A model generated the notes under the pieces. That model made no database searches and was not told the origin of the DNA. It worked only from the letters and a program-made list of their open reading frames with translations. 64,000 bases of DNA from Octopus vulgaris (Eukaryota), in NCBI GenBank assembly GCA_951406725.2, contig OX597842.1, positions 4,030,001 to 4,094,000 on the forward strand. Direction: 5' to 3'. Each line of letters begins with the position of its first letter. Positions within the stretch are counted from its first letter, which is position 1. Below, in pieces: positions 1-64,000 of the stretch. A program made the translations under genes and the position numbers.

Positions 1-224
1 TGTTAGCGAATACACAAACAGAATCTGTCTACAATCCAATTCAACAACAATTACCCAGAATACAAGTATTAAAGTAACTTATTTAACTTAATTAGTTATC
101 TATCTACCTACCTACCCTTTTATCTAGTTGTCTCCCTGTCTGTCTATGTACCTATATTCATCCCCGTCAGCCTGTCTATCACGCACTGGATTTACCTGTC
201 TTTCTAACCTTCCATCTATCAGTT

Positions 225-850
<626 letters not shown>

Positions 851-1100
851 GTATCGCTATTCTCTCATAATTCCATTACCATTAAATATTGACATCTAAA
901 CCATCTAAAGCATCCCCAACACTAAAACCTCCAACTCTGTCTGTTACAATATTCCCAACGTGCTTAATATCGTGTTTGACATCTCGTCATTTAGATAAAT
1001 AACACCGGTGTCTCTCATGCTATAAAGTAAATTTATCTGCAAACACAATATATCTACAATGCGATGGCGGATTTCTGTCGCTCGACAACGAGGATTTGGT

Positions 1101-2904
1101 TACGAAGCTGAGCTGAAAAGTTCTTAGGCTGACCGTGAAGGAGTGATGCTAGAGCTGTGAAATCTTGCAGTCATTAATTTCAACCCTTCTTATTCATGAC
1201 TTCATTGCTTAAGACGGCGAACTGGCAGAATCGTTAGCACGCCGGCCGAAATGCTTAGCGGTATTTCGTCTGCTGCTACGTTCTGGGCTCAAATTCCGCC
1301 GAGATCGACTTTGTCTTTCATCCTTTCAGGGTCGATAAATAAAGTACCAGTTACGCACTGAAGTCGATGTAATCGACTTTATCCGTTTGTCTGTCCTTTT
1401 TTGTCCTCTCTGTGTTTAGCCCTTTGTGGGTAGTAAAGAAATAAGTATTTCGTCTGCCGTTACGTTCTAAGTTCAAATTCCGCCGAATTTGACTTTGCTT
1501 TTCATCCTTTCGGAGTCGATTAAATAAGTAGCAGTTACGCACTGGGGTCGATATAATCGACTTAATCCGTTTGTCTGTCCTTGTTTATCCCCTCTGTGTT
1601 TAGCCCCTTATGGGTAGTAAAGAAATAAGAATCGTTTGCACACCAAGTAATAAGACTTAGCTACAGTTCATTCATCGTTACGTTCTGAGTTCAAATTCCA
1701 CCGAGGTTGACTTTGTTTTTCATCTTTTCCGGGTCAATAAAATATATACCAGTTGAGGACTGGGGTCGATTTAATCGACTTACTCACTCACTCGAACTTG
1801 CTGGCCTTGTGCTAAAATTTGAAACCAATAACTGTGTTCTTTCATTCCTGGTTAACTGACATCTGATTGTTCACGGAACAGTTCAAAAATAACCAGTTGC
1901 AACTTCTCTTGAAAATGGACGAACTTCCGCATCGTGGTGTTATGAAGTGACTACAGGAAAAGAGTTTACGAGGATATTCAAGCTGACATGGTTGCTACAT
2001 CAAGGAATGATGCTCCAGCTTTATCAACAGTGCAAAAGTGAGCAGCTGAATTTAGGAAAGGAAGGATGAGTCTTGAAGATGACCCAAGGTCTGGAAGTCC
2101 TGCAACTGCCACCACCGAGGAAAACATTGATTGCGTTCACTCCATATTGTTGGATAACAGGCAATTGGTTATGTGTCAAATAGCCAATTCTATTAGGAGA
2201 GAGTTGAGAATATTCCGCACAATGAACTGGACACGACAAAGTATTCTGTTCGGTGGGTGCCAAGTCTTCTAACACCTGATCAAAAGCGCACCAAGCGGAA
2301 AGATCTGATTTTGTTTCAGGCTGATCCAGCTGGTTTCCTTGAACGCTCTCTAGCCCAGAATGAGTGTTGGTTTCATCCCTTTGAGTCAGGGACAAAGAGA
2401 CAAACCCTGCAATGAGAACACTCTTCCTCACCTGCTCCAAAGAAGGACAAGGTCATTTCATCTGCAGGGAAGGTAATGGCTTCAGTTTTTTGGAAGGCAA
2501 AGGGCGTTGTGTTTATTCACCATCTTCCAAAGTGTCACACCATCAATGGAGAGTACTATGCCAACTTGTAGAGGCAGTTACGAAAGGATGTCGAAAGGAG
2601 ACTCGTTTTATCAGGACAATGCTAGGCGCACAAGTCCTTGGTTTTAAAGGCTGCTGTGCGTGACTGAGGCTTTGAACTCAACCTCCTTATTCTGCTGAAG
2701 TGGTCGCATCTGACTATCATCTATTTCCCAACATGGAAAAACACTTGACTGAGAACCAGCATCGCAGTGAGGATGACTTCATATCTTCTGTTAATGACTC
2801 TTCTTCACCAATATGATCCAAGCACTGTCACGCTGATGGAAGAAGTGGGTCATATTCCATGAGAGTGTTTTGGTCAGCCTATGAACTTTTCAGGCGACCC
2901 TTGC
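1101..2904 (+). mobile_element. Decayed mariner (Tc1/mariner) DNA transposon with both TIRs, interrupted by a SINE array
   Basis: TIR ctgaaaagttc(t/a)taggctgacc at 1113-1134 and inverted at 2872-2893. Transposase remnants include SLEDDPRSGSP (2069) and PPYS...SDYHLFPNM (~2680-2740), with stops and frameshifts. Confidence 0.9.
1211..1829 (+). mobile_element. Head-to-tail array of three SINE-B units (tRNA-like head, Meta/MESC-like central domain)
   Basis: Repeated GCCTTTCATCCTTTCGGGGTCGATAAATTAAGTACCAG-type core. Units ~1211-1444, 1446-1627 and 1628-1829; same family at 16952 and 49133. The Meta assignment is from recall. Confidence 0.85.
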
Positions 2905-3056
2905 GCATGCGTGTTCGTGTGGGCGCGCGCGTGTGTGTACATACAGTAAATCCCCCCCCCCCCCAAAATAAACTAAGAACAAACACAAAAAACAACAATA
3001 CGAGGACGTGGTACATGTAAAGTATTAGCAGACACTCAGGGAGGGAAAAAAACGTG

Positions 3057-3092
3057 GTTTTTATGTTTCGAGCAAAGCTCTTCTTCAGAAAC
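3057..3092 (-). ncRNA. Minimal type I hammerhead motif (stem III degenerate)
   Basis: Reverse complement GUUU CUGAAGA A GAGC uuu GCUC GAAA CAUA AAAAC. Lies in a repeat also present at 56040-56300. Confidence 0.65.
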
Positions 3093-3228
3093 AGGAGATA
3101 GAGGAAAGTCCAATAAGAAGACGGAGGTGACAAAGGAATAAATGCTCGTCTTATGGACTTCATTAGCTTACAGCTGTTTCTGCTCTGAGATGTAGTGAAC
3201 TCATAGTTGAGTGTCTGAGTAACACCTT

Positions 3229-3597
3229 GGCTGTGTGGTAAGTAGCTTGTTTACCAGCCACATGGTTCTGGGTTCAGTCCCACTGCGTGGCACCTTGGGC
3301 AAGTGTCTTCTACTATAGCCTCGGGCCGACCAAAGCCTTGTGAGTGGAAAGAAGCCCGTCGTATATATATATGTATATATATATGTGTGTGTGTGTATGT
3401 GTCCGTGTTTGTCCCCCTAGCATTGCTTGACAACCGATGTTGGTGTGTTTACGTCCCCGTTACTTAGCGGTTCGGCAAAAGAGACCCATAGAATAAGTAC
3501 TGAGCTTACAAAAGAATAAGTCCCGCGGTCGATTTGCTCGACTAAAGGCGGTGCTCCAGCATGGCCGCAGTCAAATGACTGAAACAAGTAAAAGAGA
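3229..3597 (+). mobile_element. SINE-A (tRNA head, CORE-like CACCTTGGGCAAGTGTCTT, internal microsatellite, tail ...GACTGAAACAAGTAAAAGAG)
   Basis: Near-identical copies throughout the window. Confidence 0.92.
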
Positions 3598-3648
3598 AAA
3601 AAATATGTATCAATGTAATTCTTTTCCCAAACTGCAGTTCATATTCAA

Positions 3649-3729
3649 GGCTCTGATGAAGCTATAAGGTGTTACACAGGCACTCAACTCTGAGTCAACC
3701 GCGTTTTATAGCAGAAACAGTTGTAAGTT
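3649..3729 (+). ncRNA. Type I hammerhead motif with long stem II
   Basis: GGCU CUGAUGA A GCUAUAAGG...UUUUAUAGC A GAAA CAGUUGU A AGUU. Intact core, GUA cleavage triplet. Confidence 0.7.
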
Positions 3730-3789
3730 AAGGAAGTGCATAGGATAATTGGTTATTCCTTTATCTTCTTATTTTTTCATATATATCAC

Positions 3790-3938
3790 CTTGATCACTT
3801 TGACCGACCAGTCCGCCAGGCGTCCATTTGACACCGCTGGTCACAGCACGCTGTCCACTCCTCTCTGGATCGCGCCTTTCTCATCCACGTGATCCCAATC
3901 GTCCTCTTGAAATCGTAACTCCACCGTCGTGGAGGTCT
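3790..3938 (-). mobile_element. 3' terminal fragment of an RTE-clade LINE
   Basis: Minus strand reads RPPRRW...W...REEW..CDQR-like, a typical RTE C-terminus. The tail is shared with SINE-C at 33968. Confidence 0.55.
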
Positions 3939-4799
3939 TTATATATATATGTATATATATATATATACATAACGAAAACGTGAACATTTTGTAATATGTG
4001 GCACAAGAATGGAAACTCGCCGTGCACTCATTAACGGATTCTGGAGCATTAAGTGAGTATGACTGCTCGATACACGACCCCGCCTTCTGAACGGAATACG
4101 AATCTGTCAGAATTCCATCTCACCCCTAACTGGTGTTATTGAGCCCTAATTTCAATCGAGTGGCCTGAAACAACCAAAAGTGGAGGACCTTGTTCAAGGA
4201 CGCAGTGCACTGCCCAGGCCGGGATTCGAGCCCAAGCCCTTAAAATCATGACAGCTACAACATGCTTGCTATTTCGGTAGTGCCTTCATATGTGTACATT
4301 ACTAAGAGGTGTACCTTACGTGTGTGTATGTGTATGCGTGCTTATAGCTGTTTACGTTATATGTGTATATGAGTGCGTGGATCAGTCTGTGTGCATGTGT
4401 GCGCCGGTGCGTATCTACGCGCACGAACGCGTGTGTGTGTACGTGCGTGCGTGCCTCTGTGCGTGTGTGTGTATGAACTGTGTATGGTGTATGCGTATGT
4501 GAATGTGTGTATATGTCAACATATTTGCGTATATATATATATATACACACATACATACATACATACATATATATACATACATACATATATATACATATAT
4601 ATGTAAATATACATATGTATGCATGTATGTATGTATGTATGTGTGCACGTATGTGCTTGTGTATGTGCGTGCGTATGTGTGTGTGTATGTATGTATGTTT
4701 GTATGTATGTGTGTGCGTATGTGTGATACGGTTGTGGGGTGTCATGTAACACACCGCAAATCAATGTAAATGAATCAAATGATTGATGAGGGAAAACGA

Positions 4800-6350
4800 T
4801 ACCATCACCACCACCACCACCACCCACACCACCACTACCACCAGCCCCACCACCGCCACTCACAACAAGCAACCATTATCACCAACGACACAACCATCAT
4901 CTCTGGAACTAACAGCATCAACATCATCATCATCACCATCACTGCCATCACCACTAACATTACCTGCCACCACTACTACCACCATCACCACCACCATCAC
5001 CATCATCACAACCATCAACACTGCCACAATACCACCACCACCATTTCCACCACTATTTTCACCACCATTTCCATCACTATTATCACCACCACTACCACAA
5101 CCACCACTACAACAACCACCACTACCACAACCACCACCACCACTACCACAACCGCCACCACCACTACCACAACCACCACCACTACCACAACCACCACCAT
5201 CACTATTATCACCACCAGCACCGACATCACTACCACTACCACAACCACCACTACCACCATCACCACCACAATCACCACCACCACCACCGCCATCACTACC
5301 ACGACCACTATCACTGCTACCACCATCATAACCAACAACAACACCAACATCCCGTACTTCACAACTACTACTCCCACCAATACCAACACCAACATCATGA
5401 AGAACAGCACCATCACCATCCCCATAACCGCCTGCATCAACTTCACCACCAACGACAACACAAATATGGACATCACCACCAACAACAACAACTACAACCA
5501 ACCAGGATCGCCAACAACAACGCCGCCGTCAACACCACTACCACGAATATAAATATCAGCAACAACAACAACAACAACCGCAGCGCCACCACAACCAAAA
5601 CATCACCAACATACCACCACCAACATTATAACCAACTGTTACTACTACCACTACAATAGATCTATCTATTCATCCATCAATATCAAGGACCACCACAACC
5701 ACCACCGGATGTACCATCAGTACTACAACACACCGTCATCACTCTCCCTACCATCAGAACCGCAATTACCATTACCACATCCACTATCATCATCATCACC
5801 ACCAACAACACCATCACTTCCACCACTACCACCATCACCACTACACTCACCATTATTACCATCAACGTCATTGTCACCACCACCACCACTACCACCATCA
5901 CCACTACACTCACCATCATTACCATCAACGTCATTGTCACCACCACCACCACCACCACCACCACCACCACCACTACCACCATCACCACTATACTCACCAT
6001 CATTACCATCAACGTCCTTGTCACCACCACCACCACCACCACCAACACTACCACCATCGTCACCGCCACCACTATTACAACATCCACCACCACTACTAGC
6101 ACCACTACGACCATCACCACATCCACCCCCACCATCAGCATCACCACAAGCACCATCATCATGACCACTACCACAAACAACAACAGTACAAGCAACCATT
6201 ACCTCCACAATCACCACCACCACCACCACCACCACCACTCCATTTCCACCACCACTTACGACAGATTCACCACCAACACTATCATAGCAACCAAACCACC
6301 GCCATCCAATACCAAACACCACCACCACCACCATCAACCGCCCAACCAAT
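4800..6350. repeat. Degenerate (ACC/CAC/CAT)n low-complexity tract
   Basis: Trinucleotide-derived; yields poly-Thr/His/Pro in all frames. Confidence 0.92.
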
Positions 6351-6555
6351 CACCTACTGTTATCAGTTCCGTCAACCATATTTCAAAATTATAGAAGTCA
6401 AAAACAAAGGAAAAAAAAACAACAAAAAAACATAGATACATGTCTATCCATCTACCTGTCTGTCTGTCTGTCTGTCTGTCTATGTATTTATCAATCTATT
6501 TACCTATTAATCTAGCTACCTGTCTTTCTTTCTCTCCCTCTCTCTCTACATTTAT

Positions 6556-6607
<52 letters not shown>

Positions 6608-6700
6608 ACATACAAATATACATACACAAATATACACACACATATATATATATGTATATATATGTGTATATATACATATATATATATGTGCGTGTATGTA

Positions 6701-6734
<34 letters not shown>

Positions 6735-6745
6735 CATATATACAT

Positions 6746-6835
<90 letters not shown>

Positions 6836-6838
6836 TAC

Positions 6839-6894
<56 letters not shown>

Positions 6895-7134
6895 ATAAAT
6901 ACGTCTATCAATCCATCCATCTTTATCCATCTAGATATCTATCTATTTGTCTATCGATATTTCTACCAATATGTGTGTGTGTGTGCGCGTGTGTTTATGT
7001 GAGTGTGTGTATGTGAGTGTGTGTGAGTATGTGAGTGTGTGTATGTATGCGTGTTTGTGTGTGTAAAGCGCACACAAACCCGAGGTACTAAGGACTAAAA
7101 GCAAACGCCATTATTGTTGTAGTATTGTTGTAGT

Positions 7135-7165
<31 letters not shown>

Positions 7166-7536
7166 ATGGAACCAATAATAATTGTTTTTATTATAGGTGG
7201 CCATCATCACGCTGGCAGAAGTGATCTGTTACCATGGTAACTAAATGATACATATGTTTGACATAGATGTGTGTGTTGGTGTGTATGCATACATCATTAT
7301 ACCTATGTACATATATGTAGATGTGTAATATGTGTGTGTGCGTATATATATGAGTTTGTGTGTGTGTGTGTGTGATAATGCCATTATTTACTCCAAGATT
7401 TCAATTATTTATTTATTTATTTATTTACTTGTCTATTTACAAAATGTAATTTCGAACAAACCAAATACTTGCAAGTCTGTTTACTTATAAACATACAGAC
7501 ACTCACACACACACACAGATACACACACAGATATAT

Positions 7537-7582
<46 letters not shown>

Positions 7583-8658
7583 AGTATATATTATTAGTAT
7601 ATATGGTAGCTATATTATCAGGTCGTGCTATTAAGTTAGACACGGCCTGGACCAATCTTTGGTCGAAACATATCTAAGTTTATCTAAGTTTGACGTCCTG
7701 TTTTTGTTATTATTATTATTGTTTTTACGTATTTTTGTATTCTTATTCGTGTAACATTGTCCATTTTCCGTCTTTGTTTTGTATACATTCGAGGCTTTCT
7801 TCCAAGGAATCTAATGCGCTTGGCTTAGATTTTCCTTTGGGGCTGGCCAGATTGGAGCAATCTCAAGATTAATCAGCCGAAATTGCGAGGATGATCCGGT
7901 TCTTGACTGAAGATTGAAGGCTTCGAATGTCCCGTCCGTGTTTTTTGTATCGTCTTCTAAATGTTTTGCGTTCTTGTCCCAGTTTGTATTTTTCTACATA
8001 TAATATATATATATATATAGTGAAAACTTACTAAGAAGTGGATGATAATTAATAAATAAAGTATATGCATATATACATACATATATGTACGTACCTACAT
8101 ATATATGTATGTATACATGCATATATGGGTACAGGACACCAAAAAAAAACGTCGAACACAATGAGAAACGAAAACATAAAAACAAAACCAAGGAAATGGA
8201 CATTATTTTAAACAACGAAAAAACAGAGTAAAAAACATACAACACAAGGAAAATTCCCCTTCTTCAGCCGCCTCTGTTTCGTCTACTCCGTGTTTCGAAG
8301 GTAAAGGTATATATATTTATATATATGTATATATATATATATACAAGGAGACAGACAGACAGACAGACAGAGCGGGGAGTGTGTTATTAGTGAGGGATTA
8401 TCAATCCTGGTAAAATACTTTAGAAGCTCCCTGTTAGTAAACCAGGCTAACAATACTGTTTAGGTTAGTAAAGAACTCCAAGGATTCTTGTGGCGGGGTC
8501 CCAGATTTTAGTTCATCACCATTCTATATTCTAAATCCATGGTTCTGTTCCCGATTATTCTGTTGTTTCTTGTTTTTTTTTCTTAACACAGAATGATATA
8601 CAGACGAAGTACAAATAATGGTCATTACATGCATTTGTTTATTGTAGTAAATAGATAG

Positions 8659-8707
<49 letters not shown>

Positions 8708-8714
<7 letters not shown>

Positions 8715-9850
8715 AGCTATGCAGGGCCGAACACATAGGGGACAATACAATGTAGAATTTTTCTTTTCGCAACCGATCAAAAGGCATTGAAAGACGTTTT
8801 GGTGCGTGTACACAAGTAGATAACAAAGATTCGTTTTTAACAATTAAAATTTCCAAAAAGAAAATAACACTGACTAGAGCTATCTGTGGAGAGAAAATCC
8901 TACGAAAAAAAACCTCGGAAAAATGAAAAACAGTATGAGAGCAAAGTGCCCTCTCTCGTTTTGTTTTATAAGTTCATGCTCAAAGTGATTCTGTGATGCG
9001 TACCATCTTTGCTACATTCATCCACCTTTTATTAAACCTTTCATTAGACAAAACTTCCGTCTCTAATCTTACCTTCCTTTTCAAGTAATACTTGAAAAAG
9101 TTGGTGAGAGGTTGGCCAGAGAGGAAATTATTTGTCTCTAAACCTTTCAACTGAGTCCACCATACACATTTTTTCACCATAGCCACCAGTACGATGAAAA
9201 CTGCCTTGCCTTCCCGGTTAAAGGAAGGTGGCGGGGCAATATTTACGATAGACTCGGCTGACAACCGGACTCGTCTCACACGTGACAGTAGCCGTTCAAC
9301 ATCGACACACAGGTCTAAAAAATTTGGACATTGCATGAGCGCGTGCAGAACGGTTTCGTCGGGCAGGTCGGTCCGGTTTTTCTGTAGACCTTATATCGAA
9401 CGGTCAATGATTCCCGATAGCATTGCCAGGCCAGGGATCTCTGGAAGTTGTCCATAGGTCCTTGCCCGAATGTGGTCCTGAAGAGGCAGGTCAGGTATTC
9501 CCCGTCAACGTCCAGAATCTCCCCAAGAACGTCCTCACACCCCCCTCCATTAATCCTCTATAGAACGCGTTTGTGGAATTGAAATCGCACAAGTTTGAAG
9601 CCGAATGGAAGAGCTGATCGAGAGCATGGCGACACTCGCGGTACCATTCGCCCAGCCTCGGTCTCTGCTTGATCCATGATTGCAGTTCGGTCAATGAGAC
9701 GAGCTGCGGGAAAGCGCAACTCACAAACGGCGACCACACCTGTTCACCGTCGTCTATGAAACGCTGGCGATGTCGCGATCTCAGTGTATGTCTGCACGTC
9801 ATCATCAACCACGGCATACCCAGCCCTCCATTTCGCGGCCATTTGCCATT
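8708..9850 (-). mobile_element. 5'-truncated Tx1/L1-clade LINE (ORF2 C-terminus plus 3' UTR)
   Basis: Minus-strand peptides GGLGMPW (~9810-9830) and ETVLHALMQC (zinc-knuckle remnant, ~9325-9357), ORF 8980-9336. The 3' end abuts (AG)n. Confidence 0.75.
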
Positions 9851-9977
9851 CTACCGTGTCACCTGGCGGTGTGGGTAACAGTGCTGGTTTGCTGTTAGTG
9901 TTTTCCACCTCAGTCGAATGATTAAAACAGGTAAAAGATAAAGGTAAGCTTTATATCTAGCGGACATCTTGCTCGAA

Positions 9978-10109
9978 CACCGAATACTACGTTATTAGCC
10001 TTGAGAGACCATCTCATATAGGCGCTTGGTGCATGAATGCACACATATTATACACTAAGTGCCTATATTAGAAGAAGGTTTTTCAAGGCTAATAATGCAG
10101 TTTTCGGTG
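9978..10109. repeat. Imperfect fold-back palindrome
   Basis: caccgaatactacgttattagccttgaga pairs with tttcaaggctaataatgcagttttcggtg; inner arms atataggcgcttggtg and cactaagtgcctatat. Confidence 0.85.
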
Positions 10110-10194
10110 CTCTGACTAGACATTCATGTTTTGTGGGATATAAAGATTAACTTCTCATATTAATACTGCTTCCGTCGCTAATATATAAATAAAT

Positions 10195-10336
10195 TAGAAA
10201 AAAAACACCTTTTATCAATTCAAAATGAAAAATTAAATTACACCATCTAGAAAATTACATATAATCTATAATATGTAATTTTCTAGATGGTGTAATTAAT
10301 TTTTCATTTTGAATTGATACAAGATGATTTTTTCTA
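10195..10336. repeat. Near-perfect ~140 bp palindrome in a TA tract
   Basis: ...caccatctagaaaattacatat and atatgtaattttctagatggtg... form arms of ~65 bp. Confidence 0.92.
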
Positions 10337-10413
10337 TATATATATATATATATATAATATTTTGTGAAATTTGATTTAGTATTTCTAAATTGAATTTTGG
10401 AATGATATTCCTT

Positions 10414-10479
<66 letters not shown>

Positions 10480-10602
10480 TATATACATACATATATGTAC
10501 ATACCTACATGCATATATGGGTACAGGACATCAAAAACGCGTTGAACACAAGGAGGAACGAAAACATAAAAACAAAAACATAGAAAACGAACTTTTTTTC
10601 GA

Positions 10603-10948
10603 AGGTGTTAAGAAAGACCTACATTGCTAGAAATAAGAGCTAAACTGCTCTAATGCTGTAGTCAACGCACATGAATAAAAACATAGATATGAAAGCGTAT
10701 GTATATGTTTTCATTCATGCGTGTTGACTAATGGCGAAGCAATTCCGGAAAGAGCCGAACAAGCAAGCGGTCTTAACTGATGAGGCAATGGAAATTGCGG
10801 AAACTGATGTCAGTATTAAGAATTCTTGATCGGCGCTTTTGGGATTATTGTCCCTGTTAGAGTATATGCTTTCATTCTTGTGTGTTAACTACAGCATTAG
10901 AGTATTTTAGATCTTATTTCTAGCAATGGAGGTGTTTCCTAACATCCT
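10603..10948. repeat. Fold-back element enclosing a hammerhead-like motif (10772-10820, +)
   Basis: Arms cattgctagaaataagagctaaactgctctaatgctgtagt and actacagcattagagtattttagatcttatttctagcaatg. Inner CUGAUGA G GCAAU ggaa AUUGC G GAAAC UGAU GUC, with poor stem I. Confidence 0.75.
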
Positions 10949-11043
10949 TGTCGCATTTAGTGACAATTATAAGTCTCCTTTTTTGGTGAAACTGCTGTTT
11001 ATATTAGTTGTGTGTGTGTGTGTATGAAAATCGTTATATATCA

Positions 11044-11173
11044 GGGCATATAAACCCGCGACGGAAACAAACGGTATAATCGGTCAGCACACTTATCGCG
11101 AATATTAGAGTTGTGGGTCGATTCACCGGCGTACTAGAACTTATTTGTTTTCCGTCGAAGGCTTAGATGTCCC
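11044..11173. repeat. Short imperfect inverted repeat
   Basis: gggcatataaacccgcgacggaaacaaa versus tttgttttccgtcgaaggcttagatgtccc. Confidence 0.7.
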
Positions 11174-11250
11174 AATATTAGGTTATTTTCTATAATCAAT
11201 ATATGGTGATCACTTATAAGCTTCAAGCTTTACAGAATATATATATATAC

Positions 11251-11494
11251 ACAAAATGGGACAACAACACAAAACATCCGGACAGCTAGGTGATACAAAA
11301 GGGGACAACAAAACATCCAGGCAAGGACGGGTCACTCGAAGTTTTCTTACCTCAGTACCAGATTATCCTCGCAAGAATAATCAGCCGAAATTGCGAGAAT
11401 GACCCGTCCTTGTTTTCTTTGTATCGTCTATGTTTTATTGTCCCTTTTGTATCACCTAACTGTCTGGATGTTTTGCTTTCTTGTCCCATTTTGT
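11251..11494. mobile_element. Fold-back element (ACAAAATGGGACAA termini), probably Penelope-derived
   Basis: Long inverted arms flanked by TA repeats; same family at 7870-7990 and 49989-50139. Confidence 0.8.
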
Positions 11495-11740
11495 ATTATA
11501 TATAAATATATATATATTATCTCCCTCATTATTTAAATGATAAAATAAATATGTTCTCTAATAGGCAGCATTAACCGCAGTAAATTATTTACTGCGGATT
11601 TTGTTTCCGGAATTTTAGCGCGCCAGAACTAAGACATTTGAAATTAACACCAATGTAATCGGTGAAGCTAAGCACGTGTCTGTTTTTATACGGAATACTG
11701 GTGGTTAGCTTTACAAATTGCATTACCTATGGAACGATCG

Positions 11741-11813
11741 CATACTGACGAGCCTACGGACAATGGATTACATAAGTGATTCATTCGTTAATAGGCGAAA
11801 CCGCCGGTCTGTG
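11741..11813 (+). ncRNA. Canonical type I hammerhead ribozyme
   Basis: CAUA CUGACGA GCCUA [inner hairpin aauggauuac/gugauucauu] UAGGC GAAA CCG C CGG UC UGUG. All core nucleotides and three stems present, GUC triplet. Confidence 0.85.
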
Positions 11814-12002
11814 AGTAATTCTGTTTCTTTATATAATTTTCATCTGTCTTGCCCGCATTTGTTCTGGTGTCCGCTGAATTTTCCTCTAGAGAACATTCCT
11901 TTCTTTGTAGTTTGGTCGTAGGTGATCTACTTCTAGCATACGGCCGACCACCTAGTGGTTTTTGCCCTTCAAATATACACATGTATTAAATATATATATG
12001 TA

Positions 12003-12067
<65 letters not shown>

Positions 12068-12068
<1 letters not shown>

Positions 12069-12212
12069 AGAGGGTTCTTTTCAGTTTCCGTCTACCAAAT
12101 CCACTCACAAAGGTTATAGCAGAAGACATTCGCCAAGGTGTAACGCAAAAGAACTGAAGCTGGAACAATGTGGTTGGCAGGCAACCTACTTACCACAGAG
12201 CCATGCCTGCGC
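12068..12212 (-). mobile_element. SINE-A head fragment
   Basis: tttcagtttccgtctaccaaatccactcacaaagg matches SINE-A. Confidence 0.8.
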
Positions 12213-12490
12213 TTATATATGTGTGAGTGTGTGTGTGCATGTGTTTGTATGTATATAGTTTTGCCATTCACTAACGGATAATTGCTAGCGCGTGGTGGTG
12301 AGGTGAAATAATAAAGAATATAGGCTTATCTTCATTTTGATTAACATCAAGTAATGAAACTTGATTGATCACCTGAAAATCCGGAAACGGTGAAACTGTT
12401 AGCGGGAATGTAACAGAAGGAGATTCCAGCCATTAGTTATACGGATATATATATATATATACACACATATATACATACATATATATATAC

Positions 12491-12550
<60 letters not shown>

Positions 12551-12989
12551 AGTTATGTATATATATATATATATATATATATACATACATACATACATAC
12601 ATACATATGTGTGTGTGTGTTTATGAATATACATACATGTGTATGTTTTTACATATGTATAAACGTGTGTTTATATGACTATATATGTGTAAATTTACAA
12701 ATGGATGAATATATGCATACGTAAATTTATGTATGGCTATGTACATGCATACATACGTATAAGTAGATATATATATATATTTATATTTATATGTACGTAT
12801 ATGTATGCACATATACATTTGTACATATGTATGTGTGTATGTATGTATGTATGTATGTATGTATGTATGTATGTATGTATGTATGTATGTATGTATGTAT
12901 ATGTGTGTATGTATGTATGTATATGTGTGTATGTATTACATTTGTTTGTCGTATACATAATGTGATAAGCAGCTGTTTCTTGTATTGCA

Positions 12990-13124
12990 TGATGATGGTG
13001 GAGGTGGTGGTGTTGATGGTGGTGGTGGTGGTGATGACGATGATGATGATGATGAGGAGGAGGAGGAGGAGGAGGAGGAACAGGAGCAGAATGGTGGTGG
13101 TGGTAATGGTGGTGGTGGTGGTGG

Positions 13125-13173
<49 letters not shown>

Positions 13174-13487
13174 AATGATGATGATGATAATGATGATGAA
13201 TATGATGAGGAATTCATACTATCGATATTTCAGTTGTTGCTGTTGTGTTTCTCGTTGTCATGGTTGTCTTTTTAGTGGCGGCGAAGGAGCTGGTGGTGGT
13301 GGTGGTGGCAATTGATGTTTTGGTTGTCGATGTTCTTCATCATCATCATCATCATCATCGCTATCATCGCCACCATATTATCATCATCTTCATTGTTATC
13401 GTCATCATCATCATAAACATCAATTATCCTCACCACCACCACCATCAAAATCATCATCATCATCATTATCGCCATCATCACCACCAT

Positions 13488-13531
<44 letters not shown>

Positions 13532-13560
13532 AATTATCAACATCAATTATCATCATCATC

Positions 13561-13594
<34 letters not shown>

Positions 13595-13622
13595 TCATTA
13601 TCGCCATCATCACCACCATATT

Positions 13623-13654
<32 letters not shown>

Positions 13655-13689
13655 AATCATCAACATCAGTTATCATCATCATCATCACC

Positions 13690-13721
<32 letters not shown>

Positions 13722-13950
13722 TATCAGGAACATCCTCGTGAGCATCAGTGTCGCCGCCGTCGGCGTCGTCATGGCAATTGTCTTGTCTTTCCTTGTCCTT
13801 ACAAAGTACATTCCGTAATTATAACCACCTCTATCCCCGCCTTCCAACCCCACTCCACCACCACGACATACACTCCCTACACACCACCACCGCCACCATC
13901 ACCATCACCAGTACCATCATCACCAACACCAACACCGCCAGCATCCGCCA
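12990..13950. repeat. (GAT/GGT/CAT/CAC)n low-complexity tract
   Basis: Directly visible trinucleotide runs. Confidence 0.93.
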
Positions 13951-14185
13951 GTACAGGCAACGTCCGGAAGTTGGGTGTCACGCTGAACTCTCTGATAAAC
14001 TCCCATCATGCATTTCGCCCAGATCAGCGAAAGATAATACGGACCAGCGGTTGGTTAACAAACTTCGCTTCTCCTCCGCGTTTCGCTTCATTGATTCCAA
14101 TTGTCATTTCTGCTAATTGATGAAATCTGTCCGTGTGTCGCTCACCGTGCAATATCTGTACTGTGTGGGTATGTGTGTTTGTATG

Positions 14186-14247
<62 letters not shown>

Positions 14248-14379
14248 CACACATGCGTGTATGCATATATACATGTATATATGTATGCATGTTTATATGT
14301 ATATATGTATATATGTATATATGTATGTGTGTATATACTCATATGTGTTTATATGTTTCTCTGTGGGTGATGACGGTGA

Positions 14380-14413
<34 letters not shown>

Positions 14414-14426
14414 GGTGGTGATGATG

Positions 14427-14458
<32 letters not shown>

Positions 14459-14531
14459 GATCGCGTGTAAATGTCTGTACGTACGGCTGTATATATGTAT
14501 GTATGTGTGTGTATATATATATATATATACT

Positions 14532-14619
<88 letters not shown>

Positions 14620-15451
14620 TATATATATAGATATATATATATTTGTACGTATATTTGCATGTGTGCGCGAGCTTTAATTTGTATGCATGTGTGTTTCTGT
14701 TTGTATATACGTGTATATGCATATGTTTGTACGTATGTATATATGTGTGTGTGTATTTGTACATATATTTACATGTGTATGTGTGCGCGAGCATCATTTC
14801 CTATGCGTGCATGTCTCTGTGTGTATATGTGTATGTTTCAAATAGCGCGTCGGTGATTTTTGTGAAAATATCTGTACATATATATATATATGTATATATA
14901 TATATACATACATGTACGTATATGTGTATAAATATACATGTGTATGTGTGTGCGAACGTTATTTTGTATTTGAACGTGCGTGTCCCCGTGTGTATGTACG
15001 TGTATTTCGGGAGTAATGGGCGATTTTGAGAAAATATCTGTAGATGTTGATGTAAATGTATATGTATATATATGTGTATATTTATGTGAATATGTGTATA
15101 TGAATGTATGTTTACATGTGTATGTGTACATACATATATATATTTATTTATTTGCGTGTATGTGGATGTATATGGGATTATGGGTTTATGCGTGTGTTTG
15201 CATGTGTGCGTGTGTGAATATGTGCGAGTACGTGCAGATGTTTACGCGCTTACTTGTATATATTTATTCAAGGTAATCTATATGCATATACGAGTGTGTG
15301 TCTATATGATTATGTGTACACGTGCGTATAAATGTATACGTATGTGTATGTCTATATATGTGTGTGTGTGTGTGCGTGTATGTATGGAAGCGTATGTGTG
15401 TGTCTATGTGAGTATATATATATATGTATATATATATGTGTGTGTGTGTAT

Positions 15452-15489
<38 letters not shown>

Positions 15490-15739
15490 GTATATATATA
15501 TATATATATAGATAGATAGATAGATATATAGATAGATAGATATATACATATATATGTGTGTGTGTGTGTGTGTGGCTGCCCCCTTGTTTTCGAGTATGGC
15601 CATTGCACGAAGCTTAATCAATATTGTTATCGTACAATGCCTGTGCAAGAAGATTTTTTTTTTAAAGTGAGTCAATCCCTCTCACTAAGCAACAGCAGCC
15701 ATAATCCGAAAAGAAGAACAAGTCAACATCATCGGTAAC

Positions 15740-16082
15740 CACTGAGCCGCAGGTTTTATGTCGGAGTTATCCCAGATACCTGAGTTACCTTCTCCTAGAA
15801 GGATGCTCTAACAAAGGCTAGGAGTCCTTCACTCCCAATGGTTTAACCGCGCGATCGGGTATTCATTCCGATTATTTCTATGTCCCCGCGCATGAAACAG
15901 CCTTAAGACATTTATTGGCTCTCAAGAGTTCCTCCGCCCTTTGACGGGTTTTGTTTTTCATCCCGCAGGGTGTCCAATAAACACTCTCCTCACCAAGCAA
16001 GCTTGGTGGGGTTGCCGGTTTAGTCGCCGACGACCCGACCATGCAACAGGTTGTACTGGGTTACATGTTATCAGTAGCACTC
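15740..16082 (-). mobile_element. RTE-clade 5' UTR-like fragment with candidate HDV-like ribozyme at its 5' end
   Basis: Minus strand contains ctaggagaaggtaactc, resembling an RTE 5' UTR motif (recalled). A nested double-pseudoknot-like pattern lies at 16015-16072. Confidence 0.5.
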
Positions 16083-16084
16083 AA

Positions 16085-16330
16085 TAGTAAAGTTTATTTG
16101 CCAACATAACGTAGCAGTCCTATACAAGGACGATGTTACTGTCTTTTAGCTCCAGGAAACCGTCTTTTCCTATAGGCTACTGAAACACAGTTTTTGCTCG
16201 TGTAGCATATGGAAGGGAGGGGATTGCTCCCATCTCTAGCTTTACGTGATACTCAAACACCTAGGTTTCTGAGTAGTTACTCCCCCTCAGTGTGAGACAA
16301 TCACCGGGCTTTGATAGAGGCCTACACCAC
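16085..16330 (-). mobile_element. Diverged relative of the 34748 fold-back arm, with a decayed hammerhead (16252-16296)
   Basis: Shares tgttactg...ttttagc(t/c)ccagga and gtgatac...aatcacc with 34748-34965. Reverse complement CACA CUGAGGG GGAGU aacu ACUC A GAAAC CUAG GUG. Confidence 0.6.
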
Positions 16331-16351
16331 TTGCAAATACTATATATATAA

Positions 16352-16745
16352 GTGCAGGCATAGTTGTGTGTTGAGAGGTTTGCTCCTCAACCACATAGTT
16401 CCGCGTTCGGTCCCACTGCATGGAGCCTTGGGCAATTGTCTTCTACTATAGCCTCAGGCCAACCAAAACTTTGTGAGTGGATTTGGTAGATGGAAACGGA
16501 AAGAAAATCATCGTATAATATATATATGTATATGTGTATGTGTGCGTGCGTGCGTATGAAAGCGTGTCTTTGTGTCTGTGTTTGTCCCCTCCACCACCGT
16601 TTGACAACCGGTGTAAGTGTATTAATCTGCCCCATAACCTAGCGGTCCGGCAATAAGTACCCCGTTTGGGGTCGTTTCGTTCGACTAAGATTCTTCAGGC
16701 GGTGCCCTAACATGGCGCAGTCTAACGACTGAAACAAGTGACAGA
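16352..16745 (+). mobile_element. SINE-A, diverged full-length copy
   Basis: Head, CORE-like block, microsatellite and tail all present. Confidence 0.85.
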
Positions 16746-16951
16746 TATGAAAGCGTATGAGAGTCCTTGTGCGTGTGCAAGAGAGAGCGAGACAGACAGA
16801 CAGAAACAACGTATGTGCACACGTGTTTGTCGGTGTTTATGTATGTATATATGTATGTGTGTACGTGCGTGGTGTGTATGTTAGCGCGTACGTATGTTTC
16901 TGTATTCGCTCATGTGTATACAAGCGTTTGTGCAGTTATATACGGCTGCTT

Positions 16952-17183
16952 AAGGCGGCGAGCTGGCAGAACCGTTAGCACGCCGGGCGAAATGCGTAGC
17001 CGTATTTCGTCTGCCGTTACGTTCTGAGTTCAAATTCCGCCGTGGTCGACTTTGCCTTTCATCCTTTCGGGGTCGATAAATTAAGTACCAGTTACGCACT
17101 GGGGTCGATGTAATCGACTTAATACGTTTGTCTGTCCTTGTTTGTCCTCTCTGAGTGTAGCCCCTTGTGGGCAATAAAGAAAT
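16952..17183 (+). mobile_element. SINE-B full-length with 16-bp target-site duplication
   Basis: TSD ttatatacggct(g/t)ctt at 16936-16951 and 17184-17199. Confidence 0.93.
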
Positions 17184-17744
17184 TTATATACGGCTTCTTG
17201 TGAGACTATTTGCAAATATATACGTGTCTGTGCATATCTGTACTTGATATATTTTCTGTGAGCATGCGTACGTTTGTGGATGTGAGTGTATATAAGTGTA
17301 TGTATAAATGTGTGTTTATATGACTGAGACTTTCAAGGGTGTGTGTATATATGTGTGTATATGCGTGCTTCTGCTTGTATCAGTTTGTGTGTATGCCAGC
17401 GCTTAAGAATATTTCCGTGTCTGTGTACGTACCTATATAGCTTGTTCATAAATTATATTTACAACTTCCTTAACGTATTCTTTCAAATTGTAAAGGTAAT
17501 TTATGTACTCGATGCCTCTATGCCTGAGTTTCGTTGTATTTGTGTGTACGTGTGATTTTATGCGTGTGTTTAGGTGTCTATATGTGCTTTTGTGTATGTG
17601 TATTTAATATGTACGTATTTAGCTGCATATATCTCAATGCGTGTGTATATGTATCTGTATGTGCATTATGTGTCTGTGTAAGTATGTTTAAATATGTATG
17701 AGTCAACATATGCATATGTACCAGTTTGTGTATGTGCTACTGTG

Positions 17745-17818
<74 letters not shown>

Positions 17819-18054
17819 TGTCTGTCTGTGTGTGTGTTACATTAAAACAATTATCGAAAATGTTGCCGACTAAATTACACAAGATATGCAAATAGGACAC
17901 GTGACTGCTCGCTTCCTGTGTGGCTAACTTCCGGCCATCGCTTTCCAAATATCGTGTCTTTGAATTCTAAATGTTGTTGTTATGTCGTAACTACATACAT
18001 ATATACACCTAATGTGAGTGACTATATATACATATACATATATGTGTGTGTATA

Positions 18055-18070
18055 TATAATAATAATGATG

Positions 18071-18163
<93 letters not shown>

Positions 18164-18179
18164 ATGATGATGATGATGT

Positions 18180-18249
<70 letters not shown>

Positions 18250-18283
18250 AATAATAGTAATGATGATGATGATGATGATGATG

Positions 18284-18343
<60 letters not shown>

Positions 18344-18358
18344 TTAATAATAATAATC
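18055..18358. repeat. (AAT)n/(GAT)n microsatellite
   Basis: Directly visible. Confidence 0.97.
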
Positions 18359-18782
18359 AATGTACATATCTTTTTTATCTAGTTTCAGCTCACAAGCTGT
18401 GGCCATGCCGGGGCACCGCCATTTATGTGTGTATACAGAGACAAAATGTATGTGTACAGACACACACATAGAGGCGGAGAAGCGAAACAGAGAGGCAAAA
18501 ATTATATAATTATGTAGACAAAAGCGTATATATTATTGTGTGTATATAAATATGTATGTTTACTTATATGTTTGTGTGTATATGTCTATGCATCTTTTTG
18601 TGCGTGTGTGCGTGTGTGTGCCTGGGCATAGCGTTTCGGCAATTGGAGAACGATAAAATTGAGTGTCAGTCAGAAGTATGTATGGGTGAAGATGTCATAT
18701 TCGAGAAAATACTCCAATGTGGTGCCCCAGCATGGTCGCAATTTTATATCTAAATCGTGCAACAGAATAAAATACCTTATAT

Positions 18783-18876
<94 letters not shown>

Positions 18877-18934
18877 TTATATTTATATACATGCACACAT
18901 GTTTGTACATATAAGTATATATATATATATATAC

Positions 18935-19024
<90 letters not shown>

Positions 19025-19144
19025 CAGTTACATATTTAATTTATTGTGAGAGAAGCAAATCAGTTAAGTGGATTCAACATTATGTTTGGAAGTTGCTTTT
19101 ACTGTAAATGTCACGTTTAAATGGTTAAATGCTTATAGCATATG

Positions 19145-19289
<145 letters not shown>

Positions 19290-19382
19290 ATATATATATA
19301 ACTTGTTAATAAAAACGTTACGTTAAGTTACTTAATAAATGAAAAAAATGTATTGTATATATACAAACGAAAAGTAAAAAAT

Positions 19383-19777
19383 GTACAACGTGTACCGGGT
19401 GCACGACCGAACGTGAGACGGACAGAGAAGGTCCTTAATTCTTCATCAGTTATCAACCAGATGGTATGACTCAGTTTCGTACCGTTAAGGATAAGACTGA
19501 GAACTTCCCATGATGGAAAGTTGCGGAGAATATGAGACCGAGAGTAAACAAAACAATACAGAGTGGAAATGCGATTGTGAATAAATGTGATTCAAGACGA
19601 TGGACAAAGACGGAATAAGTTTAGAAGTTCTCAGTCTTATCATTAACGGTTCGAAACTGAGTAATACTGTGAGGTTGATAACTGATGAAGAATTAGGGAC
19701 CTTCGCACCCTGACTTATATTAACAGTAAGTTTTTCTATATACATCCGTGCGACTCCATTTCTTTTCTTCACCCTGT

Positions 19778-19831
<54 letters not shown>

Positions 19832-20563
19832 GCCTTTCTCCTTTTCCTTTTCCCCTTCATCCATTCCCGAGATTTCTCTCAATCGTTCTCTCTGTCTCTC
19901 TCACTCTCTCTCACTCACTCTCTCTCTCACTCTCTCTCTCTCTCTCGCCCTCTCTCTCTCGCCCTCTCTCTCTCGCCCTCTCTCTCTCTCGCCCTCTTAC
20001 TGTATTTCTAGCCTTTCTCCTTTTTCCTTTTTCCCCTTCATCCATTCCCTAGATTTCTCTCTGTCGTTCTCTCTGTTTCTCTCACTCTCTCTCACTCTCT
20101 CTTGGCCTCTCTTTTCTCTGCCTGCTGCTGACACGTGACCCATGATCAACCCTTCTTCTTCGTCTCCCTTTTTCACACCGGTCGCCTAGCTGACCGATGG
20201 TATATGCTCTCTGTCCCACTGCCTTGCTACTTTTGTAATCCTTTAGGATGCCTTCTAAGCATTACCTATAATTCTTGTCTTTTTGGCCCTAAGGCTATAT
20301 TTTGCTCGTTTCTTACTTATTCCGTCTTTGTTCATCGTCTTGAATCACATTTATTCACAATCGCATGTCCACCCTGTATTGCTTTGTTTACGCTCGATCT
20401 TATATTCTCCGCAACTTTCGCGGGCAACGCCATCATGGGAAGTTCTCAGTTTTAACCTTAATGGTGCGAAACTGAGTCATACCATCTGGTTGATAACTGA
20501 TGAAGAATTAAGGACTTTCTGTGTCCGTCTCCCGTTCGATTGTACACTCGGTATCCGTTGTAC
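19383..20563. mobile_element. Large fold-back element: ~240-bp inverted arms around a CT-rich spacer, with a third partial copy at 19624-19705
   Basis: 19383-19620 is the reverse complement of 20314-20563. Each copy carries CGAAA-N25-CTGATGA. Confidence 0.88.
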
Positions 20564-20844
20564 GTTGATATCAATTAATTCAGCATCAAATCAGCGACAC
20601 CAACCCAGCCACGCCAAAAGAGCGGCGACAAAACGGCTGAACGAAAACGTCTCAATATAACATATCAGAACAGTAAAAATTATGATAATTTTTGTCTAAT
20701 GACCGAAACAAACAGAAGATAAAAGGTAAATTTACGAGCAGCTGTCATCCACCATTTGTGGACGATGAAGTCGACACACGCATGGGGACGTGAAGTGAAT
20801 CTTTCGGGCGGTTACGTTGATCAGTGTGAGAGAGGAGAAGCGTT

Positions 20845-21475
20845 AGATGTATAAAGCAGTTGTACTGCTAACACTAACGTTTGCCTGAGAGACTTGGATG
20901 GTTTACGAACGCCATACTAAAAGGCTAAACCGCTTCCTGATGAACTGCCTGAGAAATCTGCTGAAAATCACCTGGCAAGGCAAGGTCCCAGACACGGAGG
21001 TCCTCTCTTATACCGATCTATCAAATATTTACACCTTACTGGGAGGAGCGCAGGTCAAGTAGGCATGCCACCGTTCGAATGTTTAAAACACTCTTTTTCT
21101 TAAGGGACTGGCTTGCAGCGTGGCGGAATCAAGATCCCGCAAGGTGAATAAAACGCTTCAAGGATACACACAAAGCCTTACTGAAGAGCCTTCAGATCAA
21201 ACCCAACAGCTGGGAAATGCATGCACAAACCGCCCTGCCTGGTGAAGCTGCTCCAACAGAGGTGCCCCCTGCTATGAACAGAACAGTATTACAGGTGCAT
21301 AAGGAAAACTCGAACTACGAAACTCCAGAACCAACCCCTTGCCTTCGTTCCCAGCAGACCACCAGAACCCGAACTGAGCATGCATCGAACTGTTTCGTCA
21401 CAGCCGGACACACCGTGCCTTCTTCTTCTCCCAGGTGGTGTCCTTGATCATCGTCGACAACGACGGAAGAACTAA
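20845..21475 (+). mobile_element. RTE/BovB-like LINE 3' fragment (decayed)
   Basis: YKAVVLLTLTFA*ETW..YERH.KRLNRF.MNCLRNLLKITWQGKVPDTEVL; tail atcgtcgacaacgacggaagaac. Confidence 0.85.
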
Positions 21476-21477
21476 TA

Positions 21478-21680
21478 AAGCCGTTATAAAAGATTCAAGA
21501 ATTCTTAAGATCTTTCTAGAAATTCCATAGGACTTTAGCTTGTAGGGCTGACCAACGAGCCAAATCTTGTGGTATGCTTCCAATATGTGAAAAACGGCAA
21601 AGCTTACATCGCCTATAGTTATCTGAAGTACAAAGGAACCGTTCGGTTATTATAATCATATCAGCCAAAGAGCGCCAAGC
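21478..21680 (-). mobile_element. CR1/Jockey-group reverse transcriptase fragment
   Basis: EAYHKIW..G..YKLKSYGISRKILRILESF resembles the AFDkVwH.gLl.KL..YGI.G...wi.sF region. Confidence 0.55.
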
Positions 21681-21783
21681 ACGAAACCTATAATATTTGT
21701 TTATAACAAACCAAGTTTATTTCGTTCATTCGAATGCCCACCCGTCTCTCACCACCCCTCTCCCTCTCTCTCACTCTCTCTTT

Positions 21784-21827
<44 letters not shown>

Positions 21828-22040
21828 CTCTCTCTCTCTCTCTTTCCCCTTCTCTCTTTCTTTCGCTCTCTGCCTGTTTGCCTGTCATTTTCTCTCTCCT
21901 TCTCTCCCTTCACGTCTCTTAGTCGCTGCTTCTCTCTTTCCTTATCTCCCTCCCTCTCTCTCTCTCCCTCCCTCTCTCTCCCCCCTCTCTCTCCCTCTCT
22001 TCTCACTTCTCCCTTTCTCCCTCCCCCACCCGCCCTACTC

Positions 22041-22096
<56 letters not shown>

Positions 22097-22471
22097 ACTC
22101 TCTTTTATCTTATTCCCTTCACACTGAATATCATATACTGTCTCCGCTCATATTCTCCTACCAAGACACTAAATCAACTTCCTGCTTATGATATTAAAAA
22201 TTAAGATTTCAAAACCGTGAAAACTTACTCTAAACTCAAATAACTAAGAGTCGAGCGTTTCCTGCGGCGGTGATTTTTTTCAATGCTATTATAGACACGT
22301 CCATACCACCATTCTTCCAAACATACATATATACATACCTACATGCATACATGTGCATACACACGCACACACGCACACATAAACATACTACACAAACACA
22401 TATACATGTATGCATATATACATATGAGTATATAGACAGAGACAGAGACAGACCGATAGACAGACAGACAC

Positions 22472-22592
<121 letters not shown>

Positions 22593-22609
22593 ATGACAGA
22601 CAGATAGAG

Positions 22610-22642
<33 letters not shown>

Positions 22643-22653
22643 ACCAGACAGAC

Positions 22654-22788
<135 letters not shown>

Positions 22789-23011
22789 CAGATAGGTAAA
22801 ACACTATTCGGTCCGCTGTCACCCGTTTAAAATTAATGAAAAGGATTTATATGATTTATATTAAACTAAAAAGATGAAACGAAATATTTCAACGATGTTT
22901 ATTAAAAACGATAAAGAAAGACTTATTCGTTTCAAACAGCTTGCCCCAAATTTACAAGAAACCGAAGAGATATATATATATTAGAATCGATCAGACGAGA
23001 TCTAAAACGAA

Positions 23012-23078
<67 letters not shown>

Positions 23079-23251
23079 TATTGAACATTTGTTCCAATAC
23101 CCTGTTGAAATTTGAAGGAAGCCAACGTATTAAAATCGCGAAACGCCATCTTTAAAATGTTGTATATTTAAAGACTAACTCAATAAACAAATGCGGTGAT
23201 ATCTTTAAAACAGTTTATTAAAAATAATAAAACACTTATACATACATACAT

Positions 23252-23663
23252 AGGCGCAGGAGTGGCTGTGTGGTAAGTAGCTTGCTAACCAACTACATGG
23301 TTCCGGGTTCAGTCCCACTGCGTGGCATCTTGGGCAAGTGTCTTCTGCTATAGCTCCGGGCCGACCAATGCCTTGTGAGTGGATTTGGTAGACGGAAACT
23401 GAAAGAAGCCTGTCGTATATATGTATATATGTATATATATGTGTGTGTATATGATTGTGTCTGTGTTTGTCCCCCTTGCATTGCTTGACAACCGATGCTG
23501 ATGTGTTTACGTCCCCATCACTTAGTGGTTTGGCAAAAGAGACCGATAGAATAAGTACTGAGCTTACAAAGAATAAGTCCCGGGGTCGATTTGTTCGACT
23601 AAAGGCAGTGCTCCAGCATGACTGCAGTCAAATGACTGAAACAAGTAAAAGAGTAAAAGAGTA
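23252..23663 (+). mobile_element. SINE-A full-length
   Basis: GGCGCAGGAGTGGCTGTGTGGTAAG head through to GTAAAAGA tail repeats. Confidence 0.93.
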
Positions 23664-23712
23664 ATACATACATACATACAGACAGAAAGACAGACAGACA
23701 GACAGACAGACC

Positions 23713-24242
23713 TGATGCAGAAAGGGAAAGAAACGCAGAAAAGCATCAAAATGCGAAAACCAATGCAGACTTTGTGGAGTTAACACCGAAATTATCACCG
23801 ACATTATAAGCAGTTTTCTGGAAATGTCATGGCAGTATTATCTACCGATGAGACATGATGTTATGGCTAAGACACTGTATAATGAGATCCGTCGTAAGAA
23901 TAACCCTAAGGCTAAAGAAATAAGAACCCACTGTGTGGTAGAAGTTATAGTCATTTATAATAAGAAGGAGTACAAGTGAAATGTCCCAGTGAAAACCTAA
24001 ATAAAATGGAAACATACTAAACTTGACATAGTGATTTAAGATGGAAAAGAAACACTGCATGCAGCTGTGGAAATTAGCTGCGCAGGAGTGGCTGTGTGGT
24101 AAGTAGCTTGCTTACCAACCACATGGTTCCGGGTTCAGTCCCACTGCGTGGCACCTTGGACAAGTGTCTTCTACTATATAGCCTCGGGCTGACCACAGCC
24201 TGTGAGTGGATTTGCTTGACAGAAACTGAAAGAAACCCGTCG

Positions 24243-24298
<56 letters not shown>

Positions 24299-24960
24299 TG
24301 TGTGTGTGTGTGCTTGTGTGTGTTTGTCTCCCAACATCGCTTGACAACCGATGCTGGTTTGTTTATGTCCTCGTCACCTAGCAGTTCGGCAAAAGAGACC
24401 GATAGAATAAGTACTAGGCTTACAAAGAATAAGTCCTGGGGTCGATTTGCTCGACTAAAGGCGGTGCTCCAGCATGGCCACAGTCAAATGACTGAAACGA
24501 GTAAAAGTGTAAAAGAGAGAGAGTATAAGATGTGAACATAAGACTAGCGAACGAGATCTTCGAATAAAAAAATCTGCGCTAAGCTACTAAGAAATCTGCA
24601 GTTTTTGTACCCGGATTACAAGTTCAGATTCATACCTGCAATTATTGGGATATGTAACACACTGCCTAAGTACTAATCTTGAGAAATTAAGCTTCTCAAA
24701 ACCAGAAACGAGAAAGCTGATTCGAAGACTACATATCGAAGCAATCACTGGAACTGACAAAGTCTGTGAAACTTCCCAGAAGTTTATCATTTGAATAAAG
24801 ATGCGAATGTCTAGACATGCAACTATACGGATGAGAAAACATACATAAAACAAAACGTACAAATCTACAAGAGCACTGGCTCCATATACAGCACATATAC
24901 ACACATGCATGCAAAAATACCCTGTTGATGTTGAAATCCAATGAAGGAGTCTTCGCTCTT
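23713..24960 (+). mobile_element. R4/Dong-like RLE-type non-LTR element 3' fragment, split by a SINE-A
   Basis: CRLCG..E.I..IIS....YYLPMRHD, then (P)DIVI...VEISC, then after the SINE LLRNLQFLYPDYKFRFIP.IIG. This is a zinc knuckle plus PD-(D/E)xK restriction-like endonuclease pattern. Confidence 0.75.
24079..24527 (+). mobile_element. SINE-A full-length inserted in the RLE element
   Basis: Family match; the host reading frame resumes afterwards. Confidence 0.92.
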
Positions 24961-25196
24961 TCTATATTGGCAAGGATATACGTATTAGTGAATAACGATA
25001 TCCAAGCCACCACTGGAAGAGTACAAAATTGCAAACCTTTTCAGAAGATAGATAGATGGATAGACAGAGAGAGAGAGAGAGAGGGAGAGAGAGAGAGAGA
25101 GAGAGAGAGAAAGGGAGAGAGATGGATGGATGGATAGACAGAGACACAGACAAACAAAAAGATAGAAAGATAGAAAGATAGATAGATAGATAGATG

Positions 25197-25345
<149 letters not shown>

Positions 25346-25500
25346 ACAGAGAGATAGACAGGTAGATACATAGAGAGCGCGAGGCAAACGGACAGATAGA
25401 TAGATACATACATACATACATACATACATACATACATACATACATACATACATACATACATAGACATACAGACAGATACACATATACATGCAATCACACA

Positions 25501-25537
<37 letters not shown>

Positions 25538-25902
25538 TGATTTATATGTTTACATTCTAAAAGAGCATTGAAAAACTCCCCCAGCGACCAAATCTAAACG
25601 AATCCAAAAGATCTGGGGACAAAGAGAAGAAACTGGGATTGGGGTGGGGGAACGAGCGACCGCAGATAAGAGGGAGTGGGTGGACACTCATCGACCGAGC
25701 GAGAAAAAGAGTGAGAGACAGCGGGGAGAAGATGGGAGACTATTATATCGCGTTTGACCTTTAAAACGAGGCTTCAACATAGACTTGAAGTTGAAAACGA
25801 GACAGATCGTCTGCATATGTTTCAAGCCATCATTTCTAGCTGTCTTTCTGTCAATTTGTGTCTGTTCCTCATTCTATTTATTTTTCTGCGTGTATCTATG
25901 TA

Positions 25903-25963
<61 letters not shown>

Positions 25964-26419
25964 CGGTGCCCGGTTGTCTGCTGAAGTGTTTGTTTCTTTT
26001 CCAACCTATCTGTTCCGTCTTTGAAATGCTTCCATCAATCCTGGGGTACCTAGCTAACTCAGCTATTCGCCCATCAATCTCAACCTGGATATATCTAGTT
26101 ATCTCGCCTCTTCTTCCTCCGACCCACCTTCACTATACACACTCTCCGACACACATACACACACAGACGCACACATGTATATGTTTTGTATGTATGTATG
26201 TATGCGTGTATGTATGTATGTAAAAAATCATGTATGTATAAAAGAATGTGTGTGTATGTGTGTGTGTGTGTGTGTGTTCAAAACGAAAATTGATTGATAT
26301 ATAAACGTATAGATAACTAGTGAGAGAAAGGCAGACAGACAGACAGACAGATAGATAGATAGACGGATGGATGGATAGATAGACAGACGGGTAGATATAA
26401 AGGGATAGATAGATAGATA

Positions 26420-26558
26420 TATTTCTTTACTACCCACAAGGGGCTAAACATAGAGGGGACAAACAAGGGCAGACAAAGAGATAAGTCGATTACATCAAAC
26501 CAGTAAGAAACTGGTACTTTATTTATCGACCCCGAGAGGATGAAAGGCAAAGTCGACC
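26420..26558 (-). mobile_element. SINE-B 3' fragment within (GATA)n
   Basis: tatttctttactacccacaaggggctaaac...aaaggcaaagtcgacc. Confidence 0.85.
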
Positions 26559-26616
<58 letters not shown>

Positions 26617-26797
26617 CAAACATATGCAGGTAATAAAATCAGGGGATAGTCACGTATACAGTCGCATACACACGTATGTTCTCACACTCGGGTATGCTTG
26701 TGTCTGTATATATTGTGCGGACATTTACCCATATATGTATATATTAATTTGCATACGCGTGCGCGTATATATGCATGTAAATATGTTGCACATATAT

Positions 26798-26835
<38 letters not shown>

Positions 26836-26836
<1 letters not shown>

Positions 26837-27142
26837 GGCGCAAGGCTCAGTGGTTAGAGCGTCGATCTTACGATCGTGAGGTTGTGAGTTAGATTCCCTG
26901 ACCGGGCCGTGTGTTGTGTTCTTGAGCAAGACACTTTATTTTCATTTTGCTCCACTTCACTCAGCTTTAAAAATGAGTTGCGACATCGCCTTTTCCTTGG
27001 ATAACACTGGTAGCATGGAGAGGGGAGGCTGGTATCAATGGGTGACTGTTGGTCTTCCATAAACAACCTTGCCCGGACTTTGTGCCTCGGAGGGTAACTT
27101 TCTAGGTGCAATCCCACGGTCAGTCATGACCTGAGGGAGTCT
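26836..27142 (+). mobile_element. SINE-D (tRNA head, TGTGTTCTTGAGCAAGACACTT CORE-like block, distinct tail)
   Basis: A/B-box-like head ggctcagtggttag...gattccc; related heads at 37566 (+) and 51962-52200 (-). Confidence 0.8.
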
Positions 27143-27172
27143 CCCATATATATATATATATATATATATATA

Positions 27173-27687
27173 CTAGCAGTATCGCCCGGCGTTGCTCGGG
27201 TTTGTAAGGGAAATAACTATATAAGCATTTTTAGAGAGTTACTTCCCTTATAGATGCCAATTCGGGCTTTCTTAGCCATTTCTGTTTTGGTGTCTTCAAG
27301 CCATGAAGTCGTTGTTCTAAAAGAACGCTGGTCCCCTTGACAACGCTTTACGACGTTGATTTCCTTACACTCCCTTCCCCACAGCTTCACGAGGGAGGGA
27401 AGAAGGGGGAGAAGCAAACACAGGTGCAGGTGTGACCATGGACGCCAACTCCGCCGCCATCGACACACGAAATATTATGCATTAAAATGGAATAAAAAAT
27501 GATGTTAAATTATTTTTAAAATCGTAGACTCATCGTAGACGCGCGCTAATACTCAGACGGGCTCGATATGAATCACGACTATAAGATACCCGAATTTGGT
27601 TAAACTGCACCGCAAAATGTGGGAGTAGTTAGGAATCTAAATCGAAGGGGACAGACACTCACACAACTACAGTTTTATATATATAGA
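27173..27687 (-). mobile_element. Non-autonomous Helitron
   Basis: Minus strand starts TC(TA)nAAAACTG and ends CCCGAGCAACGCCGGG hairpin plus CTAG, between A and T, with no TSD. Confidence 0.85.
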
Positions 27688-29555
27688 TATATATAAAATG
27701 TCAAGTTTACTCAGGTTGCCGCCATGTTGGTAGAGTATGGAGGACTGTTCTTTGTCGTCATTTTGTCTCAAATGTTTCATTTGGTCTTTCCACAATGCTC
27801 CTAGACGTCTCCCCTATGTACATCATGTTCTCGTCTTTACAAGCACCTTCTATGCATCTTATGCTGTAGACTACATTTCTAGTTCTACAGTTAAGGCCAG
27901 GGCTAATCCTATATTCCATGCAGTTTTCATTGAAGAAGAAGATGAAGAAGAAGAAGAAGAAGAAGAAGAAGAAGAGGAGGGTGAGAAAGGAGACAAGGGG
28001 AGAAGCGGGATAAGAAGAGGAGGAGGAGGAGGGTGATGGAGAGGAGAGGGGTGAGGGGTAGGAGGAGCAAACAAGAGGGTAGGAGGGGAAAAGGAAGGGG
28101 AGGAAGGGGAAGGAGAGGGGGAGAGAGACGAGTGGAGGAGAAGGCGGAGAAGAAGATTAAGGAGAAGGAGAAGAAGAAAAATAAGATGGCGGTGAGGTAG
28201 GAGTGGGAAAAGGAGAGGAGCGAGGTACTTTCTTACTCACACATCTATAGATATTTTTCAATATTTTTCTCCCCATAAACAAATTTTATAGAATGATGAT
28301 GTCAAAGTAACACACGACGCCGTGTTGCGTATGTGTGTGTATGTGTGTGTGTGTAAGAAAAGACACCTAAAACATCTTTGGTGCTCGTATTAATCTGTCA
28401 AATTTGTTCATGTTATTTTAAATTATTCAGGTTCAAGAGGGGTGTCCACAATATTTGCTTGTAACTTTGTAATTCTTTTGCATACAGATTTGAAATTTTG
28501 TCAGTGGATGCTTTATATACCACTGGTTTATAGTTATGTAATTTTAGCTGATCTTGCTGAGTAACTTTGACTTTTATGGGCAGGTAAACTTAATTAACAG
28601 GTGTAAAAGCAAAAACATTATGGATAAGCACTAAAATAGAAATTCTTAATGCATCTTACCTGTTTGATTTGTTACTAAAATTATCCCAAATGTCAACCAC
28701 CTGCAATTTTGCCACTCTTCATGATGAGATTCATTAATTTGAACTAATTAAAATACAGGTATAATCGGTACAAGATTTTATTCTTTCAGTACCTCTGTGT
28801 CGAATAATACCCTCCTCAAGCCACTTTTTTCCATAAAAGAAAAGTGGCAGGGGTGGAGGGGACCTCGAAGTTTCCCACCAAGGGAGTTTTGTTTCGAGGG
28901 TCTTTTTTTCCTTTTCCAGATTATTTTGCATACTTTCAATGAATGTGACATCGAAATCACGCGTAAATGGCTCCTTTTCCCAGAAAAGGAAAGATTTGGC
29001 TGCTATTTATTGCGTGCCCTACTACCATATAACAGTTATTTACGTTCACACCGACATATTTACCAACTTTTTTCTTTCCCTCTATTTTTTCCACTTTATG
29101 GAAGTCAATATTTTCTCTGTTGACATCCACCTCAGCGAGGTCTCGGGACAAGTGAAAACACATCAAACACTGTTCCCTCTTGACAGGACAAAGAAATTTC
29201 CCGCTGACTTTGCAAGCAGCAAGCGGGTGGATTTGGTTTCAATTCCAGGTAGGGCCAAACGAGGTTCTACAAGTTATTTATAATAATAAGTGATGTTATA
29301 TCGGGGTTGAAAGAATAACGCGTACATTATTAAATATGTTAAGACAATCTGAAGATAATAGGAACTTTTAAACGTTTACCAGTTTTTATGAAATTTTGGG
29401 GTTAATGGACTTGAGTTAACGGAAGCTAAATGTAACGGAAGTTAATTAGTCCGATTATGATTTTCAAAGTTAACTTAAAAGTCAAATCTTTAAAGAAAAT
29501 GTTAATTAATTCGTTAATTAAGAATTAACGGATTAATGGACTTTCGCCCAGCTCT

Positions 29556-29598
<43 letters not shown>

Positions 29599-29899
29599 TA
29601 TGCATTCACACAAAAACACACATACCCGGACACACACTCGTATACAGCTAATATCCATTACAAATGAGATAGCACTTCCACTACCTGTTGTGTCAGCATC
29701 GTTAAAATATCTACCTTCAGCCATGTTGTATTTGTCATTGTTGCTTGTTTCCGGCCCCCACATTTTGTTACCCCACCCACCCAATGTCAAACGAAACAAG
29801 ACACGAGAAATAAATGGTTAGTAGCAGACATTTTGGTCTTTGGTTATGAATTGCTCTATATTTTTTGGGTTTTTCGTACTGGTTTCTTTATGACTTGTT

Positions 29900-29954
<55 letters not shown>

Positions 29955-30095
29955 GTGTACGTGTATGTGTGCGTGTGCTGTTCTGTGTCCGCCGTTTCGG
30001 CTTCTTTTTGTGAAATGTCTGGTTGTATTTTTTCAAGTACAGACAAGCACACAGTTACGCACATACCGTTATATGCATCCATACACACACAGAGG

Positions 30096-30167
<72 letters not shown>

Positions 30168-30208
30168 TACATAAGCATGTGCATATACATATATATACAT
30201 ATACGTAA

Positions 30209-30271
<63 letters not shown>

Positions 30272-30292
30272 CATATATATACATATACGTAA

Positions 30293-30327
<35 letters not shown>

Positions 30328-30330
<3 letters not shown>

Positions 30331-31589
30331 TAATAAAATATATGCATATATATAAACATATATGTACGTACCTACCTCTACATGTACATATACACGCATA
30401 TATGTGTACAGGACACCAAAAAGACGTCGAACACATAGAGAGACGAAAAACATAGACACAAACCAAGGAACAAGACAGGCAAAAAAAGGAGATACAGGAC
30501 AATAAGCACAACGAAAAATCCCCTTCTTCAGTCGCTAAAGTTTCATCTACTAAACGTTTCGAAGGATAAAAGCGAGACGTATACTTCGAATGAAAAATTC
30601 CTTCCCTGCGAAAAGCAAATCAATTAAAATTCTGAGATCTTTTCGCAGAGGGGTAAAAAAAGCAAGACGGTAACGACAGTACAAACATATAAACAGTAAA
30701 AAATATATATATAAACAGTGGGAAAATAAATATATAACAGTGAGAGACAGGACAAGGAGAACAAGATAAGAAGGGCTGTTAACGCCAGACGAAAAAAGTA
30801 TTGCAAACGCTGGATTATAGTGGACGACGAAAGAGGAAGATGTCGACCAGTGGCCTTAGAAGGCGGGCGAGAAAGGACAGGATAGCAGTTACGACGGAAG
30901 TATCGTCGCAGATGGACGACGGGAATGGGGGAGGAGGAGCAAGAGGAAGAGAGAGAAGAAGGGGAATGGTGCGAGGAGACCATGAAGAACAGTGAGGGGG
31001 GAGAGAGAGGAAGAGACAAGTTAAGTGAGGGAAAAAAGACGAAAAAAGGGAATGGGAGAGAAAGAAAGAAAGATGCAGAGTCGCGTGAGAGTTAATATCA
31101 AGGCGAACTTGATAAACAGAACAATCTTACTTAATAGGGTGCGTGCGTTTAGTCGTATAATATGTTAATAAAATATATGCATATATATAAACATATATGT
31201 ACGTACCTACCTCTACATGTACATATACACGCATATATGTGTACAGGACACCAAAAAGACGTCGAACACATAGAGAGACGAAAAACATAGACACAAACTA
31301 AGGAACAAGACAGGCAAAAAAAAGGAGATACAGGACAATAAGCACAACGAAAAATCCCCTTCTTCAGTCGCTAAAGTTTCATCTACTAAACGTTTCGAAG
31401 GATAAAAGCGAGACGTATACTTCGAATGAAAAATTCCTTCCTGCGAAAAGCAAATCAATTAAAATTCTGAGATCTTTTCGCAGAGGGGTAAAAAAAGCAA
31501 GACGGTAACGACAGTACAAACATATAAACAGTAAAAAATATATATATAAACAGTGGAAAAATAAATATATAACAGTGAGAGACAGGACA
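30328..31589 (-). mobile_element. Two near-identical ~427-bp direct repeats (30328-30754, 31163-31589) around a ~410-bp spacer; pseudo-LTR/TRIM-like
   Basis: Only a few differences are visible between copies; flanked by TA microsatellites. Relatives at 8085-8310 and 46945-47300. Confidence 0.85.
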
Positions 31590-31713
31590 TACATATATAT
31601 ATGTAAGCATATATATATGTAAGTATATATGCATATAAGTATATATATATATATAAGTATATATATATATATATTTATATATAAGTGTATATATATGTAA
31701 ATATATATATATG

Positions 31714-31764
<51 letters not shown>

Positions 31765-31786
31765 GGGTACAGGACGTCACCAGCAT

Positions 31787-32073
31787 TAAACAACATGAAG
31801 TACGAAAACAAATGAGTTACATATGCAGATGACGAGAGAGAAATGGAAAACAGGACAAGTAACACAAAGAACGACAGTTGATCCCATAAATACCAAAATT
31901 TTATTTTGGATTTATGGTAGCAACTGTCTTCGAAGACTCATATTGTGGCTGAATGCTCAAAATGAAGAGTAGATAGACATCTGACAACTGATGAAGGGTC
32001 GTGCTTTGTGTTACTTGTCCTGTTTTCCATTTTTCTCTCGTTGTTTGCGTATTTTCGTACTCCATGTTGTTTA
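31787..32073. mobile_element. Fold-back element with internal hairpin and permuted hammerhead-like motif
   Basis: Arms ...ggaaaacaggacaagtaacacaaag and ctttgtgttacttgtcctgttttcc...; inner hairpin 31876-31926. Confidence 0.82.
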
Positions 32074-32091
32074 CTGTTCGTGTATAAGTGT

Positions 32092-32173
<82 letters not shown>

Positions 32174-32174
32174 G

Positions 32175-32241
<67 letters not shown>

Positions 32242-32951
32242 GGATGGATGGATAGATAGATGGATGGATAGATAGATATACATGTATATATATATGTGTG
32301 TATATGTAAGTTTATATGTGTGTGTGTGTATAGAAGAGACGGACAGAAGTAGTATAAAGCAAGGAGAGGGAGAAAAGCTGAGAGTGTGTGAGAAAGAAAT
32401 ATATATATAGAGAGAGAGAGAGAGGGGAGAGAGATTGTGCCTGAGAGAGGTAGAGAGACGTCATATGAAACAAGGAAAGAGGGAGACGCAGAGAGTGTGT
32501 GAGAAAGAAAGATATATTAAGAGTTACAGGAGAGAGATTGTGCGAGAGAGAGGTAGAGAGAAGTCTTATGAAAGGAGAGAGGGGGAAGCAGAGAATGTTT
32601 GCTTGTACATATATATTTATGCTTATTCATTCATACTCGTATATGTTACACGAAGATAGGTTTGTTTCGACACACAGACACACGCATGCTCGTATCCACA
32701 AATGCACATACATATGTCAATAAATGCACATACATATTTATGCGTTCGGGTGTGTATATGCATACAACTGTACACATAAATATTTAGATGTGACATTAAT
32801 ATACATTTTTATATCTCTAAATATATAAATATATATATATACACACGTGCGCGCGCATTGACTGATAAATGCACTCACACACACACACACTCATACACAC
32901 ACACACACACTCATATATATATGTGCATATATCTATCTATCTATCTATCTA

Positions 32952-33125
<174 letters not shown>

Positions 33126-33903
33126 CAACACCTACATAGGCAGGCTAACACATACCTATATACCCACAAATATATCTATATACATATACAATTTTGTGTT
33201 TATGCTTGAATATGGATGCGTATATAAGTCAATCGATGTTGTTATCGATACTGATATATTATAAATGTGTAATTATGTATGTTTTTATATCGATATGGGT
33301 TATTTTTTTTCTTCTACGAACATCTTTGTTCATTTTTCTACACACATATCTCAACACAAATCTATTGTTTCGCCATTGTTCTTCTTTATATAAAACCACG
33401 TCTCTAACCGATCACCTCCTTCTGTCTGCATTACATTTTATCTATCGGTTCGTGTCATCCAATTTTGTCGTCTGCATCGTCAAAATATTTAATAAACCAA
33501 CTAAAATCATAAATCTATACTTTCCACCATCGTTCTACAATTACTAACGCTCCAGCTCTCACTAACCATTGATCCTAATACTTTTGTTATATCATATCTT
33601 TGTTATGTTCTGTTTAACGTCTGCTTCCTCTCCATTTTTTTGTGTCCCTCGTATGTCTGTTATAGTTTATCAATAGTCTCGTCTGCTTCTCATCCATTGT
33701 GCCTTCTGCTTCTACTAACTCCCAAATGGCCCATGTTATATTTTGTCTATTTAACCTCTCTGCTTCTTTGTACATCGTGTCGTTTGTTCCAACCTAGCAG
33801 AAGTCCCTAGAGGGGTGTCAAAAATCACTTTACCATTTTTTTTTGTAGTGGGGTGAGTGTGTATGTATGTGTCTATATATATATATCACATTTAGGGTAA
33901 CCC

Positions 33904-33967
<64 letters not shown>

Positions 33968-33970
<3 letters not shown>

Positions 33971-34155
33971 TGTGATCACGTAACCGACCAGGGTATCAGA
34001 TGTTGCTACACATCACTGGTCACAATGCGCTTCGCATTGTTTTAGCCTTCGAATGACGCCACCCCGCTGGCAAAGCGAGCAGGCCTACAGAAGAAGGAGT
34101 GAGAGAAAGTTGCGGCGAAAGAGTACAGCAGGGATCACCACCACCCCCTGCCGGA
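33968..34155 (-). mobile_element. SINE-C 3' part with RTE-like tail
   Basis: Body matches 43255-43325 and 61182-61250. Confidence 0.8.
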
Positions 34156-34217
<62 letters not shown>

Positions 34218-34747
34218 CAGTCATTTTGACTGCGGCCACGCTGGAGCACCGCCTTAAAGGGGTTTTAGTCAAAGCAATCGACCCCAGGACTTATTCTGGA
34301 TCTAGTTAAACTGATTCACAAAATATGCCTTTGTTTAAAAGAAGTAAAAACAATCTGAAAATCGGCTATAATAATGTAGTTTTGTAGTCTTATTGCTATG
34401 AAGGTATGATGTTGTGGAGTAAAAAAAATGAAAGAAAGAGTTACAAAGGTTAAAAATCGAAAATACTGTGCATTTTTAGCCAATAGCGAGACAGGAATTT
34501 TCTGCGTTTAGCAGAGCGATGTCAACTTTAAGGATGTATTCTGTGAAATGTATAGGTTAGCGTCTGTAAAACGACCTGTAGATTTCTAAATAAACAGAAA
34601 TGCTTAATAGAATCAACATGTATCATCTTACTGTTTCCTTTGTGTCTTCATTGATAGTATGCTTTAATTACTTTTTCTTAATTTGCTATATTAATATAGC
34701 ATTATTAAATCTCAGAACGAGATGTAAACAGTAATCGCTCGACAATG

Positions 34748-35152
34748 TAAAGTATAATAGCCATCTCAATATGGCTAACCACAAAGAGGGGTGTTACTGT
34801 AGCTTTTAGCCCCAGGAGATCATCGTCTCCAGCTGGCTTTAGGCACCCTTTCTGTGCCCTTATGGTATTTGCAAAGGGAGGCCATCTCTTTCCCGTAAGC
34901 CTAAGTGATACGCACCGGACCGCGGTTTCGAGATTATTGTCTCTTATCAACGGGCGGTAATCACCGGATCACGATGAAAGACAAGGCCTGCAAATATATA
35001 AGAGAAAGGGATGGCCTCCCTTTGCAAATACCATAAGGGCACAGAAATTGTGTCTAAAGCCAGCTGGAGACGATGGTCTCCTGGGGCTAAATAACTACAG
35101 TAACCCCCACCCCCTTTGTGGTTAGCCAAATTGAGATGGCTATTATACTTTA
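34748..35152. mobile_element. ~400-bp fold-back element with a hammerhead in the loop
   Basis: Arms 34748-34893 and ~35003-35152 are highly complementary. Confidence 0.92.
34915..34953 (-). ncRNA. Minimal type I hammerhead ribozyme, U3:A8 core variant
   Basis: Reverse complement CCG UUGAUAA GAGA caauaa UCUC GAAA CCGCGG UC CGG; stem I extends via CGC/GCG and GUGAU/AUCAC. Confidence 0.8.
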
Positions 35153-37565
35153 TATGAATATATTTGTCTGCATATGATTACTTTATGCGAATTTCAGTAT
35201 AATGTATACCTGTCATGTATTCGTGTATATCATTAATATAATAGTGCGCGCGTGGGCGTGGGCGTGTGAAAAGGAGGTCTGTCTCCTAAACTCCAAAACT
35301 GAGTAACGTTTTCATGCTTGAATTTGTAAACTACGATAAGAATAACACTGGTCAACAAATAATAGATCTTTTCAATCTTACCGACATATATTTTAATCAT
35401 TTTTTTTTTTTTACTAAACACTTTGAAACTTCAGATACTGGTAGAATGTGTCACATAGAACAGGGTCTATTCTTAACGTTTTTGGCAAAATTTTGTATTT
35501 TAGAAGTTATTTCGTGTTAAAGTTGTCGTATTTGGGTAATTTTAACCAATCAGTGACGTGTATTCAGCTGAAGAAAATTACTGCTGCTGTTTGCGAACAA
35601 CTTCCGGGTCCACTCCCTAACAAAACCCTTCTTTAATAACAAGAGATATACCAGGGTTGATTTGAGGCTAAATAACAACAAAATTATTACTAAGACAGAC
35701 CAACGACGCAGCTTGTATGTGGTTGCATGACCTGCTAGAAAAAGTAGCCAAACTTTTTTTATATAAAGAATAGAAAAACCTCTATCCTGTGATATACACG
35801 TAGAGTCCATTATGTCTGGATAGAAAGACGGAATGGTCTTTGATCTGTTCAATCAGATCCGACTCGGGACTAAACAAGTGACGAAGGGAACGAGACGAGG
35901 CAACGAGTGAGCCTTCACCTGGTCGCTCGAGTTGCTAGAAAGAGCAGCCAAATCTTCCTGACAAAAAGAAAAATGAAATTTCCGTCTTCACGAAAAACAT
36001 ATAATGCAAGTTTATATTAGTTTATAATGTTCGCTTAAGAATTCATTACATCTAGAAAGGAATAAGACAATATGGTCATGGCTGGAACGCCTTTTCTCAC
36101 ATATCCATTACAATCAGAGCTATCCTGTGGTTAAAACAATATTCTTCACTGAATGATGAAGCAGCTAAAGTTAAAGTAAAGTTGAAAGAATAGAAGATAG
36201 CAAGTATCCATATTCCAGATATTGGAATTCCCTTATAAAATACTATAAACTAATATACGGAAAAATTGAAACAAAATACGCAAATGAAAAGAATTTATTG
36301 GTGTGAAGAATCCACTCAGAACAACGTGCGACACAGACACGGGTGAAATACATCACAGCGCGCAGTTGTCATGGTAACAAGCTGATAATGCCACGCTGTC
36401 TGTTGATTGGCTAAAATTACCCAAATTTCCCAACTTTAATTCCGAATAACATCAGATTCTTTAACTTATGAGATAAAGTAATTGGTTGATCGTAATCAAA
36501 ATTCAAAGTTGCATCAATACACCAAAATTTTAAGTAATCTGAGGAAATGAAACTAACCAGATCCCTAATTCTTTGTAAGCCTGGTACTTATGCTATCGTT
36601 CTCTTTTGCCGAACCGCTAAGTTACGGCAACATAAACACACTAACATCGGTTGTCAAACGACTGTTGGGGGATAGGGGCACCATCTTGAAGAATTTTAGT
36701 CGAATGAATCTACCCAAGTACTTAGTATTAGTTTGTAAATCTTGCTTCTTATTTTATCAATTTCTTTTGCCGAACCGCTAAGTACGGGCTTCTTTAAGTT
36801 TCCATCTACCAAATCTACTCACAAGGCTTTGGTCGGTCCTTGGCTACAGTGGGAAGACACTTGGTCAAGATGCCGTGCAGTGGGATTAAACTGAAGGCCA
36901 CAGGTCAGGAAGCAAGCTTCTTACCATACAACCAGCCGTGCCTATATGTATGATAATGTTATATAACTGTTAAAGTTGTTGTTCATCTGTTATATATATC
37001 TATTATACAGTAGTTGTTCATCTAACCAAACTGTTTTATTTCTATATTATCGCCTGCTTGAACCAACTAACCAAACATGACCCTGATGTCACTATCTTAC
37101 AGTTCATGTGTGTCGCCTGATCTTTTCTCTAGTCTGTCGTCTGTTTCAATCAAATATTTTTTGAAATGGAAACAACTAAACCTAAACGAAATAAACAAAA
37201 TGAACACATGAAACAGGAAAATAGAACAACAGACTGTCTAGCAGTCATGGAAAACTAAATAAAATATAACTCAATGATCATAACAAGAAACTAACACAAA
37301 AATACAAGAATTATGTCTGAAAGACAAAGACAGATAGTCATTTTTTTTACTGACAGTTTTAATTTAACAACGCCATATTGGTGCTTCATAGAACAATACT
37401 TCCCTCTAAACATTAACCAAAATTAATCATCCAAACACAATCTCGTTATTCATACCTCTAAAGCGAAGGCACTCAAAATTATTTTCCCACCGTACCCCTT
37501 CAACAAGTTCATGCACGTCGTATGAAGAATATGAAGTAAAATGGCGTGATATCATAGAATAGAGT

Positions 37566-37810
37566 GGAGGTACGTGCCTTAGCGATTAGGGTGTTGGACA
37601 CATGATCGTAAGATTATGGTTTCGATTCCTGGATTGGGCAATGCGTTGTGTTCTTGAACAAAACACTTCATTTCACGTTGCTCCAGTCTACTAAGCTGGT
37701 AAAAATGAGTAATCCAGCGACGAACTGATGTCCGGCCCAATGGAGTTTATATGTGCCACAGAATCCGGGAAAACAGCCCCAGGAGTCAATATGACTCGGA
37801 AAGCTTTATT
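37566..37810 (+). mobile_element. SINE-D copy
   Basis: tRNA-like head plus tgtgttcttgaacaaaacactt block. Confidence 0.8.
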
Positions 37811-38211
37811 CTTTATCCATAGAACAGACAATAGAATTGTATTATTTACATTTTATTCGATTTAAAGAGCTCAAATACTGCCATGGTTAACTTCCAGAGT
37901 CTATAAAGTACCAGTCCAGTACTGGTGAGGATATGACCGATTGTCAAAACTTTTCTTCTACAGTACCCCTCCATTATGTTGGCGTAACCTGTGAAGAACA
38001 TCGTGTAAATTTGTTGGAGACAACAGAGCAGACGATAGATATTAATTGAAAGAATTCAAATCACACTGGGATCAACTTAGCCTTTCATTCTGCCGAATAA
38101 GCACAAGTCAAATACTGGGGTGGATGTAATCGACGGTTGTTTCCCCAACAAAATTTCTAGCATTCTGCTTACAGGCATTTTTCCGGCTCTTCAAGCTAAG
38201 TTTTCTGCTAA

Positions 38212-38590
38212 TCTCTCTCTATATAAAGCTGAAGTTGTCTGTGTATGGCAGATTTGGTAACCTGCAACTAACACTCCTCCGAGACCCTGCGGCGCAAGTT
38301 GACCAAAATTGATAGTATGATAGAAGAAGGCTTGCTCTTCATTCCGTAGTAGAAAAAATTCAAATCGGACCATGTTAACACCAAAAATTATTTACATAAA
38401 AAAGGTGCTTTTTTTCTATGAAAATCCATATTTTTTGCGATTTTTTTACTGCTGTGTCACCATTTTTCGGTGTATTTCAACCAGAAAAATGTTCACTTAA
38501 AGAGAATAACAAGCTACATAATACAAAATTTTTACTTTTCAAAAATTCCAATTCTAAACAAACCCGAGCAATGCCGGGCGATACTGCTAG
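38212..38590 (+). mobile_element. Non-autonomous Helitron
   Basis: Starts TCTCTCTCTATATAAAGCTG and ends cccgagcaatgccgggcgatactgCTAG; termini match 27173-27687. Confidence 0.85.
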
Positions 38591-38612
38591 TATATATTTT
38601 TAAAGGTTTTTC

Positions 38613-38826
38613 AAGGTGGTGAGCAAGCAGAATCTTCACCGCGTCGGGCAAAACGTTTAATGACATTTCGTTCGTCTTTACGTTCTTTAGTTTAAATGCC
38701 ACCGACATCGTGTTTGCATTTTATCCTTTCTAGATCGATAAAATAGGTACCAGTTGAGCACTGGGGTTAATATAATCAACATCCCTTCTCCACCAAAATT
38801 ACTGGCCTTAAGCCAAAATTTAAAAT
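38613..38826 (+). mobile_element. Older SINE-B variant
   Basis: Diverged Meta-like core; tail ctggcctta..ccaaaattt as in 1628-1829. Confidence 0.7.
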
Positions 38827-38834
38827 TACTATAT

Positions 38835-39240
38835 TTCCATCCATTTTTGCCCACAACTCTTGAAAGCTTCGTGGGAGCAGAGTTTCCAGGCACCTCCTCC
38901 ATGGAGTCTTATCAGAAGCATCCACCAATACACATTCCGACTGGATTCCCAAGCGTGACCAACTGTGACTGTGGATATAATCCAACTGTCTTGTTCTCGG
39001 CCAACCCATAGGTCTCCTAACGGTTGTTAGGGTAAAGTCTTCAGGTTCCTCCTCAATAGGGTCCTAGACATTGCGGTTGGATTCCCCACAGTTACCAACT
39101 GAGTCTATGGCTATCATCCAACCATCTCGTTTTTGGTCGACTCATTGATGTCCTGCCAGTTGACTTAGCTTGAAGAATCCGTCTCATGATTTTTTTCCTG
39201 TGGTATTCTAATCACAAGTCCCAGCTGTAACCTCCCAAGG
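38835..39240 (-). mobile_element. RTE-clade LINE 3' fragment with internal duplication
   Basis: RPMGWPRTRQLDYI...WSRLGI....ASDKTPWRRCL (GRP..W.D...A.DR..WR pattern). Confidence 0.6.
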
Positions 39241-39950
39241 CAGAGAACTAACAGCTTAACCCGGAGACACTCCCTGATCTTCTAGGCAGCGAGGGTAGAG
39301 AACAACACACTTCCCCAAGGTGCCAGGCAGGTGGACTGAACCCAGAACCATGTGGTTGGGATACAAAAAAGCGCAGACACACACACACACATAGATATAT
39401 ATACATATATATATGACAGTTTTTTTTCAGATTCCGTCTACTAAATCCACGCACAAGGCTTTGGTCGGCCTAAGGCTATAGTAGAAGATACTTGCCCAAG
39501 ATGCCACACAGTGGGACTGAATCTGGAACCACGTGGTTGGAAAGCAAGCTTCTTACAACACAGCCATATTGACATTCGCTCATAAAGTATAAACCTAAGT
39601 CAATGTCATCATTTATCTCTCTAACTTCCGAGGTTTTTCCCCTCCAATTTGTAGTTTCCACCATATAACCATATCTATCATTACATCTATATTTTAGTTA
39701 ATGTCTACTGTTGTCTAGTCTTCCCTTCTGGTTATCGTCTGCTTCAACCAAATCATCTCAGACGTTCACTTACATCTCCATCATTGACCTACATCTTAAA
39801 TCTAACTATAGACCGCATATCTCCTCGCCATTCATCAATGTCCCTATATCTCTGTTATAGTTACATTTATCTGCCGTCTGGTCATCTTCCATTGTATCGC
39901 CAGCTCTTATCAACCTCACTAAGTATAACTGCACACATGAAAAGATAGAT

Positions 39951-40077
<127 letters not shown>

Positions 40078-40389
40078 CAGACATAATACATATATGTCTA
40101 GAAATGGATATATTAATAATATATCTATATATATATATATATGGAGAGAGAGAGAGAGAGAAAAAGTGTGTGTGTGAGTATGTGTTATTGTTTATGGTGT
40201 CTGATTTTCTCAAATTTGTTGCCTGCTTTCACCGAGTGACTAAGCATAACGCTGATATAACTTGAACAAAACGGTCTAACACCATAAGACATACTTATTA
40301 AACCCACCAAATAAGACAACATTCATACTTATATATATACGTATACATATATATATACGTATACGTACATGCATACACACACACATATG

Positions 40390-40443
<54 letters not shown>

Positions 40444-41153
40444 TCAGTTGTTATCTAGCTAACCTTTGTGGGGCTTTTTTCTGCATTTCGACGCCTCCTT
40501 GAACCGTCTAACCAACCATGTCACTGATATCACGCCTACAGTTCACCTATCGTATCGTCTAATCTCTTTTCTCTACCTTGTCGTCTGTTTCAATCAAATC
40601 TTATTTTTTGTTTCTTTAAAAACAAAAGTCAACAATCAAATCTAAAGAAAACGAACAAATTAAACAGACGAATTGAACAAGAGATTGTCTGGCGGTCATG
40701 GAATATAACTGAATACAAACTCAGTGATAGCAACAAGTAAGAAATAAAGAAAAACACAAGTGATTTCCGAAAAAGAAAGAGACTGCCATTTTTTCTCTTT
40801 TCTCGTTTTAAATCAAAACAGCCATATCTAAACTTGATATGAAGTATTCCTAAAGGACAGTCTATGAATTTTCATTCATTTTTTCCGACTAATCCTCATC
40901 GTGGTCGTCGTCATCGTCATCATCATCATCGTAGTCCGCATTGTCTTCGCTGTTACTGTTGTCGTTATGGCATCGTCAACGTCATCATTGTCCTTGTGTA
41001 AGCAGTTAAGATGGTATTTTTTTACTTTTACGTCTCTATTGTTTTATTGTCGAAAGAAAAAAACTTTTTGCAGATAGATAATCCTTGAATTCCTTTCTCG
41101 TTATTGTCAGTATATATGTATGTATGGGTGTTTGTGTGCGTATGTGTGAACAC

Positions 41154-41225
<72 letters not shown>

Positions 41226-42138
41226 TTGTACGTATAGGTATGTTCGTGGGTGGAAGTACGGATGTATGTTCTTCTTATACATATGAGTACGCAGATGCGT
41301 ATTTGGATATGTATATATGTATATGCAAATATTTATTCATGGGTGGATATAAGTATAGGTTTTATTTGTACGTATGAGTGCGCAGACATATATTTGAATA
41401 TGTATATATGTGTGCGCGAATGTTCCCTGATACAGTATATGAGAGTGTATTAATATTTATGAGTATATGCGGATGTGCGTGTGAGTGTGTGTGTTAGTGT
41501 ATAGACACTGCTGCCTGTACTGATTTGTCTGTAAGCCATGCGATGACAGACATACACTCTGCAATCTAGTGAATGTGTAGGGATGTGTCGGGGTGTATTC
41601 ATGTGTGTGTGCATGTGTGTGTGGGTTTTTATGTGGACTTGTGGGTTTGGGGTTGGATGTAGATGTGTATGTTTTACTTGTGCGGTGTGGTGGAGGTCGG
41701 GCGGCTCTCAACGGACCAACCATGAGGAAGACAATGATAATTTAAATTCAAATCCAATAGTTTATTTATGTCATAAGGAAAATTACTAACTGGAACCCGG
41801 ACAGACATATGTGCCACTTTGGATCCTAATGTAAGCGTTATTAATAATATTATGAATGATAATAATGATAACAATGATATTGACAACGATAATGATGCTA
41901 ACTTTAATGACACTTTAGAAATTAGTAGGAAGTAATATAATGTACTATTGACTATGTATATTTGCATCTAGGTACTAATATGTGTATGTTTATTATCACA
42001 ATATTAAGTTGAAAAACTGAAACATTGAATGTGGAACATATATATGTTTACTAATTTATATTATTTATTTACATTATTATGTATATGTATATTTTTATAT
42101 GTATAGGAGTGTGAGTATATGCACTCATATGTATATGT

Positions 42139-42269
42139 ATATCTCCGAAGAGGCCTTATGATATTTTTGTAAATGTCTCATTTATATCTATATATTGACC
42201 TACCATAAAAGGCTAATATTGGTAAAATGAGACATACTTATCTACATGGCCGAAACAGCTGTAAGATGT
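42139..42269 (+). ncRNA. Type I hammerhead with C4 variant and ~95-nt stem II insert
   Basis: AUAUCU CCGAAGA GGCC...GGCC GAAA CAGCUG UA AGAUGU; the insert has a tgtctcattt/aaatgagaca hairpin. Confidence 0.72.
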
Positions 42270-42505
42270 AATCTATACTTATATTTATATTTACTTATAT
42301 TTATATTCTCTTTTTTATATATATTCTACTTATTATACAACATTACTCTTTTATGTACACTTTTTTATGTACATTCCTTTATGTACACTGATTTGTTCTG
42401 CTTTTTATATTTAACCCTACAGTCTCTTATGTGGTGGTTTAATAAAGTATGTGATTGAGTATTATCTGGTAATTGATATTTGATTTAGATGTATTTCCCC
42501 ATTTT

Positions 42506-42557
<52 letters not shown>

Positions 42558-42716
42558 GATAAATATATATATACTATGTATAAATATATATATACATATG
42601 TAGTTGCTGTTCGCATTGCCTCCCCTCGGATTAAAAAGTGTATACAGCTCATTTGAGCATTACTGTTCCAGTCTGTTATATATTTTGAGCGTTGTTGTCA
42701 CTAACTTTATATTTTG

Positions 42717-42756
<40 letters not shown>

Positions 42757-42795
42757 CCATGTACATACAATAGAGAGATGTTTTTGTTTCACTTT

Positions 42796-43147
42796 TAACA
42801 CGTAATACTGAAATAGTGGAGAAGATATGATACTGCTGTAGGCTCGCTCTAGGCAAGAAGTTAAACATTTTTTTCGCCCATGATACTACATGGACCCTAA
42901 GTAAGGCATGTGTAAAATTTGAATGAAACTGGTTCTGTAGTTCTCAAGTTTTGGGGAATCAGAGTGGAGAAAATATGATATTACAGTGGGCTCGCCCTAG
43001 GCAAAAAGTTTAAAAGATTTTTTAATGATGACACTCCCCGGACCCTAAGTAAGACATGTGTGAAATTTGAATGAAATTGGTTGCGTAGTTCTCAAGTTTT
43101 AGGGAAACACACAGACAGACAGACACACATTCTCAGTTTAATATATA
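42796..43147 (-). mobile_element. Helitron-like 5' portion with two ~148-bp internal tandem repeats
   Basis: agtggagaa...ggaccctaagtaag...aaatttgaatgaaa repeated at 42816 and 42963; the end cagacagacacacattctcagtttaatatata resembles the end of 27173-27687. Confidence 0.6.
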
Positions 43148-43157
43148 CATATATATG

Positions 43158-43437
43158 TGGAGGCGCAATGGCCCAGTGGTTAGGGCAGCGGACTCGCGAT
43201 TTCGATTCCCAGACCGTGTTTATTGAGCGAAAACTCCTAAAGCTCCACAAGGCTCCGGCAGGGGGTGGTGACGATCCCTGCTGCGCTCTATCGCCCCAAC
43301 TTTCTCTCATTCTTTCTTCCTGTTTCTTGAGTAACGCTGCGATGAACTGGCGTCCCGTCCAGCTAGGGGGAACACATATGCCATAGAAACCGGGAAACCG
43401 GGCCCATGAGCCTGGCTAGGCTTGAAAAGGGCGCATA
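43158..43437 (+). mobile_element. SINE-C (GTGGAGGCGCAATGGCCCAGTGGTTAG tRNA head)
   Basis: A/B boxes; homologous to 61061. Confidence 0.85.
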
Positions 43438-43789
43438 AATAAAAAAAATATATAGAATAAAGAGAAGAGAAAAAATTAGTAGGAGAGAAAAAATATCGAG
43501 AGGCGAGAGGAGTTACGCCCAGCTGGTTGGATGTCACATCCAAAAAAGACAAAGAGACGGGAAAAGTAGCTTATAATCACGTGTGAGCAACAGGCAGAGG
43601 GGAAGGGGACAAGAGAGAGGAGAAGGGAAAGAAAAAAGGGAGAGATGAGTGATAGAATAAGTACTGGGCTTACAAAGAATAAGTCCCGGGGTCGATTTGC
43701 TCGACTAAAAGGCGGTGCTCCAGCATGGCCGCAGTCAAATGACTGAAACAAGTAAAAGAGTAAAAGAGTAAAAGAGTAAAAGAGTAAAG

Positions 43790-44788
43790 GTCTGGAGAAT
43801 AAGCTGGGTGGGGAAGAACTTCGTAGCTAAGTTCCCTCAACTTCTGGAGCGTCAGTAGTGAAACGTGTGGTCAAACATTGTCAAGAAGAATGATTGGCTC
43901 TCTTCTGTTGACCAGTCTGGGACGGAGAAGTAGCAGTTTTTCGTTCATTTTGGTAATTTCATCGCAATATGTTTCTGCAGTAAGGGTTTTTCCGGGTTTT
44001 AAGAAGTTATAGTGGATGAGTCCAGCAGTACACTACCAAACAGTCACCATAACCTTCTTTTTGAAGAGTTCATCTTTAAGAAAGGATTTCGGTGCTTCAT
44101 TTTGGCCCAACCACTGCGAAGAACGTTTTTTTTTTATTGTACAGAATCTACTTTTCTTCGTAAGTTACAATACAATCAAGGAATGGGTCGGTCTAGTTAC
44201 GGAGAAGCGACGAGCAAATTTAATATCTGCGCATTTTATGGCTTTTAATTCAAATCGTGTGGTACCCATTTGTCAAGCTTTTTCTGATTTTCCGATCTCA
44301 TGCAAATGTTTGCAGGCAGTTTTCTGGCTAACTTGAAGTTCTTTTGCCAATACTCGAGTGGTTTTACGTGGATCTTTCTCAATGACGGTCTTTAATTGAC
44401 CGACATCGATGACAGATGGGCGTCCACTACGCTCGCGATGTTCAAGACTCATGTCTCCACTGCGAAATAGTTTAAACCCTTTTCGCGCTGACCACTTACT
44501 GGTCATGTCTTCACCAAATGTTTTGTTGATATCGCGAGCAGCTTCAACTGCTTTCCGTCCTTTTTTTTTTTGAAGTTGAATAGCAAAATTGTTTGAACAT
44601 CGCCCTTTGACAGTTCCATTTCAGATGATTGTAACAACGGTGAAAAAAATATCAAAATCAATTTATTGATGCATTTGGGCAATCTATGTCTATTATCAGA
44701 CAATTGCAAAACAATGTTTAAAAAATCTTTAAAACTCTGCAAAAATCCGGTACAAATTCTTTAAAACGTTGCTAACTTTTTACTCGAC

Positions 44789-44793
<5 letters not shown>
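43790..44793 (-). mobile_element. Decayed mariner transposon (5' TIR present, 3' end cut by a SINE-A tail)
   Basis: MELSKGDVQTILLFNFKK, FRSGDMSLEHRERSGRPS, ILLDN..PH...YEVLPHPAYSP; TIR-like tatcaggtcgagtaaaaagttag. Confidence 0.88.
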
Positions 44794-44833
<40 letters not shown>

Positions 44834-45905
44834 GAATGTTTGAAAATGCAATTTTAAAGATGTTTATTCACTTGACCGGTGTCACTTTTTTAGAAAAAGA
44901 TTGTCAAAAGTAACATGTAAAAACTTTGTATAAGCTTTGTTGTGTTAAGTACTGGTTGTCACAAAATATTACAATACATATATACATTCTTTGATAATAA
45001 TAAGAAAATGTTAAAAACAGTTTACAAGAAAATATTTAAAAAGATATTCAACAAAAAGTATTAGGAGTTCAATAAAAATCATGTTTGTTTGGTAGCGTGC
45101 AGCCATTTCACACAGTTCCGCCAATTTGTGGTAGCTGGCAATATGATGTAATGCTGTATTTCCGAAGAAATATGATTGTCGTTTTCCCATTGGTTGAAAT
45201 AACTGCTCATATAAGAATTCCGAAAATTAGTTAAAGAATATTTTTATGTGATTTGAATTCTTTAAAGTCAAGTTGAGCAGTTATAAAGACCCTGGATTTG
45301 GGGGAAAACCTAAGTATTTGTGGGATGTTACTAAACTCTACGACACTCACTCCTTTGAAACATTGGCTATTTTTATGCCATGTCTATGAAAAATCCAGCA
45401 AGACTTATTTGAATTGTTGAGAACTATTATAGTTAGTATGAAGAATTAGCTAGTGTGACTTTTAAGTCGTAATTCTCTACAACAAAATTACTTAACTTTC
45501 AAATTGTATTATAAATGCTAAAAATACTAAATGTACATAAATAAAGTAATGTAGTAATTATTTTCTCTTTCTTCACGTTTTTCAACTTATTAATGAAATT
45601 TATTTCTGTAATTATGAAACTGTATTTTTTTATAGTGGTAAAAAGGACACGAATTTATTTATCTTCAACATATATGCACGCATAAAATATCCGTTAGCGT
45701 CTCAGAGAATATATTTCTCGCTATGGCGTTTATGTAGCTGGAGTCAGGATTTACGTATAATGATAACACTTATAAGTAAGTCATAAGTGATGTATTTATC
45801 AATATATATGCCTACTTCAAAAGTAAAATATATTTATTATCTATTTCCAAATAGGAAACATATAAAAGTAGCGTTACACTAACAGTAAACAAAAACCCCG
45901 CTATA

Positions 45906-45993
<88 letters not shown>

Positions 45994-46138
45994 GGAGATA
46001 TATTAAAGAATTTACAAAAGATTTGAGAGGAACCAACCTGTTTTCTGGCAATTTTTATTTTGTGTGTAGCTAAGGAATGTTTACTATTTTAAGCGACAGT
46101 GTGGGAGGTTGGTTGGGGTATATATATATATATATATA

Positions 46139-46474
46139 CAGTAATCTCTCGACTATCGCAGTTGTTGCGTTCTAAAAGCCCCCGCGATAGGTGAACATCC
46201 GAGAAGTAGAAACAGTACACTACTCTACTTTTGTTCTTTAACTCTTTCATTTGTTCCAGGCATTTGACTGCGGCCATACTGGAGCACCGCCTTTAGTCGA
46301 ACGAATCGACCCTTAGACTTATTCTTTGTAAGCCTAGAACTTATTCTATAGGCGAACTTTCGCCGAACTGTTAAGTTGCGGGGACGTAGACACGTCACTA
46401 TCGGTTGTCAACCGATGGTGGGGGGACAAACACAGACATTCAAACACACATATATACATACATACATACATACA

Positions 46475-46508
<34 letters not shown>

Positions 46509-46530
46509 CATACATACATACATACATACA

Positions 46531-46564
<34 letters not shown>

Positions 46565-46598
46565 CATACATACATACATACATACATACATACATACA

Positions 46599-46634
<36 letters not shown>

Positions 46635-47851
46635 TTTATCTATTTCCACACGGAAAGGTTAGCTCCTACACACATTTTTTCTCTCCTTGTTTTTTTCCGT
46701 GTATCTTTCTGTCGAAGAGCGTAGGCTCGAAACGTAAAAGACTTGTGCTATTTCTATTCCTGAGTGCCATACTAATATATTTGTTTGTTTGTACTCTACC
46801 TGCCTTCGACTTTTGTTTATTTTCGTAAACCTTCCCGTTATTTATATATATATATAATATAATATAATATAAATAATATATATTTATGCATATATACATA
46901 TGTATATGTACATACTTACATCTATACCTATAAATATATGCATATGTAGGCACAGGACGTCACGAAACGTGTACAACAAAAAATATACGAAGTACGAGTA
47001 CATGGAATATGAACTATTTTTTCGCACAACGAAAGACACTAATAGAAAACAAGACAAACAAAAGAAGAAACGATCCTTCATCAGTTGTTGGCTGTTTTTC
47101 TACTCTCATATTTCGAGCATTTAACAAGAAGATACGCTTTCGAAAAAACAACTGCTCCCGCAAAGCAACTTAAATTAAATTAGGGATTTTGCGGAAGATC
47201 AAAATTGGTAACACAAACAGGACAGTGAAAACAAACGGGAAGGGCTGCTAAGCCTAAACGAGGTTGTAGTGGCGAACGCGTAAATCAAGCTTGGACAGGA
47301 GACAAACAAGAACACGTCTTCCTTGATCCAGCTACAACGGAAAGAAAGAAACACAAGTTGGGAGAAGAAAGAAAGATGGCCAATGGTCGTGTGGGGGCTA
47401 CGTGAGCAAGAGAGGAAGAGTGAGGGAGAGAGTAATAGACAGAGAACTGTGAGGGGAGATTGAAAAACCTGGAGATAGGATAAGTGAGAAAAAACAGGAA
47501 GGGAAGAAGGGGAGAAAGGAAAAACGGACTTCTTTCTGTTTCTTTCTACCAAATCCACTGACAAGGCTTTGGTCAGCCCGAGGCTATAGTAGAAGACACT
47601 TAGTAGAAGACCAATGTGCCAAGCAGCGGGACTGAACACGGAGCCATGTGGTTGGTAAGCAAGCTACTTACCACACAGCCACTCCTGCGCCTGAATATAT
47701 TGTTTTAGTTTTATTAATTGTATATATTTATTTTATTATAAATGCAGAACACCACGGAGGAATCGACGAAAGCTTATATAATATACCGCGATAGGTGAAC
47801 CGCGATAGGTGAACCGCGATAGGTGAACCGCGATATAGTGAGGGGTTACTG
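46139..47851. mobile_element. pogo/Tigger-like MITE expanded by nested insertions
   Basis: Ends CAGTAATCTCTCGACTATCGC and cgcgatatagtgaggggttactg; subterminal ccgcgataggtgaa once on the left and three times on the right. Confidence 0.7.
46704..46741 (+). ncRNA. Minimal hammerhead motif, CUGUCGA (A6U) variant
   Basis: UCUUU CUGUCGA A GAGC guag GCUC GAAA CG UA AAAGA; palindromic ACGU stem III. Confidence 0.65.
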
Positions 47852-47950
47852 TGTATATACCTATGCATATATATATGTATATATATATATATGTATGTAT
47901 ACATACATATACATACATATACATACATATATATACATATATATATATAC

Positions 47951-48039
<89 letters not shown>

Positions 48040-48927
48040 GTATATACATATATACATATATACATATGTATACATATATAAACACTCACATACACACACA
48101 CACATATATATCTATAAATATTCATATATATGTATGAACACACAAATGTACATCCATTTAAAAGTGTATGTTTAGACACACGCACAAATGTACATCGAAA
48201 CATACATGTGTGTGTGTTGTGTGTGTACACAAATACACATATACATATATATATTCCACTCCCTGTTGACTTTCTCCATCTATTTTTACTCCACACTCAG
48301 ACAATCACCTTTATTCACAAAATGTATATAAAACAACACACTATAAACAATGGCTGCCAGGAGACGTCTGCCTTCTTTCAATTTTGATTCGCAATCTCTC
48401 CTCCAAATCACACTTTGGCTGACCCCAGAGACTTTACTAATGGTATGTATCTATCGATATCTTTCCTGTCCCGTCATTTCGTCTCAGGGCCCCTTCATTT
48501 TCCTTTCACTGAAACTTATTTATACATACATATATACAGACGCATACACATACATTCTCTAATATATATACACTTAAATTTGTATTATATATGTATATAT
48601 GTAAATGCGTATGCATTTATGTATCCATGGATAAGTTATATATGTATGTGTACCTATACGCACAAACGACATAGAGATGTACGTGAGTGTATGTATGAAT
48701 ATTTGCATATAAAATATATATATATATACATATATATTAAATATGTATATGTATATTCAATATATATATACTTAGATATATAGATATGTATGCATATTAA
48801 CATAGACACACTCACACACATGTTTGTGTATGTGTAAGTATGAGTTTTAATTTATGTATGTATATTGATGGATGCACTTACACACACAAACACACACACG
48901 TGTATATATGCATATATACAGATGAAC

Positions 48928-49011
<84 letters not shown>

Positions 49012-49132
49012 AAATGGTAAAAACATTAATTGATTTTACTAGGGGGGGAGGCAGCGCGGGAATAAGAACCTTAAAGGTAAATTTTGCAATTATTTTGATT
49101 ATTGTATATATAATTATATATATAATTATAAC

Positions 49133-49362
49133 AAGGCAGCGAGCTGGCAGAAACGTTAGCACGCCGGGCGAAATGCGTAGCCGTATTTCGTTTGCCGTTA
49201 CGTTCTGAGTTCAAATTCCGCCGAGGTCGACTTTGCCTTTCATCCTTTCGGGGTCGATAAATTAAGTACCAGTTACGCACTGGGGTCGATGTAATCGACT
49301 TAATCCCTTTGTCTGTCTTAGTTTGTCCTCTCTGTGTTTAGCCCCTTGTGGGTAGTAAAGAA
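49133..49362 (+). mobile_element. SINE-B full-length with 15-bp TSD
   Basis: atatataattataac at 49118-49132 and 49363-49377. Confidence 0.93.
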
Positions 49363-49371
49363 ATATATAAT

Positions 49372-49851
49372 TATAACGAGGGATTGGCTACAAGCCTCTC
49401 CACGCGCTAGAAAAATAGACGCCAAAAGACGCTAAACGCTATCACTACTTCAAGAGCTCCGAGAGTAAAACATTGGGCTGCAGTCGGGCGAAAGAGAGAT
49501 GATGAATTAAACTCTTGCTTAGCTGTGTACAAGATCCTGTTTCAAGCTTAAAGTAAAAAGTTATTCCATACAGTTCTCATCTACACATACGTATACGAGC
49601 AGCTCGTATGTGTAAGATAATCGTAAATTTATACTATGGAATATCGTTGCTAATGAGAGCAGTGATATCTTATTACTATAAAGCTTGAAACAGGATCTTG
49701 TACACGGTTAACCTAAAGTTTGATTCATTATCTTTCTTTTGCTCAACTACAGCCCAGGGCTTTATTCTCGGAGTTCTTGATGTGGTAATAGCGTCTTCTG
49801 ACGTCTATTTTTCCAGCGCGTGGTGAGGCTTATAGCCAATCCCTTGTTATA
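49372..49851. mobile_element. ~480-bp fold-back element containing a G5A-mutated hammerhead (49645-49707, +)
   Basis: Arms are complementary over ~185 bp, centred on atacgagcagctcgtat. CGUUG CUAAUGA GAGC..GCUU GAAA CAGGAUCUUG UA CACG. Confidence 0.88.
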
Positions 49852-49880
49852 AAAATGCATATAATTATTAAAATACATAC

Positions 49881-49944
<64 letters not shown>

Positions 49945-50041
49945 CATACATACACACACATATGTATATGTATATATATATATATAAATACAAAATGGGA
50001 CAAGAACGCAAAACATCCAGAAGACTATACAAAAAACACGG

Positions 50042-50139
50042 CGGGTCATTCGAAGCCTTTAATCTTCAGTCAAGAACCGAGCCGAAATTGCGAGGATGAT
50101 CCGATTCTTGACTGAAGATTAAAGGCTTCGAATGACCCG
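50042..50139. repeat. Perfect 35-bp inverted repeat within the ACAAAATGGGACAA family
   Basis: cgggtcattcgaagcctttaatcttcagtcaagaa and its exact reverse complement. Confidence 0.9.
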
Positions 50140-50235
50140 TATAAGAATTTTTCTCAGACATTACTACAGCAAAGGTCCCTCACACTTAAGAGTACACGAA
50201 CGCGTTAAATGCAAACATTCACCATTTTGTTTGCG

Positions 50236-50315
<80 letters not shown>

Positions 50316-50513
50316 TATACGTACACAATTTTATGTGTGTGTGTGTGTAATGCTTATATATGCATATAGCAAAACAAAACATGATTGGTTTTAACGCATT
50401 TAGTTATAACGTACAACGTATGTTTCATTAACAATGGCGAATGATTGTTAGTTATATAATATACAATTAACGAAAAAATAGTACCTAATCTTCAGAGATG
50501 TGTATCACATATG

Positions 50514-50545
<32 letters not shown>

Positions 50546-50686
50546 CCAACGAAACGAAACCAACATGAGCTACAAAATTTACCACGTAGGAATGCTAGCA
50601 GTTCCGTTAGACCGTCCGATGTCGCTGATCGTATTGGTGTAACGGGTGAGTTTTTTTCCCCTAACATTTCTAGATCTATAGGAAAT

Positions 50687-50744
50687 ATTATATTGACAAG
50701 GAAATGAACCTTCGGTTCTAATCCAGAAACGAGTCGTCTATAAT
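50687..50744 (+). ncRNA. Type I hammerhead, U3:A8 core variant
   Basis: AUUAUA UUGACAA GGA aau GAACC uuc GGUUC uaa UCC A GAAA CGA G UCG UC UAUAAU. Confidence 0.72.
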
Positions 50745-50919
50745 TAATCCATAGGCTGGGATTTCGTTATTTTCTGCCTTTTTTGCCATATACAGCTTAC
50801 AAATTCTGTTTGTTTGTGGAGACTTTTTACTAGTAGAGGAAATAGTGATCAATTTTGGCTGCTATTTCTAATATTTTCGGTATGTGGTTTTGAGCAACTT
50901 GTTGCATTTAACCCTTAAT

Positions 50920-50961
<42 letters not shown>

Positions 50962-51449
50962 TAGTTCGCCCTTTCCATAACGCAGGTTACCAGTTTCACC
51001 TCTAGTTCAATAAATATACCCATATTTATCACAAAGAAGGTAAACAACGTTATTCGGGAAGACAACCTCCCCTGTACTCGACCATTCAGAGAACAGAATT
51101 CATGTGTATTCACCAAAAGAAGTTTCCGATAATGGCTAAATGGCTAAATTGATCTTTGATACTATCATTGGATTGACAGCATTCTATCTGCTGCCAATCC
51201 AATGTTGACTTCGAATTCAATACAGAAGATCTGTTGTTAGTGTTGTAGGGATTCGTACAGAGTACTCCGTTGTTTGTGCGTTCGGTGTACGTTCACATAT
51301 GTTGATACATGCACAAACTTCGCATGCATACACACATGTTGTCGAGTGCACACGTACGTGTAGATGTGCATACATGAATTTGTGTATATATGTATATATG
51401 CGTGTGGTCATGCGACCATATACGAATATTTATGTATGTTGCTAAATAC

Positions 51450-51544
<95 letters not shown>

Positions 51545-51794
51545 TATACATATACATATATATATATGCTTTTATTCTTTTACTTGTTTCAGTCATTTCA
51601 CTGCGGCCATGCTGAAGCACCGCCTTTCGTCGAGCAAATCGACCCCAGGACTTATTCTTTGAGCCCAGTACTTATTCTTTTGGTCCCTTTTGCCGAACCG
51701 CTAAGTTACAGGGACGTAAATACACCAGCATCGGTTGTCAAGCGATGTTGGGGGGACAAACACAGACACACAGAGATACGTATATATATCATGG

Positions 51795-53320
51795 CCGTAA
51801 CTACTATTCTATACTTTAGATAATGTAGTCCAAGATACACTATGTCACAATAAAAGATGGGATGGTCATGGCTGGAACTTCTTTGATCATAGGCCTCCCA
51901 GGTCAATACTGACCTGGGGCTAAACAACAACCGCAACTAAAACTACTATAAAATAAATATTTCCTTCTCGAGCCATGCCAGGCTCGTTAAGGTCTGGTTT
52001 CCCGGTTTAAGTGGCGTAAAAATTCCCCACCTGGACAGGACGCCGATCCGTCGCAGGATCATTCATTTTTGCCAGCTGAGTGGACTGGAGCAACGTGAAG
52101 TGAAGTGTTTTGCTCAAGAACCTCGCCCGGTCCAGGAATCGAAACCACAGTCTTACGACCATGAGTCCAACATCCTCACCACTAAGCCATGTGCCTCCAC
52201 TAACTACTATACATTAAATAGTGTAGTCCTAGATACACTATGCCTTGTTAAAAGATGGGATGATCACAGCGGGAACATATTTGATCAAAGACCCGATGCT
52301 GATTTGATCAAAGACCTGCTAACAGCTGTACGGTACATTAGGTAATGTAGTCCTCGATACACTATACCTGATCAAAAGAGGATGTGGTCACGTCTGGAAT
52401 TTCTTTGATCATATGTCTACTGCATTAGAACTGACCTGGGACTGAACAACAAAAACAGTCATAGCCACTAATACTAACAACTATACTGTACATTAGAGAA
52501 TGTAGTCCTAGGTACACTATGCCTGAATATAAGACGGAATGGTCACTACTGAAACATCTTTAATCATAGGTCTCCTAGAACAGGACTGACCTAGGGCTGA
52601 ATAACAACAGCTATAGCCACTAATATTCCTTTACTATATATTATAGGCGCAGGAGTGGATGTGTGGTAAGTAGCTTGCTTACCAACCACATGGTTCCGGT
52701 TTCAGTCCCACTGCGTGGCACCTTGGGCAAGTGTCTTCTACTATAGCCTCAGACCGACCAAAGCCTTGTGAGTGGATTTGGTAGATGAAAACAGAAAGAA
52801 GCCTCTCGTATATATGTATGTGTGTGTGTGTGTGCGTGTGTATATGTTTGTGTGTCTGTGTTTGTCCCCCCAACATCGCTTGACAACCGATGCTGATGTG
52901 CTTACGTCCCCGTAACTTAGCGGTTCGGCAAAAAGAGACCGATAGAATAAGTACTAGGCTTACAAAGATTAAGTCATGGGGTCGATCTGCTCGACTAAAG
53001 GCGGTGCTCCAGCATGGCCGCAGTCAAATGACTGAAACAAATAAAAGAAAGAAAGAAAGAAAGAAAGAAAGAATTACATAACGTAGTCCTAGATACACTA
53101 TGCCTGAATAAAAGATGGGATGGTCATTGCAGGAACGTCTTGGTTCATAAGTTTGCTGGATTAGGACACCTATAGCCACCAATACTCACTACTATACTGT
53201 ACATCAGGTAATGTAGTCCTAGATACACTATGCCTGAATAAAAGATGGGATGGTCAGAGTTGGAACATCTTTGATCATGGGTCTACTGAATCAAGCCTGA
53301 CCTAGGGTTAAACAACAGCA
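51795..53320 (+). repeat. Degenerate ~135-bp tandem repeat (~6 units) interrupted by SINE-D (51962-52200, -) and SINE-A (52645-53075, +)
   Basis: Recurrent taatgtagtcctagatacactatgcctgaataaaagatgggatggtca...gacctggggctaaacaac. Confidence 0.85.
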
Positions 53321-53599
53321 AATAACAAACACGGCAACGACCAAACGATGGCAAAACTCCCCAAAACAGACCCAAGAAATTTGATCCGCGCCATGGCTCC
53401 AACACACAGACACAAATTGGAAGAACGGCAGCAGCGGCGAAAAACTGTCTGCGATCGATGAGAATAATGGAATAATAGAATAATAGAATTTCAGTTGACG
53501 GCGTTTTACGCCTCTTTGGAAACAGTTCTATCGAATCAGCGAAAACATAATTGAATTGGCTATCGTCGTCGTAGTCATCGTCGTCATCGTAGTTGTCGT

Positions 53600-53708
53600 C
53601 CTTTTTCTGTCTAATCTTTTCTGTCTTCTGTATTCTCCTGTTTTCAGTCTTTGCCTGCCTTCTTTTCTCTTTCTTTCTTACTTTCTTTCTTTTTTTCTCC
53701 TTTCCCTC

Positions 53709-53790
<82 letters not shown>

Positions 53791-53828
53791 GTCTTTCTTT
53801 CTTTCTTTCTTTCTTTCTTCTTTCCCTC

Positions 53829-53862
<34 letters not shown>

Positions 53863-54174
53863 GTCTTTCTTTCTTTTTTCTTCTTTCCCTCCTTTCTTTC
53901 TTCCTTTCTTTCTTTCATTCTTTTTTCCATTTCCTTCATTCTTTCTTTTTCTTCTTTTTTTTTTTGCTTTCGTTTTCTTTCTTCTTTCCTTCCTTCCTTT
54001 CTTTCTTTATTTCTTTCTTTTTCTTCTTTTCTTTCTTTCATTCTTTTTTCCATTTCCTTAATTCTTTCTTTCTTTTTCTTCCATTCTTTCTTTTTCTTCC
54101 TTGCTTTCGTTTTCTTTTTCTTTCTGTCTTTCTGTCTTTCTTTCTTTCTTCTTTCCTTTCATTCATTCATTCAT

Positions 54175-54211
<37 letters not shown>

Positions 54212-54251
54212 TTTCCCTCCTTTCTTTCTTTCTTTCTTTCTTCTTTCCCTC

Positions 54252-54290
<39 letters not shown>

Positions 54291-54310
54291 TCGCCCTGTA
54301 TTCCTTTATT

Positions 54311-54345
<35 letters not shown>

Positions 54346-54900
54346 TTTCGTTATATATCTACTTTCTTCCTCCTTTTTCTCTCGCTTTCCTTCTTTCTTT
54401 TTTCCTCCCATTTTGTCGTTCTCCCTCCCCTCCCCTGTTCCTTTTCTTTCTTTCTTCCTTCCTCCCTTTCTCTCCTTTCTTTCATTGTTTTTCCATTCTT
54501 TCTCTCTTTCTTTCTCTCCTTTATTTCACCCTTTCTTTCTATCCATGTTTCTTTTTTCTTTCTACTTTTCTCTCATCTTTCCTTCTTCCTTTCTTCTTCC
54601 TTCCTTCCTTTCTTTCTCTCTCATTCCTTCTTCTGTTCTTTGTTCCTTCCTTTCTTTCCTTCTCTCTTTCACTCTTTTTTCTTCCTTTCCGCTGTTTTCA
54701 TTTTCTTTCTTTATTCTTTCATTTTTCCATTATTTCATATATTTCTTCTCTCTCTCTCTCTTCTTCCTTTCTTTCGTTCATTGCTTTCTTGTCCTTCTAC
54801 TTGGTTGTTGTTCTTGGTGTTGTTAGTGCTGCTGCAGTTGTTGTTGTTGTAAACTTTAATGTTCCTCCTCATCTTCCTCCTCTTCCCTCTCCTCCGCCTT
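53600..54900. repeat. Polypyrimidine (TTTC/CT)n tract
   Basis: Directly visible. Confidence 0.95.
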
Positions 54901-55129
54901 CATCTATCGATCGATCGATCGATCTTTGATAATAAAGCTGATTTGATCAGGGTAGACCCGAGATTAGACATTAACAACTATTCTTCTTTTTTTACGTGGT
55001 CAGTCACCAGACTGCGGCCATGCTGGGGCTCTGCCTTGAAAAATTTTACTGGAACGAATCGACCCCAAAACTTATTTTTATTTTTAAGCCTGGTACTCAT
55101 TCTATCAGTCTCCTTTGCCGAACCACTAA

Positions 55130-55685
55130 GTTCTTTTTTAATCTAAAATATACTCTCCTTTATTTTGTACAATACTCTTCCACCTCATCTACTAGACTTG
55201 CAAGGCCCCCTCTTTCAAAATTCACTTGACCGTGACGTAAAATACTCCTCCAATACTGATCTGACCTCGTCTATAGAATTCATATTTTTTCCGTCCAAAT
55301 GAAGAGAACGGAATAAATGATAATCAGATGGGGCAATGCCTGGCGAATATGGTGGGTGGGGCATCATTTCCCATTCAATCTGCTCCAGCCTTTGGAATGT
55401 CATCCTCACTGTATGTGATTGAGCATTATCCTCATGAAAGAACACCTTTCGTCTTGAAACCAAAGATGGTCGTTTTCCTTCTTGTGCTGGTGTCGATGAA
55501 TGGTTGAATGACCAAATCCAAGTTTCTCTGCGAGTTCCTCAACAGTTATGATGGGATTTTCTTCCACCACGGCTTGCAGGTTGTCCTCACCGAGCTCTAC
55601 AGATCTTCCTGGACGAGGCTCGTCTTCTAGGCTGTAGTTTCCGGCTCAGAATTTCTGGAACCACCGTTGACACTGGCTTATGCTT
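55130..55685 (-). mobile_element. Internally deleted mariner transposase remnant
   Basis: FHEDNAQSH...WEMMPHPPYSPGIAPSDYHLFRSL and upstream SLEDEPRPGR. Confidence 0.88.
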
Positions 55686-55687
55686 TA

Positions 55688-55886
55688 TATATATATAAAT
55701 TGACAGAATGAGATAAAAAAAATCCAGGGCTGTAAATAGTTTACAGAACATTTATAAAGAAAAGGTCTTACAGCTGTTTCTGGGATATTTTATATATTCC
55801 CGGAAACAGCCGTAAGTCCTTTACCTTATAAATGTTCTGAAAACCTTGGATTTTTTTTTAATCTCATTCTGTCAATTTATATATAT
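55688..55886. repeat. ~200-bp palindrome whose arms each carry the 3' half of a hammerhead
   Basis: cttacagctgtttc...centre...gaaacagccgtaag; outer aaattgacagaatgagat/atctcattctgtcaattt in TA runs. Confidence 0.9.
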
Positions 55887-56133
55887 GCATGCTAATACAT
55901 GACCCACGTTGGACTCCTCATTCGTATCATTATCGAACCTGGAGCTTAACCATGATCTATCCATAGCGTTAACCGACACCTTTTGGGTCTTCTTGACACC
56001 AATACCTCTCATACCCAATATATATATATATATATATATATAAAGTTAATCCAAACAAGAAAGCACAAAAAACACAACAACGCGAGGACGTGGAACAAAT
56101 ATAGTATTATTGGATGCTCAGGAAAGAAGGAGG

Positions 56134-56168
56134 GTTTAATGTTTCGATCGGAGCTCTTCGTCGGAAAC
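56134..56168 (-). ncRNA. Decayed minimal hammerhead motif
   Basis: Reverse complement GUUU CCGACGA A GAGC ucc GAUC GAAA CAUU AAAC; paralogue of 3057-3092. Confidence 0.55.
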
Positions 56169-56629
56169 ATAGGAGAAGAAAAGATCCAGAGATGGGAAGA
56201 CAGAGGAAAAAAATCGCCAATGGCACACACGCGGTCACATTTTGAATGACCGGAAGGAAATGGGTGAAGAAAAGTTCTTTCAAAGACAGGAGAGAGCAAG
56301 AGGAGGTATGTGTGTGTAAGTGTGGATATGTGTGTGTGTGTGTATTAATGTTTGGCTTTATGTTATAATAAAAGGAAATCTTATAACAGAGAAGTGGATC
56401 TCTGTCTGTCAGAGTGTGTGAGAGAGAGAGAGAAAGATAGTAGATAGGTAAACTGTTATTATTATATTAATTAAGGTGACGTTCACTATAAAACAGTCTA
56501 CTGTTAAAAGAAGGGGCGTACATGATTAACAGATATTTTTCCCGGCACCATAGCGACATTGGATTGAAAGATTCCTCGGTACATTTGGCTTAGCTGACCG
56601 AAACTTTGAAATCACTGTCAATACTGTTC

Positions 56630-57210
56630 TAACAGGTGTGGTTGTGGGATAAGAGGCTTGCCTCCGGGTTCAGTCCCACTGCGTGACACCTTGTGCGAGT
56701 GTCTTCTAATATATCCTCGAGCCGACCAGAGCCTTTTGAATGGATTTGGTAAACAGAAATTGAAAGAAGCCTGTCGTATGTATATATATATACAGGAGTG
56801 GCTGTGTGGTAAGTAGCTTGCTAACCAGCCACATGGTTCCGGGTTCAGTCCCACTGCGCGGCACCTTGGGCAAGTGTCTTCTGCTATAGCCCCGGGCCAA
56901 CCAATGCCTTGTGAGTGGATTTGGTAGACGGAAACTGAAAGAAGCCTGTCGTATATATGTATATATATGTATGTGTGTGTATATGTTTGTGTGTCTGTGT
57001 TTGTCCCTCTAGCATTGCTTGACAACCGATGCTGGTGTGTTTACGTCCCCCGTCACTTAGCGGTTCGGCAAAAGAGACCGATAGAATAAGTACTGGGCTT
57101 ACAAAAGAATAAGTCCCGGGGTCAAGTTGCTCGATTAAAAGGCGGTGCTCCAGCATGGCCTCAGTCAAATGACTGAAACAAGTAAAAGAGTAAAAAAGAG
57201 TAAAAGAGTA

Positions 57211-57271
<61 letters not shown>

Positions 57272-58751
57272 TTAGGGAAATACTAAATTCAGTTTAGTAT
57301 TAGGGAAATACTAAATTCAATTTAGTATTAAATCAAATTTCACAATATAAATATATGATATATATAAATTAGAGAAAGACCACTATTATGTAATTTAAAC
57401 AATGATAGACATAAACCAAATCATGAAAAAATATTATAAAACATATTTGGTTTATGTCTATCATTGTTTAAATTACATAATAGTGGTTTTTCTCTAATTT
57501 ATATATATATATGGGTGTGTGTGTGTGTTTGTCCCCCACCACTACTTGACAACCGGTGTTGGTTTGTTTATGTTCCCGTGAATTAGCCGTTCGGCTAGAG
57601 AGACGGATAGAATAAGCACCGGGCTTTAAAAAAAAGAAATACTGGGGTTGATTCATTCGACTAAAAATTCCCCAAGGCGGTGCCCCAGCATGACCGCAGT
57701 CTAATGACTGAAACCAGTAAAAGATAAAAGATGCATACATACACATATATACATATTTGTGCGTGTGTTTGCCCACCAACACGGCTTGAGGACTAGTGTT
57801 GGTATACTTACTTCCTCCTAGACTAGCGGTCCGGCAAAAAGACACTGATAGAATAAGTGCCACATTTTCTTTTGCAAAAGCATAACTACTGGGGTTCTTT
57901 ATTAGATTAAACTCTTCAATGTGGTGCCCCAGTATGGCCGCAGCCCGATGACTAAAGCAATTTACAGATAAAAGACCCTTTAAGATAGGGACCACATATG
58001 CTAACAAAGTGGGTAACTTCGCTGCAAGAACACCGGACGCGCCCTTCGTAGGGATCCCCGAAGCCAGCTCCCTGCTGATTTTTAAAATAAAACAACGCAA
58101 CACGAACTCCATCTTATCAGACCAACATATGGCATTAGAAAACAAGCAAGAATATTTAACAAAATTTACTCTAATTTTCCAGCTGTGTCGTTCTTTTACC
58201 AAATTACGAATTTCTTAAAATTTGTCGGCTTAACACCATTATGCAAATTAGCACATCCTGTCTAAGTAATGTCTACACACACATACATACATATATATAT
58301 GTGTGTGTGTACATGCATCCATGTGTATATATATATGTATGTATATACATATTAAATATCACTGTTCATATATCTATATCTTCTTTTTTATTCTTTTTGT
58401 CTCAGTCATTTGACTGCGGCCATACTGGAGCACCATCTTTAGTCAAACAAATCGACCCAGGACTTATTCTTTGTAAGCCCAGTACATATTCTATCAGTTC
58501 TTTTGCCGAACCGCTAAGTTACAGCGACGTAAACGCCAAAATTGGTAGTCAAGTGATGGTGCGGAGACAAACATACACACAAGCATATATATATATATAC
58601 ATACGACGGGCTTCTTCCAGTTTCCGTCTACCAAATCCACTCACAAGGCTTTGGTTCAGCCCGAGGCTATAGTAGAAGATACTTGCCCCAAGGTGCTACG
58701 CAGTGGGACTGAACCCGGAATCATGTAGTTGGTAAGCAAGCTACTTACCAC

Positions 58752-58792
<41 letters not shown>

Positions 58793-59665
58793 CATTTACT
58801 TTTTTTAGTCATTAGACTGCGGCCATGCTGGGGCACCGCCTTCGAGAAATGTTAGTCGAAGAATTGACCCCAGTACTTACACTTTTTAAGCCTTGTACTT
58901 ATTCTATCGGTCTTTTTCCCCCAACCGTTAGCTTATCTGGATGCAAACACACCAGCACCGTTTCTCAAGCAGTGGTGGAGGAAGAGGACAGACACAAAAA
59001 CACACGTACGCGCGCGCATACACAACACACACATACATACATACATACATACATACATACATACATACATACATACATACATGCATATATATATATATAC
59101 ATACGACAGGTTTCATTCAGTTTCCGTCTACCAAATCCACTCACAAGGCTTTGATTGGCTTGAGACTATAGTAAAAGATATTTGCCCAAGGTTCCACGTT
59201 GTGGGACTGAACCCAGAACCATGTGATTGAGATACAAGCTCCTTACCAGACAGCCACACCTATATATATATGTATGCATGTATTAGTACTGGACTGAAGG
59301 ATATTTCTCGACTGGAGGATATTTCTCCATTTTGACTTCCCTCTGATTTCTCACTCCAACATGACGGAATACCCAGCTTACTCAACATCCTTACTCAATA
59401 TCATAATTCACATGCTTCACTATTTCAGAAACAGCTGTAAAGAGACCCACGATGCTCTCTCTAAATTCAATGTTTTTCTTGTGATGCCAAATGTTTTGCT
59501 TCCACATTTTCTATTTTAATCTTTATCCACCCGCTCAAGGAGAAACCACTTCTATCCACCTTTGATAGACATCCCCAACTTCACATTTTTCAGTTGTAGC
59601 TAGAGTTTTAGTGATAAACCTGACTGAGTACTCGTATTACATTACGTCAATTAACGAAAACTCCT

Positions 59666-59718
<53 letters not shown>

Positions 59719-59992
59719 CTCTATCTCTCTCTCTCTCTCTCACTATATATATATATATTCTTTTGCTCTTTTACTCTTTTACTTGTTTCAGTCATTTGAC
59801 TGTGGCCATGATGGAGCACCGCTTTTGTCCAGCAAATCGACCCCAGGACTTATTCTTTGTTAGCCTAGTACTTCTTCTACCGGTCTCTTTTGCCAAACCA
59901 CTAAGTTACGGGGACGTAAACACACCAGCATCGGTTGTGAAGCGATGTTGGGAAGAAAAACACAGACACACAAATATACACACACACATATG

Positions 59993-60028
<36 letters not shown>

Positions 60029-60306
60029 CACATATATATACATACATATATACGACGGGCTTCTTTCAGTTTCCGTCTACCAAATCCACTCACAAGGCTT
60101 TGGTCGGCCCGAGGCTATAGTAGAGGACACTTGCCCAAGGTGCCACGCAGTGGGACTGAACCCGGAACCATGTGGTTGGTAAGCAAGCTATTTACCACAC
60201 AGTCACTCCTATATAAATTTCCAACGCAGCGGCCCCCAACTATGACGAGGCCCTAGATGCTAGCGGGCTCAGGGACCGCATCTCCTACATGTCGGGCACA
60301 CATATG

Positions 60307-60342
<36 letters not shown>

Positions 60343-60693
60343 CACACATATATATACATACATATATACGACGGGCTTCTTTCAGTTTCCGTCTACCAAA
60401 TCCACTCACAAGGCTTTGGTCAGCCCGAGCTATAGTAAGAGGACACTTGCCCAAAATATCATTTACTTTGCTCCCCGCCTTCTCTCTCAACGTAAAAAAC
60501 GTGTATAGGTAGGATTAGAGCAAATGATATTTCGGCGGTGCTTCTTTCTGCTGTCGCTAAGGCCCGGCATGTAGGAGATGAGGTCCCTGAGCCCGCCAGC
60601 AGCAAGGGCCTCGTCATAGTTGGGGGCTGCTGCATTGGAAATTTATATAGGAGTGACTGTGTGGTAAGTAGCTTGCTTACCAACCACATGGTT
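56630..60693. mobile_element. Cluster of SINE-A copies and fragments (56630+, 56793+, 57515+, 57760+, 58395-, 58795-, 59765-, 60297-, 60648+)
   Basis: Family match on both strands. Confidence 0.88.
57362..57505. repeat. Near-perfect ~140-bp palindrome in a TA tract
   Basis: accactattatgtaatttaaacaatgatagacataaaccaaat and its exact reverse complement. Confidence 0.92.
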
Positions 60694-61060
60694 GCACTTT
60701 ACATAGTCACATAGGTGCGAACTCATATTCAACAGACACACCTTAAGAGTCTCTTTTAGCTTCGCCTCCAATATTAAGAGCATTTGATTGACACCCCTAA
60801 ACCACGAGCGGAAGCGGGATGCTCATGCAGGGCTACGGTAGATGCCCTGTGGGAAGCCAGCGCAAAACCAAGGGGGTCGTTTACGAAGCTGAGGTGGTAT
60901 CTGACCCTAATGTCAACAGCAGCTTTCAAAACTACTCATTAGAGTAGCAGGAATGGCAGGATTAACGACGACGACGCCAACTCTAACAGAAATAACAGCA
61001 CCATCAACGCTAATGGGAATAATAATAATAATAATAATAATAATAAGAGCAACAACAGCA

Positions 61061-61440
61061 GTGGAGGCGCAATGGCCCAATGGTTAGAGCAGGGGATTCG
61101 CGGTCGGAGGATAGCGGTTTCGATTCCCAGACCGGGCGTTGTGTGTTTATTGAGCGAAAATACCCAAAGCTCCACGAGCGTCCGGCAGGGGGCGGTGGCG
61201 ACCCCTGTTGTACTCTTTCGCCCCAACTTTCTCTCACTCTTTCTTCCTGTTTCTTGTCCCCGACTTCCTATGCAACCGCTGAGCCTGGATGCGCATTCAT
61301 CCATCCGTCGATGCTCTCGGTGTTGGGGATTGACCTGCTTTCTCTTCTGCGGGTCTTACGAATAGCAAAGGACCACGTTTCGGACTTCTCCCACTACAGA
61401 GGCGCGATCTTGCGAGCTCTGGGACGAAGACCGCTGCGCT
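61061..61440 (+). mobile_element. SINE-C with a third type of tail, inserted in the Penelope remnant
   Basis: Head and body match 43158; the tail differs after ~61255. Confidence 0.82.
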
Positions 61441-62273
61441 CAACAGCAACAGCAACACCAACAGCAACAACAACCAATATAGAGTCGATAACAGCTCCAA
61501 CGACGATGGCTATAGCAGGACTAACAGCGCCAGCACCAACACCACCATAGGTGATGTCCCCTACGCCAGGATTAAGGATGCCTACACCTGCACCAACACC
61601 AACAGCACCAGCACCAGCAACAGCCGTCCAAGAATTTGGACCTGGAGATCTCCATTTCCAGCGACTTCGAGGACCACCTCCCAGTGGTGTCGGGCGTCAA
61701 CGAAGAGCCCTCGACTACAACAAGACGACTAAAGTTTTTTTTTTCCCAAGGTCTGGGGTCTCACGCCCCTAAGCCCTAGACCATCGCCTAATCACCTTTA
61801 CCCATCTTGTTGCTTAACAACAACAACAGCACCAGCAACAGCGGGTATTCTGGAAACACCTTCAAGCAGTGCCTCTCCAACTACAGGTCTTTGTTCAAGA
61901 TCCTAGAGAGACTATACGTCACGTCTTTGGCTGGTCATGTGTGGCATCTGAAGAACGAAGGAACTACACATATAATCACATGGAAGATCCTAGAAGAACC
62001 GGGCCCCTACCCCAACGAGAGCAAGCGTTGCAAGCTGAACATAGTTGAAAACTCCCTTGACCCGTGAAACATCTTCAATTCAGGACGGAAGTTTTCACAC
62101 CCTTCAGGTGATTCCTACTGAAGTCCTGGAACACACAAGCCGCCTTCGGATTGCGAGCTAAGGGAGACATTCTCTTGCGCTTATCCCTTCTCCTTTGTCT
62201 GTGTGTTCAACAAATAGCTACGAAGTTATTTATTCCCCCACTTCGAAGACAGGCCATAGGCCACCGGCCATTA

Positions 62274-62332
62274 GGGTCTGAAGAAACGCCGTAAAGCTAT
62301 GCGCTTTATGGACGTGAAACCCAGGGTAACTC
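62274..62332 (+). ncRNA. Type I hammerhead in the Penelope 3' region
   Basis: GGGU CUGAAGA A ACGCCGUAAAGC uaugc GCUUUAUGGACGU GAAA CCC A GGG UA ACUC. Confidence 0.75.
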
Positions 62333-62363
62333 CATAGACTGGCCATAGCTATCTTTATCTAAT

Positions 62364-62408
<45 letters not shown>

Positions 62409-62613
62409 CAATTGAGGATAAAATCTTTAAAAGAAATTATCAGTAGTCAGCGTGAAAAACCTCGTAAGAGAAAAAATCCGTAAATTCTTCCCCTTTGAAT
62501 GTATATATATATATATATATACATACATACATACATACATACATGCATACATACATACATACATACATACATACACACATACATATCAAAAGATGATTCT
62601 TAAAAATGGAGCA

Positions 62614-62696
<83 letters not shown>

Positions 62697-62724
62697 TATA
62701 TATATATTACATATATACATATAT

Positions 62725-63100
62725 AGACGCAGGCGTGGCTGTGTAGTCAGAAGCTTGCTTCCCAACCACATGGCTCCGGGTTCAGTCCCATTGCGTGGCA
62801 CCTTGGACAAATGTCTTCTTTAACCTCAGGCAGACCAAAGCCTTGCGAGTGGATTTGGTAGACGGAAACTGAAAGAAGCCTGTTGTAGACATATGTATGT
62901 ATGTATTTATTAATGTGGTTGTGTCTGTGTTCTCCTCCACCATCGCTTGGTAACCGATATTCGTGTGTTTGTGTCCCTAACTTAACGGTTCGGCATAACA
63001 GACCGATAATAAGTTCTGGGGTTGATTTCTTCGAGTAAAAACCCTTTAAGGTGGTGCTTCAACATGGCCGCAGTCAAATGACTGAAACAAGTAAAAGAAT
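62725..63100 (+). mobile_element. SINE-A
   Basis: Family match. Confidence 0.88.
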
Positions 63101-63385
63101 AAAAAATCCATACATACAAGTTCAGATTTAAACCTGTAATTATTGAGGCCCTGGGATATGTAACACACTGCCTAAATACCAATGTTGAGAAATTAGTCTA
63201 CTCAAAACCAGAAATGAGAAATCTAATTCGAAGACCACGGGTCCAATCCATCAGTGGGGCTGTAAAAATTTGTAACTGGAACTGTAAAAATCTGTGAAAC
63301 TTTCCAGATGTTTATCATTTAAGTATATATGAATAAGAATACATACACACAAAACAAAACATACAAATCTACGCATATGCATGCA
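63101..63385 (+). mobile_element. R4/Dong-like 3' end derivative
   Basis: tacaagttcagatt...gggatatgtaacacactgcc...tttatcattt is homologous to 24617-24870. Confidence 0.75.
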
Positions 63386-63769
63386 TACATACAAACATAC
63401 ATACATACATACATACATACATACATACATACATACATACATACATACATACATACATACATACATACATACATACATACATACATACATACATACATAC
63501 ATACATACATACACACATACATACATACATACATACATACATACATACATTCATACATACATACATACATACATACATACATACATACATACATAAATAC
63601 ATACATACATACATACATACATACATACATACATACTTACATACATACATACATACATAAATACATACATGCAAACATACATACATACATACATACATAC
63701 ATACATACATACATACATACATACATGCAAACATACATACATACATACATACAAACATACATATATACA

Positions 63770-63803
<34 letters not shown>

Positions 63804-63845
63804 CATACATACATACATACATACATACATACATACATACATGCG
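63385..63845. repeat. (CATA)n microsatellite
   Basis: Directly visible. Confidence 0.97.
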
Positions 63846-63869
63846 AAGTCGAAAGTTTTTACACACGTG

Positions 63870-64000
63870 ATTTAAACAACTGTCGTTTCCTATTTCTTCC
63901 TTTCTCAAGATTGGTATTTAGGCAGTGCCTTACATATCCCAAGGACCCCGATAATTACAGGTATAAACCTGAACTTGTATGTATGGATTTTTTCGGGTGA
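63870..64000 (-). mobile_element. Second R4/Dong-like 3' end derivative, inverted
   Basis: Reverse complement aaaaaatccatacatacaagttcaggttt...gggatatgtaaggcactgcc matches 63101. Confidence 0.72.

Follow-up and report, generated by a model that had tools for sequence, protein, structure and literature searches.

The hammerhead insertion of the window

The element described here lies in a 64,000-nt stretch of Octopus vulgaris DNA (contig OX597842.1, forward-strand positions 4,030,001 to 4,094,000), to which we refer as the window. The whole insertion runs from 34699 to about 35152 and is bordered by two copies of a target-site duplication (Table 1), which is AT-rich and, on its own, a weak sign of integration. 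The 454 nt between the duplications consist throughout of sequence of a 355-nt repeat unit, and the RT and GIY-YIG ORF by which an autonomous PLE would be recognized is absent from them. The two arms of the fold-back (~34745-34892 and 35004-35152) are 90.7% complementary, and the 46-nt tail has no partner on the opposite arm.

A first-pass annotation of this DNA had described a minus-strand UUGAUAA hammerhead between complementary arms, and we confirm its presence. The minus strand of 34905-34964 contains a type I hammerhead with a U3-A8 core, as first seen, and a 28-nt core pattern that allows any base at positions 3, 7 and 8 matches the genome exactly 224 times, with 0 matches for the reversed control. 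Core positions 3-9, G12-A13-A14, A15-U16 and H17 follow each other in type I order, with a Watson-Crick pair at 3:8. The annotation had also called all stems intact, which is overstated for stem III, with only 2 bp closed by a palindromic tetraloop. The insertion is larger than the claimed 34748-35152 and extends, through the tail, to 34699. Rfam gave no match in the window at the gathering threshold, hammerhead models included.

Table 1. Parts of the insertion and of its hammerhead, in window coordinates.
Feature	Position	Strand	Remark
Left target-site duplication copy	34687-34698	.	12 bp, AT-rich; one mismatch to 35151-35162
Right target-site duplication copy	35151-35162	.	partner of 34687-34698
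46-nt tail; outer end is unit position 355, the first fixed insertion end	34699-34744	-	97.8% identical to family tail
Sense arm, 3' part of the monomer	34745-34892	-	end at unit position 309, the second fixed end
Type I hammerhead; 3x1 internal loop between the distal and proximal parts of stem I	34905-34964	-	
Stem I, 5' strand	34956-34951	-	
Core UUGAUAA	34950-34944	-	U3-A8
Stem II GAGA/UCUC, 4 bp, 6-nt loop CAAUAA	34943-34930	-	
GAAA	34929-34926	-	
CCGCGG, stem III of 2 bp with palindromic loop	34925-34920	-	
U16-C17, then CGG	34919-34918	-	
Predicted cut	34918/34917	-	from the hammerhead consensus
Monomer lacking its 5' part; covers positions 46-355 of the 355-nt unit	34699-35004	-	spans the predicted cleavage site
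Inversion junction, 3-nt microhomology (CTC on the minus strand)	35002-35004	.	sequence read against the unit
Inverted second copy, unit positions ~157-309	35002-35152	+	no tail, no hammerhead

None of the runs on record as RNA was listed as holding the sequence. In contigs of three presumed RNA runs and one unclassified run, the element is deeper than most of its flanks and the repeat starting near 35408 is equally deep; no listed piece of the contig overlay spans the stretch of the element. Loose contig ends at window 34913 in two runs lead into additional hammerhead subfamilies whose stem II is GGGA/UCCC, one of them apparently with G8 and one with A8.

Several other repeats are found nearby. 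In the contig overlay, the copy number of the repeat that starts near 35408 is very high. Two 50-nt inverted arms (35503-35552 and 36404-36453; 80% complementary, 851 nt apart) possibly belong to a non-autonomous DNA transposon. Between two long TA microsatellites, a GC-richer insert of 190 nt (33969-34158) is probably a short mobile element fragment.

The repeat unit and its sister families

The genome (2.8 Gb, 227 contigs) was searched with the region of the insertion, which gave 4457 first-look candidates; 40 of these were scored, and all scored places are 77-100% identical. Since many copies match the loop and one arm only, the unit is not the fold-back. Reading the flanks of the copies, we found a monomer of 355 nt that occurs singly, in tandem and inverted, and the copies in the core-pattern list have a tandem spacing of 356-361 nt. 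We refer to this family as A. Of four related families, two have units of 353 nt (family B, 69% identical to A) and 358 nt (family C, 64% identical to A); sister families are 62-69% identical. The units of 353-358 nt are non-coding, form dimers and longer arrays and contain one type I hammerhead each, as is typical of retrozymes. By eye, units A, B and C share a short frame starting 19 codons before the tail end, a candidate relic of an ORF start.

Family B was reached through the single match of a loose C3-G8 pattern. It is a very young C3-G8 retrozyme whose best copies are 97-99% identical to the query (L076-L104, e.g., G000:C4:22081747-22084465), arranged in arrays of at least five full units with inverted parts, mostly within TA microsatellites. 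By its sequences, it is the best candidate for current activity. Family D (L146-L157) is a U3-A8 retrozyme with 95-97% identical copies and a stem III segment, ACAUGU, which it shares with the motif of an autonomous PLE. Family E is older. A decayed copy lies in the window itself (16065-16348, minus strand); its core is of the C3-G8 type, its stem III palindrome reads CCUAGG, and its best relatives are 76-82% identical.

The unit might also be the terminal repeat of an autonomous PLE that has escaped detection, its short copies being 5'-truncated insertions of that element. Most PLE insertions are indeed 5'-truncated, pairs of minimal hammerheads on opposite strands, 100-700 bp apart, have been ascribed to truncated PLEs (PMC4209133), and our search for PLE families is far from complete. 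Against this, every long copy runs upstream of the hammerhead into the tail of the previous monomer, closing a repeat of 353-358 nt, up to five or more full units stand in one insertion, and no examined copy runs on into an ORF. In its 6-bp stem I and 4-bp stem II, the hammerhead also follows the canonical form of retrozymes, whereas PLE minimal hammerheads have a long stem II. We thus regard a derivation from such a PLE as very unlikely and treat the unit as a retrozyme.

The 3:8 core pair

According to the first-pass annotation, U3-A8 is a compensatory replacement of the C3-G8 pair, a claim that turned on whether UUGAUAA is the consensus of the family. U3-A8 is found in 221 of the 224 copies that match the core pattern exactly; one copy has C3-A8, two combine U3 with U or C at position 8, and C3-G8 occurs in none. 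A CUGAUGA consensus with single changes arising independently is thus not what the family displays. We further ran a profile on 97 loci, which yielded 154 hammerhead matches; six partial ones were dropped, leaving 148 aligned copies of three families. U3-A8 is present in 86 of them and C3-G8 in 60 (59 in family B and one in an old copy of family A), with two mismatched, so that 146/148 copies have a Watson-Crick pair at 3:8 and the compensatory nature of U3-A8 is borne out. All 14 rows of family D have U3-A8, and family E has mostly C3-G8. It was also correctly anticipated that CUGANGA searches miss such cores: three of the five families would escape them.

In a tree of 67 rows, families B and E (C3-G8) stand apart from A, C and D (U3-A8) at 100/98, in a run in which the bootstrap had not settled and with an uncertain midpoint root on a long branch. 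Because B and E are joined at 100/98, one swap separates the C3-G8 and U3-A8 groups, and we interpret the change at 3:8, from these sequences, as probably a single event between clades. This bears on the claim that the double change is a sign of selection for cleavage. Retention of the 3:8 pair and covariation of the stems speak for it, but with a swap that probably happened once there are no repeated double changes to count. The old family A copy mentioned above (L009:1658-1720, minus strand) has C3 and G8, with C at position 4, inside the U3-A8 clade, possibly through a second swap, conversion or decay.

The U3-A8 core variant itself is already published and ordinary for specialists. Natural U3-A8 covariation was reported in 2011, with in vitro activity cited (Perreault et al., PMC3088659), and about 1,300 U3-A8 motifs, associated with PLEs, are given for Schistosoma mansoni (Cervera and de la Pena 2014, PMC4209133).

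Predicted folding and support for the stems

The 421-nt region has a predicted folding energy of -278.7 kcal/mol (z = -27.9), and none of 100 shuffled sequences folds as well. Within the monomer of this insertion, the hammerhead fold is predicted (secondary structure only) to be 5.6 kcal/mol less stable than the minimum-energy fold, whether the local sequence or the whole fold-back is folded, with predicted pair probabilities near 0 for stems I and III. In no family is the hammerhead the predicted minimum of the monomer, the gap being 3.6-7.7 kcal/mol, which we count against our preferred explanation.

For covariation, 22 representative copies were picked by hand. In these, 94% of the cells of the named structure are paired, compared to 30-57% for slid structure controls, and 10 of its 20 pairs have changed on both sides; none of 500 shuffles scores as high. 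As the rows are mutually related, these values represent support and not a probability. Both stem III pairs are invariant in this set.

Among the 148 aligned copies, 133 have a perfectly palindromic stem III segment, represented by five different sequences, and two further palindromes are found in families D and E. Self-duplexes of these segments are predicted at -4.6 to -14.1 kcal/mol, and none folds as a hairpin alone. Dimer cleavage was reportedly treated by Lunse et al. in 2017. Selection for cleavage on the mobile lineage is suggested by the sequence patterns, predicted dimers being the probable active form. A palindromic stem III is a known dimer arrangement of type I hammerheads in animals (PMC4209133).

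Ends, junctions and target duplications of inverted insertions

An unselected sample of 40 loci was taken in list order from the first 100 pattern matches, skipping loci that had already been fetched and ignoring architecture. Inverted insertions make up 21 of the 40, and the other 19 are in a single orientation; 19/40 touch a TA microsatellite. Insertions end at one of two fixed unit positions, 309 or 355, which are 46 nt apart. Over three sets, including a family B set that is biased because its query ended at the short end and a top-A set that is biased because the fold-back itself was the query, 54 inverted insertions were analyzed. Forty-eight have one tail and one non-tail end, one has two non-tail ends, none has two tails and five could not be classified. 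The unselected set alone has the tail and non-tail combination in 17 of its 21 inverted insertions. This combination of two fixed 3' ends with the tail between them, a 5'-truncated copy in inverted orientation and a tail at just one side (48/54) is the mark of insertions mobilized by PLEs. A limited search of the partly accessible literature gave no description of paired tail and non-tail ends in retrozymes.

Where flanks are unique, target duplications of 9-18 bp are found at 25 of 39 loci, namely 20/23 inverted and 5/16 non-inverted insertions; mismatched-flank controls gave a duplication in 13 of 1482 cases. Dispersed insertions with duplications longer than 4 bp agree with retrozymes, and the low rate of non-inverted insertions (5/16) counts against our preferred explanation. 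The inner junctions are scattered from unit position 1 to 323, without pile-up at the cleavage site (3/42 with 2.0 expected, and 0/28), and inverted copies carry one to five hammerheads.

These architectures bear on the reading, after the first-pass annotation, that selection maintains the hairpin and that its loop serves to display the ribozyme. The fold-back would then function as such: its RNA would form a long hairpin that the hammerhead opens in the loop, e.g., to yield a dsRNA or small-RNA precursor. Its fold is very stable, the core of the window copy is intact, and at least 11 other loci have a similar arm-loop-arm form, though they were found using the query from this locus. Moreover, a hammerhead with a 2-bp stem III and a tetraloop cleaves as a monomer in invertebrate retrozymes (PMC7229834). 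The variable junctions and hammerhead numbers are at odds with a conserved hairpin, however, and the window arms are hardly more alike than arms of different loci (94.6% over aligned columns, against a mean of 93.5% and a best of 97.8%). Integration fully explains the one-sided tail and the duplication, and the lone hammerhead of the loop has no stem III partner while its fold is predicted at 5.6 kcal/mol above the minimum. A functional hairpin is therefore highly improbable, and the long fold-back is most likely a by-product of PLE-type integration, in which one end received the tail and the other did not.

A MITE, or an inverted duplication made at the DNA level after insertion, that encloses the hammerhead by chance would share the size of about 400 bp, the long terminal inverted repeats and the target duplication. 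With a tail on one side only, the repeats are asymmetric, each locus has an internal junction of its own, and the unit also occurs as direct tandem arrays or single-orientation copies (19/40 sampled loci). Neither symmetric inverted repeats nor a fixed, shared internal structure was found; the MITE reading is largely refuted and we consider it extremely unlikely.

A candidate PLE partner

A search for GIY-YIG, in which 150 of 6136 candidates were scored, revealed PLEs with RT and GIY-YIG in the genome, with a 781-aa open frame in 16 of the 148 matches listed. In a young PLE of this type, the 781-aa RT/GIY-YIG frame is preceded by an upstream ORF of up to 479 aa, giving a two-ORF layout (L061, L062, L065-L068, e.g., G000:C16:20835000-20841000); this upstream ORF has no convincing Pfam match. 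The terminal repeat of the young PLE contains an AU-rich hammerhead motif of the minimal type; its core is U3-A8, its stem III palindrome is the one seen in family D, and it is found in 17 of the 44 loci scanned, with two pairs overlapping. The PLE also has two fixed ends, about 38 nt apart (seven and two of the nine loci shown). The tail of this one intact PLE family, of about 38 nt, is only loosely like the 46-nt tail of the unit, and this counts against our preferred explanation. The terminal repeat of the 781-aa PLE has no alignable similarity to unit A, and BLAST and the three-family profile found no homologous terminal repeat in the 44 GIY-YIG loci, only separate retrozyme insertions, which also counts against our preferred explanation. 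For the partner enzyme, the young 781-aa PLE is a candidate only.

Proposed origin of the insertion

We consider it very probable that the window feature is an insertion of a 355-nt non-coding animal non-LTR retrozyme, and that its fold-back arose when a PLE RT/endonuclease primed synthesis on both strands of a break. All steps of this mechanism, i.e., twin priming, the circular template and the strand assignment, we infer from the architecture of the copies. Tandem copies would give multimeric transcripts, which the hammerhead would cut, probably helped by the pairing of two palindromic stem III segments, and the products would be ligated to circles. The PLE enzyme would make nicks staggered by about 12 bp in AT-rich DNA. 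Of the two cDNAs, one on each DNA strand, one would begin at the end of the tail and the other at a site 46 nt farther upstream, and they would meet at a short microhomology. The template would be a circular or multimeric unit RNA; cleavage site and unit junction are both traversed by the cDNAs, which a linear monomer left by cleavage could not have allowed. In the window copy, one cDNA would have run 310 nt through the ribozyme and the other would have stopped after about 150 nt. As one passed the ribozyme and the other did not, the hammerhead would have been left in the loop by accident.

A bolder version, which we put forward tentatively and hold to be quite possible without calling it probable, takes the strict end pairing (48 of 49 classifiable insertions) as the record of an asymmetric PLE complex. 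Two RT sites would act on one circular retrozyme RNA, each serving one DNA strand, from starts separated by 46 nt, and both would roll through the hammerhead junction. The same version has U3-A8 as perhaps the ancestral core throughout the genome, common to the active PLE, with the youngest family reverted to C3-G8. If true, the asymmetric complex would be direct genomic evidence that PLE enzymes move retrozymes.

The way in which tandem and inverted PLE copies are made was called still undefined by Craig et al. (PMC8557442), and insertion ends offer a simple genomic test of how PLE enzymes make them. They also tie retrozymes to PLEs by mechanism, beyond co-occurrence.

Comparison with known systems

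Both animal retrozymes and the inverted and tail-bearing insertions of PLEs are already published. Animal retrozymes of 170-400 nt yield abundant circles (Cervera and de la Pena 2020, PMC7229834), and Li, Clavereau and Pollet regard retrozymes as non-autonomous PLEs, arguing from distribution and terminal-repeat homology (bioRxiv 10.64898/2026.07.22.740005). As far as these two sources describe them, metazoan non-LTR retrozymes resemble the octopus elements in having a non-coding tandem unit of 170-400 nt (350-390 nt in mussel) with low GC, one type I hammerhead per unit with a short palindromic stem III, target duplications longer than 4 bp and co-occurrence with PLEs. Three of the five octopus families differ by their U3-A8 core. 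Inverted insertions with a tail and a non-tail end are common in octopus, unlike in metazoan retrozymes as described: the accessible text of the Li preprint does not contain the word “tail,” and “inverted” appears in a reference only. Circular RNA and cleavage have been demonstrated for the metazoan retrozymes, whereas for the octopus elements they are predictions. Among Xenopus retrozyme dimers, one of nine cleaved in vitro (bioRxiv 10.64898/2026.07.22.740005), and we count this against our preferred explanation.

A 5'-truncated copy in inverted orientation and, at one end, a tail of 30-40 bp are typical of PLE insertions (Craig et al. 2021, PMC8557442). Frangieh et al. (2024, PMC11167929) found that a purified PLE protein cuts both strands and extends them, and that the tail is defined by its two RT start sites. 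For an Anolis PLE in vitro, the same source describes an RT start without strand difference and a hammerhead that is dispensable for insertion, which likewise counts against our preferred explanation. According to these accounts, PLEs and the octopus elements are alike in their partial tandems, inverted 5'-truncated copy and one-end tail, in AT-rich or microsatellite targets and in a hammerhead located upstream of fixed ends. The octopus unit is different in that it has no ORF, its tail is 46 nt and not 30-40 nt long, and it closes on itself as a 355-nt repeat.

With the natural U3-A8 hammerheads described previously (PMC3088659, PMC4209133), the octopus elements share the same compensatory swap at 3:8. 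In octopus, the U3-A8 pair is part of the canonical type I hammerhead of a retrozyme, and C3-G8 sister families in one genome represent natural controls. The five related families, with U3-A8 or C3-G8 and seven stem III palindromes, thus form a natural series for the study of the 3:8 pair and of dimer cleavage.
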